Assembly (NCBI GenBank): GCA_034521595.1
Contig: JAXHMG010000003.1
Span: forward strand, 1,344,001 to 1,408,000
Length of the DNA: 64,000 nt
From: Gemmatimonadota bacterium
GTDB lineage: Bacteria; Gemmatimonadota; Gemmatimonadetes; Longimicrobiales; Gaopeijiaceae
Direction of reading: 5' to 3'
In this document: positions 1 to 64,000 of the stretch, piece after piece
Layout of the letters: every line of letters begins with the position of its first letter
Position numbering within the stretch: the first letter of the stretch is position 1
Notes under the pieces: generated by a model
The model's database searches: none
What the model saw: only the letters and a program-made list of their open reading frames with translations
Told to the model about the DNA's origin: nothing
Translations under genes and position numbers: made by a program

Positions 1-1
1 C

Positions 2-673
2 TTCGAGCCGGCGGCGGCGGAGGCGGCGACCGGGGAGCCGGCGGACGCGCCGCCCGCGGTGGAGGCGTCCGTTCGCTTCGAGCCGGTCCGCTTCGTGAAG
101 ATGAACGCCATCGCCGAGGCCGCGCTGGAGTTCGCCACGACGGCCGCCGAGATCGCCCTGGGTCTCATCGGCGTCCTGGCGCTCTTCCTGGGACTCCTGA
201 AGATCGCCGAGGAATCGGGCATCATCCATTCCCTGGTGCGCCTCGTGCGGCCCGTCCTGCGCCCGCTCTTCCCGGACATCCCCCCGGATCACCCCGCGCT
301 GGGCATGATCGCCCTCAACCTCACGGCCAACATCTTCGGGCTGGGCAACGCGGCCACGCCCTTCGGAATCAAGGCCATGGAGGAGCTCCAGGAGCTGAAC
401 CCCAGCGAGGACACGGCCACGAACTCGATGGTCATGCTCCTCGCCATGAACACCGCCAGCGTGCAGCTCGTGCCGCCCGTCCTCCTGCTGGCGCTCATGG
501 GCCTCCAGATCAATCAGTTGATCTTCGCCATCATCCTCACCACGGGCCTGTCGCTCGTCGTGGCCGTCACGGCGGCCCGCCTCTACGGCCGGATGCCGGG
601 CAGCCGCGCCTCGGATCCCCACGACCGTTCGGACGCGGGCACGACCCCGTCCGCGGCCGGCGGCACGGACTGA
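2..673 (+). CDS. spmA: SpmA-family (spore maturation protein A, nucleoside-recognition/Gate domain) membrane protein, 5' truncated by the window edge
   Basis: Motifs LFLGLLKIAEESG, LRPLFPDIPPDHPALGMIALNLTANIFGLGNAATPFGIKAMEELQELNP and MNTASVQLVP are typical of SpmA. The frame is open back to position 2. Confidence 0.9.
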   Translation, partial: FEPAAAEAATGEPADAPPAVEASVRFEPVRFVKMNAIAEAALEFATTAAEIALGLIGVLALFLGLLKIAEESGIIHSLVRLVRPVLRPLFPDIPPDHPALGMIALNLTANIFGLGNAATPFGIKAMEELQELNPSEDTATNSMVMLLAMNTASVQLVPPVLLLALMGLQINQLIFAIILTTGLSLVVAVTAARLYGRMPGSRASDPHDRSDAGTTPSAAGGTD

Positions 674-683
674 GGAGGCGATC

Positions 684-1226
684 ATGGAGACCATCCGTCA
701 GACCATCGGCCTGCTCTCGTACTTCGTCATCCCGCTCATGCTGGTGGGCTTCCCGCTCTACGGGCTCTACAAGCGAGTGCCGGTCTACGAGGCGTTCGTG
801 GAGGGGGCGAAGGAAGGATTCAGCGTCGCGGTCCGCATCATCCCGTACCTCGTCGCGATCCTCTTCGCCATCGGCATGTTCAGGGCCAGCGGCGCGATGG
901 AGTTCATGGTCGAGGCGCTGCGGCCGGCGCTCGCGCTGGTCGGCTTTCCCGCCGAGGTCCTGCCCATGGCCATCATCCGCCCCCTCTCGGGCTCGGGCTC
1001 GGCGGGCGTCGTGGCCGAGATGATCGCGACCTACGGGGAGGATTCGATCCTCGTGAAGATGGCCGCCGTCATGTTCGGCTCGACGGAGACCACCTTCTAC
1101 GTGGTGGCCGTGTACTTCGGGGCCGTGAACATCCGGCGCACCCGCCACGCGGTGCCGGCGGGGCTGACCGCCGACATCGCCGCCATGCTCTTCGCGGTGT
1201 GGAGCGTGCGGCTGTTGTTCGGATGA
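684..1226 (+). CDS. spmB: SpmB-family (spore maturation protein B) membrane protein
   Basis: VYEAFVEGAKEG, IIPYLVAILFAIGMFRASGA, IRPLSGSGS and GSTETTFYVVAVYFGAV..R.RHA are SpmB signatures. RBS GAGGAGG upstream. Confidence 0.93.
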   Translation: METIRQTIGLLSYFVIPLMLVGFPLYGLYKRVPVYEAFVEGAKEGFSVAVRIIPYLVAILFAIGMFRASGAMEFMVEALRPALALVGFPAEVLPMAIIRPLSGSGSAGVVAEMIATYGEDSILVKMAAVMFGSTETTFYVVAVYFGAVNIRRTRHAVPAGLTADIAAMLFAVWSVRLLFG

Positions 1227-2658
1227 GCGCCCGCTCCATGCACTTCCACCTGATCGGTATCGCGGGCACCGCCATGGGCTCCCTGGCGGGCCTGCTCCGC
1301 GAGAAAGGGCATGCCGTCACCGGCTCGGACGAGGGCGTCTATCCCCCCATGTCCACGATGCTCGACGCGCTCGGCATCGACTACGCCCACGGCTTCGACC
1401 CGTCGAACCTGGAGCCGGAGCCGGACGTGGTCGTCGTCGGCAACGCCATCAGCCGCGGCAACCCGGAGCTCGAGGCCGTGCTGGACCGGGGGCTCCGCTA
1501 CACCTCGGCCGCGGTGGTCCTCAAGGACGAGTTCCTCCAGGGCAAGCACGTCCTCGCCGTCGCGGGCACCCACGGCAAGACGACGACCGCGTCGCTCCTC
1601 GCGCACCTGCTGGAGCGCTCCGGGCTCGAGCCGTCGTTCCTGGTGGGCGGCGTGGTGGAGAGCTTCGGCACGTCGTTCCGGCTCACCGGATCGGATCTGT
1701 TCGTGATGGAGGCGGACGAGTACGACACGGCCTACTTCGACAAGGGGCCGAAGATGTGGCACTACCTGCCCCGGACGGCGGTGGTGACGAACGTGGAGTT
1801 CGACCACGCCGACATCTACCGCGACGAGATCGCCTACCGCTTCGCCTTCGAGCGCTTCGTGAACCTCGTGCCCCGCACGGGGACGCTGGTCATCGGGTGG
1901 GAGGGCGAGACCGAGCGCGCGCTCGCCGGCCGGTCCTGGGCGCCGGTGGAATCGTTCGGGCTCGACGAAGGAGGCTCCGGCACCCGCATCCCGGCTGGCG
2001 GGCCCGCGAGATCGAGTACACCTCGGAGGGCGCCACCTTCACGCTCGTCCACGACGGCCACGAGGTGGGGCGCTTCCGGACCCCCCTCACCGGCGCCTTC
2101 AACGTGCGGAACTGCCTCGCCGCCATGGCCGCGGCCCGCGCCGTGGGCGCGTCGTGGGAGGGGATCCGGGAGGGTCTCGCCACCTTCGAGCCGGTGCGGC
2201 GCCGGATGGAGATCCGCGGGGAGGTCGGAGGCGTGACCGTCATCGACGACTTCGCCCACCATCCCACGTCGGTCCGCGAGAGCGTGGCGGCCGCGCGCCA
2301 GCGGTTCGCGGACAGCCGGATCGTGGCCGTCTTCGAGCCCCGCAGCTATACGGCCCAACGCAAGGAGTTCGAAGACGCCTTCCGTGGGGCGCTCGGGACC
2401 GCCGACCGCGTCGTCCTCGCGGGGCTCTACCACCCCGAGCGCTACGACGCGCGCACCGGAATGGATCCGCGGGCGCTGGTGGAGGGGCTCCGGTCGGACG
2501 GCGTGGAGGCCGCCTACATTCCGGAGGTCGGCGACATCGTGCGCGCGGTGGCGTCCGAGGCCAGCGCCGGGGACGTGCTCCTCGTCATGTCGAACGGAGC
2601 GTTCGGGGGGATCCACGAGAAGCTCCTCGAGCGCCTGGCGTCCGCGGAACAGCGTTGA
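1223..2658 (+). CDS. mpl: UDP-MurNAc:L-Ala-gamma-D-Glu-mDAP ligase (murein peptide ligase), split by one frameshift near 1960-1995
   Basis: The first frame has HLIGIAGTAMGSLA, YPPMST, GNAISRGNPE, AGTHGKTTT, EADEYDTAYFDK and NVEFDHADIY. The second frame (ending 2658) has RRRME, IDDFAHHPT, FEPRS and MSNGAFGGIHEKLL. ATG at 1223 overlaps the spmB stop (ATGA). Confidence 0.9.
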
Positions 2659-2680
2659 AGGGGCCTCCCCCGGTGGCGGA

Positions 2681-4384
2681 CTATCGTCCGAGCGCCACCC
2701 CGCCCCGCCGCGGATCCGCCGCGCCCTCGAGCGTGCCGTCCGCCCGTACCCACACCGCCTGCACGTCGCCGGACATCTCATCGCGCTCCACCACCTCGTG
2801 CCCCAGGGCGCGCAGCTCCTCCACCACGCCGGCGGGGAGCCCGCCCGGCTCGACGTGGATCCGGTCCGGAAGGTGCTGATGATGCACGCGCGGCGCCGCG
2901 ACCGCGTCGGCCAGGCTCATCCCGTGGTCGGCCACGTTGGAGATCACCTGGAAGATCGTGGTCATGATGGTCGCGCCCCCCGGGTTCCCGACGACCATGA
3001 CGAGCCGCCCACCCTCGTCCAGGACCAGCGTGGGCGTCATCGTGGACAGCATGCGTTTGCCGGGCGCCACGGCGTTGGCCTCGCTCTGGACCAGGCCGAA
3101 GTGGTTCGGCACCCCGGGCTTGGCGGTGAAGTCGTCCATGTCGTTGTTCAGGAGCACGCCCGTGCCCTCCGCCACGACCTTGCTCCCGTACCACGTGTTG
3201 AGCGTCGTGGTGAGCGAGACGGCTCCGCCCTCGCCGTCGACGATGGAGACGTGCGTGGTGTGGCTACCCTCCCTCCGCGCCCGGAAGCCCTCCACGCCGG
3301 GGGTGACTTCCTTCGCGGCCGTCGCCGCCTCGGGGGAGAGCGACGCAGCCCGCCAGGCCCCGTACTCGGCGGAGATCAGCGTCTCGAGGGGGATCTCCGT
3401 GTAGTCCGGATCGGCGAGGTAGTGGTTGCGGTCCGCATAGGCCCGCTTCCACGCCTCGGCCAGCAGGTGCACGTGCCGTGCTCCGTGCCAGGCGAGGTCA
3501 CCCAGCGTCCACCCGGAGAGGATCTGCGCCATCGCGGCCAGAGTCACGCCGCCCGACGACGAGGGGGGCATGGAGACGATCGTGTGCCCGCGGTACCGGA
3601 ACCGGAGGGGCTCCCGCCACACGGAAGTGTACGACGCCAGATCCTCGTGCGTCAGGAGGCCGCCGCCGCGCCGCATCTCGTCGACCAGCAGGTCGGCGGT
3701 CTCCCCACGGTAGAAGCCGTCGGGGCCCGCGTCGCGGATGCGCTCCAGCGTCCGGACGAGGTCCGGCTGCCGGAGCTCGTCGCCCTCACACGGCACGGCG
3801 CCACCAGGAAGGAAGACGTCGGCGCTGGCGGGAAACCGGCGGAGCGCGGCCACGATGTGCGGCTCGTACGACCGCACCAGCCGGCGCCGTACCACGAAGC
3901 CCCGCGCCAGCGCCACCGCCGGCTCGACCAGCCGCGCCCACGCCATCGAGCCGAAGCGGACGTGGGCGTCCCACAGCCCCCGCACCGAGCCCGGCACGGC
4001 CACCGCCAGGTGACCGAGCTCGGATGCGTCCGTCACGGCACCGTCCGCATCGAGAAACATGTCCGGCGTGGCGCCCGACGGCGCGACGCTCCGAAAGTCC
4101 AGCGCGGCCGTCGCACCGCCGCCGGTGCGCACGAGCATGAACCCGCTCCCGCCCACGTTGCCGGCCTCCGGGTTCACGACCGCCAGCGCGAACGACACGG
4201 CCACGGCGGCGTCCACCGCGTTACCACCCTCCTCGAGCACGTCCACGCCCACCCGGCTCGCGTAACGGTCGGTGGTCGCCACCATGCCCCGCTCCGCCTC
4301 CACGGCCGCGCCGCCGAAGGGAAAGGGCCAGCGGACGGGCCAGTGCTCGAAGCCGGACGACGGGCTCACGGGTTCTTCGCTCAA
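2681..4384 (-). CDS. ggt: Gamma-glutamyltransferase (Ntn hydrolase), apparently without a signal peptide
   Basis: GGNAVDAAVA, GNVGGSGFML, autocleavage site HTTHVS, LLNNDMDDF, PGKRMLSTMTP and ADPRR. The start (TTG 4384 or GTG 4369) is uncertain; GGAGAGG lies upstream. Confidence 0.92.
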   Translation of the reverse strand: MSEEPVSPSSGFEHWPVRWPFPFGGAAVEAERGMVATTDRYASRVGVDVLEEGGNAVDAAVAVSFALAVVNPEAGNVGGSGFMLVRTGGGATAALDFRSVAPSGATPDMFLDADGAVTDASELGHLAVAVPGSVRGLWDAHVRFGSMAWARLVEPAVALARGFVVRRRLVRSYEPHIVAALRRFPASADVFLPGGAVPCEGDELRQPDLVRTLERIRDAGPDGFYRGETADLLVDEMRRGGGLLTHEDLASYTSVWREPLRFRYRGHTIVSMPPSSSGGVTLAAMAQILSGWTLGDLAWHGARHVHLLAEAWKRAYADRNHYLADPDYTEIPLETLISAEYGAWRAASLSPEAATAAKEVTPGVEGFRARREGSHTTHVSIVDGEGGAVSLTTTLNTWYGSKVVAEGTGVLLNNDMDDFTAKPGVPNHFGLVQSEANAVAPGKRMLSTMTPTLVLDEGGRLVMVVGNPGGATIMTTIFQVISNVADHGMSLADAVAAPRVHHQHLPDRIHVEPGGLPAGVVEELRALGHEVVERDEMSGDVQAVWVRADGTLEGAADPRRGGVALGR

Positions 4385-4511
4385 CGTGCGTGCATCCTCT
4401 CCGGGGTCTCGAGTCCGGAGCCTCGAGGGCTCGGGAGCGCCTGGGGCGTTCTCGTGGTGCTCGCGGCGGCCCCTCCTCGCGCGGGCGCCGCGGGTCGGTG
4501 ATAATCCTATC

Positions 4512-5459
4512 ATGATTCCACCCTCCGAAGCGACGCGCTCGCCCAGCGTCCCGCCCCGGGCCCTCCGGCCGGGCACGCGCATCGCCCTGGTGGCTCCCGC
4601 GGGCCCGGTGGACCCCGAGCGCGTGGAGGCCTCACAGGACCGCTGCCGTGCGCTGGGGATCGAGCCGGTGGTGTTTCCCGCGGCGCGGGCCCGCCACCGC
4701 TATCTGGCCGGCACCGACGCAGAGCGCCTCGCCGATCTCCAGGCCGCCTTCGACGACCCCGCGATCGACGGCGTCTGGGCGCTACGCGGTGGCTACGGCA
4801 CGCTCCGGATCCTCGACGCCCTGGACCTCGAACGGCAGCGGACCGACCCCATTCCGTTCATCGGCTTCAGCGACAACACCTCCATCCACGTGCGCCACGC
4901 CGCCCTGGGCGTCGTCTCCTTCCACGGCCCCCACCCCGGCGGCGATTTTCCTCCGGAGACCGAAGAGGCATTCCAGCGCGTGCTCTTCTCGGCCGACGCG
5001 CCGGGGCCGCTCGTGTCGCGGGACGGCGATCCTCCTGCGCGCACGCTGGAGCCCGGACGGGTCGAAGCCCCCCTGGTCGGGGGCAACCTGGCCCTCCTGG
5101 CCTCCATGTGCGGCACGCGCCACGCCCTCGACGCCCGGGGCTGCATCCTTTTTCTGGAGGACGTCGCCGAGCCGGCGTACCGGGTGGACCGCATGCTCCT
5201 CCAGCTCCGCGGCTCCGGGCTCCTCGACGGCGTCCTCGGGTTGGCGTTGGGACGCTTCACGGAGGATCCCGAAGGCGACACCCATCCCGTGGCCGAGGTT
5301 CTTCGGGAGCTCGCGGAGCACCTCGGCATCCCGGCGGTCGCCGACCTTCCCTTCGGCCACACCGAGCACAACTGCACGCTGCCCGTCGGGGGCCTCGCCC
5401 GATTGGAGGCGGACACCGCGACGCTCGTGCTCACTCAGGGCGCCGTGCGGGGGGAGTGA
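4512..5459 (+). CDS. ldcA: LD-carboxypeptidase, peptidase S66 (LdcA family)
   Basis: LRGGYG, FIGFSDNT (catalytic Ser), GGNL, FLEDVAE (Glu) and PFGH (His). Confidence 0.92.
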   Translation: MIPPSEATRSPSVPPRALRPGTRIALVAPAGPVDPERVEASQDRCRALGIEPVVFPAARARHRYLAGTDAERLADLQAAFDDPAIDGVWALRGGYGTLRILDALDLERQRTDPIPFIGFSDNTSIHVRHAALGVVSFHGPHPGGDFPPETEEAFQRVLFSADAPGPLVSRDGDPPARTLEPGRVEAPLVGGNLALLASMCGTRHALDARGCILFLEDVAEPAYRVDRMLLQLRGSGLLDGVLGLALGRFTEDPEGDTHPVAEVLRELAEHLGIPAVADLPFGHTEHNCTLPVGGLARLEADTATLVLTQGAVRGE

Positions 5460-5558
5460 CCGGGCGCTCACGTCAGACCCCGTCCGGGCGGCGCCGACGC
5501 CCGCCTCGTCCTCCGAATGGGCCAGACGACGGAGAGCACCGACCCAAGGGCCGTCCCA

Positions 5559-5645
5559 CCGGTCCACGTGACGATCCCCTACTCCGACGCGACTCGAGAG
5601 CTCAACCGCTGGCTAGCCCTCGTGACGTGGTTTCTGGCCAAACCC
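5559..5645 (+). pseudogene. Remnant resembling part of a DUF4389 membrane protein
   Basis: PVHVTIPYSDATRELNRWLALVTWFLAKP resembles the DUF4389 repeat pattern (..YPD..R.LNRWLPLVKW.LAIPH) as recalled; similarity is lost after this stretch. Confidence 0.55.
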
Positions 5646-5713
5646 AGTTGCAAAACGCCGGGCAGGCGGCCACCCTATCCATCTCACCCGACGATGCCCC
5701 GAACACGATGATC

Positions 5714-6772
5714 ATGCGTCCCAAGACTATTGCGTTCCTCGCCTCGCTCGCAGCGCTCCTTATCCTACCCGGAACCGCGCAAGCACAAGCCGGCGCCCCC
5801 TACAAGCTCGGCATGTTCGCCGAGGACCAACGGAGCTTCGTGGGCGTCGTGATCGACGATGCGGTCGTGGTGGATCTCTCCCGGGCCGAAGCCGACGCGC
5901 CGGAAACCCTCGCCGGGCTGATCGAGCAGTGGGACGAGTCCTGGGCGAACCGGATCGCGAGCTTGGCGGCCACGGCGCGCCAGAACCCGCCGGCGTACGT
6001 GTTCCCGCTCGACCGCCTGACCACGCTCCCGCCGCTCAGCGACCCCGACGTCCTCCTGATGGCGGCCCGCAACTACGTCGAGCACGCGGAGGAGATGGCG
6101 GCGGTGGGCCGAACCGCGGGAACGACCGACGAGATCGACGACAGCGTGCGAGTCGGGTTGCCGGGCATCTGGGACCGCGACCCCGACGACAACCGGCCGA
6201 ATCCCTACCTCTTCCCGAAGCTGAAGACCGCACTCTCGGCGAACGGCGATCCGATCGTGCTCCCGCCGGGACGCCCGAACATCGATTTCGAGTGCGAGCT
6301 GGTGGCGGTCGTGGGCCGCACCGCCAAGCGCATCTCCGTGGACGACGCGCTCGACCACGTCTTCGGCTACATGGCGATCGTGGACGTCTCCGACCGACAG
6401 GAGCGCGCGGACGGCCGCTACGGGTCGGACTGGTTCATGGGCAAGAGCCACGACTCGTTCGGCCCGAGCGGACCGTTCGTGGTCCCGGCCCCGTTCATCG
6501 GCGATCCGCAGGACCTCGACGTCCGCTACACGCTGAACGGCGAGCTCATGCAGGACGCCAACACGAGCCTCATGGTGCACACGGTGCGCGACCTGGTGTC
6601 GTTCGCCTCGCACATCGTCACGCTCGGGCCCGGTGACCTGGTCGGCACGGGCACCCCGGGCGGCGTGGGCGAAGGCCGGACGCCACCCGTCTACCTACAG
6701 GACGGTGACGTCGGCCAGTGCACCATCGAGGGCATCGGCACGCTGCGGAATCCGGTCGTGGACGCGCCGTAG
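5714..6772 (+). CDS. Fumarylacetoacetate hydrolase family protein with an N-terminal signal peptide
   Basis: ARNYVEH, PYLFPK, DFECEL, DVSDR, GKSHDSFGPSGP and TGTPGGVG. N-terminus MRPKTIAFLASLAALLILPGTAQA looks like a Sec signal. Alternative ATG at 5708. Confidence 0.88.
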   Translation: MRPKTIAFLASLAALLILPGTAQAQAGAPYKLGMFAEDQRSFVGVVIDDAVVVDLSRAEADAPETLAGLIEQWDESWANRIASLAATARQNPPAYVFPLDRLTTLPPLSDPDVLLMAARNYVEHAEEMAAVGRTAGTTDEIDDSVRVGLPGIWDRDPDDNRPNPYLFPKLKTALSANGDPIVLPPGRPNIDFECELVAVVGRTAKRISVDDALDHVFGYMAIVDVSDRQERADGRYGSDWFMGKSHDSFGPSGPFVVPAPFIGDPQDLDVRYTLNGELMQDANTSLMVHTVRDLVSFASHIVTLGPGDLVGTGTPGGVGEGRTPPVYLQDGDVGQCTIEGIGTLRNPVVDAP

Positions 6773-6794
6773 GGGTCGGGCTCAACGCCTCTAC
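6769..6794. terminator. Hairpin between convergent genes, incorporating both stop codons
   Basis: GTAGGGG (6769-6775) pairs with CCTCTAC (6788-6794) with one G-U pair; no U-tract. Confidence 0.4.
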
Positions 6795-7261
6795 CGCACG
6801 CAGGCCGCCGTCACCGTGTAGCGCTCCTCGCCCACCGCCGGCGTGACCTGCTCCTGCAAGCCCTCTTCCCACGGATTCTCGGTGGCGCCGGCGGGGAATA
6901 CCCCCAACATGCACTCCACACCGCGATGCCGGTACGCCAGGGTGCTGCCGTGGGCGCTGACGGTCGGCTCCATGAAGGGGCTCCACCCCCTCGCCTCGAG
7001 GGCCTCGCGGAGCTGGTCCACCACGGCTTGCGTGCTCTTCGCTCCCCCGGCCGCCGTGAGTCGGCAACCCCCCCGCACCTCGCCGGTTCGCCAGTCGGCC
7101 ACGGTGTCGGACCGGACCGCCACGACCATCGCCATCTCGTCTTCGAGCACGTCGCCGACGCCCGAGCAGAGCTCTTCCTGCGCCGCGCCCGGAGAAGGCA
7201 GCGTAGCGAGGAGTAAGGCGAGGCAGCCGAGCGCGGCCGGGACGGATCCGAATAGGCGCAT
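6791..7261 (-). CDS. Hypothetical secreted protein
   Basis: Signal-peptide-like MRLFGSVPAALGCLALLLATLPSPGAA, four Cys in the mature part, and TAGCTT 7 nt upstream of the ATG. Confidence 0.7.
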   Translation of the reverse strand: MRLFGSVPAALGCLALLLATLPSPGAAQEELCSGVGDVLEDEMAMVVAVRSDTVADWRTGEVRGGCRLTAAGGAKSTQAVVDQLREALEARGWSPFMEPTVSAHGSTLAYRHRGVECMLGVFPAGATENPWEEGLQEQVTPAVGEERYTVTAACVR

Positions 7262-7311
7262 GACCCGAAAGCTATGCCGCCCGTCGTTGGCGACCAACCG
7301 ACCCCGGCGCG

Positions 7312-8193
7312 CTATCGCTTCGCCGCCTCCTCGACGCGCCGCATCACCACGTTCACGAGCTGATCCGACGAGCCCGCCACCACGGCCCAGGCGTAGAGCG
7401 ACAGCTCCGTGTCGGCCTCGAGGGGGAGCAAGCCGCTCTGCAGGACGGTGACGACGATGACGGCGCTCAGCGCGCCGATGAACGGGCGCACGGTCCACCC
7501 CGAAGCCGAGCCCAGGAACTCGGGAATCCGCCCACCGACCCCCACCTGGCTCAGGATGTTGCTCAACAGGGCTCCGGTCCCCCCGGCCAGGACGATCACC
7601 GCCAGCGTCTCGGGGTGATGGAGGATCGACGGTGAGGCCACGGGGTCCAGAAAGAACGATACGGCCACGAGCACCAGCACGGCGGGAATCACGATCCACC
7701 GGAGGGCCGAGAACTGGACGGCGGCCGCGTTCAACTTGAAGTAGACGTTGGCGAAGTGCTGGTCGAGCAGGAACTGCGCCAGCGCCAGGTTCTCGGGGTC
7801 GACCTCTCCTTCCGTGTCGAGAAGGTCGAGGATGGCCCCACGGCGCCAGTTCGAGAGCTTCTCCTCGGCTTCCCAGCGGAGCGCCTTCCGGTGCGCCTCC
7901 CGGCTGGCGGGCGGCAGGGTCTGCAGCACGAATCGGGATGCCTGATGACAGTGCGCCCAGGCCACCTGGTCCTTTCCGTGCTCGGCGGCGTCCCGCGCGG
8001 TCGCCAAGCTGTTCCGCGCCATCCGTAGCGCGGCGCCGGGCCCCTCCGGAGGCGCCGAGGACTCCTGATACTCGACCATCCGATCGACCTCGGCCAAAGC
8101 CGCTTCGAGCCGCGCACGCCGGAGATCGTCGACACTGCTCGTCACCGCATGGTCTTCGTGCGTGGCGCGCGCACCTTCCTCGTCCCGGGTCAT
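7312..8193 (-). CDS. Uncharacterised membrane protein: helical N-terminal domain plus about 4 TM helices
   Basis: Hydrophobic C-terminal half with GGTGALLS, RPFIGALSA, LQSGLLP and AVVAGSSDQL. Start overlaps the NUDIX stop (ATGA). Confidence 0.8.
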   Translation of the reverse strand: MTRDEEGARATHEDHAVTSSVDDLRRARLEAALAEVDRMVEYQESSAPPEGPGAALRMARNSLATARDAAEHGKDQVAWAHCHQASRFVLQTLPPASREAHRKALRWEAEEKLSNWRRGAILDLLDTEGEVDPENLALAQFLLDQHFANVYFKLNAAAVQFSALRWIVIPAVLVLVAVSFFLDPVASPSILHHPETLAVIVLAGGTGALLSNILSQVGVGGRIPEFLGSASGWTVRPFIGALSAVIVVTVLQSGLLPLEADTELSLYAWAVVAGSSDQLVNVVMRRVEEAAKR

Positions 8194-8642
8194 GCCTCAC
8201 CCCCCTTGGTGGACGGGAGCAACTGCCGGAGGACGGCCCGCTCCCCGTCGTAGGTCAACCGCCGCAACGCGTCCTCCGGGGAAAGCCAATGCACGGATCG
8301 TACCTCCGTCGCGTCCGGCGTTCCCTCCTCTCCCTCGAACGCCATGGGAAAGAAGACGGTCACCTTCGGCACGCCGTCGACCGAGTACTCCGAGAAGCAG
8401 GCGGGCCCGGTCACCGTCGCGCTGCATCCGGTCTCCTCGAGGACCTCGCGCCGAGCCGCTTCGACGAGACGCTCCCCCGGCTCGAGCTTCCCCTTCGGAA
8501 GCGTCCAATCTCCTTGCCCGCCGTCCCGGTCTTCGTAGCGCGCGCGGTGGAGGACGGCGATTCTCGGCGAGGTGCGCGTCCCGCGCCACACTACGCCCCC
8601 GGCCGCGAGGACGTGGGTCGGCTTCGATTTGTCCCTGCTCAT
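8190..8642 (-). CDS. NUDIX hydrolase (Ap4A hydrolase / MutT1-like)
   Basis: AAGGVVWR, DWTLPKG and Nudix box GKLEPGERLVEAARREVLEETG. RBS GGAGGG. Confidence 0.92.
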   Translation of the reverse strand: MSRDKSKPTHVLAAGGVVWRGTRTSPRIAVLHRARYEDRDGGQGDWTLPKGKLEPGERLVEAARREVLEETGCSATVTGPACFSEYSVDGVPKVTVFFPMAFEGEEGTPDATEVRSVHWLSPEDALRRLTYDGERAVLRQLLPSTKGGEA

Positions 8643-8855
8643 CGGAAAGGCCCTCCGTGCAAGACGCTCGGTGAAGGATCGGCGGCCACACGCCTTTTCA
8701 AGGTACGGACGGACCGGGCCCGTGAAACAGAGCTTCCGGACCGACGCTCGCGCTCGAGGGTCGACCGCCGTATTCTGCGGCGACGACGCTCGGCGCCCCT
8801 CGACGACGGTTCGCGGCGGCGTGGGAGCTCATGCACACTCGAGCAGGAGCGCGAT

Positions 8856-9872
8856 GTGAGGGTCGGCACGAACCTGCGGATGGTGCTCGCGGGATTGGCT
8901 GTCGGGGCCTGCGACGTCGAGCCTGCCGCCCCACCTTCCGATCCTCTCGAGCCCGCCGACCGCGCGAACGAGGTGCTTCCGTGGGCGTTCGTGCTCAACG
9001 ACCCGGCGCCCGACGACGCGGAGCCCGCGGATCCGGACGAGATCGTGAGCGTCCCGGGCTCGGAACTCGAGCTCCGCCGCGGCGACATCAACCTCGACAA
9101 CGGCCCTCCGGACTGGCACCCGGACGGGCATCCGCCCATGCCCGAGGTGGTCGCGCGGGGCGGAGACGAGAGCGACGTGCTCGCTTGCGCGTACTGTCAC
9201 CTCCCCAACGGCCAGGGCAAGCCCGAGAACGCGGGGCTGGCGGGACAGCCGTACGAATACCTCGTCCAGCAGATGAAGGACTATCGGAACGGCCTGCGCC
9301 GAACCGGAGAGCCGCGCATGGGTCCGCCGTCCCTGATGATGTCCATCGGGGCCGCCGCGACCGACGAGGAGGCGCGTGTCGCGGCCGAGTACTTCTCGTC
9401 GATCGACTTCAAGCCCTGGATCCGCGTCGTCGAGACCGACTCCGTCCCCGTGACCCGCTTCGCGGGCTGGATCCACGAAGTGGTCGAAGGCGAAGGCAGG
9501 GAGCCGATCGGAAACCGGGTCGTGGAGATCCCGGAGAGCCTGGAGCGCACGAAGCTGCGGGACGACGCATCGGGCTTCATCGCCTATGTGCCGGAAGGTG
9601 CAGTGGCGCGGGGAGAGACGCTGGTCCGGACGGGTGGCGCGGACGGACGCACGGTCGCGTGCACCGTCTGCCACGGCGAGGACCTCCGTGGTCTGGGACC
9701 CGTGCCCGCGCTGGCGGGACGCTCACCGAGCTACATGGTGCGCCAGCTCTACGACTTGAAGGCGGGAAACCGAGCGGGCACCTGGTCCGACCTGATGGAC
9801 GCGGCCGTGGCCGACCTCACGGTGCGAGACGTGGTCGACATCGTGGCGTACACGGCGAGCCTGGAGCCGTAA
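8856..9872 (+). CDS. Dihaem c-type cytochrome (c4-like), probable lipoprotein
   Basis: Two CxxCH motifs (CAYCH, CTVCH), each followed by a LAG..Y...Q motif. Lipobox-like LAVGAC. RBS AGGAG before GTG 8856. Confidence 0.88.
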   Translation: MRVGTNLRMVLAGLAVGACDVEPAAPPSDPLEPADRANEVLPWAFVLNDPAPDDAEPADPDEIVSVPGSELELRRGDINLDNGPPDWHPDGHPPMPEVVARGGDESDVLACAYCHLPNGQGKPENAGLAGQPYEYLVQQMKDYRNGLRRTGEPRMGPPSLMMSIGAAATDEEARVAAEYFSSIDFKPWIRVVETDSVPVTRFAGWIHEVVEGEGREPIGNRVVEIPESLERTKLRDDASGFIAYVPEGAVARGETLVRTGGADGRTVACTVCHGEDLRGLGPVPALAGRSPSYMVRQLYDLKAGNRAGTWSDLMDAAVADLTVRDVVDIVAYTASLEP

Positions 9873-9913
9873 GCGTGGGTGCGTGCCGCCGGGCGTGAGC
9901 CGACCACGCCGAC

Positions 9914-9942
9914 TTGCTGTCACGGCGACCGGCTTCTAACCT
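9914..9942 (+). promoter_or_regulatory. Putative sigma70 promoter of the PFOR operon
   Basis: TTGCTG-N17-TAACCT, about 60 nt upstream of ATG 10003. Confidence 0.5.
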
Positions 9943-10002
9943 GCCCCGGGCCCTCCCGCACATTCGAAGTCCGTACATCTTCCTTCCCGGGAGGCAGGAT
10001 TC

Positions 10003-11664
10003 ATGTCCTCACGTTCTTCTTCCGAAGGGCTCGCACGCTCACCGGACCTGAGCCGGGAACGGGGGACCGGTCCCGTCCGTCGGGAGCGCCCCCTGTTCGT
10101 GGATCTGCTTCCGCCCTGCGACAATGCCTGCCCCGCGGGCGAGCATATCCAGGAGTGGCTCGCGCATACCGAGGCCGGACGCTTCGAGGAAGCGTGGCGC
10201 ACCATCATGCGGGACAATCCTTTCCCCGCCCTCCACGGCCGGGTCTGCTACCACCCGTGTGAGACGGACTGCAACCGGGAGAAGCTCGACGGTGCCGTGA
10301 GCATCCACGCCGTGGAGCGGTTCCTGGGAGACAGGGCGATCGAGGAAGGGTGGTCCGTGCCGGTGGAGGCCCCAGCGTCGGGGAAGCGGGTCCTGATCGT
10401 GGGCGCCGGGCCCGCGGGACTCTCGGCCGCATACCACCTCCGGCTGGCGGGGCACGAGGTGGAGATCCGCGACGCCGGCCCCCGGGCCGGAGGGATGATG
10501 CACTTCGGCATCCCGGCCTACCGCCTGCCTCGCGACGTCCTCGCCGCGGAGATCGGCACCATCGAGGCGATGGGCGTGGAGATCACGCTGAACCACAAGG
10601 TGGAGGACCTGGCCCGGGAAAAGGAGGAGGGTGGTTTCGACGCGGCCTTCGTGGCCGTGGGAGCCCATCTCTCTCGCCGGACGGAGATCCCTGCGCGTGA
10701 CGCCGGACAGATGCTCGATGCGCTGGACTATCTCCGGGATGTAGAGGGCGGCGCCCCTCCACGCCTGGGACGCACGGTGGCGATCTACGGGGGTGGCAAC
10801 ACCGCCGTGGACGCCGCACGCACGGCTCTCCGAATGGGTCACGAGCCGCTGATCATCTACCGACGGGACCGGGAGCACGCGCCCGCCCACGATGAAGAGA
10901 TGGAGGACGCGCTCGCGGAGGGGGTCAAGGTACATTGGCTCCGCACCATCAAGTCCGTGGAAGGACGCGAATTTCAGGTCGAGGTCATGGAGCTGGACGA
11001 GGAAGGACGTCCACGTCCGACCGGGGCGGTGGAATCGTTGGAAGCCGATGATTTGATCCTGGCCCTCGGACAGGAGACGGACACCTCGTTCCTCGACACC
11101 TTCCCGGAGATCGAGCGGGCATCGGACGGCACGGTCGTGGTCGGACCCGATTTCATGACGGGCGCGCCGGGCGTGTTCGCGGGCGGTGACATGGTCCCGG
11201 CGAAGCGCATGGTCACGGTGGCGGTGGGGCACGGGAAGGAGGCCGCCCACCACATGAACGCGTGGCTTCGGGGCGAAAGCTTCGAGCATGACCCCTCCCC
11301 CGAGCTGGCTTCGTTCGAGAAGCTGAACCTGTGGTTCTACACCGACGCGCACCGTCGGCCGCAGCCGACACTCGAGAGCCGGGAGCGCACCACTTCGTTC
11401 CGAGAGGTCGTGGGCCCTCTCGCCGAAGCCGATGCGGTGCGCGAAGCGAAGCGGTGCCTGTCGTGCGGAAACTGCTTCGAGTGTGACGGCTGCTACGCCG
11501 CGTGTCCGGAGGACGCCATCATCAAGCTGGGGCCCGGCAAGCGCTACGCCTTCGACTACGACCTATGCACCGGGTGCGCGATCTGCTATCAGCAATGCCC
11601 GTGCGCCGCGATCGACATGATCCCGGAGCCGGAAGACGACGCACGAGAGGAGCCGACGCCGTGA
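10003..11664 (+). CDS. GltD/PreT-like NAD(P)-binding Fe-S flavoprotein with a C-terminal 2[4Fe-4S] ferredoxin domain
   Basis: PPCDNACP, GRVCYHPCETDC, GAGPAGL, GIPAYRLP, GGGNTAVD and GVFAGGD. C-terminal CLSCGNCFECDGCYAACP and CTGCAICYQQCP. Confidence 0.9.
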   Translation: MSSRSSSEGLARSPDLSRERGTGPVRRERPLFVDLLPPCDNACPAGEHIQEWLAHTEAGRFEEAWRTIMRDNPFPALHGRVCYHPCETDCNREKLDGAVSIHAVERFLGDRAIEEGWSVPVEAPASGKRVLIVGAGPAGLSAAYHLRLAGHEVEIRDAGPRAGGMMHFGIPAYRLPRDVLAAEIGTIEAMGVEITLNHKVEDLAREKEEGGFDAAFVAVGAHLSRRTEIPARDAGQMLDALDYLRDVEGGAPPRLGRTVAIYGGGNTAVDAARTALRMGHEPLIIYRRDREHAPAHDEEMEDALAEGVKVHWLRTIKSVEGREFQVEVMELDEEGRPRPTGAVESLEADDLILALGQETDTSFLDTFPEIERASDGTVVVGPDFMTGAPGVFAGGDMVPAKRMVTVAVGHGKEAAHHMNAWLRGESFEHDPSPELASFEKLNLWFYTDAHRRPQPTLESRERTTSFREVVGPLAEADAVREAKRCLSCGNCFECDGCYAACPEDAIIKLGPGKRYAFDYDLCTGCAICYQQCPCAAIDMIPEPEDDAREEPTP

Positions 11665-14600
11665 CCGCGATCGTGGACGGAAACCGGGCCTGCGCCGAGG
11701 TGGCGTACCGGATGAGCGAAGTCTGTGCCATCTACCCCATCACGCCGAGCTCTCCGATGGCGGAGCTCGCGGACCAGTGGACGGCGGAAGGGCGTGCGAA
11801 CCTCTGGGGCACGACACCCCGGGTGGTGGAGATGCAGAGCGAGGGGGGTGCCGCCGGGGCGGTGCACGGAGCGCTGCAGGGAGGCGCGCTCACCAGCACG
11901 TTCACGGCGTCCCAGGGCCTCCTTCTGATGATCCCCAACATGTTCAAGATCGCCGGTGAGCTGACGCCCGCGGTCTTTCACGTGGCGGCGCGGTCGGTGG
12001 CCACGCACGCCCTCTCCATCTTCGGGGATCATTCCGACGTGATGGCGACGCGTGGCACGGGGTTCGCCTTCCTCGCGTCGGCATCCGTGCAGGAGGCCCA
12101 GGACCTGGCCGCCATCGCCCACGCCGCGACCCTCGAGAGCAGGATCCCCTTCGTCCACTTCTTCGACGGATTCCGAACGTCACACGAAGTGACCCGGATC
12201 GACCCGCTCTCCGACGAAGAGCTCCGGGCGATGGTGGTCGAGAACCTTCTGCTCGACCATCGGGCCCGCGCGTTGAACCCCGAGCGCCCCGTGCTGCGGG
12301 GCTCGGCTCAGAATCCCGATGTCTTCTTCCAGGCGCGGGAAGCGTCGAATCCGTTTCACGCGAGGGCTCCGGAGCTCGTGTCCGGAGCCATGGCTCGCTT
12401 CGCGGAGCTGACCGGCCGCCGATACCGCCCCTTCGACTACTTCGGACACCCGGAGGCGGAGCGTGTGGTGGTCGTGATGGGCTCGGGCGGAGAGACCGCG
12501 AAAGAGACGGTCGAACATCTCGCGGCCGCGGGCGAGCGCGTCGGTGTGATCCAGGTCCGCCTGTTTCGACCGTTCTCGATGCCGCACCTCCTCGAAGTCC
12601 TCCCACCGAGCGTCGGCAAGATGGCCGTGTTGGACCGGACGAAGGAGCCCGGAGCTTCGGGGGAGCCCCTCTACCTCGACGTGGTGGCCACGCTCGACCG
12701 AGCCTCGGCCGAAGGCACGCTTCCCCGCGCGGAAGTCCCGACCGTGGTCGGTGGGCGGTACGGGCTTTCGTCGAAGGAGTTCACGCCCGGCATGGTGAAG
12801 GGCGTGTTGGACGCGCTGAAGGAGGATCGCCCGCGACACGGCTTCACGGTGGGCATCCACGACGATGTCTCCGGCTCGGACGTCCCCTGGGACCCCACGT
12901 TCGAGATCGAGGACGACGACGTCTTCCGAGCCGTCTTCTACGGACTCGGGGCCGACGGGACGGTCGGCGCGAACAAGAACACGATCGAGATCCTCGGGCA
13001 GGATCCCGACATCCACCCACAGGGATACTTCGTCTACGACTCCAAGAAGTCCGGTTCCCGTACGGTCTCCCACGTCCGGTTCGGCTCCTCACCGATCCGA
13101 GCTCCGTACTTGGTCCGCTCCGCCCATTTCATCGGATGCCACCAGTTCCATTTCCTGGAGACCATGGACGTGCTGGCGCACGCGAAGGCCGGCGGGACCT
13201 TTCTCCTGAACAGCCCCTGGGGGCCGGACGAGGTCTGGGACCACCTGCCTCGATCGGTGCAGGAGACGATCCTGGAGAAAGAGCTGTCGTTCTGGGTGGT
13301 GGACGCCGCCGCGGTCGCGAAGGAAACGGGGCTCGGGGCACGCATCAACACGGTGATGCAGACGTGCTTCTTCGCGATCTCACACGTCATTCCCCGAGAC
13401 GACGCGCTGGAGCGCATCAAGGGCTCCATCCGAGAGACCTACGGGAAGAAGGGAGAAGAGGTCGTCCGCAAGAACATCGACGCGGTGGAGGGCACTCTGG
13501 AGCGGCTGCACGAAGTGGCGGTTCCCGACCGCGTCACGACGTCGCGAACCCGGCTGCCATTGGTGCCGCCCGAAGCCCCGACATTTGTCCGAGAAGTGAC
13601 GGCGGTCATGCTGGAGGGCCGAGGAGACCACCTGCCGGTGAGCGCGTTCACGCCCGACGGAAGCTTCCCGGTGGGTACGACCCGTTGGGAGAAGCGCAAC
13701 GTCTCGGACGAGGTGGCGGAGTGGGAACCGGAGATCTGCATCCAGTGCGGGAACTGTGCCTTCGTCTGCCCTCACGGGGTCATCCGGGCCAAGGCCTATC
13801 CGGAATCCGAGCTGGAAGGGGCTCCCGAGGACTTTCCCTCCGCGCCCATCGGCACCCGCGGGTTTCCCGACACCCGATACACGCTCCACGTGCACGTGGA
13901 GGACTGTACGGGATGCGGGCTCTGCGTCGAAGCCTGCCCGGCCGTGGACCTCACGAAGCCCCGGCGGAAGGCGATCAACATGACCGAGAAGGCGGGCCTC
14001 TTGGACCGGGAGCGCCGTAACGAGCGTTTCTTCGAGACGCTTCCCTGGAACGACCGGTCGTCGGTGGACTTCGGCACGGTCCGGGGCGCCCAGTTCCTGG
14101 AGCCCCTCTTCGAGTTCTCGGGCGCGTGCGCGGGCTGCGGAGAGACTCCTTACCTCAAGCTCTTGTCCCAGCTCTTCGGGGACCGTGCGCTGGTGGCCAA
14201 CGCCACGGGATGCTCCTCGATCTACGGCGGGAACCTTCCCACCACTCCGTGGGCGGCCAATGCCGAAGGACGGGGTCCGGCGTGGTCCAACTCGCTTTTC
14301 GAGGACAACGCGGAGTTCGGGTTGGGGATGCGGATGGCCGCGGACCGGCTCCTGAACGAGGCCCGACGGCTCCTTGGAGCCGTGGCGCCGAACCTCCCGG
14401 ACCCGGAGCTGGCGTCGACGATCCTGGAGGCACCCCAGTCCACCGAGCCGCAGATCGTCGAGCAGCGGAAGCGGGTCTCGGAGCTCCGAGCCGCGCTGCG
14501 TGACATGCCCGACGACCCACGAGCCGGTCGTTTGGCCTCCGTCGCCGACCACCTCGTGCGGCGGAGCGTCTGGATCGTGGGCGGGGACGGGTGGGCTTAC

Positions 14601-15212
14601 GACATCGGAGCCGGAGGCCTGGACCACGTTCTGGCTCAGGGGATGGACGTCAACGTGCTCGTCCTCGACACCGAGGTCTATTCGAACACCGGAGGACAGG
14701 CCTCGAAGGCCACGCCGCTCGGAGCCGTCGCGAAGTTCGCGTACGGTGGAAAACGGCTCGGAAAGAAGGACCTCTTCCTTCAAGCCTCCTCCTACCAGAA
14801 CGTCTACGTGGCCCGCGTGGCCTTCGGGGACAACCCGCAACAGACCCTGCAGGCGTTCCGCGAGGCGGAGACCTACCCCGGGCCTTCCCTCATCCTCGCG
14901 TACAGCCCTTGCATCGCCCACGGCTACGACCTGCGGCTGGGGCTCGAGCAGCAGCAGCGGGCCGTGGACACCGGGTACTGGCCCCTGATGCGGTACAACC
15001 CGGCACGCAAGGGCACCGGCGAGAGCCCGTTCCTGCTCGATTCGGTCCGACCGAGCCGCCCCCTCGCCGAGTTCACGGAGCAGGAGTTGAGATATCGGCT
15101 CCTGCGTCAGACGGCCCCCGACGAAGCCGAAGCGCTCATGCGGGAGGCGCAGGAAGGGGTCACGAGGCGTTGGCAGCTCTATGAAGAGCTGTCCACTGGA
15201 ATCCACGGATGA
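11661..15212 (+). CDS. nifJ: Pyruvate:ferredoxin (flavodoxin) oxidoreductase, single-chain type
   Basis: YPITPSSPM, EMQSEGGAAG, ASQGLLLMIPNM, GLGADGTVGANKN, CIQCGNC, GACAGCGE, GGDGWAYDIG and EVYSNTGGQ. GTG start overlaps the upstream stop (GTGA). Confidence 0.96.
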   Translation: MTAIVDGNRACAEVAYRMSEVCAIYPITPSSPMAELADQWTAEGRANLWGTTPRVVEMQSEGGAAGAVHGALQGGALTSTFTASQGLLLMIPNMFKIAGELTPAVFHVAARSVATHALSIFGDHSDVMATRGTGFAFLASASVQEAQDLAAIAHAATLESRIPFVHFFDGFRTSHEVTRIDPLSDEELRAMVVENLLLDHRARALNPERPVLRGSAQNPDVFFQAREASNPFHARAPELVSGAMARFAELTGRRYRPFDYFGHPEAERVVVVMGSGGETAKETVEHLAAAGERVGVIQVRLFRPFSMPHLLEVLPPSVGKMAVLDRTKEPGASGEPLYLDVVATLDRASAEGTLPRAEVPTVVGGRYGLSSKEFTPGMVKGVLDALKEDRPRHGFTVGIHDDVSGSDVPWDPTFEIEDDDVFRAVFYGLGADGTVGANKNTIEILGQDPDIHPQGYFVYDSKKSGSRTVSHVRFGSSPIRAPYLVRSAHFIGCHQFHFLETMDVLAHAKAGGTFLLNSPWGPDEVWDHLPRSVQETILEKELSFWVVDAAAVAKETGLGARINTVMQTCFFAISHVIPRDDALERIKGSIRETYGKKGEEVVRKNIDAVEGTLERLHEVAVPDRVTTSRTRLPLVPPEAPTFVREVTAVMLEGRGDHLPVSAFTPDGSFPVGTTRWEKRNVSDEVAEWEPEICIQCGNCAFVCPHGVIRAKAYPESELEGAPEDFPSAPIGTRGFPDTRYTLHVHVEDCTGCGLCVEACPAVDLTKPRRKAINMTEKAGLLDRERRNERFFETLPWNDRSSVDFGTVRGAQFLEPLFEFSGACAGCGETPYLKLLSQLFGDRALVANATGCSSIYGGNLPTTPWAANAEGRGPAWSNSLFEDNAEFGLGMRMAADRLLNEARRLLGAVAPNLPDPELASTILEAPQSTEPQIVEQRKRVSELRAALRDMPDDPRAGRLASVADHLVRRSVWIVGGDGWAYDIGAGGLDHVLAQGMDVNVLVLDTEVYSNTGGQASKATPLGAVAKFAYGGKRLGKKDLFLQASSYQNVYVARVAFGDNPQQTLQAFREAETYPGPSLILAYSPCIAHGYDLRLGLEQQQRAVDTGYWPLMRYNPARKGTGESPFLLDSVRPSRPLAEFTEQELRYRLLRQTAPDEAEALMREAQEGVTRRWQLYEELSTGIHG

Positions 15213-15243
15213 ACGGCCACGCGCGAGTCGGGGAGGAGGTCGC

Positions 15244-16260
15244 ATGGAGTTGAAGACGCGGTATCTGGGTCTCGAGCTGGAGCACCCGGTGGTGGCCTCG
15301 GCCTCGCCGTTGTCGCAAAAGCTGGAGGGGATCCGCGCGCTGGAGGACGGAGGCGCCTCCGCCGTGGTCCTCTTCTCGCTCTTCGAAGAACAGATCCGGC
15401 ATGAGGCCGCCGCATACGAACATCTGACCCGTGTGGGGACCGAGAGCTTCGGTGAGGCGCTCTCCTACTTCCCGGAGGTCGACGACTACCAGGTCGGCCC
15501 ACAGGAGTACCTCGAGCTGATCCGTCGAGCCCGCGAAGCGGTTTCCATACCCGTGATCGGGAGCTTGAACGGAGTCACGCCTTCGGGATGGATCGAGTAC
15601 GCCGGCCTCATCGAGGAAGCCGGCGCGTCGGCCCTGGAGCTGAACATCTTCCACATCCCCGCGGATCTCGACGAGAGTGGTCGGGACGTGGAAGCCCGTT
15701 ACGAAGAGATCGTGCACCGCGTCAAGACGACGGTCTCGATTCCCTTGGCGGTGAAGCTCGGTCCGTACTTCTCCGCCACGGGTGACATGGCCCGGCGACT
15801 CACGGCCGCGGGCGCGGACGCGCTGGTCCTGTTCAACCGGTTCTACCAGCCCGACTTCGACCTGGACAACCTGGCGGTCAGCCCGGACCTGGAGTTGAGC
15901 AGCGCCTCGGAGATCCGGCTGCCGCTCCTGTGGATCGGGGTGCTCAAGGGGCGGATTTCAGTGGACCTGGCGGCCACGACCGGAGTCGAGCGGGGCCGAG
16001 AGGTGATGAAGTACCTACTGGCCGGAGCGGATGCGGTGATGACCACGTCGAGCCTCCTTCGTCACGGGCCGGAGCACGCCCGAACCCTTGTCCGGGAGCT
16101 CGTGGAATGGATGGAGCAAACCGGGTACGAGTCGGTGGAACAGATGAAGGGAGCGATGAGTCAGGAACGCGTCGCGGACCCCACCGCCTTCGAGCGAGCC
16201 AACTACGTCCGGGCGCTTCAGGAATACCGCAACGCACGCACGGAAGCCGGGCACATGTGA
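15244..16260 (+). CDS. Dihydroorotate dehydrogenase-like FMN protein (nifJ-associated family)
   Basis: YLGLEL..PVVASASPLS, SLFEEQI, IPVIGSLNG, LELNI, VKLGPYFS, LVLFNRFYQPD and AFERANY. Strong RBS GGAGGAGG. Confidence 0.9.
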   Translation: MELKTRYLGLELEHPVVASASPLSQKLEGIRALEDGGASAVVLFSLFEEQIRHEAAAYEHLTRVGTESFGEALSYFPEVDDYQVGPQEYLELIRRAREAVSIPVIGSLNGVTPSGWIEYAGLIEEAGASALELNIFHIPADLDESGRDVEARYEEIVHRVKTTVSIPLAVKLGPYFSATGDMARRLTAAGADALVLFNRFYQPDFDLDNLAVSPDLELSSASEIRLPLLWIGVLKGRISVDLAATTGVERGREVMKYLLAGADAVMTTSSLLRHGPEHARTLVRELVEWMEQTGYESVEQMKGAMSQERVADPTAFERANYVRALQEYRNARTEAGHM

Positions 16261-16353
16261 TCTCCACGGACGCTCTGGGCCACGCAGCGAGGCGAGAGGT
16301 AGGCGTTCAGGAGGAGGGACGCACGGCGCGAGAAGTGAGCCGAGCGACCGGGT

Positions 16354-16368
16354 GGGGCATTCTGTCCC
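16354..16368 (+). promoter_or_regulatory. Imperfect palindrome GGGGCA-TTC-TGTCCC, candidate activator site
   Basis: Lies about 65-75 nt upstream of a sigma54 -24/-12 element; a similar motif precedes the paralogous gene at 18837. Confidence 0.45.
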
Positions 16369-16429
16369 TTTCCCCGGTCATCGTGTCTCCGGATTGGTGG
16401 CGTCCGCGCTCTCGAGCGGCGCTTATCCG

Positions 16430-16444
16430 CGGCACAGGGCATGC
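16430..16444 (+). promoter_or_regulatory. Putative sigma54 (RpoN) promoter
   Basis: CGGCACAGGGCATGC: GGCAC with exact GG-N10-GC spacing, about 55 nt upstream of ATG 16499. Confidence 0.6.
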
Positions 16445-16498
16445 GCTGCCGAGCGACGGCCGTCACGTTGCCCCGCACCCCACGATGAGGAGCTCTAC

Positions 16499-16930
16499 AT
16501 GCAGGTTCGAATCTCGCGGACGGATCGGGGCTGGGTCGGAACGCGCGCCATCGCGGTGCTGGCCGCCGGTCTGGGCATCGGCTTGGGATGCGCCGATCGC
16601 TCGACGCCGGACTTCGAGGGCCGGCCAGCCGACGCTCCCCCTATCGTGGTGCGCGTTCAGAATCAGCACTTCTCCGACGTGAGGGTGCATGTATCCCGGA
16701 ACGGCCAATGGCGACGGCTCGGCAACGTGACCGGCAACACCTCGTCGAGCTTCGAGGTCCCCTCGGCCCTGACATCTCCGGCGGGTCACTACCAGTTCCG
16801 CGTCCATGCGATCGGGATGTCCGACGCGAGCGATTACGTGAGCGACCGTATCCCGGCCAACCCCGGAAACGTGATCGAGCTCACGGTCGCCTCCGTGCTC
16901 CGCATGTCGAGTTGGTCGATTCGCGAATAG
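16499..16930 (+). CDS. Small beta-rich lipoprotein of unknown function (paralogue 1)
   Basis: RBS GAGGAG, lipobox GLGC, clear similarity to 18905-19327. Confidence 0.85.
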   Translation: MQVRISRTDRGWVGTRAIAVLAAGLGIGLGCADRSTPDFEGRPADAPPIVVRVQNQHFSDVRVHVSRNGQWRRLGNVTGNTSSSFEVPSALTSPAGHYQFRVHAIGMSDASDYVSDRIPANPGNVIELTVASVLRMSSWSIRE

Positions 16931-16945
16931 CGGCACGCCTCCTGC
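16931..16945 (+). promoter_or_regulatory. Putative sigma54 promoter directly after the lipoprotein stop codon
   Basis: CGGCACGCCTCCTGC: GGCAC with GG-N10-GC spacing. Confidence 0.55.
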
Positions 16946-16976
16946 TTCGGCGAGTAGACGCCGGGCTTCGTTCGGA

Positions 16977-17024
16977 ATGCCCAAGCAGGTGGACATGAAG
17001 GCCCGCAAGATCGACGTCCGGTAG
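16977..17024 (+). pseudogene. Hsp20/alpha-crystallin C-terminal remnant or micropeptide MPKQVDMKARKIDVR
   Basis: The PK....K.RKI.V* pattern with a terminal IxV motif is the typical end of small heat-shock proteins; the rest of the domain is absent. Confidence 0.55.
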
Positions 17025-17036
17025 GGCCCCGCGCCG

Positions 17037-17080
17037 CTATCGCTCCGAAGCGATAGGATGGCGGATCACATCGCCATCCT
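17037..17080. terminator. Tandem hairpins, probable terminator
   Basis: CTATCGCT-ccga-AGCGATAG (17037-17056) and AGGATGGCG-gatcacat-CGCCATCCT (17055-17080), between convergent units. Confidence 0.6.
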
Positions 17081-17160
17081 GGCGGGGCGAGCCGGCGGGT
17101 CCCAAAGCGGACCATGCCGGCCGTCCCGCGGGCCCTGGCACCGAGAGGGACGCGCCTCGG

Positions 17161-17679
17161 CTACCGAGCGTCGGAGCCGTGAATCGCGCGAGTCAGCACG
17201 GGTACGAGGCCCTGAAGCCTGGCATAGAGCGCGACCTGTCCGCGGTGGTATTCCTCGTGCGCGATTCCGTGGTACATCCATGAAAGGCGGCTCGCCTCGA
17301 TCCCGTCGAACTGTCGAATGGGACGGAGCAGCTGCGCTTCGCCCGCCGCGCGCAGTCGCTCCATACCGTCGTTGAGCGTACGCTCGAGCTCGGCCCTGAT
17401 CTCCGCCGGCGAGCCCTCCCGCACCAGACCCTCGGTGTGCTCGGCCACGAGCTCTTCGAAGGGCTTTCGGGTGAAATCGCCGTCCGCACGCGAGAGCTCC
17501 CCGGCCATCATGCAGCCCGACTCGGCGACGTGCACGAGAAGCTCCGCCAACGTTCGAGACTGCGGGTGTGGCCGGAATCCGTAGCCGTCGTCCGGCACGC
17601 CCTCCGCCTCCGCAATGAGGCTGGTGCGCGCATAGCGCCACGCTTCGAGAGCTTCGTCGAGCAGGTTCTCTTGGGTCAT
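17161..17679 (-). CDS. DinB/YfiT family protein
   Basis: FRPHPQSRTLAELLVH and HEEYHRGQ...YAR..GLVP. RBS GAGG. Confidence 0.88.
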   Translation of the reverse strand: MTQENLLDEALEAWRYARTSLIAEAEGVPDDGYGFRPHPQSRTLAELLVHVAESGCMMAGELSRADGDFTRKPFEELVAEHTEGLVREGSPAEIRAELERTLNDGMERLRAAGEAQLLRPIRQFDGIEASRLSWMYHGIAHEEYHRGQVALYARLQGLVPVLTRAIHGSDAR

Positions 17680-17686
17680 GGGCACC

Positions 17687-18679
17687 TCAATAGGCCATCG
17701 CGTAGACGATGAGGTTGAGAAAGAGCCGCGATGCGAAGGTCGAATACTCGAGCGGGTAGCGCGGGGACTCGGCCCACTCCAACGCATCTCCGAGGTCGGT
17801 GTTCCAGTTGATCGCCACGATCAAGCGGCCGTTCTCGTCGAAGATCCCGCGCAGGTGAGCCTCGTGGCCGTCCTGCTCGGAGGTCGTAGCCCCGGGCACG
17901 CCCATGGCGACGGCACGGCCGCTTCCCACGTTGGGAACTTGCAGGATCTCCTCGTCGAGCTCGTAGTACGAGCGGAAGATCGCGTGATCCCTGGGCACAT
18001 CGACGATCGCGTGGTCGGGTAGCACCCGGCGCATCTGCTCGCGGAAGCTCCGCCACTCCCGACTCCCCCAGAAGTCGTCGAGCATGAGGAAGCCACCGGC
18101 GAGCAGATAGTCCCGGAGACCGGCGACTTCGGCTTCGGTCAGGTCCGCGTAGCCCCATTCGAGGCTATACAGGAACGGGTACTTGCGGAGATCGGGATCG
18201 GCCAGGGAGATGGGCATCTCCCACTCGCACGCGTCGAGGTTCGAGAGCCGGGTGGCGACCCGCGTCATGACCCGATCGGCGTTGGGATAGTCGATGGACC
18301 AGGCGGGGCCCCGGTCCCCGAGGTAGTCCCCGCCACGGCGACGGAAGCCGAATCCTCCGCCACGGGTGCCCGAGTACATGGCTCGCGCGAGGTAGAACTG
18401 ATGAGGTCGGCTGGCGTCGCCTCGAGACGCTTTCCGGTAGCCTTCCTCCGTCACCTCCATGTCGGAGAGCCGCTGTGGTCCCGGTCCGCACGTCCACGCG
18501 GGCGCGGTGGCCTGGTACGGCACGACGCTCGGCTCGGAGGGCGATCCCGAGCGTGCCGTGGCCGGCGCGGCTCCAACGCCGCTGAAACCCTCTGGGCTCA
18601 CCGAGTGGAGGGCGCCGGCCAGACCGCCGGAAAGAACCAGGACCCCGACCAGGGCGGACGCTCCCGCGACCGGTCTCAC
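17687..18679 (-). CDS. DUF4159 domain protein with an N-terminal signal/anchor
   Basis: WSIDYPNAD, YPFLY, LRDYLLAGGFLMLDDFWG and NTDLGDALE...N...YAM. Confidence 0.85.
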   Translation of the reverse strand: MRPVAGASALVGVLVLSGGLAGALHSVSPEGFSGVGAAPATARSGSPSEPSVVPYQATAPAWTCGPGPQRLSDMEVTEEGYRKASRGDASRPHQFYLARAMYSGTRGGGFGFRRRGGDYLGDRGPAWSIDYPNADRVMTRVATRLSNLDACEWEMPISLADPDLRKYPFLYSLEWGYADLTEAEVAGLRDYLLAGGFLMLDDFWGSREWRSFREQMRRVLPDHAIVDVPRDHAIFRSYYELDEEILQVPNVGSGRAVAMGVPGATTSEQDGHEAHLRGIFDENGRLIVAINWNTDLGDALEWAESPRYPLEYSTFASRLFLNLIVYAMAY

Positions 18680-18836
18680 GCCCCGCTCTCCCGGCGGTTC
18701 TCTCCGCCCGGCCGGTGTACGGCGTCACCCATCCTGGACGTGGCGCCATGACGCATGGGGTCGGACTCCGTGGCTCGAGGGGTGTGCTTTCGTTGCCTAC
18801 CCCGCGCGGGTGCTGAGGGTCGCGGTCGCGCACGTC

Positions 18837-18868
18837 GGGGCACAATGCCAGTCCGATCGGGGTATTCT
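18837..18868 (+). promoter_or_regulatory. Palindrome GGCA-CAA-TGCC overlapping a putative -35, with -10 TATTCT
   Basis: GGGGCACAATGCC at 18837-18849 and TATTCT at 18863-18868, upstream of ATG 18905. Confidence 0.45.
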
Positions 18869-18904
18869 CGTCGCACGTCGCCCGCTATTTCACAGGCAGC
18901 CCAC

Positions 18905-19327
18905 ATGTCCGCATCCACCCGTTGGCGCCCGCGTCATCGCTCTCTCGCGTTGGTCGGAGCGTTCTCTCTCGGCGCCACCCTCGGCTGCGCGACGCTCGAG
19001 GTACCCAACTTTCGAGGGCAGGCGGCTACGGCCCAGCCCATCGTGCTGAACGTGAGTAACCAGAACTACGCCGACGTGACCGTCCATGTGTCGGAGGGAA
19101 GTGGATGGCAACGCGTGGGTAGCGTCACGGGTCAGGGCTCGGCACGGCTGGAGATGCCGGCTTCCATGTCGGCCGGAGCCGCGTCCTACCGGGTGCGAAT
19201 TCACGCGATCGGCTCTCGGGACCGGAACGACTACGTAAGCGAGCGCATCCCCGCGAATCGAGGCAACGTGATTCACGTCACCGTTGCTCCCGTGCTTCGC
19301 ATGTCGAGCTGGTCGATCCGGGACTGA
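18905..19327 (+). CDS. Small beta-rich lipoprotein of unknown function (paralogue 2)
   Basis: Lipobox TLGC. Shares PIV..V.NQ...DV.VHVS, W.R.G.VTG, HAIG, DYVS.RIPAN.GNVI..TVA.VLRMSSWSIR with paralogue 1. Confidence 0.85.
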   Translation: MSASTRWRPRHRSLALVGAFSLGATLGCATLEVPNFRGQAATAQPIVLNVSNQNYADVTVHVSEGSGWQRVGSVTGQGSARLEMPASMSAGAASYRVRIHAIGSRDRNDYVSERIPANRGNVIHVTVAPVLRMSSWSIRD

Positions 19328-19337
19328 ACAGGGCGGC

Positions 19338-20285
19338 GTGACGCGCTCCGTGTTGCCGCTCCTTCCGGTCCTGCTCGGACTGGCCGCGCTCTGGGTGGGT
19401 ACCGCCGTAGCGCTCCGGGGCGCCTCGAGGATGAGCGGGCGAGATACGGCGTGGGAGGTCGTCGTCGGGCTGACCGTGCTCGGCGTAGGCACGGCGCTCC
19501 CGGAGGTCGGCGTCACGGCCGCCGCGCTCGCTTCAGCGACGCCCATGGGTCCCCTCTCCGGGCTCATCATCGGCACGGTCCTGGGGAGCGTCCTGGCTCG
19601 GGCCACGCTCGTGCTCGGGCTCGCGCGGCTCACGGGCACGGCCGAGGCGAGAGCGGCGCCCCACGAGACGCGCGCGCCCGTGCTCGTGACCACCATCGCG
19701 GCGGTATGGGTCCTGAGCAGTGACGGCTCGCTGGGCCGTCTGGACGGGGCGCTCCTCCTCGCGGCCTGGGCAGCTCTTCAGACCATGCGTACCCGCGGAG
19801 GGGTGAACCGCGTCCGCGGCACGGCGTCCGGCACACCTCTCCTCCCGGACGCCTTCCTCGTGGCGCTGGGCGGCGTGATCTTGGCCGGAGCCGCCTGGTG
19901 GATCGTCCCGGACGTCCTCGCGTTGGCCGACGTGTGGGCGGTGAGCCCGTTGGTGATCGGCCTGCTCCTGCTGGGCACGGGCACGAGCCTGCCGGAGTTG
20001 ATCTTCGCCTTGAGTGCCGCCACTCGGGGTCGTGTCGCACTCTCCCCGGCGTCGGTGTTGGCGACCGGAACCGTCGGGCTGTTGCTCCCGCTCGGATTGG
20101 CCGGACTCGTCTCGCCACTGCACGTCGAGGTCCTCACGCTACGCGTGGATCTTCCGGCTCTCGCCATCCCCGCCGTGGTCCTGTGGGGCTGGGAGCGACG
20201 GGCCACGACGCTCACGAGCCGTCGGGCGCTCCTGCTCGTGCTCTATTTCCTCGCCTTCGCGCTCCTCCGGATGCTCCTCGGCTGA
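19338..20285 (+). CDS. Ca2+:cation antiporter (CaCA, YrbG-like), divergent
   Basis: About 10 TM segments and two alpha-repeats (GTALPE, GTSLPE). Confidence 0.8.
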   Translation: MTRSVLPLLPVLLGLAALWVGTAVALRGASRMSGRDTAWEVVVGLTVLGVGTALPEVGVTAAALASATPMGPLSGLIIGTVLGSVLARATLVLGLARLTGTAEARAAPHETRAPVLVTTIAAVWVLSSDGSLGRLDGALLLAAWAALQTMRTRGGVNRVRGTASGTPLLPDAFLVALGGVILAGAAWWIVPDVLALADVWAVSPLVIGLLLLGTGTSLPELIFALSAATRGRVALSPASVLATGTVGLLLPLGLAGLVSPLHVEVLTLRVDLPALAIPAVVLWGWERRATTLTSRRALLLVLYFLAFALLRMLLG

Positions 20286-20294
20286 CCGGAAGGG

Positions 20295-20624
20295 TCATCC
20301 ACCCTCGTCGACATCCGGCTCCGCGAGGCGCCGCAAGTATTCGAACGGGTAGATCCCGGTGCTGTGCCCGTCGCTCCAGTGAAACTGGAGTGCGTACCGG
20401 CCCACGTAGTGGATCTCGGTCGGATAAACTCCGGGATCGATCATGTCGGGCACCAGCATGCGCTCACCGGTCATCTCGTCGACGCATCCGGCACAGGGGC
20501 ACTTGAGCCGCAGATCTCTGGGCGCGTATTCGGTGACCGCTCCATCCTGCCAGACGATCCGGAGGTGGGTACCGTCCTCCGTGGGACCGACCTCATCGGC
20601 GAGAAAGCGAGCGTCCGCGCTCAC
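20295..20624 (-). CDS. DUF971 / gamma-butyrobetaine hydroxylase N-terminal-like Zn-binding protein
   Basis: LRLKCPCAGC, VGRYALQFHWSDGHSTGIY..EYLR. Confidence 0.9.
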   Translation of the reverse strand: MSADARFLADEVGPTEDGTHLRIVWQDGAVTEYAPRDLRLKCPCAGCVDEMTGERMLVPDMIDPGVYPTEIHYVGRYALQFHWSDGHSTGIYPFEYLRRLAEPDVDEGG

Positions 20625-21286
20625 GAGAGGTCTCTCCGCTCGGACTGCAGGCCGCGCGCGAGCTCGCGGAACGCCGCCCCACGGTGGCTGCGCGCATCCT
20701 TCTCCTCGGGGCTGAGCTCGGCGTAGGTGCGATCGAGCTCGGGGACCAGCACATGCGGATCGTATCCGAACCCGCCGCTGCCGCGTGGCTGGTCCACGAT
20801 CCGTCCCTCCGCCTCCCCTCGCGTCACGAGCTCGTGGCCGGAGCCGTCCACGAGCACCGCCACGCAGACGTAACGCGCCGTGCGCCGTTCCGGAGCGACT
20901 CCTTCCAGACGTGCGACGAGGTGTCGGTTGTTGGCTTCGTCCTGTCCCAATGCTCCGGCTTCGGCGGCCGGCGCGAAACGCTTGCTCCGAACACCCGGCG
21001 CCCCGTCGAGGGCATCGACCACGATCCCGGAGTCGTCCGCCACCGTGGGAAGCCCCGCCTTCGCGGCGAAGTACCGCGCTTTGGACCGAGCGTTTTCCTC
21101 GAACGTATCGTAGGGCTCGAGGTCCTCCTCCTCGGGGGACGGCTCGATTCCGGCTTCGTCGAGCGAGAGGACGCTCAAGCCGCCGACGGATCCCAGGATC
21201 CGCCGGATCTCGCGCATCTTCCCAGTGCTGCGTGTCGCGACCAGGAGCTTTTCCACGGGCGCCTCCTTCGGCTGCGCGAACGTCAT
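20621..21286 (-). CDS. rdgB: dITP/XTP pyrophosphatase (Ham1 family)
   Basis: ATRSTGKMREI, TFEENARSKA, ADDSG, PGVRSKRF, GFGYDP and SHRG. Confidence 0.93.
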   Translation of the reverse strand: MTFAQPKEAPVEKLLVATRSTGKMREIRRILGSVGGLSVLSLDEAGIEPSPEEEDLEPYDTFEENARSKARYFAAKAGLPTVADDSGIVVDALDGAPGVRSKRFAPAAEAGALGQDEANNRHLVARLEGVAPERRTARYVCVAVLVDGSGHELVTRGEAEGRIVDQPRGSGGFGYDPHVLVPELDRTYAELSPEEKDARSHRGAAFRELARGLQSERRDLS

Positions 21287-22005
21287 GCGGTGCGGAGCGC
21301 GTCGGCCTGAGCCCCGAGCAGCACCCGGATCCCGGACGTCGCGAGATCGATCAGCGCATCGAGCTCCTCGCGGCGAAACGGGTCCCCCTCGGCGGTGCCT
21401 TGCACCTCGACGAGGCCGCCGGACTCCGTGCCGACGACATTCATGTCCACCTGAGCACGCACATCCTGCCGGTAGTCGAGGTCGAGACAGGGCGTGCCGT
21501 CCACGATGCCGACGCTCACGGCGGCGACCCGCTCCCGGACGGGATTCCGGTCGACCAGGCCCTCCGCGACCATCCACCGTCCGGCCAATGCGAGCGCCAC
21601 GCAGGCACCGGTCACCGACGCGGTCCGGGTGCCGCCGTCCGCCTGGAGCACGTCGCAGTCCACGGTCACCGTATACGGCCCCATCGCCTCCATGTCGGTG
21701 CCCGACCTTAGCGAGCGCCCGATGAGCCGCTGGATCTCCTGGGTCCGTCCGCGCGGACCGCTCCGCTCCCGCCCCGTGCGCGTATGCGTGGCGCGGGGAA
21801 GCATGGCGTACTCGGCCGTCACCCACCCCGCCCCGCTCGCTTCCCGCCACGCGGGCACTCCGGCAACCACCGAAGCGGTGCAAAGCACGCGGGTGTCTCC
21901 GGTGGCGATGACGCACGAGCCTTCCGCGTAGGGCGCCCCACCGACCTCGATGGAAACGGGACGCGGCTCGTCCGCTCGTCGTTCGTCACGACCATCACGC
22001 ATCAT
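21283..22005 (-). CDS. rph: Ribonuclease PH
   Basis: [48 protein letters not shown] and EVQGTAEG. Confidence 0.96.
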
Positions 22006-22483
22006 GTTCCTCTCGAATTCGCCTGAGCAAGTCAGTAGTGGAGTATCCCTCCACGAACGGAATCAGCTCCACTCGGCCCCCGGCCGCTTCCACGGTTTCG
22101 CGCCCGACCACCTGCTCCGGCGCATAGTCGCCGCCCTTCACCAAGACGTCGGGCAGAAGCGCCTCGATGAGCGCCGCGGGTGTATCCTCGTCGAACAGGC
22201 ACACCGCGTCCACCGATTCGAGCGCGGCCACGACCAACGCCCGAGCCTTCTCGTCCACGACCGGCCGCCCCGACGCCTTCTCGAGCCGCCGGACGGACGC
22301 GTCCGTGTTCACGCCGACCACGAGCGCGTCGCCGAGGGCTCGAGCCCGGGCCAAGTAGGTCACGTGCCCCGGGTGCAAAATGTCGAAGCAGCCGTTCGTG
22401 AACACGACCCGCCTGTCACGCGGACGACCGTGCCGGACGACGAGCTCGCCGCGGGTCAGCACCTTCTTCTCGGGTTCTCTCAC
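21995..22483 (-). CDS. rfaE2: D-glycero-beta-D-manno-heptose 1-phosphate adenylyltransferase (HldE/RfaE domain II)
   Basis: [35 protein letters not shown] and GYSTT. Confidence 0.93.
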
Positions 22484-23313
22484 GTTCGTGCCACCGTGGA
22501 AAGGAGCTCGGCGGCCCCCCGGGCCAGAAGCTGCTCACCAGCGAGCCGGCCCGCAGCCTCGGCTTCGGTGAGCCATCCCGAGACCTCGGCCCGCACCAGA
22601 CGGCGCCCCTCGGCGGCGGGCACCAACGCCCGCACCCGCAAGAGCGGACCGTGGGGGCGTGCCAGAACACCCACCGGCGCGCCGGCATCGACGCCCAGCA
22701 CGCGAAGCACCGCGAGCTCGGCGGAAAGCGCGGCGCGAACGGCTTCGTCGTCCAACGGTGCGACCCGCGCCCGGAGCGGGGCCGGAGCACGCTCGATGTG
22801 CAGCACCAGGGTGCTCCGGCCGACCGCGGTGGCCCAGGACGTCGGCTCGAGGATCTCGGCGGTCTGGCGGGTCAGGCCCACCGCGCGCACTTCGGACACC
22901 GGCGCGATCCATGCGTGAATCGGCCCGTCTCGTAACGCATCCACGACCGAGCCTCCCTCCCCCGGCGCTACTGCGCGCAAATCCGGACGGTGAACCCCGA
23001 GCATCTCCCTGCGCAGCGGTCCGGCCAGCGCGACCTCCACGCCTTCGGGGAGCTCATCCAGCATCGCCGAACGCCCTTCGCGACCCACGAGCGCATCGCG
23101 TGGCTCGGGCCGGGCCAAAAGCACGGCTCGCTCCGGAGGGGGAGGCTCATCGAACCCTTCCCCACTCTCCAAGCTCAGCTCGGCCACTTCGTCCGGCGGG
23201 ACGCGCTCGACGGGGAAGTCGCGCCCGGCGAGCCAAGCGACGACACGATCGGCTTCCGGGCGGAGCGAGGCGGGAGCCGCCAACCGGGCCCTCACCGAGC
23301 CCGATCCCGGCAA
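22480..23313 (-). CDS. Degenerate hydroxymethylbilane synthase (HemC) homologue lacking the catalytic residues
   Basis: [14 protein letters not shown].....LRR..L...RPDL, AVG...L, LDD.......AE...L..L.....PVG and LL.RGA.ELL follow the HemC order. No Cys in the protein. Start uncertain. Confidence 0.75.
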
Positions 23314-23332
23314 CCGTGGAGGCGCCTCGTCC

Positions 23333-25012
23333 TCACAGATACACGACCAGACTCGCCAGCAGAAGAATGGCTACCCATAGCACCATGCTGCCGGTCGGCC
23401 AGGAACGCGCAAGGGGACCGAGCGGGCCGTGGATCCGGGAAAGCCGCGCGATGACACTCCGGACCTGCTGCACGACCGCTCCCGTGAAACGGTTGCGCGC
23501 CGTGCCGACCAGCAACGCGAGCTCACGTGCGGCGGCCGTTCCGAAGCGGCGGTAAAACCAATCCCAATCCAAAGAGATCGTGGGCCGCCACTTCATCGCC
23601 GGAAGCAGAAGGAAGAATGCCAGCGCACCCAGGAACAGCAACTGTAGCTGTCCCAAGACGTGGCTGGCCGAGTAGGGATGGTAGTCCACCGGATACGGTA
23701 GGATGCCGTAGAGCAGCCCCGGCACCACCCCGATACCCACGCAGAGGACCGAGAAGATCCACATGGGCCACAGCATCGTTCGAGGAGGCTCGGAAGGCCT
23801 GAGCCCCGAATCCTTCTGGAAGAACGTGACCCACGGGAACTTCAGCCCGACATAGAGTGGCGCCGCCGCCGAAGCCGCGGCCAGAACGAACCAGGCGACG
23901 GCCAGGTGAGCATCGGCGGTCGCGTCCTTGATCATCAGCTTCGAGATGAACCCCGAGGTGAACGGAAACGCCGAGATCGAGAGCGCACCGATGATGCCCG
24001 CGATCGCTGTCTGCGGCATGGTGCGGAACAGTCCCCCGAGCTCCGTGGCTTTCCGCTTGCCGGTCATGTAGAGCACGCTCCCGGCGGACATGAGCAACAG
24101 GGCCTTGTAGACGATGTGTCCGAACGCGTGGGCGACCGCCCCGTTCAACGCCAGCTCCGAGCCGACCCCGATCGCCGTGACCATGAACCCGACCTGGTTC
24201 ACGATCGAGTACGCGAGAATCCGCCGTACATCGTTTTCGAGCACGGCGTACACGATGCCGTAGAGGGCCATGTAGAGGCCGATCCAGATGAGGATCTGCG
24301 TGCCCGGGAATCCCATCAGGAGCGCGAACACCGCCGTCTTGGTGGTGAACGCCGACAGGAACACCATGCCGCTCGGACTCGCCTCCGGGTATGCGTCCGC
24401 GATCCAGGCCGAAAGGGGCGGAGCCCCCGCGTTGACGAGGAAGCCGACGAGGATCATCGCGGTGGCGAGATTGTCGGGGCGCATGGGCTCGAAGGCGACC
24501 GACCCGGTCGCCCCGATGTGCGCGACCACTCCGAACATGAGCACGACGCCGCCGAACAGGTGGACGAGCAAATACCGCATGCTCGCCGCGTACGCCCCCG
24601 GCTGATCCGAGGCCCAGAGCACGACCGTCGAACCGACCGCCATCAGCTCCCAGAACACCAGCATCGTCACCAGGTCGCCCGCGAGGGTGACCCCCACGGC
24701 GCTCCCCGCGTAGGCGAACGCGGCGGCGAGCTCGAGCGCACGGGCCTGGCCCATCGCGTAGATGCCGCCCACGAACGCGGTGATGGCGAAGACGGTGGCG
24801 AAGACCCGTCCGGTACGGGTCCAGTGGACCGGCAGGAGCTCGTAGTCGAGGAACGGCATGGCGACCGAGTGGCCTTCCGGGATCATCCAGACCGCCGCCA
24901 ACGTGAGTAGCGGAAGAGCCATGACGACCGCGTTGCGCGCGGTCCCGCGAACGGCGGGAATCAGCAACGCACCGGCGATGAGGATGAGTCCGGGCGGGAA
25001 CGACACGGTCAT
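23333..25012 (-). CDS. mrpD: Mrp/Mnh Na+/H+ antiporter, MrpD/MrpA'-like subunit (third copy)
   Basis: FWELMA, GFLVNAGAPPLSAWIADAYP, SAFTTK, RRILAYS, HIVYKALL and PFTSGFISK. Confidence 0.88.
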   Translation of the reverse strand: MTVSFPPGLILIAGALLIPAVRGTARNAVVMALPLLTLAAVWMIPEGHSVAMPFLDYELLPVHWTRTGRVFATVFAITAFVGGIYAMGQARALELAAAFAYAGSAVGVTLAGDLVTMLVFWELMAVGSTVVLWASDQPGAYAASMRYLLVHLFGGVVLMFGVVAHIGATGSVAFEPMRPDNLATAMILVGFLVNAGAPPLSAWIADAYPEASPSGMVFLSAFTTKTAVFALLMGFPGTQILIWIGLYMALYGIVYAVLENDVRRILAYSIVNQVGFMVTAIGVGSELALNGAVAHAFGHIVYKALLLMSAGSVLYMTGKRKATELGGLFRTMPQTAIAGIIGALSISAFPFTSGFISKLMIKDATADAHLAVAWFVLAAASAAAPLYVGLKFPWVTFFQKDSGLRPSEPPRTMLWPMWIFSVLCVGIGVVPGLLYGILPYPVDYHPYSASHVLGQLQLLFLGALAFFLLLPAMKWRPTISLDWDWFYRRFGTAAARELALLVGTARNRFTGAVVQQVRSVIARLSRIHGPLGPLARSWPTGSMVLWVAILLLASLVVYL

Positions 25013-25380
25013 CGCTCACCTCCCCCGACGCCCGCATCCGACGCACCGCTCGTGTCCGGGGCCCCCGCCGTCCCGCTGCTTCCGGAGCCCGCATAGTACG
25101 TTTCCGGCCGCTGCAGCACTCCGCCCACTACCTTCGCCAGCCCGAACAGAAGCACGGTCGACCCCAAGCCGAACCAGACGTAGAAGCCGAACGTTCCGCC
25201 GACCACGAAGTGCCGGTAGTGCTCCACGACGAGATCCGCGGCGGCCACCAGCACCGTCAGCACGATGAAGACGATCCACAGCGTGCGGCTCGTGGAGGGC
25301 TTCACGAGCCAATGCTCGGGCTCGTCGGGGGCCTTCTTCGGCGGGTGTCCGGGCTCAGTCATGCGCCGTGCATCGCTCAT
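25009..25380 (-). CDS. Small 2-TM accessory protein inside the mrp operon
   Basis: ATGA overlaps on both sides, two hydrophobic segments, GFY..FG....V.L...AK.....L.RPE.YY. Confidence 0.8.
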   Translation of the reverse strand: MSDARRMTEPGHPPKKAPDEPEHWLVKPSTSRTLWIVFIVLTVLVAAADLVVEHYRHFVVGGTFGFYVWFGLGSTVLLFGLAKVVGGVLQRPETYYAGSGSSGTAGAPDTSGASDAGVGGGER

Positions 25381-26891
25381 GGAGCACCTCCGACGAGGGC
25401 TTGGGCCAGCGCAAGGGGCACTCCGGGGAACAGGAACAGAAGTACGGTGAGCGCCGCGGTCGCCGTCAGCGCGATCACGATGGGCAGCGGCGCTTCACCG
25501 TGGTCGTGGTCCACGTGGTGGTCGTCGCCACCTCCGACGTACGCCGGCTCCGCGGCTTCTTCCCGTTGGAAGAACGCCATGTAGATGATGGGCACGAAGT
25601 AAGCGCCGTTGAGCAAGGTCGACGCGACCAGGATCCCCACCGCGACCATATGCTCCGCCTGGAAGGCTCCGAGCATCATGTACCACTTGCTGATGAAGCC
25701 ACCCGCGGGCGGGAGGCCGATCATCGACAACGCCCCGATCGTGAAGGCGCCCATGGTCCACGGCATCCGGCGGCCGACCCCCCGAAGCTGCCGGATGTCG
25801 TCCTTGTGTGCCGCCGTGTGGATCGAGCCCGCCGCGAAGAACAACGTGATCTTTCCGAATGCGTGCGCGACGATATGGAGCGCAGCCCCGGCCGCCGCCA
25901 TGGGTGCGAAGAGTGCGGCGGCGAGCACGACGTAGCTGAGCTGGCTCACGGTCGAATAGGCGAGCATGCGCTTCAGATTGCCCTGCTGCATGAGGATCCG
26001 GAGCGCGACGATCGAAGCCGCGAGCACGGTGAAGCCCGACGCGTATACCAGCCAGCCGGTCCCGCCCTGGCCCGCGAGAAAGTCGATACCGAAGACGTAC
26101 ACGACGATCTTGACGACGCTGAAGACCCCGGCCTTCACGACCGCCACGGCGTGCAGGAGCGCGGACACGGGCGTCGGAGCGACCATCGCGGCGGGGAGCC
26201 ATCGGTGGACCGGCATGATGGCGGCCTTCCCGATGCCGAACATGAAGAGCGCCAGGAGCAACCCGACGAGCGGCCCTTCGACGTGCCCTTCGAGAATCCC
26301 GCCCTGCTCGAAGTCGACCGAGCCGGTGAGGGCGTGGGTCAAGAGGATCCCGAGCAAGAAGAGACCGATCGACGTCGAGATGAGGATCCCGAGGTAGACA
26401 CGCCCCGCCTTCATCGAGCTCTCGGTGCCCTTGTGCGTCACGAGAGGATAGGTCGAGAGCGTGAGCATCTCGTAGAAGACGAACAGCGTCACGAGGTTGC
26501 CCGCGAAGGCGACGCCCATCGCGCTGCCGATGGCTACCGCGAAGCACACGTAGAACCGCGTCTGCTTCTTCTCGTGGTTGCCCCGCATGTACCCGATCGA
26601 ATAGAGCGAGTTGATCGGCCACAGGAGGGCGGCGACCCCCGCGAAGATCATCCCTAGCGGCTCGACTTCGAGCATGAGCGAGATGCCCGGCACCATCTCG
26701 ATCAGGGTCACCTGCGGCCGCCCGCCTCCGAGGAGCTCGGGCACGAGCGAGCCGACGATGAGCAGGAGCACGCCCGACGTGACGAGGGTCACCGTTTCAC
26801 GGAGGTTCGGGTAGTCCCCGGTGAATGCGATGCCGAAGGCCCCGAGCATCGGAACCGCCAGCGCGAGAAGCATCAGGATCTCCGCGCTCAC
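25377..26891 (-). CDS. mrpD: Mrp antiporter, MrpD-like subunit (second copy)
   Basis: FYEMLTLSTYPLV, GIGKAAIMPVHRWLPAAMVAPTPVSALLHAVAVVKAG and HAFGKITLF. Confidence 0.9.
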   Translation of the reverse strand: MSAEILMLLALAVPMLGAFGIAFTGDYPNLRETVTLVTSGVLLLIVGSLVPELLGGGRPQVTLIEMVPGISLMLEVEPLGMIFAGVAALLWPINSLYSIGYMRGNHEKKQTRFYVCFAVAIGSAMGVAFAGNLVTLFVFYEMLTLSTYPLVTHKGTESSMKAGRVYLGILISTSIGLFLLGILLTHALTGSVDFEQGGILEGHVEGPLVGLLLALFMFGIGKAAIMPVHRWLPAAMVAPTPVSALLHAVAVVKAGVFSVVKIVVYVFGIDFLAGQGGTGWLVYASGFTVLAASIVALRILMQQGNLKRMLAYSTVSQLSYVVLAAALFAPMAAAGAALHIVAHAFGKITLFFAAGSIHTAAHKDDIRQLRGVGRRMPWTMGAFTIGALSMIGLPPAGGFISKWYMMLGAFQAEHMVAVGILVASTLLNGAYFVPIIYMAFFQREEAAEPAYVGGGDDHHVDHDHGEAPLPIVIALTATAALTVLLFLFPGVPLALAQALVGGAP

Positions 26892-28369
26892 GGAGTGCCT
26901 CCCCCGAGCAGCATGCGCGCCGCCTGTCCGGCGATCCCGGTCGTGAACGTCGCGTCGATGCCGAAGTAGAAGTTGGCCAGAACCAGCCCCCAGGTCGAAA
27001 GCAGAAGGCCTAGCGGCGCTTCCTGCACGGGCTCATCGTCGCCCGCGAACGTCTTGAAGTAAGCCGCCTCGACGACGCGCCAGATGTAGACCACGGCGAG
27101 CAGCGACGTGATGAGCACCAGCACCGCCACCGGCCACCAGCCGAGCTCCAGCGCGCCCGAGATCAGGTACCACTTGCTGATGAATCCGACCGTGAGCGGT
27201 ACGCCGATGAGGCTGAGGCCGGCGAGCACGAACGAGGCCATGGTCCACGGCATCTTCCGTCCGAGACCGCGCATCGCCTCGATGTGCACGGAGCCGATCC
27301 GGTAGAACACGCCGCCGAGCGCCATGAACAGCGCACCCTTGATGAGCGCGTGGTTGAACAGATGCACGATCGCCGCCGTCAGCCCGGTCACGGACGCCAT
27401 GCTCACACCCAGGATGATGTAGCCGATCTGCGCGACGGAGGAGTACGCGAGCATCCGCTTCACGTTCATCTGGAAGATGGCGACCAACGACATGCTGAAG
27501 ATCGCGACCAGCGCGAGCGGCAAGAACACCAGATCGACCTGCATCTGGTCGAACGCGAACGCCGCTCCGAAAACGGTGAAGAAGAACCGGAGCATCATGT
27601 AGACGGCGACCTTCGTGGCGGTCGACGCGAGCAGGGCCGTCACGGCCGAGGGCGCGAACGCATACGCGTTGGGCAGCCACAAGTGCAACGGAAAGAGCGC
27701 CAGCTTCAGGCTGAATCCGACCGCCAAGAAGGCGAACGCGACGGGAATCGTGCGCTGGTCCATCACCGGCGGGAGGCGCTCGGCCAGATCCGCCATGTTC
27801 AGCGTGCCCGTCATGGCGTACATCATCCCGATGCCGATGACGATGAACGTCGCGCCCACCGATCCCATGATGAGGTACTGGTAAGCCGAGACGAGCGCGC
27901 GGCGGTCCTGGCCCATGGCGATCAACGCGTAGGCTGACAGCGACGAGATCTCCAGGAAGACGAAGACGTTGAAGACGTCGCCGGTCACCGTGATCCCGAG
28001 CAAGCCGGTCATGCTCAGGATCCAGGCCGCGTAGAAAAGCGGGAGCCGTTCTTTCTCCACCTCGCGGGCCACGCTTCGGCGCGCGTAGATCGTCGTCACG
28101 GACCCGATCGCCGCGACGATCAAAGCGACGAAGGCGTTCACCGCGTCGATGCGGTACTCGATGCCGTACGGCGCGGCCCACCCGCCCAACTCGTAGCTGA
28201 GGACCTGTCCCTCGCCGACCTGCGACACGAGCCCGATCGCCGCGAAGAGCGCCCAGAACGCCGACGCCAGCGCAAGGCCCCATGCGATTCCGCCGTGATT
28301 CAGCAGGGCTGCGATGGGAGCCGCGATCAGGGGGATCGCGACCAGGAGAACCGGAAGATGTTCGATCAC
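26888..28369 (-). CDS. mrpD: Mrp antiporter subunit D
   Basis: GGWAAPYGIE, GDVFNVFVFLEI, LKLALFPLHLWLPNAY, KRMLAYSS and GVPLTVGFISKW. Confidence 0.92.
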   Translation of the reverse strand: MIEHLPVLLVAIPLIAAPIAALLNHGGIAWGLALASAFWALFAAIGLVSQVGEGQVLSYELGGWAAPYGIEYRIDAVNAFVALIVAAIGSVTTIYARRSVAREVEKERLPLFYAAWILSMTGLLGITVTGDVFNVFVFLEISSLSAYALIAMGQDRRALVSAYQYLIMGSVGATFIVIGIGMMYAMTGTLNMADLAERLPPVMDQRTIPVAFAFLAVGFSLKLALFPLHLWLPNAYAFAPSAVTALLASTATKVAVYMMLRFFFTVFGAAFAFDQMQVDLVFLPLALVAIFSMSLVAIFQMNVKRMLAYSSVAQIGYIILGVSMASVTGLTAAIVHLFNHALIKGALFMALGGVFYRIGSVHIEAMRGLGRKMPWTMASFVLAGLSLIGVPLTVGFISKWYLISGALELGWWPVAVLVLITSLLAVVYIWRVVEAAYFKTFAGDDEPVQEAPLGLLLSTWGLVLANFYFGIDATFTTGIAGQAARMLLGGGTP

Positions 28370-28719
28370 TTGTCGGCGTCCTGAATCACGTCTTCCTCGA
28401 TCGTTCCGTAGGCCTCTTTGATGCGCACGACCAGACTGAGCCCCACCGCCAGCGTCGCGACGCCCACGACGATCGCCGTGAGAATGAGCACGTGTGGAAG
28501 GGGGTTCGAGTAGACCACCGAACCTTCCCCGTCGATCAGGATGGGCGCGGTGCCGCCGGTCACTTTCCCCATGCTTATATACATGATGAAGACCGAGGTC
28601 TGGAAGATGTTCAGACCGATGAGCTTCTTCACCAGATTGCCGCGGGCGATGAGGGTGTAAAAACCCAGCATCATGAGGATGACGACCGCCCAGTAGTTGA
28701 AGAGTCCGAGCGCCTCCAT
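28366..28719 (-). CDS. mrpC: Mrp antiporter subunit C
   Basis: NLVKKLIGL and NPLPHVLILTAIVVG. Confidence 0.93.
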   Translation of the reverse strand: MEALGLFNYWAVVILMMLGFYTLIARGNLVKKLIGLNIFQTSVFIMYISMGKVTGGTAPILIDGEGSVVYSNPLPHVLILTAIVVGVATLAVGLSLVVRIKEAYGTIEEDVIQDADK

Positions 28720-29138
28720 CAGCTCCTCCTTCGGCCGGCGAAAGCGTAGAACAGGCCCACCATCACACCGAAGACGGTGACGAGCACACCGAACTCGATG
28801 GCGAGGATGCCGTAGTGCTGTCCGTGGGACGGGTCGTGGGCGAGCACGTCGTAGTCGAGGTAGTTGCCGCCCAGCGCCATCGTGACGAAGCCCGTCCCCG
28901 CGAAGATGAAGAGGCCGAGCGCCCCGCAGATGTAGGGGACCACGGGCGGCAGCACCCGCAGCGCCCTCGCCAACCCATAGACCAGCGCGTAGAGGATGAA
29001 GGCGGCGGCGAAGATGACGCCCGCCTGAAAGCCCCCTCCCGGGCTGTAGTCGCCATGGAACTGGACGTAGAGCGCGAAGATCATGATGAACGGGGTCAGG
29101 ATCTTCGAGCAGATCCGCACGATGACGCGGTCATCCAT
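28719..29138 (-). CDS. mrpB: Mrp antiporter subunit B
   Basis: YVQFHGDYSPGGGFQAGV and IEFGV..TV. Confidence 0.92.
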   Translation of the reverse strand: MDDRVIVRICSKILTPFIMIFALYVQFHGDYSPGGGFQAGVIFAAAFILYALVYGLARALRVLPPVVPYICGALGLFIFAGTGFVTMALGGNYLDYDVLAHDPSHGQHYGILAIEFGVLVTVFGVMVGLFYAFAGRRRS

Positions 29139-29769
29139 GGTCCGTCTCTCCTTCCCGGCCTTCGGCATCCAGCTCTTCTCGCGAGGCCGGCGTCCCCGTG
29201 TCGGCCTCGAACGCGCTGGGATGGAGGTCCACCGTACGGTGCTGGTCGGACCGCCCGCGCGCGAGGATGAGGAGCACCCCGACCAACGCGGTGAAGACCA
29301 CGGCGACCTCGCCCATCGTGTCGAACCCGCGATAGGAGCCGAGCACGACGGTCACGATATTGGGGATCCCGACCTCGTCGTACGACTCCTCGAGGTAGTA
29401 GGGAGCGACGTGCTGATGCGCCGGGTTGTCCGGGTTCCCGAACGCGGGCATGTCGAGCGACCCGTAGATGAGGATCGCGCCCGTGACGACGGTGACGAAC
29501 AGCGGCACGATCGGCCGGTGCCTCGGTGCCGCCTCTTCGCTTCCGACCAGCGCCAACGTGCCCAGCATGAGAATGGTCGAGATCCCGGCACCGACCGCGG
29601 CTTCCGTGAAGGCCACGTCCATGGCGTCCATGGTCACGAACAGTCCCGCCGTGAGGACACTGTAGATGGCCATGAGCATGGTGGCGCCGAACAGGTTACG
29701 GACGCGCACCACGGCCACGGCCGTGACGGCCAGCATGATCAGGAGCGTGATGTCGACGACCGTGATCAT
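29131..29769 (-). CDS. Mrp subunit with a DUF4040 / MrpA C-terminal-like domain
   Basis: DVAFTEAAVGAG and NIVTVVLGSYRGFDTMGE. Confidence 0.9.
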   Translation of the reverse strand: MITVVDITLLIMLAVTAVAVVRVRNLFGATMLMAIYSVLTAGLFVTMDAMDVAFTEAAVGAGISTILMLGTLALVGSEEAAPRHRPIVPLFVTVVTGAILIYGSLDMPAFGNPDNPAHQHVAPYYLEESYDEVGIPNIVTVVLGSYRGFDTMGEVAVVFTALVGVLLILARGRSDQHRTVDLHPSAFEADTGTPASREELDAEGREGETDHG

Positions 29770-30092
29770 GATGCACCCGTCCCTTCACCGGCCGTATCTG
29801 CTCTTCGGCTGGCGGTTACTACCGCGCGTGCGAGGGCGTGCGAGGCAATGGGGGCGGTGAAGAGCAGGAAGCCGTACACGAATAGAAGACGGACGAGCAC
29901 CATCCAGTCGGTCGTTTGGAGGCACATGCCCAGAATGAGCAGGCCCGCGCCCATGGTGTCGGTCATCCCGGCGGGATGCAGGCGGCTCAAGACGTCCGGC
30001 ATGCGGAGAATCCCGATGGTCCCCACGATCATGAAAAAGAGGCCGCCCACGATGAATATCCAGCTCAGCAGGTCGAGCACGGCTTCCATCAC
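29766..30092 (-). CDS. mrpG: Mrp antiporter subunit G
   Basis: GILRMPD..SRLH....DTMG and TAPIASHALARA. Confidence 0.92.
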   Translation of the reverse strand: MMEAVLDLLSWIFIVGGLFFMIVGTIGILRMPDVLSRLHPAGMTDTMGAGLLILGMCLQTTDWMVLVRLLFVYGFLLFTAPIASHALARAVVTASRRADTAGEGTGAS

Positions 30093-30376
30093 TCGCCTCC
30101 GCTTCCGAGTGGCTCGGCGCCGTGTCCGAGGTCTCGAAACTCGAAGAACTTCAGGACCGCGAGCGTCCCGATGAAGTTGATGAGCGCGTAGACGAGAGAG
30201 AGGTCGAGGAACTCCGGCCGCTCCGTGAGGAAACCGAGGACCCCGATCAAGAGCACCATCTTGGTACCGAAGATGTTCACGCCGAGCACGCGGTCGTAGA
30301 CGGTCGGGCCGATCACGGCGCGCACGAGCGCCAACGACATGCTCACCAGGACTCCGAGCGCCGCGACGAAAAACAT
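30089..30376 (-). CDS. mrpF: Mrp antiporter subunit F
   Basis: RAVIGPTVYDR and DLSLVYALINFIGT. TGATG overlap with mrpE. Confidence 0.92.
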   Translation of the reverse strand: MFFVAALGVLVSMSLALVRAVIGPTVYDRVLGVNIFGTKMVLLIGVLGFLTERPEFLDLSLVYALINFIGTLAVLKFFEFRDLGHGAEPLGSGGE

Positions 30377-30846
30377 CACCGGCCCTCGACCCACGACACG
30401 CGACGTGACATCCTGCCGCCCGTCGTATCGGGATCCTCGCCGGAGAGCACGTGGATCTCGATGGTACCGCCGTCGATCGCCGTCGTCACCGTGCCCGGCG
30501 TGAGCGTCACCGAGTTTCCGAAGATCACCCGCCCGAGGTCGGTCTCGAGAGGAAGGGGATAGCGCTGGAGCTTCGGTCGGATGGGCAGTCGCGGATCGAG
30601 GACCGTCCGCGCCATGGCGACGTTCGACAAGAAGACTTCCTTCAGGAGCCACGGCAGGTACACCAGGAACCGAGCCCCCACCTGCAGTGGGAGCCCTTCT
30701 TCGTCGACCACGTCCATGCGACGAGCGATATAGACGACGAGAATGCACGACGCGGCTCCGAGCCCGAGGAGCAGCGGCGTATAGTGCCCCGAGAGAAGCA
30801 GCCAGAAACCGTACAGTATCGCGCCCAATCCGAGCGATCGGAGCAA
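30376..30846 (-). CDS. mrpE: Mrp antiporter subunit E
   Basis: FWLLLSG and NSVTLTPGTVT...IH.L. TTG start with RBS GGGAG. Confidence 0.92.
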   Translation of the reverse strand: MLRSLGLGAILYGFWLLLSGHYTPLLLGLGAASCILVVYIARRMDVVDEEGLPLQVGARFLVYLPWLLKEVFLSNVAMARTVLDPRLPIRPKLQRYPLPLETDLGRVIFGNSVTLTPGTVTTAIDGGTIEIHVLSGEDPDTTGGRMSRRVSWVEGR

Positions 30847-30918
30847 GTTTGACTCCCTGCTGAAACGTTCAGGCCGATGGGCGCACGCGCCCCTGCAGGC
30901 GGAAAATGCGCGCGGAAT

Positions 30919-31413
30919 CTACCAGTTCGATTGTGCTCCGTCCACAATCGCCTGCACGAGCTGATCGATCGCCTCTCTTCGCCCCTCTTCTTCGGGAGCG
31001 CCCTCGGCGAACAGCCCCTGAGCCGTTTCGCTGCCGGACTCCCACAGGATCACGTTCTCGACCCGGTCGACGATCTCGACCCGGATCGCGATGCGGACCT
31101 CGCGCTGAAGCACCTCCGCCGCCGCCCCGCCCGCCCCCGCCCGGTAGTTCGGCGCCTGGACGTCGTATCGGGTCACCGAACCACGCACGACCGCGTCGGC
31201 CACGTTCAGGCCGGCGGTGTTCACGCCGAGGGCCCCGGGGAGGCTCCGGACCAACTCGTCGTACAGCTCGCCGGCCACTTCGAACCGATCCGTTTCGTTC
31301 TCGAACGGCTCGATCGCGATAGTCCGTACGTGCGGTGGCGGAAACGATCCGGCCTGGAAGGAATAGTTGCACGCGGTCGGGACGACGGCGAGGAGCGCGG
31401 CCGCTGCCGGCAT
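30919..31413 (-). CDS. lptE: LPS-assembly lipoprotein, LptE family
   Basis: Lipobox-like PTAC-NYSF, TIAIEPFENET, G.VT.Y, I.V...D......W and C-terminal IVDGAQSNW. Start uncertain (31413, 31419 or 31491). Confidence 0.72.
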   Translation of the reverse strand: MPAAAALLAVVPTACNYSFQAGSFPPPHVRTIAIEPFENETDRFEVAGELYDELVRSLPGALGVNTAGLNVADAVVRGSVTRYDVQAPNYRAGAGGAAAEVLQREVRIAIRVEIVDRVENVILWESGSETAQGLFAEGAPEEEGRREAIDQLVQAIVDGAQSNW

Positions 31414-31498
31414 GATCACACCCCGGATCCTCGACCGAAGCCGCAACCCGCCTCGCGGGGCCAAGTCGGGTTTGCAAGGAGAGCGGTACATGGATGGG

Positions 31499-32206
31499 TC
31501 AGCCCGTCGGGTGCCAGATTGCCTCGGGAAACGGCTCGACCGCTTCCACGGACTCTCGGGTGAGCTGAAGCTCCCGAAAATCGGTGTGATGACGGTAGGT
31601 CGCCCCGGTGGGATATCGCCCCGAATCCGAGAACGACAGAGCCACTTCCTCGACGACCCGGCCTCGCTCGAGGAGTTCCACTCGGGTCAAGACACCATCG
31701 CGGGTCTGGTAGTGGAGCTCCGTCCCGTTCGGGTAGGCGTACCGGAGCCGCACCGCGCCTCCTTCGAGCCGATCCCCGCCGGCCAACCGAGCCTCGGGTC
31801 CGGGCCGCACGACGCCGAGCGCCCCCCACATGAGGTCCGGCGGCGGCAGAAAGTCGTCGGGAGCGCCGGGAGGCATGCGAACCTCCCCCGCCACCAGCGC
31901 GGCCCGGAGCACGGTTTCACCGTTCGCGAGGAACAGGTCGAGACGAGCCCGATCCGGCGGCTCGACACGGGCGACGCCACGGCCGTCCGCGCGCACGCCG
32001 CGGTCGTTCGCCCGCCACTCGAAGATCACCTGGAGCGGCTCCTCGAGCCGGGTGCTGGCCTCCAGCGCTTCGGCCTCCGCTCCCGGGTCCGCGACCGGCG
32101 CCACGACCGCGGCGCGCCGAGGACCGCAGCCCGCCGCCACGATGCATACGACGGCCGCCACCATGCCGCGCGCCGCTCGGGGTGGCACAAAACGAACAGG
32201 ATTCAT
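31499..32206 (-). CDS. Hypothetical lipoprotein, possibly LolA/LolB-like fold
   Basis: Lipobox AAGC, beta-rich G.GVARVEPPDRARLDLF, and TAGCTT 7 nt upstream of the ATG. Confidence 0.7.
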   Translation of the reverse strand: MNPVRFVPPRAARGMVAAVVCIVAAGCGPRRAAVVAPVADPGAEAEALEASTRLEEPLQVIFEWRANDRGVRADGRGVARVEPPDRARLDLFLANGETVLRAALVAGEVRMPPGAPDDFLPPPDLMWGALGVVRPGPEARLAGGDRLEGGAVRLRYAYPNGTELHYQTRDGVLTRVELLERGRVVEEVALSFSDSGRYPTGATYRHHTDFRELQLTRESVEAVEPFPEAIWHPTG

Positions 32207-32287
32207 GACGGCTAAGCTAGCGAATCCCCGCCCGACAGCGGACCCGGGTCTTCCAACGGCTCCCGGTTCTTGCCTACCTTCGCATGC

Positions 32288-33037
32288 GTGACTCTTTCCC
32301 ATCCGGTCTACCTCGCCTCCGACGTCCACCTCGGTGCCACGTCGTCCGCCCAGGAGCGGTCCTTCATGGCCTGGCTCGAGCACGCCCGCGGTGAAGCCTC
32401 GCAGATCGTGCTGAACGGCGACCTGTTCGACTTCTGGTTCGAGTACCGCACGGGTCCGACCCGGGGCTACGACGAAATCCTCGCCGCGCTGCGCGAAACG
32501 GTCGACCAAGGCATCCCGATCACCCTGATGGGAGGAAACCACGACTGGTGGGGTGGACGTTACCTGACCGAGGAAATCGGCGTCGAGTTCCTCCGGCATC
32601 CGGTGACGCGGAATCTCGCCGGGCACCGGACCTTTCTCGCACACGGCGACGGCCTGGGGCGCGGGGACGTGGGCTACCGATTGCTCAAGCCGCTCCTGCG
32701 CGGAGCGTTGGTCCGGTGGGGCTTCTGGCTTCTCCCGCCGGCGCTGGGCGACCGACTCGCGGGCCGGGCGTCCCGAACCGAGCACCGTTGGACCGAGCCG
32801 ACCGCCAGACAGAGCGACCGGGCCCGAGCCCTCGAGGCGTGGGCCGTCGACAAGCTCGAACGTGAGCCGGAGCTCGACCTCGTCGTCCTGGGGCACGCCC
32901 ACGTACCGAGCGCGCGCGAGGTTTTCCCGGGGCGGTGGTACGTGAACGCGGGCGACTGGGTCTACCGCCGCACCTACCTCGTCCTCGAAGAAGGCCACGC
33001 ACCGGTGCTGCACGAGTGGAAGGGAACACCCACATGA
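32288..33037 (+). CDS. lpxH: UDP-2,3-diacylglucosamine diphosphatase (LpxH-like metallophosphoesterase)
   Basis: SDVHLG, NGDLFDFWFEY, GNHDW, HGDG, GHAH and NAGDW. Confidence 0.88.
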   Translation: MTLSHPVYLASDVHLGATSSAQERSFMAWLEHARGEASQIVLNGDLFDFWFEYRTGPTRGYDEILAALRETVDQGIPITLMGGNHDWWGGRYLTEEIGVEFLRHPVTRNLAGHRTFLAHGDGLGRGDVGYRLLKPLLRGALVRWGFWLLPPALGDRLAGRASRTEHRWTEPTARQSDRARALEAWAVDKLEREPELDLVVLGHAHVPSAREVFPGRWYVNAGDWVYRRTYLVLEEGHAPVLHEWKGTPT

Positions 33038-33678
33038 TCGACCGCACCCGCGACACCGCTTGCCGGCGACCGGCATCCGCGCTGCCCGTGGTGGTGGCGC
33101 TGGTGTTGGGAACGGCGGTCCCCGGTCGGATCGCGAGCCAGAACGTACCGGAACAGCCGCCGCGAGCCCCTACGCCGGACGTGGTCCTCGAAGAAGCGCC
33201 CCGTGCCATGCCGAGCCCCGGAGGAGCCCTGCTGCGGTCCCTCGCCGTCCCCGGATGGGGACACGCGGCCATCGGCTCCTACGGGAGGGGCGCCTTCTAC
33301 GTCGCGGCCCAGTCGGGAACGATCTACGCGCTCGTGCGCACGCGGCTCCGCCTGTCCGAGGCTCGTGAGCGGGCAGCACGGAGGGAAACGGTCCTGCGGC
33401 GGGCGCTGGACGCCGAAGGGGTGAGCGACCCCGCCGTGATCCAACAGAGGCTCGAGGAGGATCCCAGACTGGCCGATGTGCGGGGGCTGGTCTCCGCCCG
33501 CGAGTCCCAACAGGAGGACTGGTTGGCGCTCGGCATCTTCCTCGTCCTCCTGGGCGGTGCCGACGCGTACGTCTCGGCGCACCTCTCCGCCTTCCCCGAG
33601 CCGATCGAGGTGGGCGTGCTACCCGGGCCCGCAGGCGGGGTCGAGCTGGCCGCGCGGGTGCCCGTTCGCGGTCCGTGA
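33034..33678 (+). CDS. Hypothetical membrane/secreted protein (DUF5683-like)
   Basis: P..A.LRSL.VPGWG and DAYVSAHL..F patterns. ATGA overlap with lpxH. Confidence 0.7.
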   Translation: MIDRTRDTACRRPASALPVVVALVLGTAVPGRIASQNVPEQPPRAPTPDVVLEEAPRAMPSPGGALLRSLAVPGWGHAAIGSYGRGAFYVAAQSGTIYALVRTRLRLSEARERAARRETVLRRALDAEGVSDPAVIQQRLEEDPRLADVRGLVSARESQQEDWLALGIFLVLLGGADAYVSAHLSAFPEPIEVGVLPGPAGGVELAARVPVRGP

Positions 33679-33756
33679 CCACCGAGTGAAATGGAGCGCC
33701 CCGTCCGAGACGGCGCCGCGCCAGGGCCGAGCCGTCGGAGAGCGAGCGCAGCTGGC

Positions 33757-33853
33757 TGGCGGGAACGTGTGGGAATCGAACCCACCCACCCGGGTATTAG
33801 CCGGGCCGCACGGTTTTGAAGACCGCCGAGGACACCAGTCCCCCTCCGCTCCC
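33757..33853 (-). tRNA. selC: tRNA-Sec (anticodon UCA)
   Basis: 97 nt. 6-bp D stem with a 4-nt loop (GGGGAC-TGGT-GTCCTC), anticodon loop CTTCAAA, long variable arm, T arm GTGGG-TTCGATT-CCCAC, 3' GCCA encoded. Confidence 0.95.
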
Positions 33854-33993
33854 TCTTCGCGACCCGTGGCGGAAGCCTGCCGCCACCGGATAGCTGGTCC
33901 AGCCCGCGTCCGTTCGGGGTACGCTCCGGAGCACACGGGCTCGGACGATAGGGGAGCCCCCCGCGTCAGCCAAGACCCCGCCTGAACGGGCGG

Positions 33994-34392
33994 TCAATCG
34001 GCCAGGCGCGCCACGCACTCGATCTCGACGCCACAACCCTTGGGGAGCGCCCCGACCTCGAAGGCCGCGCGGGCCGGCTGGTGCTTGCTGAAGTGCCTCC
34101 CGTAGACCTCGTTCATCTCGGCGAAGTCGCCCATGTCGGCCAGGAACACGGTAGTCTTCACGACGGACTCGAGCGAGGCACCGGCCGCCTCCAACACGGC
34201 CCGGAGGTTCCGAAGCACGAGGTCCGTCTGGTCCGCGATGGAACCGCGCTCGATCTCTCCGGTCACCGGGTCGAGCGGAATCTGCCCGGAGCAGAATACC
34301 CAATCGTCCGTGACGATCGCTTGGGAGTAGGCGCCGATGGCCGCCGGCGCGGCGTCGGTTTGGACGGGGTCGAGGTTCGGCATCGCGGTCAC
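33994..34392 (-). CDS. ridA: RidA family reactive imine/enamine deaminase
   Basis: APAAIGAYSQA, SGQIPLDP, FAEMNEVY, PAR and LPKG..VEIE. Confidence 0.93.
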   Translation of the reverse strand: MTAMPNLDPVQTDAAPAAIGAYSQAIVTDDWVFCSGQIPLDPVTGEIERGSIADQTDLVLRNLRAVLEAAGASLESVVKTTVFLADMGDFAEMNEVYGRHFSKHQPARAAFEVGALPKGCGVEIECVARLAD

Positions 34393-34431
34393 TCCTGATT
34401 CGGGTCGTCGAGGTTCTGATGATTCTTCGAG

Positions 34432-35427
34432 TCAACGCTCGGCGTGGAACGCACGAACCTGAGCCCTGAGCTCGTCGGGGGAAACCGTGGCGACGCCTGG
34501 CTTACCGACTTCGATCGCCGCGGCGTGGTTCGCGAGCATAGCCGCCTCTTCGACGCTCGCACCCGCGGCAAGCATGACCGCGACGACGGCCGTCACGGTA
34601 TCTCCCGCGCCGGAGACGTCGTATACCCCCCGGGCGACCGTCGGCACCCGTACCAGCTCTCCGCCTTCGGTCTGGAGGGCCATTCCCTCCTCCCCGAGCG
34701 TGAGCAGGAGGTGTCGCGCTCCCAGGTTTCGCCGGGTCGCTTCCATCCACTCCGCATCCCCCGGATGGATGAACGCACCGAGCGCGTCCTCGAGCTCCTT
34801 CGCGTTCGGCTTGAAGACCGTCGCCCCGCCGTACGCGAAGAAGTTGCGACGCTTGGGGTCGACCACCGAAGGGAGTCCGCGCTCGGCGGCCACCTCGAGC
34901 GCCCGCGCGACCACCGGCGGGACGAGAACTCCCTTGTTGTAGTCTTCCAACACGAGGACGTCGCTCCGCAATGCGAGCGCCTCGACGGTGTCGGCCAGCG
35001 TCTCGGCGAGCGATCCGTTCGCGTCCACGTCGACCTCATGGTCGAAGCGGACCACCTGCTGCCGCCGTGCCAGGACACGGGTCTTGACCGTGGTGGGCCG
35101 CGCATCGGTGCGGACCAAGCCTTCCGTCCGCACGCCGAGCCTCTCCAACGCGGCACGCATCGCCTCGCCGGCTTCATCCCGCCCCGCGACGCCCACCACG
35201 TGACAAGAAGCGTCGAGCGCGGCCACGTTGGCGGCCACGTTTCCGGCCCCCCCGACGGCGGACGACTCCCGCTCGACCTTCACGACCGGAACGGGGGCCT
35301 CGGGCGAGACCCGCTCCACGGCGCCCGCGATGTACCGATCGAGCATCAGGTCCCCGACGACGAGGACCCGCGCCCTCCCAGCGGCCGCGAGGAGCTCGTC
35401 GACGCGCTCCTCGGTCAGCCGTTCCAT
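34432..35427 (-). CDS. rfaE1: D-glycero-beta-D-manno-heptose-7-phosphate kinase (HldE/RfaE domain I)
   Basis: GDLMLDRY, RVSPEAPVPV, GGAGNVA, DYNKG, KPN..E and YDVSGAGDTV. Confidence 0.93.
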   Translation of the reverse strand: MERLTEERVDELLAAAGRARVLVVGDLMLDRYIAGAVERVSPEAPVPVVKVERESSAVGGAGNVAANVAALDASCHVVGVAGRDEAGEAMRAALERLGVRTEGLVRTDARPTTVKTRVLARRQQVVRFDHEVDVDANGSLAETLADTVEALALRSDVLVLEDYNKGVLVPPVVARALEVAAERGLPSVVDPKRRNFFAYGGATVFKPNAKELEDALGAFIHPGDAEWMEATRRNLGARHLLLTLGEEGMALQTEGGELVRVPTVARGVYDVSGAGDTVTAVVAVMLAAGASVEEAAMLANHAAAIEVGKPGVATVSPDELRAQVRAFHAER

Positions 35428-36515
35428 GGCCCCCGCCCCCTTGCCTCCAGGGAAACCCAACGGTGCCGTCCTTCCTCTGTTCCCAACAGCCGGTCCTGGA
35501 GATTGACCGAGACGCACACGTGGTTCGGCACGATTCGGATCCGCTCTCCGACTTCCGGCGTCCACGTGGATTCCGCCACGCCCAGGATGCCGTGCTCTTC
35601 GGACAGGCCCCGCACGGAGACCTCGGGGTGCTCGAGCACGATGCCGTACCCTTCGTCGCCACCCCGTTCTTCCTTGGCGAGCGCCTTCGAGCCCGCGTCC
35701 ACGATCGCCCGGCCCGGGACCGAGGTGCTCACGACCGTCGTCAACACGGTATAGGCCAGGTCATCGGCCGAAGCGACTCCGACCGCGAGGCCTTCGCGGT
35801 CGAAAAAGATGCACGAGCCGGAGCGGATCTCCGTGAGCCCCGCGATCTCGTGGCTGCGCCACAGCGTCGGGGTGGAGCCCCCGCTCACGATCTCCGGGGC
35901 CAGATCGGCTTCGCGCAACGTCTCCACGATCTGCGTCACCAGGGCCGAGACGCGTGCGAGCGCCTCACCCTGATCGGCGCGCGGGCCTCGAATGTGCCCC
36001 GGATAGAACGCGACACCGCGGAACGCCACTCCCGGAAGAGTCGCCGCTCGCCGCGCCAACGCCAGCACCTCCGCGGCGGTCCCGACCCCCACCCGACCCA
36101 GGCCCACGTCCACCTCGACGAGCACGCCGACCCGCGCTCCGGCGGCCGCGGCCGCGGCCGACAGGGGACGGAGCACCGCCTCGGAATCGAGCACGACCTT
36201 CAAGTCCGCTCGCAGGGCGAGGCGCACGACCCGCTCGAGCTTTTCCTCTCCGACCGGAGGGTAAGCCAAGAGCAAGTCGTCGGTGAGGCTCGCCATCACC
36301 TCCGCTTCGCGCGGCGTCGCAACGGTAAGACCGTGCGCTCCGGCGTCGAGCTCCAGGCGCGCGAGCTCCAACGACTTGTGCGTCTTGATATGGGGCCGCC
36401 ATGCGAGCCCGTGCTCCGCACCGTAGTCGGCAACGGCCCGGGCATTGCTCCGGGCCCGAACCAGGTCGACGTATCCGACCGGCGTCTCGACGCGGTCGGG
36501 GTCAGGGACGGCCAC
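35415..36515 (-). CDS. Fold-type III PLP enzyme, D-serine dehydratase / D-threonine aldolase (DSD1) family
   Basis: ETP...VDL, RPHIKTHKS (PLP Lys), GGSTPT, EIRSG, DAGSK, LSEEHG and PNHVC (metal ligands). Start uncertain. Confidence 0.88.
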   Translation of the reverse strand: MAVPDPDRVETPVGYVDLVRARSNARAVADYGAEHGLAWRPHIKTHKSLELARLELDAGAHGLTVATPREAEVMASLTDDLLLAYPPVGEEKLERVVRLALRADLKVVLDSEAVLRPLSAAAAAAGARVGVLVEVDVGLGRVGVGTAAEVLALARRAATLPGVAFRGVAFYPGHIRGPRADQGEALARVSALVTQIVETLREADLAPEIVSGGSTPTLWRSHEIAGLTEIRSGSCIFFDREGLAVGVASADDLAYTVLTTVVSTSVPGRAIVDAGSKALAKEERGGDEGYGIVLEHPEVSVRGLSEEHGILGVAESTWTPEVGERIRIVPNHVCVSVNLQDRLLGTEEGRHRWVSLEARGRGPWNG

Positions 36516-36573
36516 TACCCGGAAGCGCGGTGAACATGGCTCGAGACCGCGCGACGCCGGACGCCTCGACCGC

Positions 36574-37116
36574 TCACAGCACCGCGTCCAGGGCCGCGAG
36601 AAACTCGGGATCGCCCTCGGGGATCGGACCGAAGCGCAGCCAGCGCAGCGTCCCCTCCCGGTCGATGAGGAAAGTCGCCGGCAGCCCGAGCGCCTGGTAG
36701 ATGTCCATTGCGCGCATCGCGGGGTCGTGGAGGATCGTGTAGCCCACCTCGTACTCGTCCACGAACATCCGCACCGCATCGGTCTGGTTCCGCGTGTCCA
36801 TCGACACCCCGACGATCTCGAACCCCTCGTCGCGACGCTCCTCGTAGATCTCCTGCAGGTAAGGGGTCTCTTCGCGGCACGGCGTGCACCACGTGGCCCA
36901 TAGGTTGAGCAGGACCACGTCGCCGCGGAGTGACTCGAGCGACACCGTATCCCCGGCCAGGGTAGCAGCTTCGTATGGACGGGCGGGCTCCCCCACCCGC
37001 GGCGCGCCCCTTTCCCGTTCCTGGGACGCACAGCCTCCTGCCACCCCCAGGCACGCGGCCACCAGGACACCCCTTGCCCACTTTGCCGTTCGCCGTGTCG
37101 TCATCGGTGTGTTCAT
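36574..37116 (-). CDS. TlpA/ResA-family thiol-disulfide oxidoreductase lipoprotein
   Basis: LNLWATWCTPCREE and cis-Pro loop GLPATFLIDREG. Lipobox AGGC. Confidence 0.92.
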   Translation of the reverse strand: MNTPMTTRRTAKWARGVLVAACLGVAGGCASQERERGAPRVGEPARPYEAATLAGDTVSLESLRGDVVLLNLWATWCTPCREETPYLQEIYEERRDEGFEIVGVSMDTRNQTDAVRMFVDEYEVGYTILHDPAMRAMDIYQALGLPATFLIDREGTLRWLRFGPIPEGDPEFLAALDAVL

Positions 37117-38354
37117 CGTGGGGATTCCTCCAACTCGAGCTTGGACACGCGGACCTGTGAGCGCTCGCCCTGAACGTCGGTCCAGGTGACCAGCACCGCA
37201 CCGTCCGCCGCCCGGGCCATGCGTGGAAAGCCGCTCGCCCGCGCGACCGACGACTCCGTGACGGTCTCGCTCGGTCCCGCGGTTCCGTCCGCACGCACCT
37301 CGCGGAGACGCAGGGCCCCGGCCTCTTCACCCGTCTGTTCGAGCCAGCTCACCAACGCCCGGTCCTCGTCCAGGAGGAGAACATCCACCCGGCCCACGGG
37401 GTTCCCGTCGTCCACGACCACCGGCGCGTCGAAATCGGCCCCCGAGCTCGACGAGAACGCCACCTTGACGCGAGGGATGTCGTCGGGCGCGGTGAACCAA
37501 GCCACCGCGACACGGCTGCTCCGCGCCGCCACCGCCGGACCGTTCACCGGGCAACCACCGATCTTCCATCCGTCGTCATGCACGGCGACGCCCGTCGACC
37601 AACCGTCGTCGAGGCGTCGCGTGACGTAGATGTCACGAATCTCGGCGTCGGTCCGGTCCCTATATACGATCACCGGGCCGTCGTCGGTCATGGCGGCATC
37701 GGTCTGGCAACAGTCACAGACCCGGGGATCGACGAGCGTCTCGGGACCCGCTTCGCCGTCCGTGCCCATCGTGCGGTAACGAAGGGTCATCTCCTGCGTC
37801 GCCGGAGCGCCGTCCGGGCCTTCGACGTACTTACGACCGTCGAGCCATGCCAACCCGACCCGGTCCTCGAGCGACAAGACCGACACGAACCCGTGCTCCG
37901 TCGGCGTTCCGTCCTCGTGAGGAGTCCACGCATCGGACCACGTGCCGCCGTCGTCGTCCGAATGCACGACGCGGACGGAATAATCGTACCCGCCGGTCTC
38001 ACCCCGCTCGAGCCAGTGCGCCCAGAGGGTCCCGTCCCGAGTTGGAGTGATCGACGGGAAGTCGGCCCAGTTCACGAAGAAGCGGTCGCTGCGCTGTACC
38101 GTTCGGACTTCGCCCCAACCGTCGCCCGTGAACGCCGCGAAGCGGAGCTCGTGCGCACCGTCCGCCACTTCTTCGAGCCAGCTCAAGAAGACCCGGTCGT
38201 CACCGGACGCCAGGAACGGCTCCCCGCTCCCCACACCCGCTGGAGTGTCCAGGACCTCGGTAGACACAAATGGCGAGTCCGGGGTATCAGGGGCACAGGC
38301 GACCGCGATGAGTGCCGCCAACGTCAGGGAAATCCGAACGGAAGCTGTGTTCAT
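37113..38354 (-). CDS. BNR/Asp-box (sialidase-like) beta-propeller lipoprotein with a CDCC motif
   Basis: Lipobox AVAC, FFVNWADFP, Asp box SDDDGGTW, TEHGFVS, VCDCCQT and GCPVNGP. Confidence 0.85.
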   Translation of the reverse strand: MNTASVRISLTLAALIAVACAPDTPDSPFVSTEVLDTPAGVGSGEPFLASGDDRVFLSWLEEVADGAHELRFAAFTGDGWGEVRTVQRSDRFFVNWADFPSITPTRDGTLWAHWLERGETGGYDYSVRVVHSDDDGGTWSDAWTPHEDGTPTEHGFVSVLSLEDRVGLAWLDGRKYVEGPDGAPATQEMTLRYRTMGTDGEAGPETLVDPRVCDCCQTDAAMTDDGPVIVYRDRTDAEIRDIYVTRRLDDGWSTGVAVHDDGWKIGGCPVNGPAVAARSSRVAVAWFTAPDDIPRVKVAFSSSSGADFDAPVVVDDGNPVGRVDVLLLDEDRALVSWLEQTGEEAGALRLREVRADGTAGPSETVTESSVARASGFPRMARAADGAVLVTWTDVQGERSQVRVSKLELEESPR

Positions 38355-38618
38355 GGGCCGATCCACCGAGGGTCCGAGGAAGCCCGATCGCCGGCGACGG
38401 GCTTCCGGCTTGCGCCGAGACGCGCAGGCCCGGAGAATCTCGGTACAGGTCCCCACCCCGGTCAAACGGGACGGCGGTCGGGACGCGACGCCGACGGGAA
38501 CCGCTGAGCGCGCTGAACGGCTTCGTGAATGTGCAAGTCTTTCTCGCTCACTCGTCCTACGTTCGTGTAGTGAGCATGCCGGTCGACCGGAACTCAACGA
38601 GAACATCAGGTGGTGACC

Positions 38619-41600
38619 ATGCGTTTCACCAGCAGCGGCACGACGCGACTTCTGGCGGCATTCATTCTGGCGTCGAGCGTGACGGTGGCGCTCCCCGGGG
38701 AAGCCTCCGGACAGTATTTCGGGCGGAACAAGGTCCAGTTCGAGGATTTCGATTTCCGAACCCTCGAACTCGATCACTTCGACCTCTATTTCTACGGCGA
38801 CGACCCCGAGCCCATCGAGGACGCGGCCCGCATGGCCGAGCGCTGGTACGAGCGGTACGCCCGGACGTTCCAGCACGAGTTCGAGAAATCCAAGCCGCTG
38901 ATCCTCTACCGGAATCATCCCGACTTCCAGCAGACGAACACGCTCCGCGGGAACATAGGCGGGGGAACCGGAGGCGTCACGGAATCCCTGAAGAACCGGG
39001 TGATCATGCCACTCACCGGTTCCTACTGGGACACGGACCACGTGCTGGGCCACGAGCTCGTCCACGCCTTCCAGTACAACATCGCACAGTCTCGCAGGGG
39101 CGGCGGCCTCCAGAGCCTCAGCGGCCTTCCCCTTTGGCTCGTGGAAGGCATGGCCGAGTACCTGTCGGTAGGCCGGACGGATCCCCTCACGGCGATGTGG
39201 ATGCGGGACGCGATCCGTCGTGACGAGTTCCCGACCATTCAGCAGATGACGAACGACTCGCGCTTCTTCCCGTACCGCTTCGGCCAGGCGCTGTGGGCGT
39301 ACATCGGCGGGACCTACGGTGACGACGCCGTCATCCAGATCTACCGCCGCTCCCTCCGTGGCGGCTTCCAGAGCGCCGTCCGCCAGGTAATCGGCCAGAC
39401 CGCCGATACGCTGTCCGCACGGTGGAAGAAACAGGTCGAGGAGGACTACATGCCGGTGATCGAGGGCCGTGAGGCGCCCTCCGAGCAGGGTAATCTGATC
39501 CTGGCCCCGAGCACCGGATCCGGGAGTGTGAACATCTCGCCGTCGATCAGCCCGGACGGCCGGTTCGTCGCCTTCCTCTCGGAGAAGGATCTCTTCTCTG
39601 TCGATCTCTTCCTGGCGAACGCCGAGACCGGCGAGATCGTGCGCAAGCTGTCGAGCGCGAACTCCGACCCGCACATCGAAGCGCTCCGGTACATCGACTC
39701 GTCCGGGACTTGGTCGCCCGATTCACGGTTCTTCGCGTATTCCGTGACGGCCGGCGGGGACAACCGCATCGTGATCGTGGATGCCGAAAGCGGCTCCATC
39801 GAGCGGAGGATCGACCCGGGGATGAACATCGGTTCGCTCACCAATCCGTCTTGGTCCCCGGACGGCCGGTACATCGCCTTCTCGGGGATGGTGGACGGGA
39901 TCAGCGACCTCTTCGTCTTCGACCTGGAAACCGGCACGACCGAACGCCTCACTCAGGACAAGTACGCCGACCTCCAGCCGTCCTGGTCTCCGGACGGCCA
40001 GAATATCGTCTTCACCACCGACCGTGGCCCCGAGACCGATTTCGAAGAGCTCACCTACAGCGCGTTCCAACTCGCGACCATCGACGTGGGCACCCGTGAG
40101 GTCACGGCCATCCCGGTCTTCGGAAACGTCAAGCACATCAACCCGCAGTATTCGGCGGACGGCTCCGAGCTCTATTTCATCTCGGATCGGGACGGCGTGA
40201 GCGACATCTACGCGCTCGACCTGCAGAACGGCGACGTCAGAAGAATCACCAACCTCGCCACGGGCGTCAGCGGGCACACGTACGCCTCGCCCGCCATGTC
40301 GGTGGCGCGCTCGGGACTCGCGGCCTACACCGTATTCGACGAGATGGAGTTCCATGTCTACACCCGGTCGATGGACGAGGGGACCGTCGTCGCTTCGGTC
40401 GACGAAAACGTCGATTTCCCGGGCCGCCGCCTTCCGCCGGTGAATCCCGATCGGTTCAGCCGCATCGAGACCTACCTCGCGGACGCCGACACGGGCCTGT
40501 ACCCGTCCGGCACCTTCGACGCCTCCGAGGAAGCCGAAGACTACGACTCGAGTCTGTCGCTCGATTACGTGGGACAACCCTCGATCGGCGTGGGCACGGA
40601 CAACTTCGGAAACTACGCGAGCGGCGGAGCCTCGGCCTACTTCAGTGACATGCTCGGCAATCGGGTGCTCGGGGTCCAGATTCAGGCTCAGGGCACGTTC
40701 AAAGACATTGGGGGACAAGCCTTCTATACCGACCTCTCGGACCGCTGGAACTGGGGCGTGGGCGGCGGACGCATCCCCTACAGGCTGGGCTTCTACGAGT
40801 TCAACGAGGACGAGCTCGGTCCCTACATCGGCCAAACCCAGTTCCGGATCTTCAACACCTCGATCACGGGCCAGCTCTCCTATCCCTTCTCGTCGACCCG
40901 AAGGGTCGAATTCGGCCTCGGGGCGACCCGTTACAGCTACGATGTCCAGGTCGACAAATTCTATGTCGATCAGTTCAATCGGGTGATCCATTTCGAGCGT
41001 GAGGACCGTAACGATCAGGCGCCGGACCCGCTGAACATGGCCGAAGCGTCAGCAGCGCTCGTCGGGGACAACGCCTTCTTCGGGTTCGTATCGCCGGTGC
41101 GCGGAGGCCGTTACCGTCTCGAGGCACAGCAGACGCTGGGTGATGTCGACTTCACGACCTTGATCGCCGACTGGCGACGCTACTTCGCTCCGAATCGCAA
41201 CCTGACCATCGGTGTGCGGGGGATGCACTACGGACGGTACGGGCTCGAACCCGAAGGGCCATCCCAGGACGGATTCGGAATTCTGAACCCCCTCTTCCTC
41301 GGCCACGAGACACTCGTCCGGGGATACGCGTGGGAGAGCTTCCAAAGCTCCGAATGTGAAGCCAGCTCCACTGCGGAAAACACCTGCCCGACCCTGAACC
41401 GTCTCCGAGGCCAGCGCATCGGTGTCGCGAACCTCGAGCTCCGCGTCCCGTTCATAGGGGTCGAAGAGTACGGCATCATCAACTTCCCCTTCCTGCCGAC
41501 CGAGCTCGTGGCGTTCGCGGACGCGGGCCTGGCGTGGAACTCGAACGATGAGTTCAACCTCGAGTTCTCGCGCTCGTCGACGGATCGGATCCCGGTCATG

Positions 41601-41726
41601 TCCACCGGCGTCTCGGCCCGCAGCAACATTCTCGGCTTCCTGATTCTGGAAGCGTACTATGCGTACCCGTGGCAGCGCCCCGACAAGGGTTGGCACTGGG
41701 GCTTCCAGATCGCACCGGGCTGGTAG
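38619..41726 (+). CDS. Omp85-family outer-membrane protein with an N-terminal HEXXH metallopeptidase-like domain and a TolB/PD40 beta-propeller
   Basis: Signal peptide, QYFGRNKVQ, HELVH...WLVEGMAEY, repeated WSPDG, barrel motifs VRGY and N.ELR.P...F.DAG, C-terminal aromatic residue. Confidence 0.85.
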   Translation: MRFTSSGTTRLLAAFILASSVTVALPGEASGQYFGRNKVQFEDFDFRTLELDHFDLYFYGDDPEPIEDAARMAERWYERYARTFQHEFEKSKPLILYRNHPDFQQTNTLRGNIGGGTGGVTESLKNRVIMPLTGSYWDTDHVLGHELVHAFQYNIAQSRRGGGLQSLSGLPLWLVEGMAEYLSVGRTDPLTAMWMRDAIRRDEFPTIQQMTNDSRFFPYRFGQALWAYIGGTYGDDAVIQIYRRSLRGGFQSAVRQVIGQTADTLSARWKKQVEEDYMPVIEGREAPSEQGNLILAPSTGSGSVNISPSISPDGRFVAFLSEKDLFSVDLFLANAETGEIVRKLSSANSDPHIEALRYIDSSGTWSPDSRFFAYSVTAGGDNRIVIVDAESGSIERRIDPGMNIGSLTNPSWSPDGRYIAFSGMVDGISDLFVFDLETGTTERLTQDKYADLQPSWSPDGQNIVFTTDRGPETDFEELTYSAFQLATIDVGTREVTAIPVFGNVKHINPQYSADGSELYFISDRDGVSDIYALDLQNGDVRRITNLATGVSGHTYASPAMSVARSGLAAYTVFDEMEFHVYTRSMDEGTVVASVDENVDFPGRRLPPVNPDRFSRIETYLADADTGLYPSGTFDASEEAEDYDSSLSLDYVGQPSIGVGTDNFGNYASGGASAYFSDMLGNRVLGVQIQAQGTFKDIGGQAFYTDLSDRWNWGVGGGRIPYRLGFYEFNEDELGPYIGQTQFRIFNTSITGQLSYPFSSTRRVEFGLGATRYSYDVQVDKFYVDQFNRVIHFEREDRNDQAPDPLNMAEASAALVGDNAFFGFVSPVRGGRYRLEAQQTLGDVDFTTLIADWRRYFAPNRNLTIGVRGMHYGRYGLEPEGPSQDGFGILNPLFLGHETLVRGYAWESFQSSECEASSTAENTCPTLNRLRGQRIGVANLELRVPFIGVEEYGIINFPFLPTELVAFADAGLAWNSNDEFNLEFSRSSTDRIPVMSTGVSARSNILGFLILEAYYAYPWQRPDKGWHWGFQIAPGW

Positions 41727-41730
41727 GACA

Positions 41731-41751
41731 CGTCGAGCGAGACCCTCGACG
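41731..41751. terminator. Hairpin between convergent genes
   Basis: CGTCGAG-N7-CTCGACG fills most of the 27-bp gap. Confidence 0.45.
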
Positions 41752-41753
41752 GC

Positions 41754-42713
41754 TCAGAAGATCGACAGGCTGAAGTACTTGCGCGGGTTTTCCTGGAGTT
41801 CGGTGAGAAGCGCGTTGAGGTTCTCAGCAGCCGCGTTCATGTTCACGTAGAGCTCCTCGTCGGTCGAGAGCCGTCCGAGCGTTCCCTCGCCCCGCTCTAC
41901 ACGTCCGAGCATCTCCCTCAGAGATCCCGCGGCCTCGTCGAGCGTGCGGCTCGTCGATTCGAGCGCCGCCATGGCGGAATCGGCCCTCGCTATAGCCCGT
42001 GCCACCTCGGGTCCGGCGGCGGTCGCGTCCTCCAGCCCGGCCGCCGAACGCCTCAAGCTCTGCGTGAGCTCACGGAGTCCTCCACGCTGCTCGTCCGCGA
42101 TCGCGGAAAGCTCGGCGAGGAGCCCCTCGAGCTCTCGGGCGCTCCCCTGCACCGAGCCCACCGTCTCCTGATCCAGAAGGGTCATGATCCGGTCCATGAC
42201 CGTCCCGGCCTGACCGCTGAGGTCGTCCACGGAGCCCAGCAGACCCTCGCCGCTCGCCGACTCGCCGGGAATGGTGTCCCAGGGCTGGAGCATCTGCGAA
42301 GACTCACCGGGCTCGATAACGAGGGTGCGCCCCCCGAACACTCCGGATGCCCCGAAGCTGGTACGGGAATCGGCCGGGATCTCCCACCGGCCCTCGATCT
42401 CCATGGTGATATGCACGCGCCCCGGCTCGGTGAGCTCGAAGTCGTGCACCCGCCCCAGGTTGATGCCGTACATCTGGATGGGATCACCGGCCCGAACGCC
42501 CCCGGCGTTCTCCACGGTCGTGACGACCTTGTACCGACCGCGGAAGGTGGCCGGATCGGTCATCCAGAAGAGCACGATGACGAACGAGATGAGGCCGAGG
42601 AGGACGAACACGCCCACCCTGGCATTGCTCGCGCCGGACTCTCGGGGCACCGCCTCCCTCAGCTCCTCGTCGGTCACGCTCCGCCCGTTTTCTCTCTGTC
42701 GTCTCTCAGTCAT
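41754..42713 (-). CDS. mlaD: MCE-domain protein (MlaD)
   Basis: RVGVFV TM anchor, AGGVRAGDPI..GI..G.V, helical tail GEGTLGRL..D..LY and NPRKY. Confidence 0.9.
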   Translation of the reverse strand: MTERRQRENGRSVTDEELREAVPRESGASNARVGVFVLLGLISFVIVLFWMTDPATFRGRYKVVTTVENAGGVRAGDPIQMYGINLGRVHDFELTEPGRVHITMEIEGRWEIPADSRTSFGASGVFGGRTLVIEPGESSQMLQPWDTIPGESASGEGLLGSVDDLSGQAGTVMDRIMTLLDQETVGSVQGSARELEGLLAELSAIADEQRGGLRELTQSLRRSAAGLEDATAAGPEVARAIARADSAMAALESTSRTLDEAAGSLREMLGRVERGEGTLGRLSTDEELYVNMNAAAENLNALLTELQENPRKYFSLSIF

Positions 42714-43480
42714 ACGGCCTCGATTCCCTTGTCGAGCTCGGCATTCGCGGCGGCCCGATCCACGAAGGCCCGGACCCGTGAGTCCGGCGAGTTCCTGAAT
42801 TCCGTCGGCGTCCCGCAGAAGCGCAGGTGCCCGCCGTCCAACATGGCCACACGATCGCACATGAGAAGCCCTCCCTCCACGTCGTGGGTGACGAGGAGCG
42901 AGGTGACGTCGAGCTCGTTGGACAGCCTCGTGATGAGCCGCTCCACCGCGGCAGTGTTGACCGGGTCGAGACCGGTCGTGGGCTCGTCCCAGAGCAGCAC
43001 TTTCGGCCGGCCGACGATCGCCCGCGCGATCCCGACGCGCTTCTTCATTCCACCGGACAGCTCCATGGGGATCTTGGACAGGACCTGGGCGGGCTCGAGG
43101 TTGACCGTCTCGATCGCCTCCCAGACCCTGCGCGCGACCTCGAGCTGGGAAGCTTCGACGAGCTCCCTCTCGGGGATCCCCATCGCGACGTTCTCGTACA
43201 CGCTGAGCGAATCGAACAGCGCCGCGTATTGGAACACGTACCCGACCCGACGGCGCACCTTGCCGAGTGCTTCACGCCCCCCCTGATATACCGAGATCCC
43301 GTCGACCATCACGTCTCCCCGATCGGGCACGATGAGCGAGAGGGTCGTCTTGAGGAGCACGCTCTTCCCGGTCCCGCTCGGTCCGAACAACGCGAACATC
43401 TCCCCCGCATCGACCGTGAGGTCGATCCCCTCGAGCACGGGCTCATCGAAGGCCTTGTGAACGTTGATATAGCGGATCAC
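42710..43480 (-). CDS. mlaF: ABC ATPase (MlaF)
   Basis: GPSGTGKS, FQYAALFDSL, LSGGMKKRVGIARA and DEPTTGLDP. Confidence 0.93.
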   Translation of the reverse strand: MIRYINVHKAFDEPVLEGIDLTVDAGEMFALFGPSGTGKSVLLKTTLSLIVPDRGDVMVDGISVYQGGREALGKVRRRVGYVFQYAALFDSLSVYENVAMGIPERELVEASQLEVARRVWEAIETVNLEPAQVLSKIPMELSGGMKKRVGIARAIVGRPKVLLWDEPTTGLDPVNTAAVERLITRLSNELDVTSLLVTHDVEGGLLMCDRVAMLDGGHLRFCGTPTEFRNSPDSRVRAFVDRAAANAELDKGIEAV

Positions 43481-43489
43481 GGGGAGGGC

Positions 43490-44359
43490 CTACTGGAGGA
43501 GAAGCGGGGGGAACATGGCGTCGAGAATCAACAACGCCAGGATCATGAACATCACGGCCTGGGTCGTCGTGAGCCCGACTCCGGCGGCTCCTCCTTTGGT
43601 GCGCAAGCCCATGTGGACCGAGATCAAAGGGATGAGCAGACCGAACACGACGGCCTTGCAGAACCCGTAAAAGAGGTCCCAGGAGTGCCAGAAGAGCCGG
43701 GCCCCGTAGAGGAACGCCTCGGTGCCCAGCCCGGTGCTGAGGTTGGCGGCGACCATGCCCGCCCCAATGCCGATCACGTCGGCGAATCCCACCAAAAGCG
43801 GCATCGTGACGACCCCCGCGATGACCCTTGGAGCACCGAGGATCGCAACGGGGTCGCGCCCGAGCGCCTCGAGCGCCTCGATCTGCTCCGAGACGACCAT
43901 GGTCCCGAGCTCCGCGGTGATACGGGCACCGATCCGGCCGACGAGCACGATCGCCGTGAGCAGCGGACCGAGCTCCAGCACGACGCTCTGTACCACCAGC
44001 GTGCCCAAGAGGTACGCCGGCGATGTCGACGCGAGCTGATATCCGCCCTGCTGGCTCGTCACGATACCGGACAGCGCGGCCGTCACGAACACGATGGGAA
44101 GGCTCTGGATCCCCATGATGTACATGTGGCGGATCACGTCCTTCCACCGGACTTTGCCCCGGACGATGGCCGACATGACACCCCACGACAGCACCCCGAG
44201 CCCACCCGCATGGTCGAGTGTGACCCCGGAGGCACGGCCGAAGCCGCTGAGCCAACGGCGGATGAACGTCGGAACGGGAAGCGCGAACGATGAACGCTTC
44301 AAGGCAAGAGCGGCTCCAGGAAGGGTGTCCCCGCGAGTCGGGGGGTCCACGGCGTTCAA
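43490..44359 (-). CDS. mlaE: ABC permease (MlaE)
   Basis: G..SLPIV, ELGPLLTAIVLVGRIGARITAELGTMVVSEQIEAL and GGAAGVG..TT.AV. Start uncertain. Confidence 0.93.
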   Translation of the reverse strand: MNAVDPPTRGDTLPGAALALKRSSFALPVPTFIRRWLSGFGRASGVTLDHAGGLGVLSWGVMSAIVRGKVRWKDVIRHMYIMGIQSLPIVFVTAALSGIVTSQQGGYQLASTSPAYLLGTLVVQSVVLELGPLLTAIVLVGRIGARITAELGTMVVSEQIEALEALGRDPVAILGAPRVIAGVVTMPLLVGFADVIGIGAGMVAANLSTGLGTEAFLYGARLFWHSWDLFYGFCKAVVFGLLIPLISVHMGLRTKGGAAGVGLTTTQAVMFMILALLILDAMFPPLLLQ

Positions 44360-44479
44360 CCTTCGGGAAAAGCACGGGCAAAATCAACCGCCGGGTGGTG
44401 CCGCGAGCGGCCTCTCGCTACCGTGCTGATTCCGCCCCGAGCGGAGGAACCACCACGTGAGCGTATGGAGACGACAAAC

Positions 44480-45775
44480 ATGAGCCCTCGCCCCCCGATC
44501 AACGCCCTCGCCGTGGCCCTGGCGTTCACCGTCGGTGTCGCCCCGGCCGTGGCACAGACGCCCGACTACGAAGCGGAAATCGCGGCCCTCACCGCACACG
44601 GGGCGGTGCAGCGCGCAATGGAGATCATCGAGGCCGAAGACGCGGCCACGATGCGCGACCTCCGCGAGCTGACGCAGATTCCCGCCCCGCCGTTCATGGA
44701 GACGGAGCGGGGAGCACGCTTTCGCGAGATGCTCGAGGAAGCCGGCGTCGACTCGACCTGGGTTGACGCCGAGGGGAACGTCATCGGCCTGCGTCGCGGC
44801 TCGGGAGGCGACGAGGTCATCGCGATCACCGGTCACCTCGATACGGTGTTCCCCGAGGGAACGGACGTCAGCATCGAAGAGCGTGGAGACACGCTGCACG
44901 CCCCGGGCGTCGCGGACGACACCAGAGGCCTCGCGGCGCTGCTCGCGATGCTCCGTGCCATGAACGAGGCCGAGGTCACGACCTCCGCGGACGTTCTCTT
45001 CGTGGGCACGGTCGGCGAAGAAGGCCTCGGCGACCTCCGCGGCGTGAAGCACCTGTTCCGGGAAGGCGGCCCGCGCATCGACGCCTTCATCTCCATCGAC
45101 GGCACGGGCCATGCGGGGATCACGCATCAGGCGCTCGGCTCCCACAGGTACCGGGTGACCTTTCGCGGGCCCGGCGGACACTCCTGGGGGGCGTTCGGTC
45201 TCGCCAACCCCCAGCACGCCCTCGGCCGCGCCATCCACCACTTCGACGTGGCGGCCGACGCCGTCACCCAGGAAGGGCCACGCACGAGCTACAACGTCGG
45301 CCGTATCGGGGGGGGTACGTCGGTGAACTCCATTCCGTTCGAGGGATGGATGGAGGTGGACATGCGGTCCGAGAGCCCGGCGAGCCTGGACCGCATCGAC
45401 GCGGTCTTCCAGCGCGCCATGAACCGGGCGCTCGAGGAGATGAACACGACCCGCCGCGAGGGCGAGCCGCTCACACTCGAGCTGGACATGATCGGGGACC
45501 GCCCGTCGGGCGAGATCCCCGAGGACGACCCATTCGTTCAGCGCGCGATCGCCGTCACCCGTCATATCGGCGCCGAGCCCCGCCTCGGGCGGAGCTCCAC
45601 GGACGCGAACACGCCGATCTCGATGGGCATCCCCGCCATGACCATCGGGGGTGGAGGCGTGGGTGGCGGCGCTCACTCGCTCGACGAGTGGTTCGTGAAC
45701 GAAGACGGCCCGCTCGGTATTCAGCGAGCCATGCTCATCCTCCTCGCGCAGGCCGGGATCCCCGGGACCAGCTAG
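44480..45775 (+). CDS. Secreted M20/M25/M40 metallopeptidase
   Basis: Signal peptide, GHLDTVF, PGVADD, VGEEG.G, GGHSW, STDAN and AHSLDE. Confidence 0.9.
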   Translation: MSPRPPINALAVALAFTVGVAPAVAQTPDYEAEIAALTAHGAVQRAMEIIEAEDAATMRDLRELTQIPAPPFMETERGARFREMLEEAGVDSTWVDAEGNVIGLRRGSGGDEVIAITGHLDTVFPEGTDVSIEERGDTLHAPGVADDTRGLAALLAMLRAMNEAEVTTSADVLFVGTVGEEGLGDLRGVKHLFREGGPRIDAFISIDGTGHAGITHQALGSHRYRVTFRGPGGHSWGAFGLANPQHALGRAIHHFDVAADAVTQEGPRTSYNVGRIGGGTSVNSIPFEGWMEVDMRSESPASLDRIDAVFQRAMNRALEEMNTTRREGEPLTLELDMIGDRPSGEIPEDDPFVQRAIAVTRHIGAEPRLGRSSTDANTPISMGIPAMTIGGGGVGGGAHSLDEWFVNEDGPLGIQRAMLILLAQAGIPGTS

Positions 45776-45836
45776 GGGCCACGAGCACGGCATTCCCAAG
45801 AACTTCGAACCAAAGACGAAGGATGACCACAGCCTC

Positions 45837-46631
45837 ATGACGGACACCACGGACAGCGCACGGAACAACCATCCGAACACCAACGAGAATCTGGACGGCC
45901 GGGTCGCGGTCGTGACCGGAGCCTCCGCCGGCATCGGTGAGGCTTCGGCGCTGGCACTGGCGCGTGCGGGAGCATCCGTCGTCGTCACGGCCCGCCGCAA
46001 AGAGCGGCTGGACGCCCTCGCGACCCGGATCCGCGACGAGGGCGGCACCGCGCTCCCCTACCCGGCGGACGTGGCGGTGCTCGAGGACGTGCAGAGCCTG
46101 GCCGACGCGGTGGTGGCCGAGTTCGGACGCATCGACATCCTGGTGAACAACGCCGGCCTGATGCCCCTGGCTCCGATCACCGACGTCCGGATCGAAGACT
46201 GGACCCGGATGGTCGACGTCAACATCAAAGGCGTGCTCCACTGCATCTCGACCATGCTGCCTACGATGCTCGAGCAAGGCGGTGGCCACGTGGTCAACGT
46301 CGGGTCGCTCGCCGGTCGCCGTCCCTTCCCGGGCGGCACGGTCTACTCGGCCACGAAGTTCGCGATCCGCTCGCTCTCGTGGGGCATGCACCTCGAGCTC
46401 GGTGCCAAGCACGGCATCCGGGTGACCGACATCCAGCCGGGTTTCGTCTCCACAGAGATCCTCGACGAATCCTCCGATCCGGAGATCAGGGAGAAGTGGG
46501 ACGAGATGTGGAAGGGACGTCGCACGCTACAGCCCGAGGACGTCGCCCGTACGCTCCTGTTCGCGGTGACTTCGCCCGAGCACGTCTCGGTGAGCGAGGT
46601 GCTCGTGCGGCCGCTGGATCAGGGCTCATGA
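45837..46631 (+). CDS. Short-chain dehydrogenase/reductase
   Basis: TGASAGIG, NNAG and YSATK. Confidence 0.93.
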   Translation: MTDTTDSARNNHPNTNENLDGRVAVVTGASAGIGEASALALARAGASVVVTARRKERLDALATRIRDEGGTALPYPADVAVLEDVQSLADAVVAEFGRIDILVNNAGLMPLAPITDVRIEDWTRMVDVNIKGVLHCISTMLPTMLEQGGGHVVNVGSLAGRRPFPGGTVYSATKFAIRSLSWGMHLELGAKHGIRVTDIQPGFVSTEILDESSDPEIREKWDEMWKGRRTLQPEDVARTLLFAVTSPEHVSVSEVLVRPLDQGS

Positions 46632-48652
46632 AGACCTGCGCTTCGTGCCTCCTTCTCCTGGTGGGCGTCCTCCTGGCCGGCCCGGTGGCCGGCCAGGAGC
46701 GCGAGCTCCAAATCGTCTCCGACCCCGACAGGATCGACTTGGCGGTCGGTGATTCCGCGCGACTCCTGGTCTCGGTGGTCGACGCGGAGGGACGTACGCG
46801 CGACGTCCCGGTCCGTCTCACCGCACCCCGGACGACGCTCGAGTTGCGGGACGGATACGTGCACGGACGGCGGGTCGGCTCCCATGCCGTGGTCGCCACG
46901 GTCGTGCCGCGGGCCGAGATCGACGGTTCAGCGCCCCCCCTGGAAATCCCCGTGGAGGTGGAGTGGCCGGATATCGACCGATTGGTCGTCCAGGCAGGAG
47001 CGACGGTGCTTTACGACGGCACGACCGTGAACCACCGGATCGAAGCGTACCACGCGGACGACACGCGTCGGCCGGACCCCGAGGTCGACTGGTCCAGCTC
47101 CGATCCGGCCGTGGCGACCGTGGACGCGTTCGGCGCCGTGACCGCCCACGCCGCCGGCTCGGTCACGATCTCCGCGGCCGTCGAGGGCGTCACGGAACGG
47201 GTCCGCTACGACGTAGAGCCCTTCCCCGCCACGGATCTCCGCATCGAAGGGGGAGCCGAGACGGCGCGCTCCGGTGACGTGATCCGCTTCGACGTACGCG
47301 GACGAGCGGAGAACGGTGGTCCCGTCGAGGATCTGCCGGTCACCTGGGCCTACACGTTCGAACCCGACGATTCGATCCAGGCGCCGGGCGCCTCGGCGAT
47401 CGTGGAGGACGGCACCTTCGTGGCCGAAGTGCCCGGGCGGTACACGGTATTGGCGGTCTCGGGGCCGCTCTCGGCCCGGCGCTCCGTCCGAGTGACGCCG
47501 CGGGACGTCGTCCGGGAGGTCGAGTTCCAGGGCCAGGGACGGGTCAGTGACGTCCACACGTCCGACCTGTGGGTATTCGAGGGACTCGACGGTCGCGATT
47601 ACGCGCTCACGGGCACGTGGGGCGGTGACGGGTGGGCCTACGTCTGGGACGTGACCGACCCGACGGTGCCGGTGAAGACCGATTCCCTGCAGGTCGACGC
47701 ACGCACGGTGAACGACGTGAAAGTCGCACCGAACGGGCGGTACGCCGCGCTCTCGCGGGAGGGCGCTTCAGATCGCCGCAACGGTGTCGTCATCCTCGAC
47801 ATGGCCGATCCGGCCCATCCGACCATCGCGTCGACGTTCGACGGGAACGGGGTGACCGGGGGCGTGCACAACATGTTCGCGACGGACGAGCACCTCTTCG
47901 CGCTCGCCGGGGGAGACAAGTACGTCATCATCGACGTGAGCGACCCCTACGAGCCGCGGTTCGTCAGCGAGTACAACCACCCCGACAGCCGTATCCACGA
48001 CGTCTGGGTCCACGACGGCGTCGCGTACTCCTCGGAGTGGGAGAACGGGGTGGTCGTGGTCGACGTCGGCAACGGACGCTGGGGCGGATCGATCGACAAC
48101 CCGGTGTTCGTCACGAACGTGCCCTACCCGGTCGGACGCACGCACGCGGCCTTCCCGTACCATCAGGAATCCACGGGACGCTTCTACCTCTTCCTGGGCG
48201 ACGAGATTCTCACGCGCGAAGGGGCGGCGTTCGAAGGATTCGGGGGCAATGCGCCGTATGACCCGGCGACCGGCACCGGCGGAGTGCAGTCTCCGACCAG
48301 CGGCTACGTGCACATCATCGACTTCACCGATCCCGAGAACCCGCGGGACGTGGCACGCTACGAGATCCCGGAAGCGGGCACGCACAACATGTGGATCGAA
48401 GACGACGTGCTGTATCAGGCCTACTATGAGGGGGGGCTGCGCATGGTCGACGTGTCCGGCGAGCTCAAGGGCAACCTCGCGACCCAGGGGCGAGAGATCG
48501 CGGTGTTCAAGCCCTTCGACCCGCGGGGATTCCTGGTCAATCAGCCCAACGTCTGGGGCGCGCAGCCCCACAAAGGGCACGTCTTCTTCAGCGACTTCAA
48601 CTCGGGGCTCTGGGCCGTCAAGCTCCAGCCACCCACGCGCCCGATCTCGTGA
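46628..48652 (+). CDS. Secreted protein with Ig-like (Big_2) domains and an LVIVD-repeat beta-propeller
   Basis: Signal peptide, WSSSDPAVATVD..G.VTA, and repeats V.D.TDP, ILDMADP, IIDVSDP, IIDFTDP with conserved His (GVHN, IHD, THA, THN). Confidence 0.82.
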   Translation: MKTCASCLLLLVGVLLAGPVAGQERELQIVSDPDRIDLAVGDSARLLVSVVDAEGRTRDVPVRLTAPRTTLELRDGYVHGRRVGSHAVVATVVPRAEIDGSAPPLEIPVEVEWPDIDRLVVQAGATVLYDGTTVNHRIEAYHADDTRRPDPEVDWSSSDPAVATVDAFGAVTAHAAGSVTISAAVEGVTERVRYDVEPFPATDLRIEGGAETARSGDVIRFDVRGRAENGGPVEDLPVTWAYTFEPDDSIQAPGASAIVEDGTFVAEVPGRYTVLAVSGPLSARRSVRVTPRDVVREVEFQGQGRVSDVHTSDLWVFEGLDGRDYALTGTWGGDGWAYVWDVTDPTVPVKTDSLQVDARTVNDVKVAPNGRYAALSREGASDRRNGVVILDMADPAHPTIASTFDGNGVTGGVHNMFATDEHLFALAGGDKYVIIDVSDPYEPRFVSEYNHPDSRIHDVWVHDGVAYSSEWENGVVVVDVGNGRWGGSIDNPVFVTNVPYPVGRTHAAFPYHQESTGRFYLFLGDEILTREGAAFEGFGGNAPYDPATGTGGVQSPTSGYVHIIDFTDPENPRDVARYEIPEAGTHNMWIEDDVLYQAYYEGGLRMVDVSGELKGNLATQGREIAVFKPFDPRGFLVNQPNVWGAQPHKGHVFFSDFNSGLWAVKLQPPTRPIS

Positions 48653-48681
48653 GGCGCGGCCGCGCTTAGCAGCCCGTGGGC

Positions 48682-49887
48682 TCAGGAGCCGGCGGGCTCC
48701 ATCTTCCAGAACACGATCCCGCCGGCTTGCTGTCCCACCTCGACGGAGTCGATCCGCTCGAAGGATCGGAGGTCGAAGACGTCGACCTTTCCGGGTTCGG
48801 CTCCCTTGCCTTCGACGCTGACGAACGCGTAGCGCGAGTCGGGTGTCACGGCGACACCGTGCGTCACTGTGGTGGTCGAGGGCGCCACGGCCAAGCTCCG
48901 CCCCGTCTCGGCATCGAAGAACTCCACCTGCCCGGCCGTCTTGAGTGACGCCACGAGGATCCGGCCGTCCGGCGTCACGTCCAGGTTGTATGGCCCGGCT
49001 CCGGTGGGAATCCTGCGTTCGAGCACCCACTCCTCCCGGTCGATCACGAGGATCTCGTCACTCCCGTTGCACGCCACGAAAACACGGCGGCCATCCGGCG
49101 AGGGCTCGGCCCAGGTGGGCGAGCAGGTAGGCTCGCTCGCCCCATGCTCGGCATCCATGCCACTCATGGCGTCCGCTCCGGAGCGCATGCCCAACGCGCC
49201 CGTATGCACCTCCGGCTCGGGGTAGTCCTCGAGCGCGGCCTCCTCGCCCTGGCGCACGGAGAAGCGCCGGGTCACCTCGAAGCTCCGCGTGTCGATCTCC
49301 ACGAGCTGATCGTCCATCATGCACATCGAGTAGGCGTGGGCGCCGTCCGGCGACAAGCGCATACCGTGCGGCATCGTACAGGTGGGAACCTGCTCCACCT
49401 CGACGAGGTCCGGCGTGTAGACGACCGACACCGTCGACGGTACGTGCTCGCCGTGGAGGTTGAAGTTGACCACGAACGCGTAGAGCCCATCGGGCGTCAG
49501 ATCGAGCGTGGCGGGGAAGTTACCCAGGAGGATCGGGGCCGCCACGAGCGTATCCACGCCGGCTTCGAACTTCCAGAGCTTTCCGTCCGGGACGCCGTGC
49601 GCGGTCGTCATGTACAGGTGGCGTCCGTCTCCCGATACCCCCAATCCGTGCGGCCCCTCGGTCTCGACCGGGATCTCGCCCACCGGCGTGGTCTGCTCGA
49701 CGCTCATCCCGTCCGGCCCGAGCCGGATCCTGTGGATCAGGTCCGCCGACTCGGCTCCCACGTACGCGTAGTACGTCCGTGCTCCGTCGGGAGGAGCGGG
49801 CGCCGATCCGACAGGCGTGGATGTCCCCCCGCCCGAGCAAGCTACGACTGCGAGGAGAGAAGCGGTTGGAAACAGATGTTTGAGCAT
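48682..49887 (-). CDS. YncE/YVTN-type beta-propeller lipoprotein
   Basis: Lipobox VVAC, repeated (PH)G...(S/T)PDG units. Confidence 0.82.
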   Translation of the reverse strand: MLKHLFPTASLLAVVACSGGGTSTPVGSAPAPPDGARTYYAYVGAESADLIHRIRLGPDGMSVEQTTPVGEIPVETEGPHGLGVSGDGRHLYMTTAHGVPDGKLWKFEAGVDTLVAAPILLGNFPATLDLTPDGLYAFVVNFNLHGEHVPSTVSVVYTPDLVEVEQVPTCTMPHGMRLSPDGAHAYSMCMMDDQLVEIDTRSFEVTRRFSVRQGEEAALEDYPEPEVHTGALGMRSGADAMSGMDAEHGASEPTCSPTWAEPSPDGRRVFVACNGSDEILVIDREEWVLERRIPTGAGPYNLDVTPDGRILVASLKTAGQVEFFDAETGRSLAVAPSTTTVTHGVAVTPDSRYAFVSVEGKGAEPGKVDVFDLRSFERIDSVEVGQQAGGIVFWKMEPAGS

Positions 49888-50130
49888 CGATGATCGCTGG
49901 AGATTCGGGCCTTTTCCGGCCTCGGGATCGTGTCGGTTGCCTTCAACTGAAGGTCCGTGTGAACTTCGTGGCTCGTACGCGGCCCCGCCAGGGCGCCCAC
50001 GGCAGTGGCCGTTCGGTCGACCTCGCGCCCCGCTCCTGGTATCTTGGCGCGTTACCCAACACGTCCGGACGCGCCGACGGAGGCATGACACCGCAGGGGG
50101 GCAGCCGAGCCAGCTTCCCGCTGCGACACC

Positions 50131-51381
50131 ATGATTACACTCGCATGGATCCTCGGGGTCGCGCTGTCGACCTCCTTCATGTGCTCCGTCCTCGAGGCGG
50201 TGTTCCTCTCGGTCTCGCACTCGCACACGGCCCTCCTGCGCGAGCGCGGTCACCCCGCGGGCGAGTGGCTCGCCTGGGCCCAGAAGAACATCGACGAGCC
50301 CATCGCGGCGATCCTCACGCTCAACACCATCGCGCACTCCATGGGAGCCGCGATGGGCGGCGCGGTGGCGGCCCAGGTCTTCGGGCAGGCGTGGGTCACC
50401 GCGTTCTCGGCGGCCCTCACCCTCGCGGTGCTCCTCTTTTCGGAGATCGTGCCCAAGACCCTGGGGGCCACGTTCTGGAAGCAGTTGACCATCCCATCGG
50501 TTAACGTTCTGAAGGTCATGATTCTCGTCATGAAGCCGGTGCTCATTCCGCTGGGCTGGCTCTCCAGGTTGATGACCCCCAGGGGCGATCACCCGACGGT
50601 CAGCCGCGCGGAGCTTCAGGTCCTGGCCGAGATCGGTCGGCGTGAAGGGGCCCTCGACGAGGACGAGTGGCGGGTCGTTTCCAGCGTGATCCGGCTCGAC
50701 GAGGTGTCGATCGGCGAGGTCATGACCCCGCGCACCGACGTCGTCGCCATCCCGTCGACCTCGACGGTCCAAGAGGCCCGCGACACCATGCTCGAGACCG
50801 GGCACATGCGCCTCCCCGTCTTCGAAGACAACCTCGACCACGTGATCGGCATCGTGATCGCCCGTGACGTGTGGCGGGCGGATCGCGACGGAGTCGAGGA
50901 GCTCGACATGGTCATGCGGCCGCTCCCCTTCGCTCCGGCGTCGAAGCCGGTGGAGAACCTGATCCCGGAGATGCGCCAACAGCGGACGAAGATGGCCATC
51001 GTGCTCGACGAGTTCGGGGGCACGGCCGGCCTCGTGACCCTCGAGGACCTCATCGAGGAGATCGTGGGCGAGATCCAGGACGAGCACGAGGTGGATGAGC
51101 CGGTGAACTTCCAGCTCCTGGCGGGCGGACGCCTCAGAGTCTGGGGTGGCACCTCGTTGCGGGAAGGCGCCGACCGCCTCGGACTCACGACGGAGGAAGA
51201 CGAGGACTTCGATACCGTGGGCGGGCTCGTCTTCGGCCGGCTCAACCGGATTCCGTCGGTGGGGGACGAGATCGACGTGGGATCGGGCCGGCTGCGCGTG
51301 ACCCGCATGCGCGGACGGCGCATCGAGTACCTGCTCTTTCTACCGCACGAGAGTACGGGAGCCTCGACGGGAGTGGGCTGA
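50131..51381 (+). CDS. CNNM/CorB-CorC (hemolysin TlyC family) protein: DUF21 + CBS pair + CorC_HlyC
   Basis: CSVLEAVFLS, ILTLNTIAH, SEIVPKTLG, VMTPR and DEFGGTAGLVTLEDLIEEIVGEI. Confidence 0.92.
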   Translation: MITLAWILGVALSTSFMCSVLEAVFLSVSHSHTALLRERGHPAGEWLAWAQKNIDEPIAAILTLNTIAHSMGAAMGGAVAAQVFGQAWVTAFSAALTLAVLLFSEIVPKTLGATFWKQLTIPSVNVLKVMILVMKPVLIPLGWLSRLMTPRGDHPTVSRAELQVLAEIGRREGALDEDEWRVVSSVIRLDEVSIGEVMTPRTDVVAIPSTSTVQEARDTMLETGHMRLPVFEDNLDHVIGIVIARDVWRADRDGVEELDMVMRPLPFAPASKPVENLIPEMRQQRTKMAIVLDEFGGTAGLVTLEDLIEEIVGEIQDEHEVDEPVNFQLLAGGRLRVWGGTSLREGADRLGLTTEEDEDFDTVGGLVFGRLNRIPSVGDEIDVGSGRLRVTRMRGRRIEYLLFLPHESTGASTGVG

Positions 51382-51384
51382 GCG

Positions 51385-51951
51385 TCACCGCTCCGGAACC
51401 ACGTCCTCCACGTCCCTGACCTCGGCGGCCTCGACCGCGTGCCCACCCCGATCCGCCGCGTCCTGCTCTACCGCCGCCTCATGGCGCTCTTCGAGCCAGA
51501 ACGAGATCGCGAGCATGACGGCACCGCACGAGATCGCGATGTCCGCCACGTTGAAAATCGGAAAGTACCAGAAGCCGAGATCGATGGGGCCGATGAAGTC
51601 CACCACGCCCCGGTCCCAGCGCAGCCGGTCGTAGAGGTTGCCGAGCGCTCCGGACACGACGAGAGAGATCGCCCCGATCCGGAGGTAGTCGCGCCGGTCC
51701 GCCTGCTTGTAGAGCATCCCGAGGAGCCCCAACGCGATGAAGGTCACCGGCACGAAAAGCCACCGGGAATCGTCACCCACGCTGATGCCGAACGCCGCTC
51801 CCTTGTTGAACGCGAGCGTGAGCGGAACGAGCCCGCCGAACAGCTCTCCGCGCTCGAAGGCGAGCGTCCTCAAGGCCCAACTCTTCGTGGCCAAGTCGGC
51901 CGCGATCACGATCGGGAGGATGATTGCCAAGTAGAGGAGCTTGACGCGCAC
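51385..51951 (-). CDS. lspA: Lipoprotein signal peptidase II
   Basis: DLATK, NKGAAFG, GALGNLYDR, VVDFI and FNVAD. Confidence 0.93.
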   Translation of the reverse strand: MRVKLLYLAIILPIVIAADLATKSWALRTLAFERGELFGGLVPLTLAFNKGAAFGISVGDDSRWLFVPVTFIALGLLGMLYKQADRRDYLRIGAISLVVSGALGNLYDRLRWDRGVVDFIGPIDLGFWYFPIFNVADIAISCGAVMLAISFWLEERHEAAVEQDAADRGGHAVEAAEVRDVEDVVPER

Positions 51952-52057
51952 GGGGCTCGAAGGATGCGAGACACGATCAGGAAGGTTCCGGCAGTCTACG
52001 CACGCGACGTCCGTTCGTTCCCTTCCGCGGAAAGCCGGAAAACGCCTCCGCCCCTCT

Positions 52058-53644
52058 TCAAACGGGACCCTCTTCCACCCCACCTCCCCACGCCCACCGG
52101 ATCGAGAAGAGGTCGGCGCGCCGGTCCGTCCAGGGTTGCACGGTCCCGGAATAGCGGTGACGCCTGAGGAGCTCGAGATCCAAATCCGCGATCACCAGGG
52201 TCTCGACGTTCGGCGTGGATTCGGCAGCGATGCCATCCCGTGCGAAGGAGAAATCGAGCGGCGTGAAGATGGCCGACTGCGCGTAGTGCACGTCGGCGTT
52301 GTCCACGAACGGCAGGTTGCCCGTGCAGCCCGCGATCGCGACGAACACGTTGTTCTCGACCGCCCGCGACATCGCGGCGTACCGTGTGCGCAGGTACGCG
52401 GAACGGTCGTTGGCGGCGAAGGGCACGAAGATGATCTCGGCCCCCCGCGCCGCGGCCACCCGGGCCAGCTCGGGAAAGACAACATCATACGAGATCAGGA
52501 TCCCGACCTTGCCGTGATCCGTATCGAACACGGCGAGGTCGTCCCCGCCCTCCAAGCCCCACCACCGCCGCTCGTCCGGGGTGACGTGCAGCTTCGTCTG
52601 CTGCTCGATGGTGCCGTCCCGCCGGAACAGGTACGCGATGTTGTACAGGTGGTCGCCCTGCAGCGTGAACTGCGAGCCCCCGATGATGTTCACGTTGTAC
52701 TTCACGGCCGCGCGGGTGAAGAACTCCAGGTAGTCTGGTGTTCTGCGGGCGACCCCGCGCACCGCATCGGCCGGCTGCCCATCCGGCTCGAGTCCGAGCA
52801 ACTGGGTCGTGACGAGCTCGGGGAAGAGGACGAAGTCCGACCCCTGGTCGGCCGCTGCATCCAGGAAATAGGCGCACTGCCGGCAAAACGCCTCCCAACT
52901 CTCGATCGGCCGCATCTGATACTGGACGGCGCAGAGCCGCACCGGCATCACGCGGTGCCAACTCCGCTGCCGCTCCGGCACATAGTCGAGGTTCGTCCAC
53001 TCGAGGTGCGTCGCGTACCCACGCGAGGCCTCATCCAGGGGATAGTAGTTCGGGACGAGCGCGCGCAGCACGAACCCGTTCGCCACCTGCGTGGTGAGCA
53101 CCGGGTCGTAGAGCCCGCGTTCCGTGACCTTCTCCACGTACTCGCGCGCGGTCATGTCTTCGGGTTGGTCCCCGTAGCCCGGAATCCGGCCACCAATCAC
53201 GATCCGGGCCAGGTTCAGCCTTCGGCACAGGTCCTTCCGGGCATCGTAGAGCCGCTGGGCGAGGTGCATGCCCCGGTACTCCGGATCCACCATGATCTCG
53301 ATGCCGTAGAGCGTGTCGCCGTCCGGCTCGTGCGTCCGGATGTAGCCGGAGTCCGAGATCCGCTCCCAATCGTGCCAATCTTCGTAGCGGTCGTAGTCGA
53401 CGATCAGGGAACTCGCCGACCCGACGATCCGCCCATCCAGCTCGACGCAGATCTGTCCTTCCGGGAAGACATCGAGCTGGCTCTCGATCTCGTCCCGCTC
53501 CCATAGATCATTTATGCCGGGGAAGCACCGACGCTGCAGCGCTACGAGCTCCTCGTAGTCGCCTCGCTCGATCGGACGGACCCGTATCTTCTGCTCGAAG
53601 TCCTCCAACCGTAGCTTGTCTTCCCCGGTCCCTGATCCAGACAT
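52058..53644 (-). CDS. GNAT acetyltransferase - carbon-nitrogen hydrolase fusion (nucleophile position is Ser)
   Basis: GNAT domain FPEGQ, YGIEIMVDPEYRG...RLYDARK; nitrilase domain FPEL, KLHVTPDE and ISYDVVFPE. RBS GGGAG 6 nt before ATG 53644. Confidence 0.9.
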   Translation of the reverse strand: MSGSGTGEDKLRLEDFEQKIRVRPIERGDYEELVALQRRCFPGINDLWERDEIESQLDVFPEGQICVELDGRIVGSASSLIVDYDRYEDWHDWERISDSGYIRTHEPDGDTLYGIEIMVDPEYRGMHLAQRLYDARKDLCRRLNLARIVIGGRIPGYGDQPEDMTAREYVEKVTERGLYDPVLTTQVANGFVLRALVPNYYPLDEASRGYATHLEWTNLDYVPERQRSWHRVMPVRLCAVQYQMRPIESWEAFCRQCAYFLDAAADQGSDFVLFPELVTTQLLGLEPDGQPADAVRGVARRTPDYLEFFTRAAVKYNVNIIGGSQFTLQGDHLYNIAYLFRRDGTIEQQTKLHVTPDERRWWGLEGGDDLAVFDTDHGKVGILISYDVVFPELARVAAARGAEIIFVPFAANDRSAYLRTRYAAMSRAVENNVFVAIAGCTGNLPFVDNADVHYAQSAIFTPLDFSFARDGIAAESTPNVETLVIADLDLELLRRHRYSGTVQPWTDRRADLFSIRWAWGGGVEEGPV

Positions 53645-53660
53645 CCAAGGCTCCCATGCC

Positions 53661-54494
53661 ATGTTGATCGATTGCCATGTGCATCTAAACAACTACTACA
53701 CCGAAGAGGGTAAACATCCCAGGCCCACACGTGAAAACGTCGACATGCTCTTCAGGGAGATGGAGGCGCACGACATCGATCACGCGGTGGTCTTGACGTC
53801 TTACCTCGTCAATGTTTCGAGGCCGGCGGTGGAGGATCTGCTCGAGATCCTCGCCGAGGACCGACGCACGACCATCGTCGAGGGGCTACGCTGGCGAAGC
53901 GAAAACCGGACGGACCTCTACCTCATGGAGGAGCGGATCCGGGACGGCCTCGTCAAAGGCATCAAGCTCTACCCCGGATACGACCGGTATCCCATCAACG
54001 ACCCCTCGCTCGAGGCCGTCTTCAGGATCGCAGCCAAGCACGACGTGCCGGTCATGATCCACTGTGGGGACACCTTCGCCAGGGAAGCCAAGGTCCGAAT
54101 GGCGCACCCTCTCCTCGTGGACGACGTGGCCGTGGATTTCCCCGACGTCCGGTTCGTGATCTGTCACCTCGGGAACCCCTGGTTCCTCGATGCGGCACAG
54201 GTCCTGTACAAGAACGAGAACGTCTACGCTGATGTCTCGGGCCTCACGCTCGTGGATCCCGGGGACGCCTACATGCGGTTCCTGGCCGACGGCGTACAAC
54301 GGATGGTGGCTTACATGGGCGATCCCGGTCCGAAGCTGATGTACGGCACCGACTGGCCCCTGGCCGACATGGGCATGTACCGGAGGCTGTTCGACGGGCT
54401 CGGGTTTCCGGAGCACGCGATGGAGGGAATCCTCTGGAAGACGGCGGCAAGGCTGTTCCGAATCGATCTCGCCGAGATCGGCGATGACGCCTGA
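53661..54494 (+). CDS. Amidohydrolase family 2 (TIM-barrel metal-dependent hydrolase)
   Basis: IDCHVH, KGIKLYPGY, PVMIHCGD, CHLGNPW, NVYADVSG and YGTDWP. Confidence 0.9.
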   Translation: MLIDCHVHLNNYYTEEGKHPRPTRENVDMLFREMEAHDIDHAVVLTSYLVNVSRPAVEDLLEILAEDRRTTIVEGLRWRSENRTDLYLMEERIRDGLVKGIKLYPGYDRYPINDPSLEAVFRIAAKHDVPVMIHCGDTFAREAKVRMAHPLLVDDVAVDFPDVRFVICHLGNPWFLDAAQVLYKNENVYADVSGLTLVDPGDAYMRFLADGVQRMVAYMGDPGPKLMYGTDWPLADMGMYRRLFDGLGFPEHAMEGILWKTAARLFRIDLAEIGDDA

Positions 54495-54504
54495 GCGCGA
54501 CCGT

Positions 54505-55041
54505 TTACCCCGCCGGCCGGATCCGTAGCGGGATCATCACGTCGCCCCAGTGGAACCGGATGCGCGCCGAGTCCTGATCGGCCATGGGAAAATCGAACGA
54601 CAGGCTCTCCATGTGATCCGCGGCTTCCTGCGGTTCCACTTCGAGCCGGAGCGCGTCTTGTCCCTCCGGATAGGGGATGTGGAATACGTCGTGCGCGTTG
54701 CTGAAGATCAGGGTCCAGTCATCGGGCCTCGGGATCGCCCAGATGCTGTACTCGCCGGCAGGCAAAGGCTCGCCCTCGATGAGCACGTCCTCGCTGATCT
54801 CGATACGCGTCGCGTCGTCCGCGCCCGGATTCCAGATCGAATCGTAAGGGACGAGCTCGCCGAACAGCTCCCGCCCTCGGGCCATCGGGCGGCTATAGAC
54901 CACCCGGAGCTCGGTCGAGCCCATGCGCTGTGCGACTTCCGCGGGCTGGCTGCCTCGGTCGGAGCCGTCCGCGAGGCCCCAGCACCCCGAAAGGACGACA
55001 GCGGCGAACGCCAGGACGGTGAAGCCGTTCGTGTTTCGCAT
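54505..55041 (-). CDS. DUF2911 domain lipoprotein
   Basis: Lipobox LSGC, SQPAEV.Q..G, YSRP..RGR.LFG.LVPY..IW..GAD.AT and LPAG.YS.W.IP. Confidence 0.88.
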   Translation of the reverse strand: MRNTNGFTVLAFAAVVLSGCWGLADGSDRGSQPAEVAQRMGSTELRVVYSRPMARGRELFGELVPYDSIWNPGADDATRIEISEDVLIEGEPLPAGEYSIWAIPRPDDWTLIFSNAHDVFHIPYPEGQDALRLEVEPQEAADHMESLSFDFPMADQDSARIRFHWGDVMIPLRIRPAG

Positions 55042-55112
55042 CGATCTGGATCTCCTCGGAGTATCGAACGTAGGAAAATTCGAAACGGGACAGGGTGGCC
55101 CGTCGAACACGC

Positions 55113-55192
55113 AACAGGCAAGAGGGGATCGAAGTTCCCGACCCCCCGGCCTTCCCCTACGACGGGAACCCCTAGAGCTTGAAGGTTCGTCA
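55113..55192. promoter_or_regulatory. Back-to-back putative ECF-sigma promoters
   Basis: Minus strand GGAACTT-N16-GTT (towards DUF2911); plus strand GGAACC-N17-CGTCA at 55165-55192 (towards tamB). Confidence 0.4.
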
Positions 55193-55249
55193 CGGTGCTG
55201 CGCTCCCGCGTCCCGGACTCCTCCAGGCCACGGCCACTGTCACCCCACC

Positions 55250-58200
55250 ATGCACGCACCCGCAGAAGGCGATTCCGAGGTAACCGCGCGGCCCTCGTGG
55301 CTGCGGCGGGCAGTCGTGGTGGCAGCCGGACTCGCCGTCACGCTCGCCACGCTCGTGGGAGCGCTGCTCGTCGCTTTGCAGATCGACGCCGTCTCGGGTG
55401 CCGTCGCGCGAAAGGGCGCCGAGCTCGCGTCGTCGGACGCGCTCCGCATCCGCGTGACGGGGGCGACGGGAAGCTGGCTGGGTGGGCTGGACCTGACGGG
55501 GGTGGAGGTCACGGCTCGTTCGGGAGACACGGTCGCGTGGACGACCTCGGTGGACACGCTCTCGGCCCGATATCGGCTCCTGCCGCTGCTCCGGCGACAG
55601 CTGTCGCTCTCGTCCGTCCGGGTCGTCGGGTGGTCCGCCTCGGCGGACCTACCCTTGGGCGGTGACGACGAGGCTCCGGCGGAGGACGCGGCCGCTTCCC
55701 AGTGGACCGTGCGCGTGGATCGCGTGGCGGTCGACGTGACCGAGCTCGCACTCACCTCACCGGACACGGCCGAGCCCTGGAGGCTCACGGACGGGAGGCT
55801 CCGCCTTCGGGATCTCGCCCTCGGACCCGAACGGCTCGGAGGGTCCCTGGACACCCTCACTGCGTCGTTCCGTCCGCCCGAGCGTCCGGCCGGATGGGGA
55901 CACGTAGGGTTGGCCGCCGTCCTCGAGACCGATCGGGTCCGGATCGACGAGCTCTCGCTCCGTTCCCCGGAGAGCGACGTTCGCGCCGCCGGCAGCGTTC
56001 CGCTGACGCTGACCGGCACGGCCCCCGAGGGTCTCGACCTGGGGCTCGCGATCGCCCCCCTGCACCTCCAGGACGTGGCCCCCTTCCTTCCGGCGGCGAT
56101 CCCGGATTCGCTCCGTGTCCGGGGTGAAGGCACCCTGCGGACGACCGCCGACACGCTCCAGGCCCAGTTCAGCGGCGATGCGAACGTGCCGGGGCGGGTG
56201 GCGCTCGAAGGAAGGCTCTGGGGCCCACGGGCAGCTCCGGACGCCACCGTGGCGGCGCGGGTCACGTCCCTCGATCTGCAAGCGTGGGGGCTCACCTCGG
56301 CAGCGTTCGTCTTCGACGGCACGGCCGAGTCCGAGCTCCGCCGGCTGTCCAGGGAAGATATCGGGGCGATGCACGGATCGGTTGGCGTGGAGGCGCGGAT
56401 CGAGGGAGACGACGGATCGTCGTCGGGGCGAGCGTCCGTCGAGGCACGGGCGGACTCGGCCGGCGCCCCCTGGCGCGGGCGTTGGGCCGCATCCGGAGCG
56501 GGCCTGAGCACCGAAGGGGGCGTGGCGCTCACGCTCGGAGACGACCCGGAATGGACGCTGGACGGGGCGTTGGCCTACCGGGGGTCCGACCCGGCCCCGC
56601 GCGCGGACATGGACGAAGCCGACATCCCTACCGGCTTTCCCGTGGTCTCCGCGGACGGTCGCTTCGCGGCGGAGGGCCGGGGGTTCGCTCCGGACTCCCT
56701 GGACGGCGTCTTGAGGGTGGAGCTCGACTCGCTGCGGGCCCGGCTCGGGGCCTCCGACGCAAGCACACGTGTGGGCCCGGGGACGCTCACGGCCGAGCTT
56801 CAGCGTGGAGACGCGTCGGCCCGGATGGAATTGGACGCGGGCGGAGGACGCGCGGAACTGGAGGTCGAAGGCAGCCTCCCGGACCGGAGCGTCCGGTCCG
56901 TCCAGGCCCACCTGCACGACATCGACGTGGCCCGGCTCGTGGGCGACACCGTGCCCAGCCGAATCCGCGCGGAGCTTTCCGGATCCATGCCGGGGACGGC
57001 ACCGCTCCAGGCATCCGGCGACCTCCGGATTCTGCATGCCTCGTACGGTCCGTGGACGGTGGATACAGCCCGGGCGTCGGTCGAGGCCCGTGGCGAGGAC
57101 GTGTCGCTCCGCCTGAGCGCCGCCCTGCCCGACTCCGCCCTCGTCGCCGCCGGGGGGCGAATCCGGTGGAACGAGACGGGCGTGCGGGAAGCCGCGCTGG
57201 ACTCGCTCTCGTGGTCTCATCTGAACGTGCGCGCGCTCGGCGGCGTCGCGGAAGACTCACCCGTCCCGCCCACCCGTTTGGCGGGCACCGGACAGGGCCG
57301 AGTCGAGCGCGTGGGCGACGGGTGGCGCGGGGCGTTGGCCCTCCTCCTGGGACCGTCGGACATCGGCGATGCGGTGTTGGACCGGGGCACGGCAGACGTT
57401 CGGATGGACCCGTCGGCGACAGAGCTGACCCTCACGCTGGAAGCCGGAGACATGCGCGTGGACGCGCGTGGGCGGATGGACGCTCCCGCGCCGGATCTGG
57501 AAAGCGAACGAACGGTGACCTTGTCCGATCTTCGCTTCCGGGACCTGGATCTCGGAGCCTTGACGGCGGGGAGCGTGCCACCGACCCGGCTGACCGGAGC
57601 GGCGTCGGGCGAGGTCGCCGGCGCGACGCTCGCAGAGGCGGTGGGCAGCGGGCTCTTCGCCCTCTCGACCTCGAGCGTGGACAGCACCGTCATCGACACG
57701 GCGAGCATCGCGCTCTCCCTCGACTCGGGACGCATTCGCACCGAAGCGCGCGCGGAAGGGCTGGAAACCGTGCTTCTGGTTGACGGCGAAGCCGACGTCG
57801 GTGGCGCCGCGCCGACCTACTCCATGCAGGGATCCCTCGACCGCCGGGCCTCCGACACGGACACGGACCTGAGCGCCCTCGCTCGATTCGGGCTCGAGGG
57901 CAGCGGTCTCCACCCGGACACCGCCGACGCCGAGCTCTGGGTCGAGGTGGACTCTGCACGGTGGACGGGCCGCACGGTCGATCGAGGGGTGTTGCGGGCC
58001 GGCCTGCGGGAGGGCGTCGCGCGCATCGACACGCTGGCCCTGAGCCTGCCAGGTGCGTCGCTCGTAGCCGGAGGCGAGTTACCCCTGTCCGCTCGGGAAG
58101 GGCGGAGCGGAACGCTCCACATGTCCGGCGAGCTCACCCGGGCCGACCTGCTCGGAGCGGGCGCGAGTCCGGGCATCCTGGCCGTCGGCGAAGCACGTCT

Positions 58201-60406
58201 CGAAGTCACGGCTCGGGGAGCTCTGGACGACCTCACGCTCGACGGTGAAGGACACCTCTCGGCTCTCCTCGCCAACGACATCAGGGTACAGGGCGTGGAG
58301 CTCGACGGCACCGGTCGACACACCGCCGGCGAAGGGTGGGTGCAGGGTGAAGGACGTGTCGTCGTGGACCGGCTGCGCCTTCCCACCGCCCCGGTGGAAC
58401 GGATCGAGGTGTCCGCCGTCGTAGAGCCGGAAGACGAGCTGGCGCTCACGGCCTCCGCGGTCGTCGACGGCCGCCGGGACGCGGAGTTGAGCGCCCGGTT
58501 GGAGCAGCTTTCGGCACCTTCCTCGGTGCTCCTGGAGCGCATGTCGTTCCGCGCGGACGAAGACCGATGGAGCCTCACCCATCCGACCCGCGTCACCGTA
58601 CGGGACGGCTTCGCCGTGGACTCCCTCCGGTTCGCCGCGGACGGCCAGGAGCTACGCCTCCGTGGCGGCATCACCGACGCCGGCCCGCTCGACCTCCAGG
58701 CCAGCGCCCGGTCGTTCGATATCGCGACCGTGTCCGACCTCCTCGGGTATCCCGACCTGGGCGGGCGGTTCACGGGCTCGCTCGACGTCGGGGGCACGGC
58801 CGAGGACCCGGTGCTCGACGGGCACGTCGAAAGCCGCCTCGAGCCCGGCGGCGTCTCCCCTGCGGACCTCGCCCTGTCGCTCGGATACCGCGAGGGCAGG
58901 GCCGACCTGGAAGGCTCGGTAAGCCTGGACGAGGGGCCGGAGCTTCGAGCACGGGCGTCCGTCCCGTTCGACCTCACGTTCGCCGCGCCGGCCGAAGGCC
59001 TCGTCGGAGACGGCGCGATGAGCGGAACCCTCGCGGCCAATTCGTTTCCGTTGGGTTGGCTCGAGCCGTTCACGACCGCATCGGGCGCCGAGGACCTGGA
59101 AGGTCGGCTCGACGGCACCGCCGAAGTCGACGGCACCCCCGACGATCCGGTCTTCAGCGGCCGGCTCGCTCTCGAGAACGGGGCCGTCAGCATGCCCGAC
59201 CTCGGAGTGCGGTACCGGGAGGCTCGGGCGCACCTGACGTTCCGCGGCACGGAAATCGCCATCGATTCGGCCCGGGTCCGCTCGGAAGACGGTACGCTCC
59301 GAACCTCCGGGCGCATCACCGTGGAGCGGATCGACCGACCGGAGTACGCGCTCGCGCTCACGGCCGACCGATTCGTGGTCATGCGCTCGTCCGCGATCCA
59401 CGCCACGGTCTCGGGCGATGTCGACATCGAGGGCGCCGGCGACGCGCCCCGAATCTCGGGTCTCGTCGAGGTAGAGCGTGCGGACCTCTACCTGGGTGAT
59501 CTCATCAGCGAGTCGATGGTGGACCCCGTCACGTTGACGCCCGAGCAGTGGGAAGAGCTCGCGCGGGTCTTCGGCTACGAACGCCCCTCGGGCCGCACGG
59601 AACGCTCTCCCCTCATGGAATCCATCACCCTGGATCTCGACGTGCGCCTGGGACGGGCGTCGTGGGTCCGGCAACGGGCCAACCCCGAGCTGGCGCTGCA
59701 GTTCGACGGGGAGATGTCGGTCCAGAAGGAACCCGGGGATTCACTCCAGCTCGTGGGAAGCGTCGAGGCGGTCCCCGACCGGAGCTGGGTGGAGCAGTTC
59801 GGACGGCGGTTCTCGATCACCGAAGGGCGTCTCACCTTTCAGGGTCCGCCGACCGCCACGGCGGTCGAGGTGCGGGCCGAATACGGCGTCCCGTCCCGTG
59901 ACAACGCCGGTGAGCCGGAGGTCGTCCTGGCGCTCCAGGTTTCGGGCACGCCCGACGACCTGAGCCTCGAGCTGTCTTCCACACCGCCGCTCGAGCCCTC
60001 CGACATGGTCGCCTACCTCGTCACCGGACGGCCGGCCAGCCAATCGCTGAGCGGAGGGGGCGACGGATCGCTCAGGGACACGGGCGGGGCCCTGGCCCTC
60101 GGACAGCTCAGCGGCGCGGTGGAAGCGTACGCCCGGGAACAGGTGGGGCTCGACGTGGTCGAGATCACGACCGACGGTCTAGACGGCGTCACGTTACTCG
60201 CCGGACGGTACCTGTCGCCCGATCTGTACCTCGGCGTACGCCAGCCCATCTCGCTCCAGTCCTCCTCGGAAGACGCGACTCAACGCGCACCGACGACGGA
60301 GGTCGAGTTGGAGCTCCAGGCGGTCCGGTGGCTCCTGCTCAACCTCCGTGCCGGCGGACGGCGCGGCGTGGAGTTCTACGTCCGGTCGAGACTCGCCTAT
60401 GACTGA
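55250..60406 (+). CDS. tamB: Translocation and assembly module TamB (AsmA-like, C-terminal DUF490)
   Basis: N-terminal TM anchor, long beta-taenia-like repeats, C-terminal F.I.EG.L.F.G, L.S.PPL...D..AYL.TG and AGRYLSPDLYL. Confidence 0.85.
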   Translation: MHAPAEGDSEVTARPSWLRRAVVVAAGLAVTLATLVGALLVALQIDAVSGAVARKGAELASSDALRIRVTGATGSWLGGLDLTGVEVTARSGDTVAWTTSVDTLSARYRLLPLLRRQLSLSSVRVVGWSASADLPLGGDDEAPAEDAAASQWTVRVDRVAVDVTELALTSPDTAEPWRLTDGRLRLRDLALGPERLGGSLDTLTASFRPPERPAGWGHVGLAAVLETDRVRIDELSLRSPESDVRAAGSVPLTLTGTAPEGLDLGLAIAPLHLQDVAPFLPAAIPDSLRVRGEGTLRTTADTLQAQFSGDANVPGRVALEGRLWGPRAAPDATVAARVTSLDLQAWGLTSAAFVFDGTAESELRRLSREDIGAMHGSVGVEARIEGDDGSSSGRASVEARADSAGAPWRGRWAASGAGLSTEGGVALTLGDDPEWTLDGALAYRGSDPAPRADMDEADIPTGFPVVSADGRFAAEGRGFAPDSLDGVLRVELDSLRARLGASDASTRVGPGTLTAELQRGDASARMELDAGGGRAELEVEGSLPDRSVRSVQAHLHDIDVARLVGDTVPSRIRAELSGSMPGTAPLQASGDLRILHASYGPWTVDTARASVEARGEDVSLRLSAALPDSALVAAGGRIRWNETGVREAALDSLSWSHLNVRALGGVAEDSPVPPTRLAGTGQGRVERVGDGWRGALALLLGPSDIGDAVLDRGTADVRMDPSATELTLTLEAGDMRVDARGRMDAPAPDLESERTVTLSDLRFRDLDLGALTAGSVPPTRLTGAASGEVAGATLAEAVGSGLFALSTSSVDSTVIDTASIALSLDSGRIRTEARAEGLETVLLVDGEADVGGAAPTYSMQGSLDRRASDTDTDLSALARFGLEGSGLHPDTADAELWVEVDSARWTGRTVDRGVLRAGLREGVARIDTLALSLPGASLVAGGELPLSAREGRSGTLHMSGELTRADLLGAGASPGILAVGEARLEVTARGALDDLTLDGEGHLSALLANDIRVQGVELDGTGRHTAGEGWVQGEGRVVVDRLRLPTAPVERIEVSAVVEPEDELALTASAVVDGRRDAELSARLEQLSAPSSVLLERMSFRADEDRWSLTHPTRVTVRDGFAVDSLRFAADGQELRLRGGITDAGPLDLQASARSFDIATVSDLLGYPDLGGRFTGSLDVGGTAEDPVLDGHVESRLEPGGVSPADLALSLGYREGRADLEGSVSLDEGPELRARASVPFDLTFAAPAEGLVGDGAMSGTLAANSFPLGWLEPFTTASGAEDLEGRLDGTAEVDGTPDDPVFSGRLALENGAVSMPDLGVRYREARAHLTFRGTEIAIDSARVRSEDGTLRTSGRITVERIDRPEYALALTADRFVVMRSSAIHATVSGDVDIEGAGDAPRISGLVEVERADLYLGDLISESMVDPVTLTPEQWEELARVFGYERPSGRTERSPLMESITLDLDVRLGRASWVRQRANPELALQFDGEMSVQKEPGDSLQLVGSVEAVPDRSWVEQFGRRFSITEGRLTFQGPPTATAVEVRAEYGVPSRDNAGEPEVVLALQVSGTPDDLSLELSSTPPLEPSDMVAYLVTGRPASQSLSGGGDGSLRDTGGALALGQLSGAVEAYAREQVGLDVVEITTDGLDGVTLLAGRYLSPDLYLGVRQPISLQSSSEDATQRAPTTEVELELQAVRWLLLNLRAGGRRGVEFYVRSRLAYD

Positions 60407-62603
60407 GCGCCGATCCGCCGTGCGCGCCGCGGTCCACGCCGCCGTCGCGACCGTATGCGGCCTCGTCGCACTCCCGGCGGCTCCGGGGAGCGTCGCCGCC
60501 CAGGCCCCGTTGTTTCTCGTCGGGCCGGAAACCGAGGTCGCGGCCGTCGACTTCCGTTTCGACGACACCCGCTCGGTCGAGCGCGCCGCGCTCCGGCGAG
60601 AGCTCGCGCTCAGGGGGCCCGGTCCGCTGTACGGAACCCGGTCTCTCCTGGGAAAGCTTCCCTTGATTCCCTCGCCGTCGAAGCTCCTTTTCGATCCGCC
60701 GTCGCTTCTCCGCGACCTCGTTCGACTCGAACGATTCTATCGGGACCAGGGCTTTCCCGACGTCTCGGTGACGTACGACGCCGTACTCGATACGACGACG
60801 AACGCGGTCGACGTCACCTACGTGATTCGGGAGGGCCGCCCCGTCGTCCTCGACACCGTGATCGTCAGCCGACCGGCGGGAGCGGGTCTGACCGAAGCGT
60901 TGCCCGCAGAGCTGCGCCAAGCCTGGGGAACGTTCGAAACGGAGTTGGCGGCCGAACGGGGACAGCGGCTGAGCTCCGGGCTCCGTGCGCGGCTGCGCGA
61001 CCGGGTGGTCAACTGGCTTCGGGATCGCGGCTACCCGTACCCCACGGCTTCGCTCGAAACGGAGCCCACCGACCGCGTGAAGAGCGGGGACGGAATGCGG
61101 CTCACCCTCACGGTCGATCCCGGAACCCGGATGCGGGTGGGAAGCGTGACCGTCAGCGGGAACCGGAGGCTCGAGCCACACGTGCTTCGGCGAGAGGTCC
61201 CCTTGGCCGAGGGAGATTGGTTCTCCCGTGCGCGCCTCGCGGAAGGCCAGAGCGAGCTCTTCGGCTTGGACATGGTGCGCGTCGCCGTTACCGGAACCGA
61301 GCCCGACAGCACACGCCCCGACCACGTCGACGTGCGGCTCCGGGTCACGGAAGGCGCACTCCACCTCCTCTCCGGCCGAACCGGTTGGAGCATGGGGTCC
61401 GGCGTCTCCGCGGACGTGTCCTGGAGCCACCGGAACTTCACCGGCGGCGCTCGCACGCTGGAGATCTCCACCCTTGCGCGAACCGGGTTGCTGGCCCCCG
61501 AAGCAACCGCCGCGCGACGCTACGGGTTTTCGGTATCTCTCCGTCAGCCCTGGCTCTTCCACCACCGGGTGGAGGGCGTCGCACGACCCTTCGTGGAGTA
61601 CCGGGACGATCTCCGCGACGAGTCGGTGCAGTTCGGGATGGAGACATCGGCCCTGTATCGTATGGGCTCGCGCCGACACGTCACCCTCCGCTACTCACTC
61701 ACGTCACGCAAGGTCATCCGCGCCGGTGCCGGCGTCGTCCTGGGTCAGGACACCGACCTGGTGAGCCTGCTAACCGCGCTGGACACCCTCGATCTGGACC
61801 GTCGTACGAGCAGCTTCAGCGCGACCGGCCGATGGGCCCGGGCGTCCGGGCCCGGCGCAGAGGCATCGGCTCGGCCCGACTGGAGCGTGTTCACGAGCAC
61901 CGAGCTCGCGGGGCCGGGCGGCCTCTCCACCGTCGAGTACGGCAAGCTCGTCGCCGAAGCCACGGCACTCCTGCCCGTCGGAGCAGGCCTCTCGCTGCGG
62001 GGCCGGGTCGGGGGCGGCACGGTACGGCCCTTCGGTGGCTCCGTGCCGGCGCCCGATGGCTCCAACCGGCTGGAGACCTACTTCAAGCTACGGGACGCGG
62101 TGCTCACGGCGGGGGGATCACAAGATGTGCGCGGATGGGGCACCGATCTCTTGGGTCCGAAGGCGCCGGACATGCTGATGAGCGACGAAGGCACGGTCTC
62201 GTCGGCGCGCTACGTTCCGCTCGGGGGTCTCGCGCGGTGGACCGGGTCGCTCCAGGTGGAAATTCCGCTCCCGTTCTTCGGGCGGCCGCACGGACTTCAC
62301 ACCTTCCTCGACGCCGGACGGGTCTGGACCCCGGACGAGCGCTTCCTTCCCACGGATCAGCCGCTCATTCCGGACCAGCTCGGAGATGAGGTGCGGTTGG
62401 GCACCGGCCTCGGCATCTCTCTCGGGACGCCCGTGGGCCTCGTGCAGCTCGATGTCGGCTACAAGCTGAACCCGTCCCTCCTCGACCTACGAGATCCCGC
62501 TGCGGTCGGACAAGCGTTGGTCGACGAGCTTCCCGTCGCCGACGTGCCCGCGCGTGAAATCCGCCGGTGGCACCTCCACCTCTCGATCGGGGGCATCTCG
62601 TGA
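60399..62603 (+). CDS. tamA: TamA/BamA-family Omp85 protein with POTRA domains
   Basis: D..RL..FY...GF, V.GN......LRRE, W.HRNF.GGAR, GG...VRGW, FLDAG.VW and TPVG....D.GYKLNP. Confidence 0.85.
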   Translation: MTERRSAVRAAVHAAVATVCGLVALPAAPGSVAAQAPLFLVGPETEVAAVDFRFDDTRSVERAALRRELALRGPGPLYGTRSLLGKLPLIPSPSKLLFDPPSLLRDLVRLERFYRDQGFPDVSVTYDAVLDTTTNAVDVTYVIREGRPVVLDTVIVSRPAGAGLTEALPAELRQAWGTFETELAAERGQRLSSGLRARLRDRVVNWLRDRGYPYPTASLETEPTDRVKSGDGMRLTLTVDPGTRMRVGSVTVSGNRRLEPHVLRREVPLAEGDWFSRARLAEGQSELFGLDMVRVAVTGTEPDSTRPDHVDVRLRVTEGALHLLSGRTGWSMGSGVSADVSWSHRNFTGGARTLEISTLARTGLLAPEATAARRYGFSVSLRQPWLFHHRVEGVARPFVEYRDDLRDESVQFGMETSALYRMGSRRHVTLRYSLTSRKVIRAGAGVVLGQDTDLVSLLTALDTLDLDRRTSSFSATGRWARASGPGAEASARPDWSVFTSTELAGPGGLSTVEYGKLVAEATALLPVGAGLSLRGRVGGGTVRPFGGSVPAPDGSNRLETYFKLRDAVLTAGGSQDVRGWGTDLLGPKAPDMLMSDEGTVSSARYVPLGGLARWTGSLQVEIPLPFFGRPHGLHTFLDAGRVWTPDERFLPTDQPLIPDQLGDEVRLGTGLGISLGTPVGLVQLDVGYKLNPSLLDLRDPAAVGQALVDELPVADVPAREIRRWHLHLSIGGIS

Positions 62604-62640
62604 GGTCGGCTCGATCCTTGCGATGATATGAAGCGCGCCC

Positions 62641-62748
62641 GATGAGGTCACCGCCCCGCTTCAGGGCTCCGGCGAGCGCGTCCTGTACGTGGACGACGAA
62701 CCCGGCCTGGACACCGTGGGCAAGCGGCGGCTCGAGCTGTCAAGGTAG
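62641..62748 (+). pseudogene. Response-regulator receiver-domain remnant
   Basis: LQGSGERVLYVDDEPGLDTVGKRRLE matches the start of a hybrid-kinase receiver domain. It has no in-frame start, an upstream TGA, and stops early. Confidence 0.65.
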
Positions 62749-62855
62749 GACGGTCCCGTGCGTCCCATCCGAAAAGGGTGGGAGGAACTCATCCGCCGTC
62801 CGGTCGGTTGGCTCGTAGGAACCCTCCCCGTCTGTCCCAGCCCTGCGTCGAATCG

Positions 62856-63512
62856 ATGAACCTAGTCCAGCACCGAAGGCACATCGAAAGGCACGGTATA
62901 CGCCCATGGGCGTTCGAGCTGTGGTGTACTTCCATGGACCGGCTCATCGGGTTCAAGGTCCTGCGATGCATGACGTTGGTCATGGAGGATATCGATCCCG
63001 AGTACCTTCAAGATCACCCGAGATATGAAAGCCACCGCGCGACGGCAGCGGAGTTCGCCACACGTCCAGGGGCTACGGATCTCGTCGACGAGGCGTTCCT
63101 GGACGACGCGGTTCGGCGAGGCGACTGGTGCCACTACATGACGGACGAAGACACTGTCGTGACATACGGATGGTACTCTTCAGCCGCAGTACCGGTAGGG
63201 CCGGACGCGACCATCGAGCACTCCGGGGCTTACGCGTACATGTACAATGGCTTCACACCCCCGGAATTCCGTGGGCAGCACCTCCACGGATACTGTATGG
63301 GCCAGGGCTTGAAGGAGGCTATCCAGCGTGGCTACTCCGGCCTGATCAGTTACGTCGAGGCTCAGAACGCGCCGTCCATCAAGTCCGTTCGCCGGCTCGG
63401 CTACAGGCCCTTCGGAACAGCGGTGCGGCTGAACCCCTTCGGTCGCGCCTTCACGCTGAACTCACGCGGGTGTAGGAACTACGATTTCCGCCTGACGATC
63501 GTACAGAGCTGA
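62856..63512 (+). CDS. GNAT-family N-acetyltransferase-like protein
   Basis: AYMYNGFTPPEFRGQHL (acetyl-CoA motif A) and YVEAQN.PS.....RLGY. Confidence 0.8.
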   Translation: MNLVQHRRHIERHGIRPWAFELWCTSMDRLIGFKVLRCMTLVMEDIDPEYLQDHPRYESHRATAAEFATRPGATDLVDEAFLDDAVRRGDWCHYMTDEDTVVTYGWYSSAAVPVGPDATIEHSGAYAYMYNGFTPPEFRGQHLHGYCMGQGLKEAIQRGYSGLISYVEAQNAPSIKSVRRLGYRPFGTAVRLNPFGRAFTLNSRGCRNYDFRLTIVQS

Positions 63513-63611
63513 CGGCGACATCCGCGGTTCGGGAGGACGGAGCACTGCCAACAGCTCGGAGATCATCCTCGAGCCCGCCATGTTCGAAGGGCGAGGAGAT
63601 CCTCCCCGACG

Positions 63612-64000
63612 TCAGCGCCCCGACCCGCCGTCCACCGTCCGCCGCCACTCGTCGTACTGACGGCGCAGCTCCAGTAGTGGATTCTCCGCGAGACGCTCCG
63701 TCTGCACCGAAAGCGCGAGCCAGGGTGCGTCGGCGGTGCCCGCGTCCGTCATTCCGATGTTTTCGGCCGCGTAGGGCTCGTCTCCTCCACGGGCGACGAG
63801 GATCGCCGCCATCGAGGTGGTCTGCCGCACGTTCCCCTGGTTGCAGCGCACGTCCCCACCCGCGTCGGAGCCCGCTTCGAGGGCGCGCATGAGCCGATCC
63901 GGGAGGGTGTTGAAGCCCGCCGGGTCCTCCCATCGGTAGGCATCCAGCGGCGCCTGAACGACCTCGGCGCTCGCGAGCGTGTTCCCCTGAGCGCTCACGC
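63612..64000 (-). CDS. DUF1028 (Ntn-hydrolase-like) protein, C-terminal part; 5' end outside the window
   Basis: AQGNTLAS.EVV, L.DRLM.ALEAG..AGGD.RC, AAILVA and PL.ELRR. Confidence 0.8.
   Translation of the reverse strand, partial: VSAQGNTLASAEVVQAPLDAYRWEDPAGFNTLPDRLMRALEAGSDAGGDVRCNQGNVRQTTSMAAILVARGGDEPYAAENIGMTDAGTADAPWLALSVQTERLAENPLLELRRQYDEWRRTVDGGSGR

Follow-up and report, generated by a model that had tools for sequence, protein, structure and literature searches.

SpmAB beside peptidoglycan-peptide enzymes in Gemmatimonadota and other phyla: a candidate importer of stem peptides

Gene order and gene identity at the spmAB locus

The window, a stretch of 64,000 nucleotides from a Gemmatimonadota genome (G000; contig JAXHMG010000003.1, positions 1,344,001 to 1,408,000), opens within spmA. 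The 3' part of this gene (2..673, forward strand) ends in TGA at 671-673; the full gene begins at G000:C3:1343634, 367 nt ahead of the window, and its product of 346 aa is arranged as helix 1, an alpha/beta insert of ~125 aa and the Gate-domain membrane part. Read directly from the sequence, a forward-strand spacer of 10 nt (674..683), starting with the Shine-Dalgarno-like GGAGG, separates spmA from spmB (684..1226, forward), whose 180-aa Gate-domain product runs from ATG at 684 to TGA at 1224-1226. The spmB stop codon is overlapped by the ATG of mpl (1223-1225) within ATGA at 1223-1226, a second ATG at 1238 being an alternative mpl start. The gap and the overlap both confirm the initial annotation of spmA-spmB-mpl as one unit.

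The open frame of mpl is interrupted. Its N-terminal part (1223..1978, forward, in the frame of 1223) scores 292.4 bits against the mpl model TIGR01081 (model positions 1-252) and 182.6 bits against murC, while its C-terminal part (1981..2658, forward, in the frame of 1756) scores 158.9 bits against TIGR01081 (model positions 245-447), again higher than against murC. Each piece alone is below the TIGR01081 cut-off of 388.7 bits, which the intact orthologues of L022 (433.5 bits) and L005 (427.6 bits) exceed, and a separate MurC-like gene is present in the genome at C3:1756352-1757695. The frame switches between the motifs SFGLDEGGSG and HPGWRAREIEY (~1960-1990), and alignment with nine relatives, in all of which mpl is uninterrupted, places the break at 1968..1986 (forward) as a 1-nt frameshift, either one base missing or two extra, in a linker of variable length. 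Short-read contigs of run X1 diverge from the window at 1967 and agree with it again at 1987, leaving this stretch unconfirmed. Either an assembly artefact or a strain-level variant of the variable linker is the likeliest source of the frameshift.

Beyond mpl lie ggt, encoding a gamma-glutamyltransferase (2681..4582, reverse strand, given as the longest open frame, its true start being uncertain; TIGR00066 512.8 bits, cut-off 357.85), and a gene for an LdcA-like S66 LD-carboxypeptidase (4512..5459, forward, ATG at 4512). The ggt and mpl genes converge, with 22 nt between them, and ggt and the S66 gene diverge. Although the annotated order of the three genes holds, ggt does not belong to the conserved cluster: it lies between mpl and ldcA only in this genome and its nearest relative L022, and it is one of four paralogues in the genome, three of them away from the locus. 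In the relatives G143, G061 and G113, spmA-spmB-mpl-ldcA are all co-directional, and G079 and G124 share the order with one gene of 1126 aa inserted. The ancestral unit of the lineage is spmA-spmB-mpl-ldcA, an older operon into which ggt is a later, genus-level and lineage-specific insertion.

The S66 enzyme carries the Pfam S66 and S66C domains (PF02016, 112.4 bits; PF17676, 118.6 bits). It is below the cut-off of the equivalog NF008424 (174.2 against 378 bits), and we therefore class it as a family member that is LdcA-like. It keeps the residues that align to the GFSD, LED and GH motifs in Pseudomonas aeruginosa LdcA, whose Ser, Glu and His we take to be the catalytic triad, and its hydropathy profile is without an N-terminal hydrophobic segment. 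The S66 family also includes MccF, and the Gate domain is named for nucleoside recognition, so it could be imagined that SpmAB and the S66 enzyme import microcin C-type peptidyl-nucleotide antibiotics and render them harmless. MccF does match the enzyme of the window (E ~1e-22, partial length), but the closest solved relatives of this enzyme are LdcA structures (6uuk, 1zrs), with much stronger matches that span its full length (E ~1e-41), and such a system would have no use for neighbours of spmAB such as Mpl, MpaA, S11 and S13 enzymes; we consider a detoxifying role highly improbable.

Neighbours of spmAB within and beyond the Gemmatimonadota

Across a phylum sample of 151 genomes, SpmB was found in 23 and Mpl-level matches (at least 350 bits, or 291.5 bits for the N-terminal half of mpl from the window) in 14. 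The distance between spmB and mpl is at most 150 bp in six genomes and at most 3.5 kb in two more. Mpl is missing from 15 of the 23 SpmB-positive genomes, and the spmAB neighbours in Mpl-less genomes vary (a Ser/Thr kinase, a PDZ protein, an aminotransferase). The mpl gene adjoins two SpmAB types that are only ~45% identical to each other. The second type is fused, and all five of its loci read vanY-mpaA-spmAB, with mpl next in two of the five. The M14 gene at these loci is above the MpaA equivalog cut-off (NF007897, 157) in all five genomes, with scores of 237-248 bits (L015 248.1, L013 241.4), and MpaA occurs in exactly these five genomes, representing five genera and three families, and in 0 of the 146 others. 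Neither the S66 nor the MpaA proteins encoded beside spmAB have room for a signal peptide. The adjacency reaches beyond the closest relatives by way of two SpmAB types; among the loci surveyed, that of mpl was seen in the Gemmatimonadota alone.

Other expected patterns were not borne out. Of the further genes anticipated next to spmAB, neither ampD nor nagZ was seen directly beside it in the surveyed loci, one Amidase_2 gene being found 1.7 kb away in L063. The anti-correlation with AmpG that had been proposed does not hold in general: AmpG-like genes are present in 8/23 SpmB-positive and 19/128 SpmB-negative genomes, and in one genus they occur alongside spmAB (6 of its 11 genomes).

Outside the phylum, the S66 association recurs. 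Of 136 non-duplicate loci, nine have an S66 gene no more than 150 bp from spmAB. These nine are distributed over several separate SpmB clades and come from a Neomarinimicrobiota MAG and three related unclassified MAGs, from Phycisphaerales, Tissierella and Senegalia, from an unclassified bacterium and from a single genome in the Clostridia-type sample. The sole S66 gene found in the genome lies beside spmAB in G000, the host of the window, as well as in G151 and G152. Some loci combine several enzymes, as in S13-S66-spmA-spmB fused to a VanX-type domain and followed by NlpC/P60 (L088), S66-spmAB-VanX-S66 (L094) and murE-lysA-spmAB-S66-M20 (L067). In the Clostridia-type sample, a DacB-type S11 enzyme is the nearest neighbour of spmAB in 17 of 40 loci, and a stem-peptide carboxypeptidase adjoins it in 18 of 40. 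The initial annotation names the dacB association for spore formers, and a dacB-spmA-spmB operon is described in PMC8745062. Counted per 100 kb, the panel families give 95 hits at distances of up to 150 bp from spmAB and 0.3-1.3 hits between 2 and 9 kb away, a contrast that is inflated because most of these families were picked after the neighbours had been seen, S66, Mpl and S11 alone having been named beforehand. In 54 of the 77 best-matching loci of other genomes, many of them on short contigs, no panel family is nearby, and gene calling at the surveyed loci was crude.

Could such adjacency lack functional meaning, being synteny kept by descent or a passenger effect of gene transfer? In the SpmB tree the host sequence nests among those of Rhodothermales, which suggests gene transfer, and the M14 neighbour within Rhodothermales is probably mere conserved synteny. 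Against this, gene orders at the S66-spmAB loci differ and the SpmB tree requires at least 7-8 changes of state for S66 adjacency, while stop/start overlaps join spmB to mpl and mpaA to spmAB. That the adjacency has no functional meaning is very unlikely. The proposed link between SpmAB and murein-peptide enzymes thus stands in its recurrence beyond close relatives, but not as a general pattern of AmpG replacement nor with ggt as a conserved partner.

Fold of SpmAB and gene content of the host

SpmA and SpmB, encoded by adjacent co-directional genes, each contain one PF07670 (Gate) domain, as annotated, with scores above the cut-off of 29.6 bits (SpmA 49.2, or 47.8 for the full protein; SpmB 55.4). 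SpmB is 90% identical to that of L022 and 58% identical to that of Tissierella, and profile A2, made from SpmB relatives including that of the window, matches SpmB in 164 of the 201 genomes that represent the Clostridia-type phylum; the protein is thus homologous to SpmB of endospore formers. In many lineages the two halves are fused as a single protein. The structure model of whole SpmA has a pLDDT of 85.7 and that of fused SpmAB is confident (pLDDT 91.2). The 13 best structural matches of the fused model are all elevator-type transporters (Z 8.3-12.2, 264-344 residues aligned), from the families Pho90, ArsB, INDY/DASS, TRAP SiaQM, AbgT YdaH and CNT, and the match ranked next is unrelated (Z 6.9). 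As modelled, fused SpmAB has the fold of an elevator-type secondary transporter, a resemblance at the level of fold only that is silent on substrate. SpmAB shares 7-13% sequence identity with this ion-transporter superfamily (DASS/INDY, TRAP SiaQM, AbgT, ArsB, CNT), has a shorter chain and is frequently encoded in two pieces by separate genes, and many SpmA proteins, unlike the superfamily transporters, have an extra soluble domain. The Pfam Gate domain is common to SpmAB, CNT and FeoB.

The nearest folds transport phosphate, arsenite, dicarboxylates, sialic acid and nucleosides, wall enzymes are absent from the vicinity of many spmAB loci, and the Bacillus phenotype concerns spore-core hydration (PMC8745062; preprint 10.1101/2022.02.25.481979). 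SpmAB might then move some other solute (an ion, osmolyte, organic anion or nucleoside-like compound) or act as an exporter, its proximity to wall enzymes reflecting shared envelope regulation rather than a common substrate. We regard this as improbable, given that enzymes which act on the same peptide without being homologous turn up repeatedly next to spmAB, in varied orders and phyla, and that the co-occurrence of MpaA with fused SpmAB is perfect.

The host genome, rated 93% complete, encodes LpxC and gave no Spo0A_C match. These two families support the earlier view of a diderm host in which a spore role is unlikely, and the family name 'spore maturation' therefore does not describe the role of SpmAB here. 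AmpG, an AmpD-type amidase (Amidase_2) and AnmK were not found in the host, although its Mpl-type ligase and its S66 enzyme, both encoded next to spmAB, are present. LdcA and Mpl without these proteins would need a supply of free peptide in the cytoplasm. The host also encodes one Opp/Dpp-type binding protein, and the corresponding system, rather than SpmAB, could be doing the import.

A candidate route for stem-peptide recycling

Cell-wall-peptide enzymes lie beside spmAB here and in several other phyla, which makes SpmAB a candidate importer for peptide recycling. From gene association and fold we infer its substrate and direction of transport, and we put at about 0.55 the probability that LdcA, Mpl and MpaA are supplied with free peptidoglycan stem peptides through import by SpmAB. 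SpmA and SpmB together would form one elevator-type secondary transporter, moving free tripeptides and tetrapeptides, and perhaps pentapeptides, all of them polycarboxylate anions, from periplasm to cytoplasm. The cytoplasmic S66 LD-carboxypeptidase would trim tetrapeptide to tripeptide and Mpl would join the tripeptide to UDP-MurNAc; in the fused-type modules, MpaA would split the tripeptide instead. We found no paper tying SpmAB to peptidoglycan recycling in the literature searched.

SpmAB may instead carry a smaller product, D-alanine or D-Ala-D-Ala, salvaging what DD- and LD-carboxypeptidases release. Indeed, the commonest spmAB neighbours (S11, S13, S66, VanY and VanX-type) are without exception enzymes that free D-Ala or split D-Ala-D-Ala. 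An alanine dehydrogenase (L075) and an Ala_racemase_N/D-Ser-dehydratase-type gene (L030) are found near spmAB, L057 and L066 encode an amino-acid permease next after spmB, and a DAO-family FAD oxidase is encoded directly upstream of spmA in L022, but the best score of this oxidase is to N-methyltryptophan oxidase and not to D-amino-acid dehydrogenase. Moreover, Mpl and MpaA, directly beside spmAB, act on tripeptide rather than D-Ala, and a cytoplasmic S66 enzyme requires intracellular tetrapeptide. Such salvage in place of stem-peptide import seems to us unlikely.

Import of stem peptides by SpmAB would parallel the Opp-MppA route of Escherichia coli, which feeds the same cytoplasmic enzyme set (LdcA, Mpl, MpaA) as is found beside spmAB, down to an L022 Mpl above the equivalog cut-off. 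As in that route, the host would handle free peptide, and the sugar-recycling branch was not found in its genome. Opp-MppA, in contrast, is an ABC system that relies on a periplasmic binding protein, whereas the candidate importer SpmAB belongs to the Gate family and is a secondary transporter made of two parts. In E. coli, mpaA is presumably located near mppA. AmpG, an MFS permease for GlcNAc-anhMurNAc-peptides that requires AmpD and AnmK downstream, resembles the candidate SpmAB in that both would feed wall-derived peptide to LdcA and Mpl; the two are not mutually exclusive in the phylum sample. A precedent for a non-AmpG importer in AmpG-lacking lineages is YejBEF-YepA of Agrobacterium, an ABC-type peptidoglycan recycling transporter shown experimentally (PMC9790009) and unrelated to SpmAB in sequence and fold.

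The genes of the B. subtilis dacB-spmA-spmB operon are homologous to those of the host, yet the partner enzymes of spmAB in this LpxC-encoding genome without a Spo0A match are cytoplasmic recycling enzymes, unlike those of the B. subtilis operon. In E. coli K-12, an SpmA/SpmB-like pair, yjiH-yjiG, of predicted function lies directly upstream of iadA, encoding a cytoplasmic isoaspartyl dipeptidase. YjiG is assigned to the InterPro SpmB family in PMC12063145, but its subfamily differs, the SpmB of the window scoring 37.9 bits on NF007811 (cut-off 111), and so does the partner enzyme.

That the whole SpmAB family imports stem peptides, in endospore formers as well, is a more tentative and rather doubtful extension. 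The known role of spmAB in Bacillus is spore-core dehydration (PMC8745062; 10.1101/2022.02.25.481979). If the extension were true, SpmAB in sporulating cells would clear the cortex compartment of peptides and of the D-Ala freed by DacB and by muramic-lactam formation, which would explain the failed spore-core dehydration of spmAB mutants, a puzzle as old as the description of the operon. YjiHG-IadA of E. coli would then be a sister system for isoaspartyl peptides, and the family as a whole a general uptake route for non-canonical small peptides.

The spmA-spmB-mpl unit in Gemmatimonadota

The window opens inside spmA, a plus-strand gene that starts 367 nt 5' of it and stops at 671-673 (window -367 to 673; L001:9633-10673 in the extended source locus); its product, 346 aa in full, carries a Gate domain and consists of one helix, an insert of ~125 aa and a membrane domain. 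A spacer of 10 nt on the same strand, with GGAGG at its start, leads to spmB (684-1226, plus strand; one Gate domain), and the ATG of mpl at 1223 overlaps the spmB stop as ATGA. These junctions had been reported in the initial annotation and are borne out by both the ORF list and the raw sequence. Beyond them, ggt (2681-4582, minus strand) is convergent with mpl and divergent from the gene for an S66, LdcA-like LD-carboxypeptidase (4512-5459, plus strand). The window spans C3:1344001-1408000 of its source genome, G000 (3.49 Mb in three contigs, 67-69% G+C), which is rated 93% complete. This genome encodes LpxC, and a search of it gave no Spo0A_C match.

Directly 5' of spmA lies a 1137-aa ORF with a strong coding signal (L001:6110-9523, window -3890 to -477, plus strand), for which neither Pfam nor a tblastn comparison with 20 related loci gave a match. 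The S66 gene is followed by one for an FAA-hydrolase family protein (5108-6772, plus strand), whose long N-terminal extension reflects a maximal-ORF call, and further on by a NUDIX hydrolase gene (8190-8642, minus strand); neither recurs beside spmAB in other loci.

The gene 3' of spmB encodes a Mur ligase. For each half the top-scoring model is TIGR01081 (Mpl), with 292.4 bits (murC 182.6) for one and 158.9 bits (murC 131.9) for the other; a separate MurC-like gene lies elsewhere on the chromosome. In this assembly mpl is split between two frames, with no single ORF, and alignment with nine intact relatives places the break in a length-variable linker flanked by the motifs SFGLDEGGSG and HPGWRAREIEY, at roughly 1960-1990. 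We compared this stretch with contigs of four public sequencing runs, of which three (X2, X3 and X5) leave parts of it without contig cover, and those parts were excluded as evidence. The best match, possibly the source sample itself, is X1, in which a fraction of 0.79 of the sampled words occurs. One X1 contig tracks the window over 1300-1967 and then runs on for 59 letters unlike it; a second spans 1987-2600, preceded by 22 letters unlike the window. Because the X1 contigs depart from the window there, the 19 bases that cause the frameshift lack support from an independent assembly. As read from the printed letters, each contig continuation keeps to the Mpl frame in which its contig began. 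A dead gene is less likely than an artefact of assembly or a strain variant, although no contig bridges the gap. In the nearest relative (locus L022), whose SpmB is 90% identical to that of the window, Mpl is intact at 433.5 bits, above the curated cut-off of 388.7.

A homologue search with SpmB alone returned close relatives only, whose source names put the genome in Gemmatimonadota, close to Longimicrobiales; the window SpmB shares 84% identity with its counterpart in Gaopeijia maritima. From 18 members of the phylum we fetched 8 kb on either side of SpmB, and from two genomes lacking SpmB the surroundings of Mpl, and compared them by tblastn. The order spmA-spmB-mpl-ldcA is found on one strand throughout in G143, G061 and G113. 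It recurs in G079 and G124 with the gene for a 1126-aa Rce1-like membrane protein between spmB and mpl, and in G141 mpl-ldcA is present without spmAB. The Rce1-like genes carry a CAAX-protease domain (about 1126 aa; L003:8574-11954 and L004:4586-7975), and M48 CAAX-type proteases adjoin spmAB in two Balneolales loci (L049, L052). Split-type SpmB sequences of Gemmatimonadota, with spmA as a separate gene, are interleaved in the tree with those of Rhodothermales at 70-82% identity, which suggests that spmAB has been transferred between the two groups.

The initial annotation had placed ggt in the cluster with spmAB, but we reject it as a conserved member. The gene lies between mpl and ldcA in G000 and L022 only, and G000 has three further paralogues (C3:414423-416012, C3:3021938-3023491 and C1:94641-96206), which points to a recent insertion rather than a conserved member of the cluster. 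The paralogue on C1 is 47% identical to the window copy. An action of this enzyme on gamma-D-Glu bonds within an SpmAB system was also considered and is without support.

An even sample of 151 Gemmatimonadota genomes contained 23 with SpmB, namely 18 of the split type (71-100% identical) and five of a fused type, about 410 aa long, with both halves in one protein (45-48% identical). Mpl-level matches occurred in 14 of the 151: ten above the cut-off, three at 351-362 bits, and the N-terminal half from the window. The two genes lie within 150 bp of each other in six genomes (split type in G000, G113, G061 and G143, fused type in G029 and G140) and are separated by 3.4 kb in two more. The other 15 SpmB-positive genomes gave no Mpl-level match, and their spmAB neighbours vary (a Ser/Thr kinase, a PDZ protein, a class-V aminotransferase; in G023 an exported M14 peptidase adjoins spmAB). 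Six genomes have Mpl without SpmB.

All five fused loci read vanY-M14-spmAB, with genes overlapping or almost abutting, and in two of them mpl follows directly, one of these having an M20 peptidase in addition. The M14 protein beside fused SpmAB matches MpaA at the level of an equivalog (248 and 241 bits, cut-off 157); MpaA is the amidase described in PMC6403190 as splitting murein tripeptide. Across the 151 genomes, the MpaA model matched exactly the five with fused SpmAB, which belong to five genera in three families and have mpaA just upstream of spmAB in each case. With Mpl beside both types and MpaA beside the fused one, the two SpmAB types (~45% mutual identity) are both associated, by gene neighbourhood, with enzymes acting on free murein tripeptide.

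Wall enzymes beside spmAB in other lineages

We scanned one genome per species with an alignment of 14 SpmB sequences. Of the more than 600 stretches that matched, we kept the best 80, or 77 after dropping three duplicates of loci already in the set. Among these best 80 of more than 600, mpl stood next to spmAB in Gemmatimonadota only. Within the same best 80, an S66 gene lay within 150 bp upstream of spmAB in L088, labelled Neomarinimicrobiota, and in three unclassified MAGs whose SpmB groups with it (L057, L066, L094), within 150 bp downstream in Phycisphaerales (L058), Tissierella (L060) and Senegalia (L067), and within 150 bp in an unclassified bacterium (L083). Adjacency confined to the closest relatives of this genome would, according to the initial annotation, have told against its reading; the wider association of spmAB with wall enzymes spans several phyla and so escapes that objection, whereas the specific spmAB-mpl pairing stays within one.

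Several of these clusters are richer. The order in L088 is S13-S66-spmA-spmB; its spmB is fused to a VanX-type domain, and NlpC/P60 with SH3 comes next. In L094 the order is S66-spmAB-VanX-S66, and in L067 it is murE-lysA-spmAB-S66-M20, where MurE and LysA are equivalog-level matches. L063 has one Amidase_2 gene along with two of S13, L053 has S13, and L054 and L077 have Amidase_3; the library protein P0124 is a natural fusion of SpmB with Peptidase_M15. The sole S66 gene of the genome adjoins spmAB in G000, in a Tissierella (G151) and in a Neomarinimicrobiota MAG (G152), and in G153 the single strong S66 match is the adjacent copy; none of the three S66 genes of a Rubrivirga (G154) is adjacent. 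Elsewhere, SpmAB is fused to N-terminal Kelch-repeat propellers in P0221 and P0235 (751 and 795 aa), and in a Verrucomicrobiota locus the gene upstream of spmAB encodes an ankyrin/Kelch protein of 1617 aa (L089:77-4930). In Escherichia coli K-12, yjiH-yjiG is an SpmA/SpmB-like pair with a 4-nt overlap, followed after 12 nt by iadA (L102, 4558354-4560680). As iadA encodes isoaspartyl dipeptidase, this is another case in which a member of the SpmAB transporter family is paired with a peptidase that acts on unusual peptides; PMC12063145 calls YjiG uncharacterised.

Of 201 genomes from the Tissierella phylum, 164 match the SpmB profile. We scanned the nearest gene on each side in 40 loci on long contigs: an S11 DacB-type carboxypeptidase was the upstream neighbour in 17 of these Clostridia-type loci, the sporulation gene ytfJ a nearest neighbour in 10 and S66 in one. 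The S11 neighbours extend the picture of the dacB-spmA-spmB operon, as described for Bacillus in PMC8745062. An RluB-like pseudouridine synthase (S4 + PseudoU_synth_2) is often found just downstream of spmB in this sample (L103-L142), three members of which (L109, L110, L134) have 74% G+C, odd for the group.

A tblastn panel of S66, S11, S13, MpaA, VanX, VanY and Mpl over 136 non-duplicate SpmB loci gave 38 matches no more than 150 bp from the spmAB unit, a density of 95 per 100 kb searched, and eight at 2-9 kb (0.3-1.3 per 100 kb), a contrast inflated by the choice of most families after the spmAB neighbours had been seen, only S66, Mpl and S11 having been named beforehand. No panel family was found in 54 of the 77 cross-genome loci, themselves the best of more than 600 stretches, and many of the 54 are short. 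On a FastTree phylogeny of 136 SpmB sequences, whose poorly supported backbone makes such counts rough, S66 within 150 bp (9 rows) requires at least seven changes of state, S66 within 5.1 kb (17 rows) at least eight and Mpl adjacency (9 rows) two. Judged by this tree, the S66-adjacent cases clearly occupy separate SpmB clades, with differing gene orders.

SpmAB as a predicted carrier in a proposed stem-peptide uptake route

Modelled on the basis of 39 sequences, a natural fused SpmAB reached a pLDDT of 91.2 and a pTM of 0.86. Against 48,161 solved chains, its 13 best structural matches were all elevator-type secondary transporters (Pho90, ArsB, INDY/DASS, TRAP SiaQM, AbgT YdaH and CNT; Z 8.3-12.2, 264-344 residues aligned), below which there was a drop to unrelated proteins at Z 6.9, and Foldseek ranked the same families first. 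On the strength of these matches SpmAB is predicted to be a carrier, with SpmA as one half and SpmB as the other; natural fusions show that these halves work together. The SpmA insert, an alpha/beta element of ~125 aa at about residues 30-150, after helix 1, folds confidently in the predicted model and is common to 30 aligned SpmA sequences from Gemmatimonadota, Rhodothermales, Balneolales, Phycisphaerae, Calditrichaceae and Ignavibacteria-like MAGs. The whole-model structure search gave no match covering it (best Z 6.9, membrane helices only), and there was no usable ESM Atlas match and no feature match.

By a crude hydropathy test, the S66 and MpaA proteins beside spmAB begin directly with the catalytic domain, and the N termini of neighbours from the S11, S13 and Amidase_3 families are hydrophobic. 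An uptake route would be laid out in this way, with enzymes that trim outside the membrane, enzymes that process inside it and a carrier linking the two. The simplest account of these associations is that SpmAB imports free stem peptides, which would pass to LdcA and then to Mpl or MpaA; we give it a probability of about 0.55. The chief alternative is that the substrate is smaller, either D-Ala or D-Ala-D-Ala, in keeping with the release or cleavage of D-Ala by nearly all the partner enzymes, but the Mpl and MpaA neighbours argue against it. It is also possible that SpmAB handles a different solute, that it acts in export or that the synteny is meaningless.

Import of stem peptides by SpmAB would take the place of AmpG or Opp-MppA. 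Neither AmpG (TIGR00901) nor AnmK nor Amidase_2 was found in G000, which has two GH3 genes, one S13 gene and one Opp/Dpp-type binding protein, and its single Opp-type system could instead be the true importer. An anti-correlation of SpmAB with AmpG, for which the initial annotation had proposed a test, did not appear across the 151 genomes. Among the 14 Mpl-positive genomes, seven have SpmB only, three AmpG only, one both and three neither, the last count resting partly on an unpublished genome (G097) and the AmpG-like count on another (G057); the trend is weak, and the genomes are related to one another.

Significance for SpmA and SpmB

Our literature search, which covered few subscription journals, found no paper joining SpmA/SpmB with peptidoglycan recycling, and where "spore maturation" and "peptidoglycan recycling" met in one paper, the passages were unrelated. 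According to a 2022 preprint (10.1101/2022.02.25.481979), how SpmA and SpmB work biochemically is unknown, and a 2026 paper cites only a core-hydration phenotype for them.

Most knowledge of peptidoglycan recycling comes from proteobacteria, in which import is by AmpG and Opp-MppA. LdcA, Mpl or MpaA occur in many phyla for which, to our knowledge, no importer is known. [quoted passage not shown]
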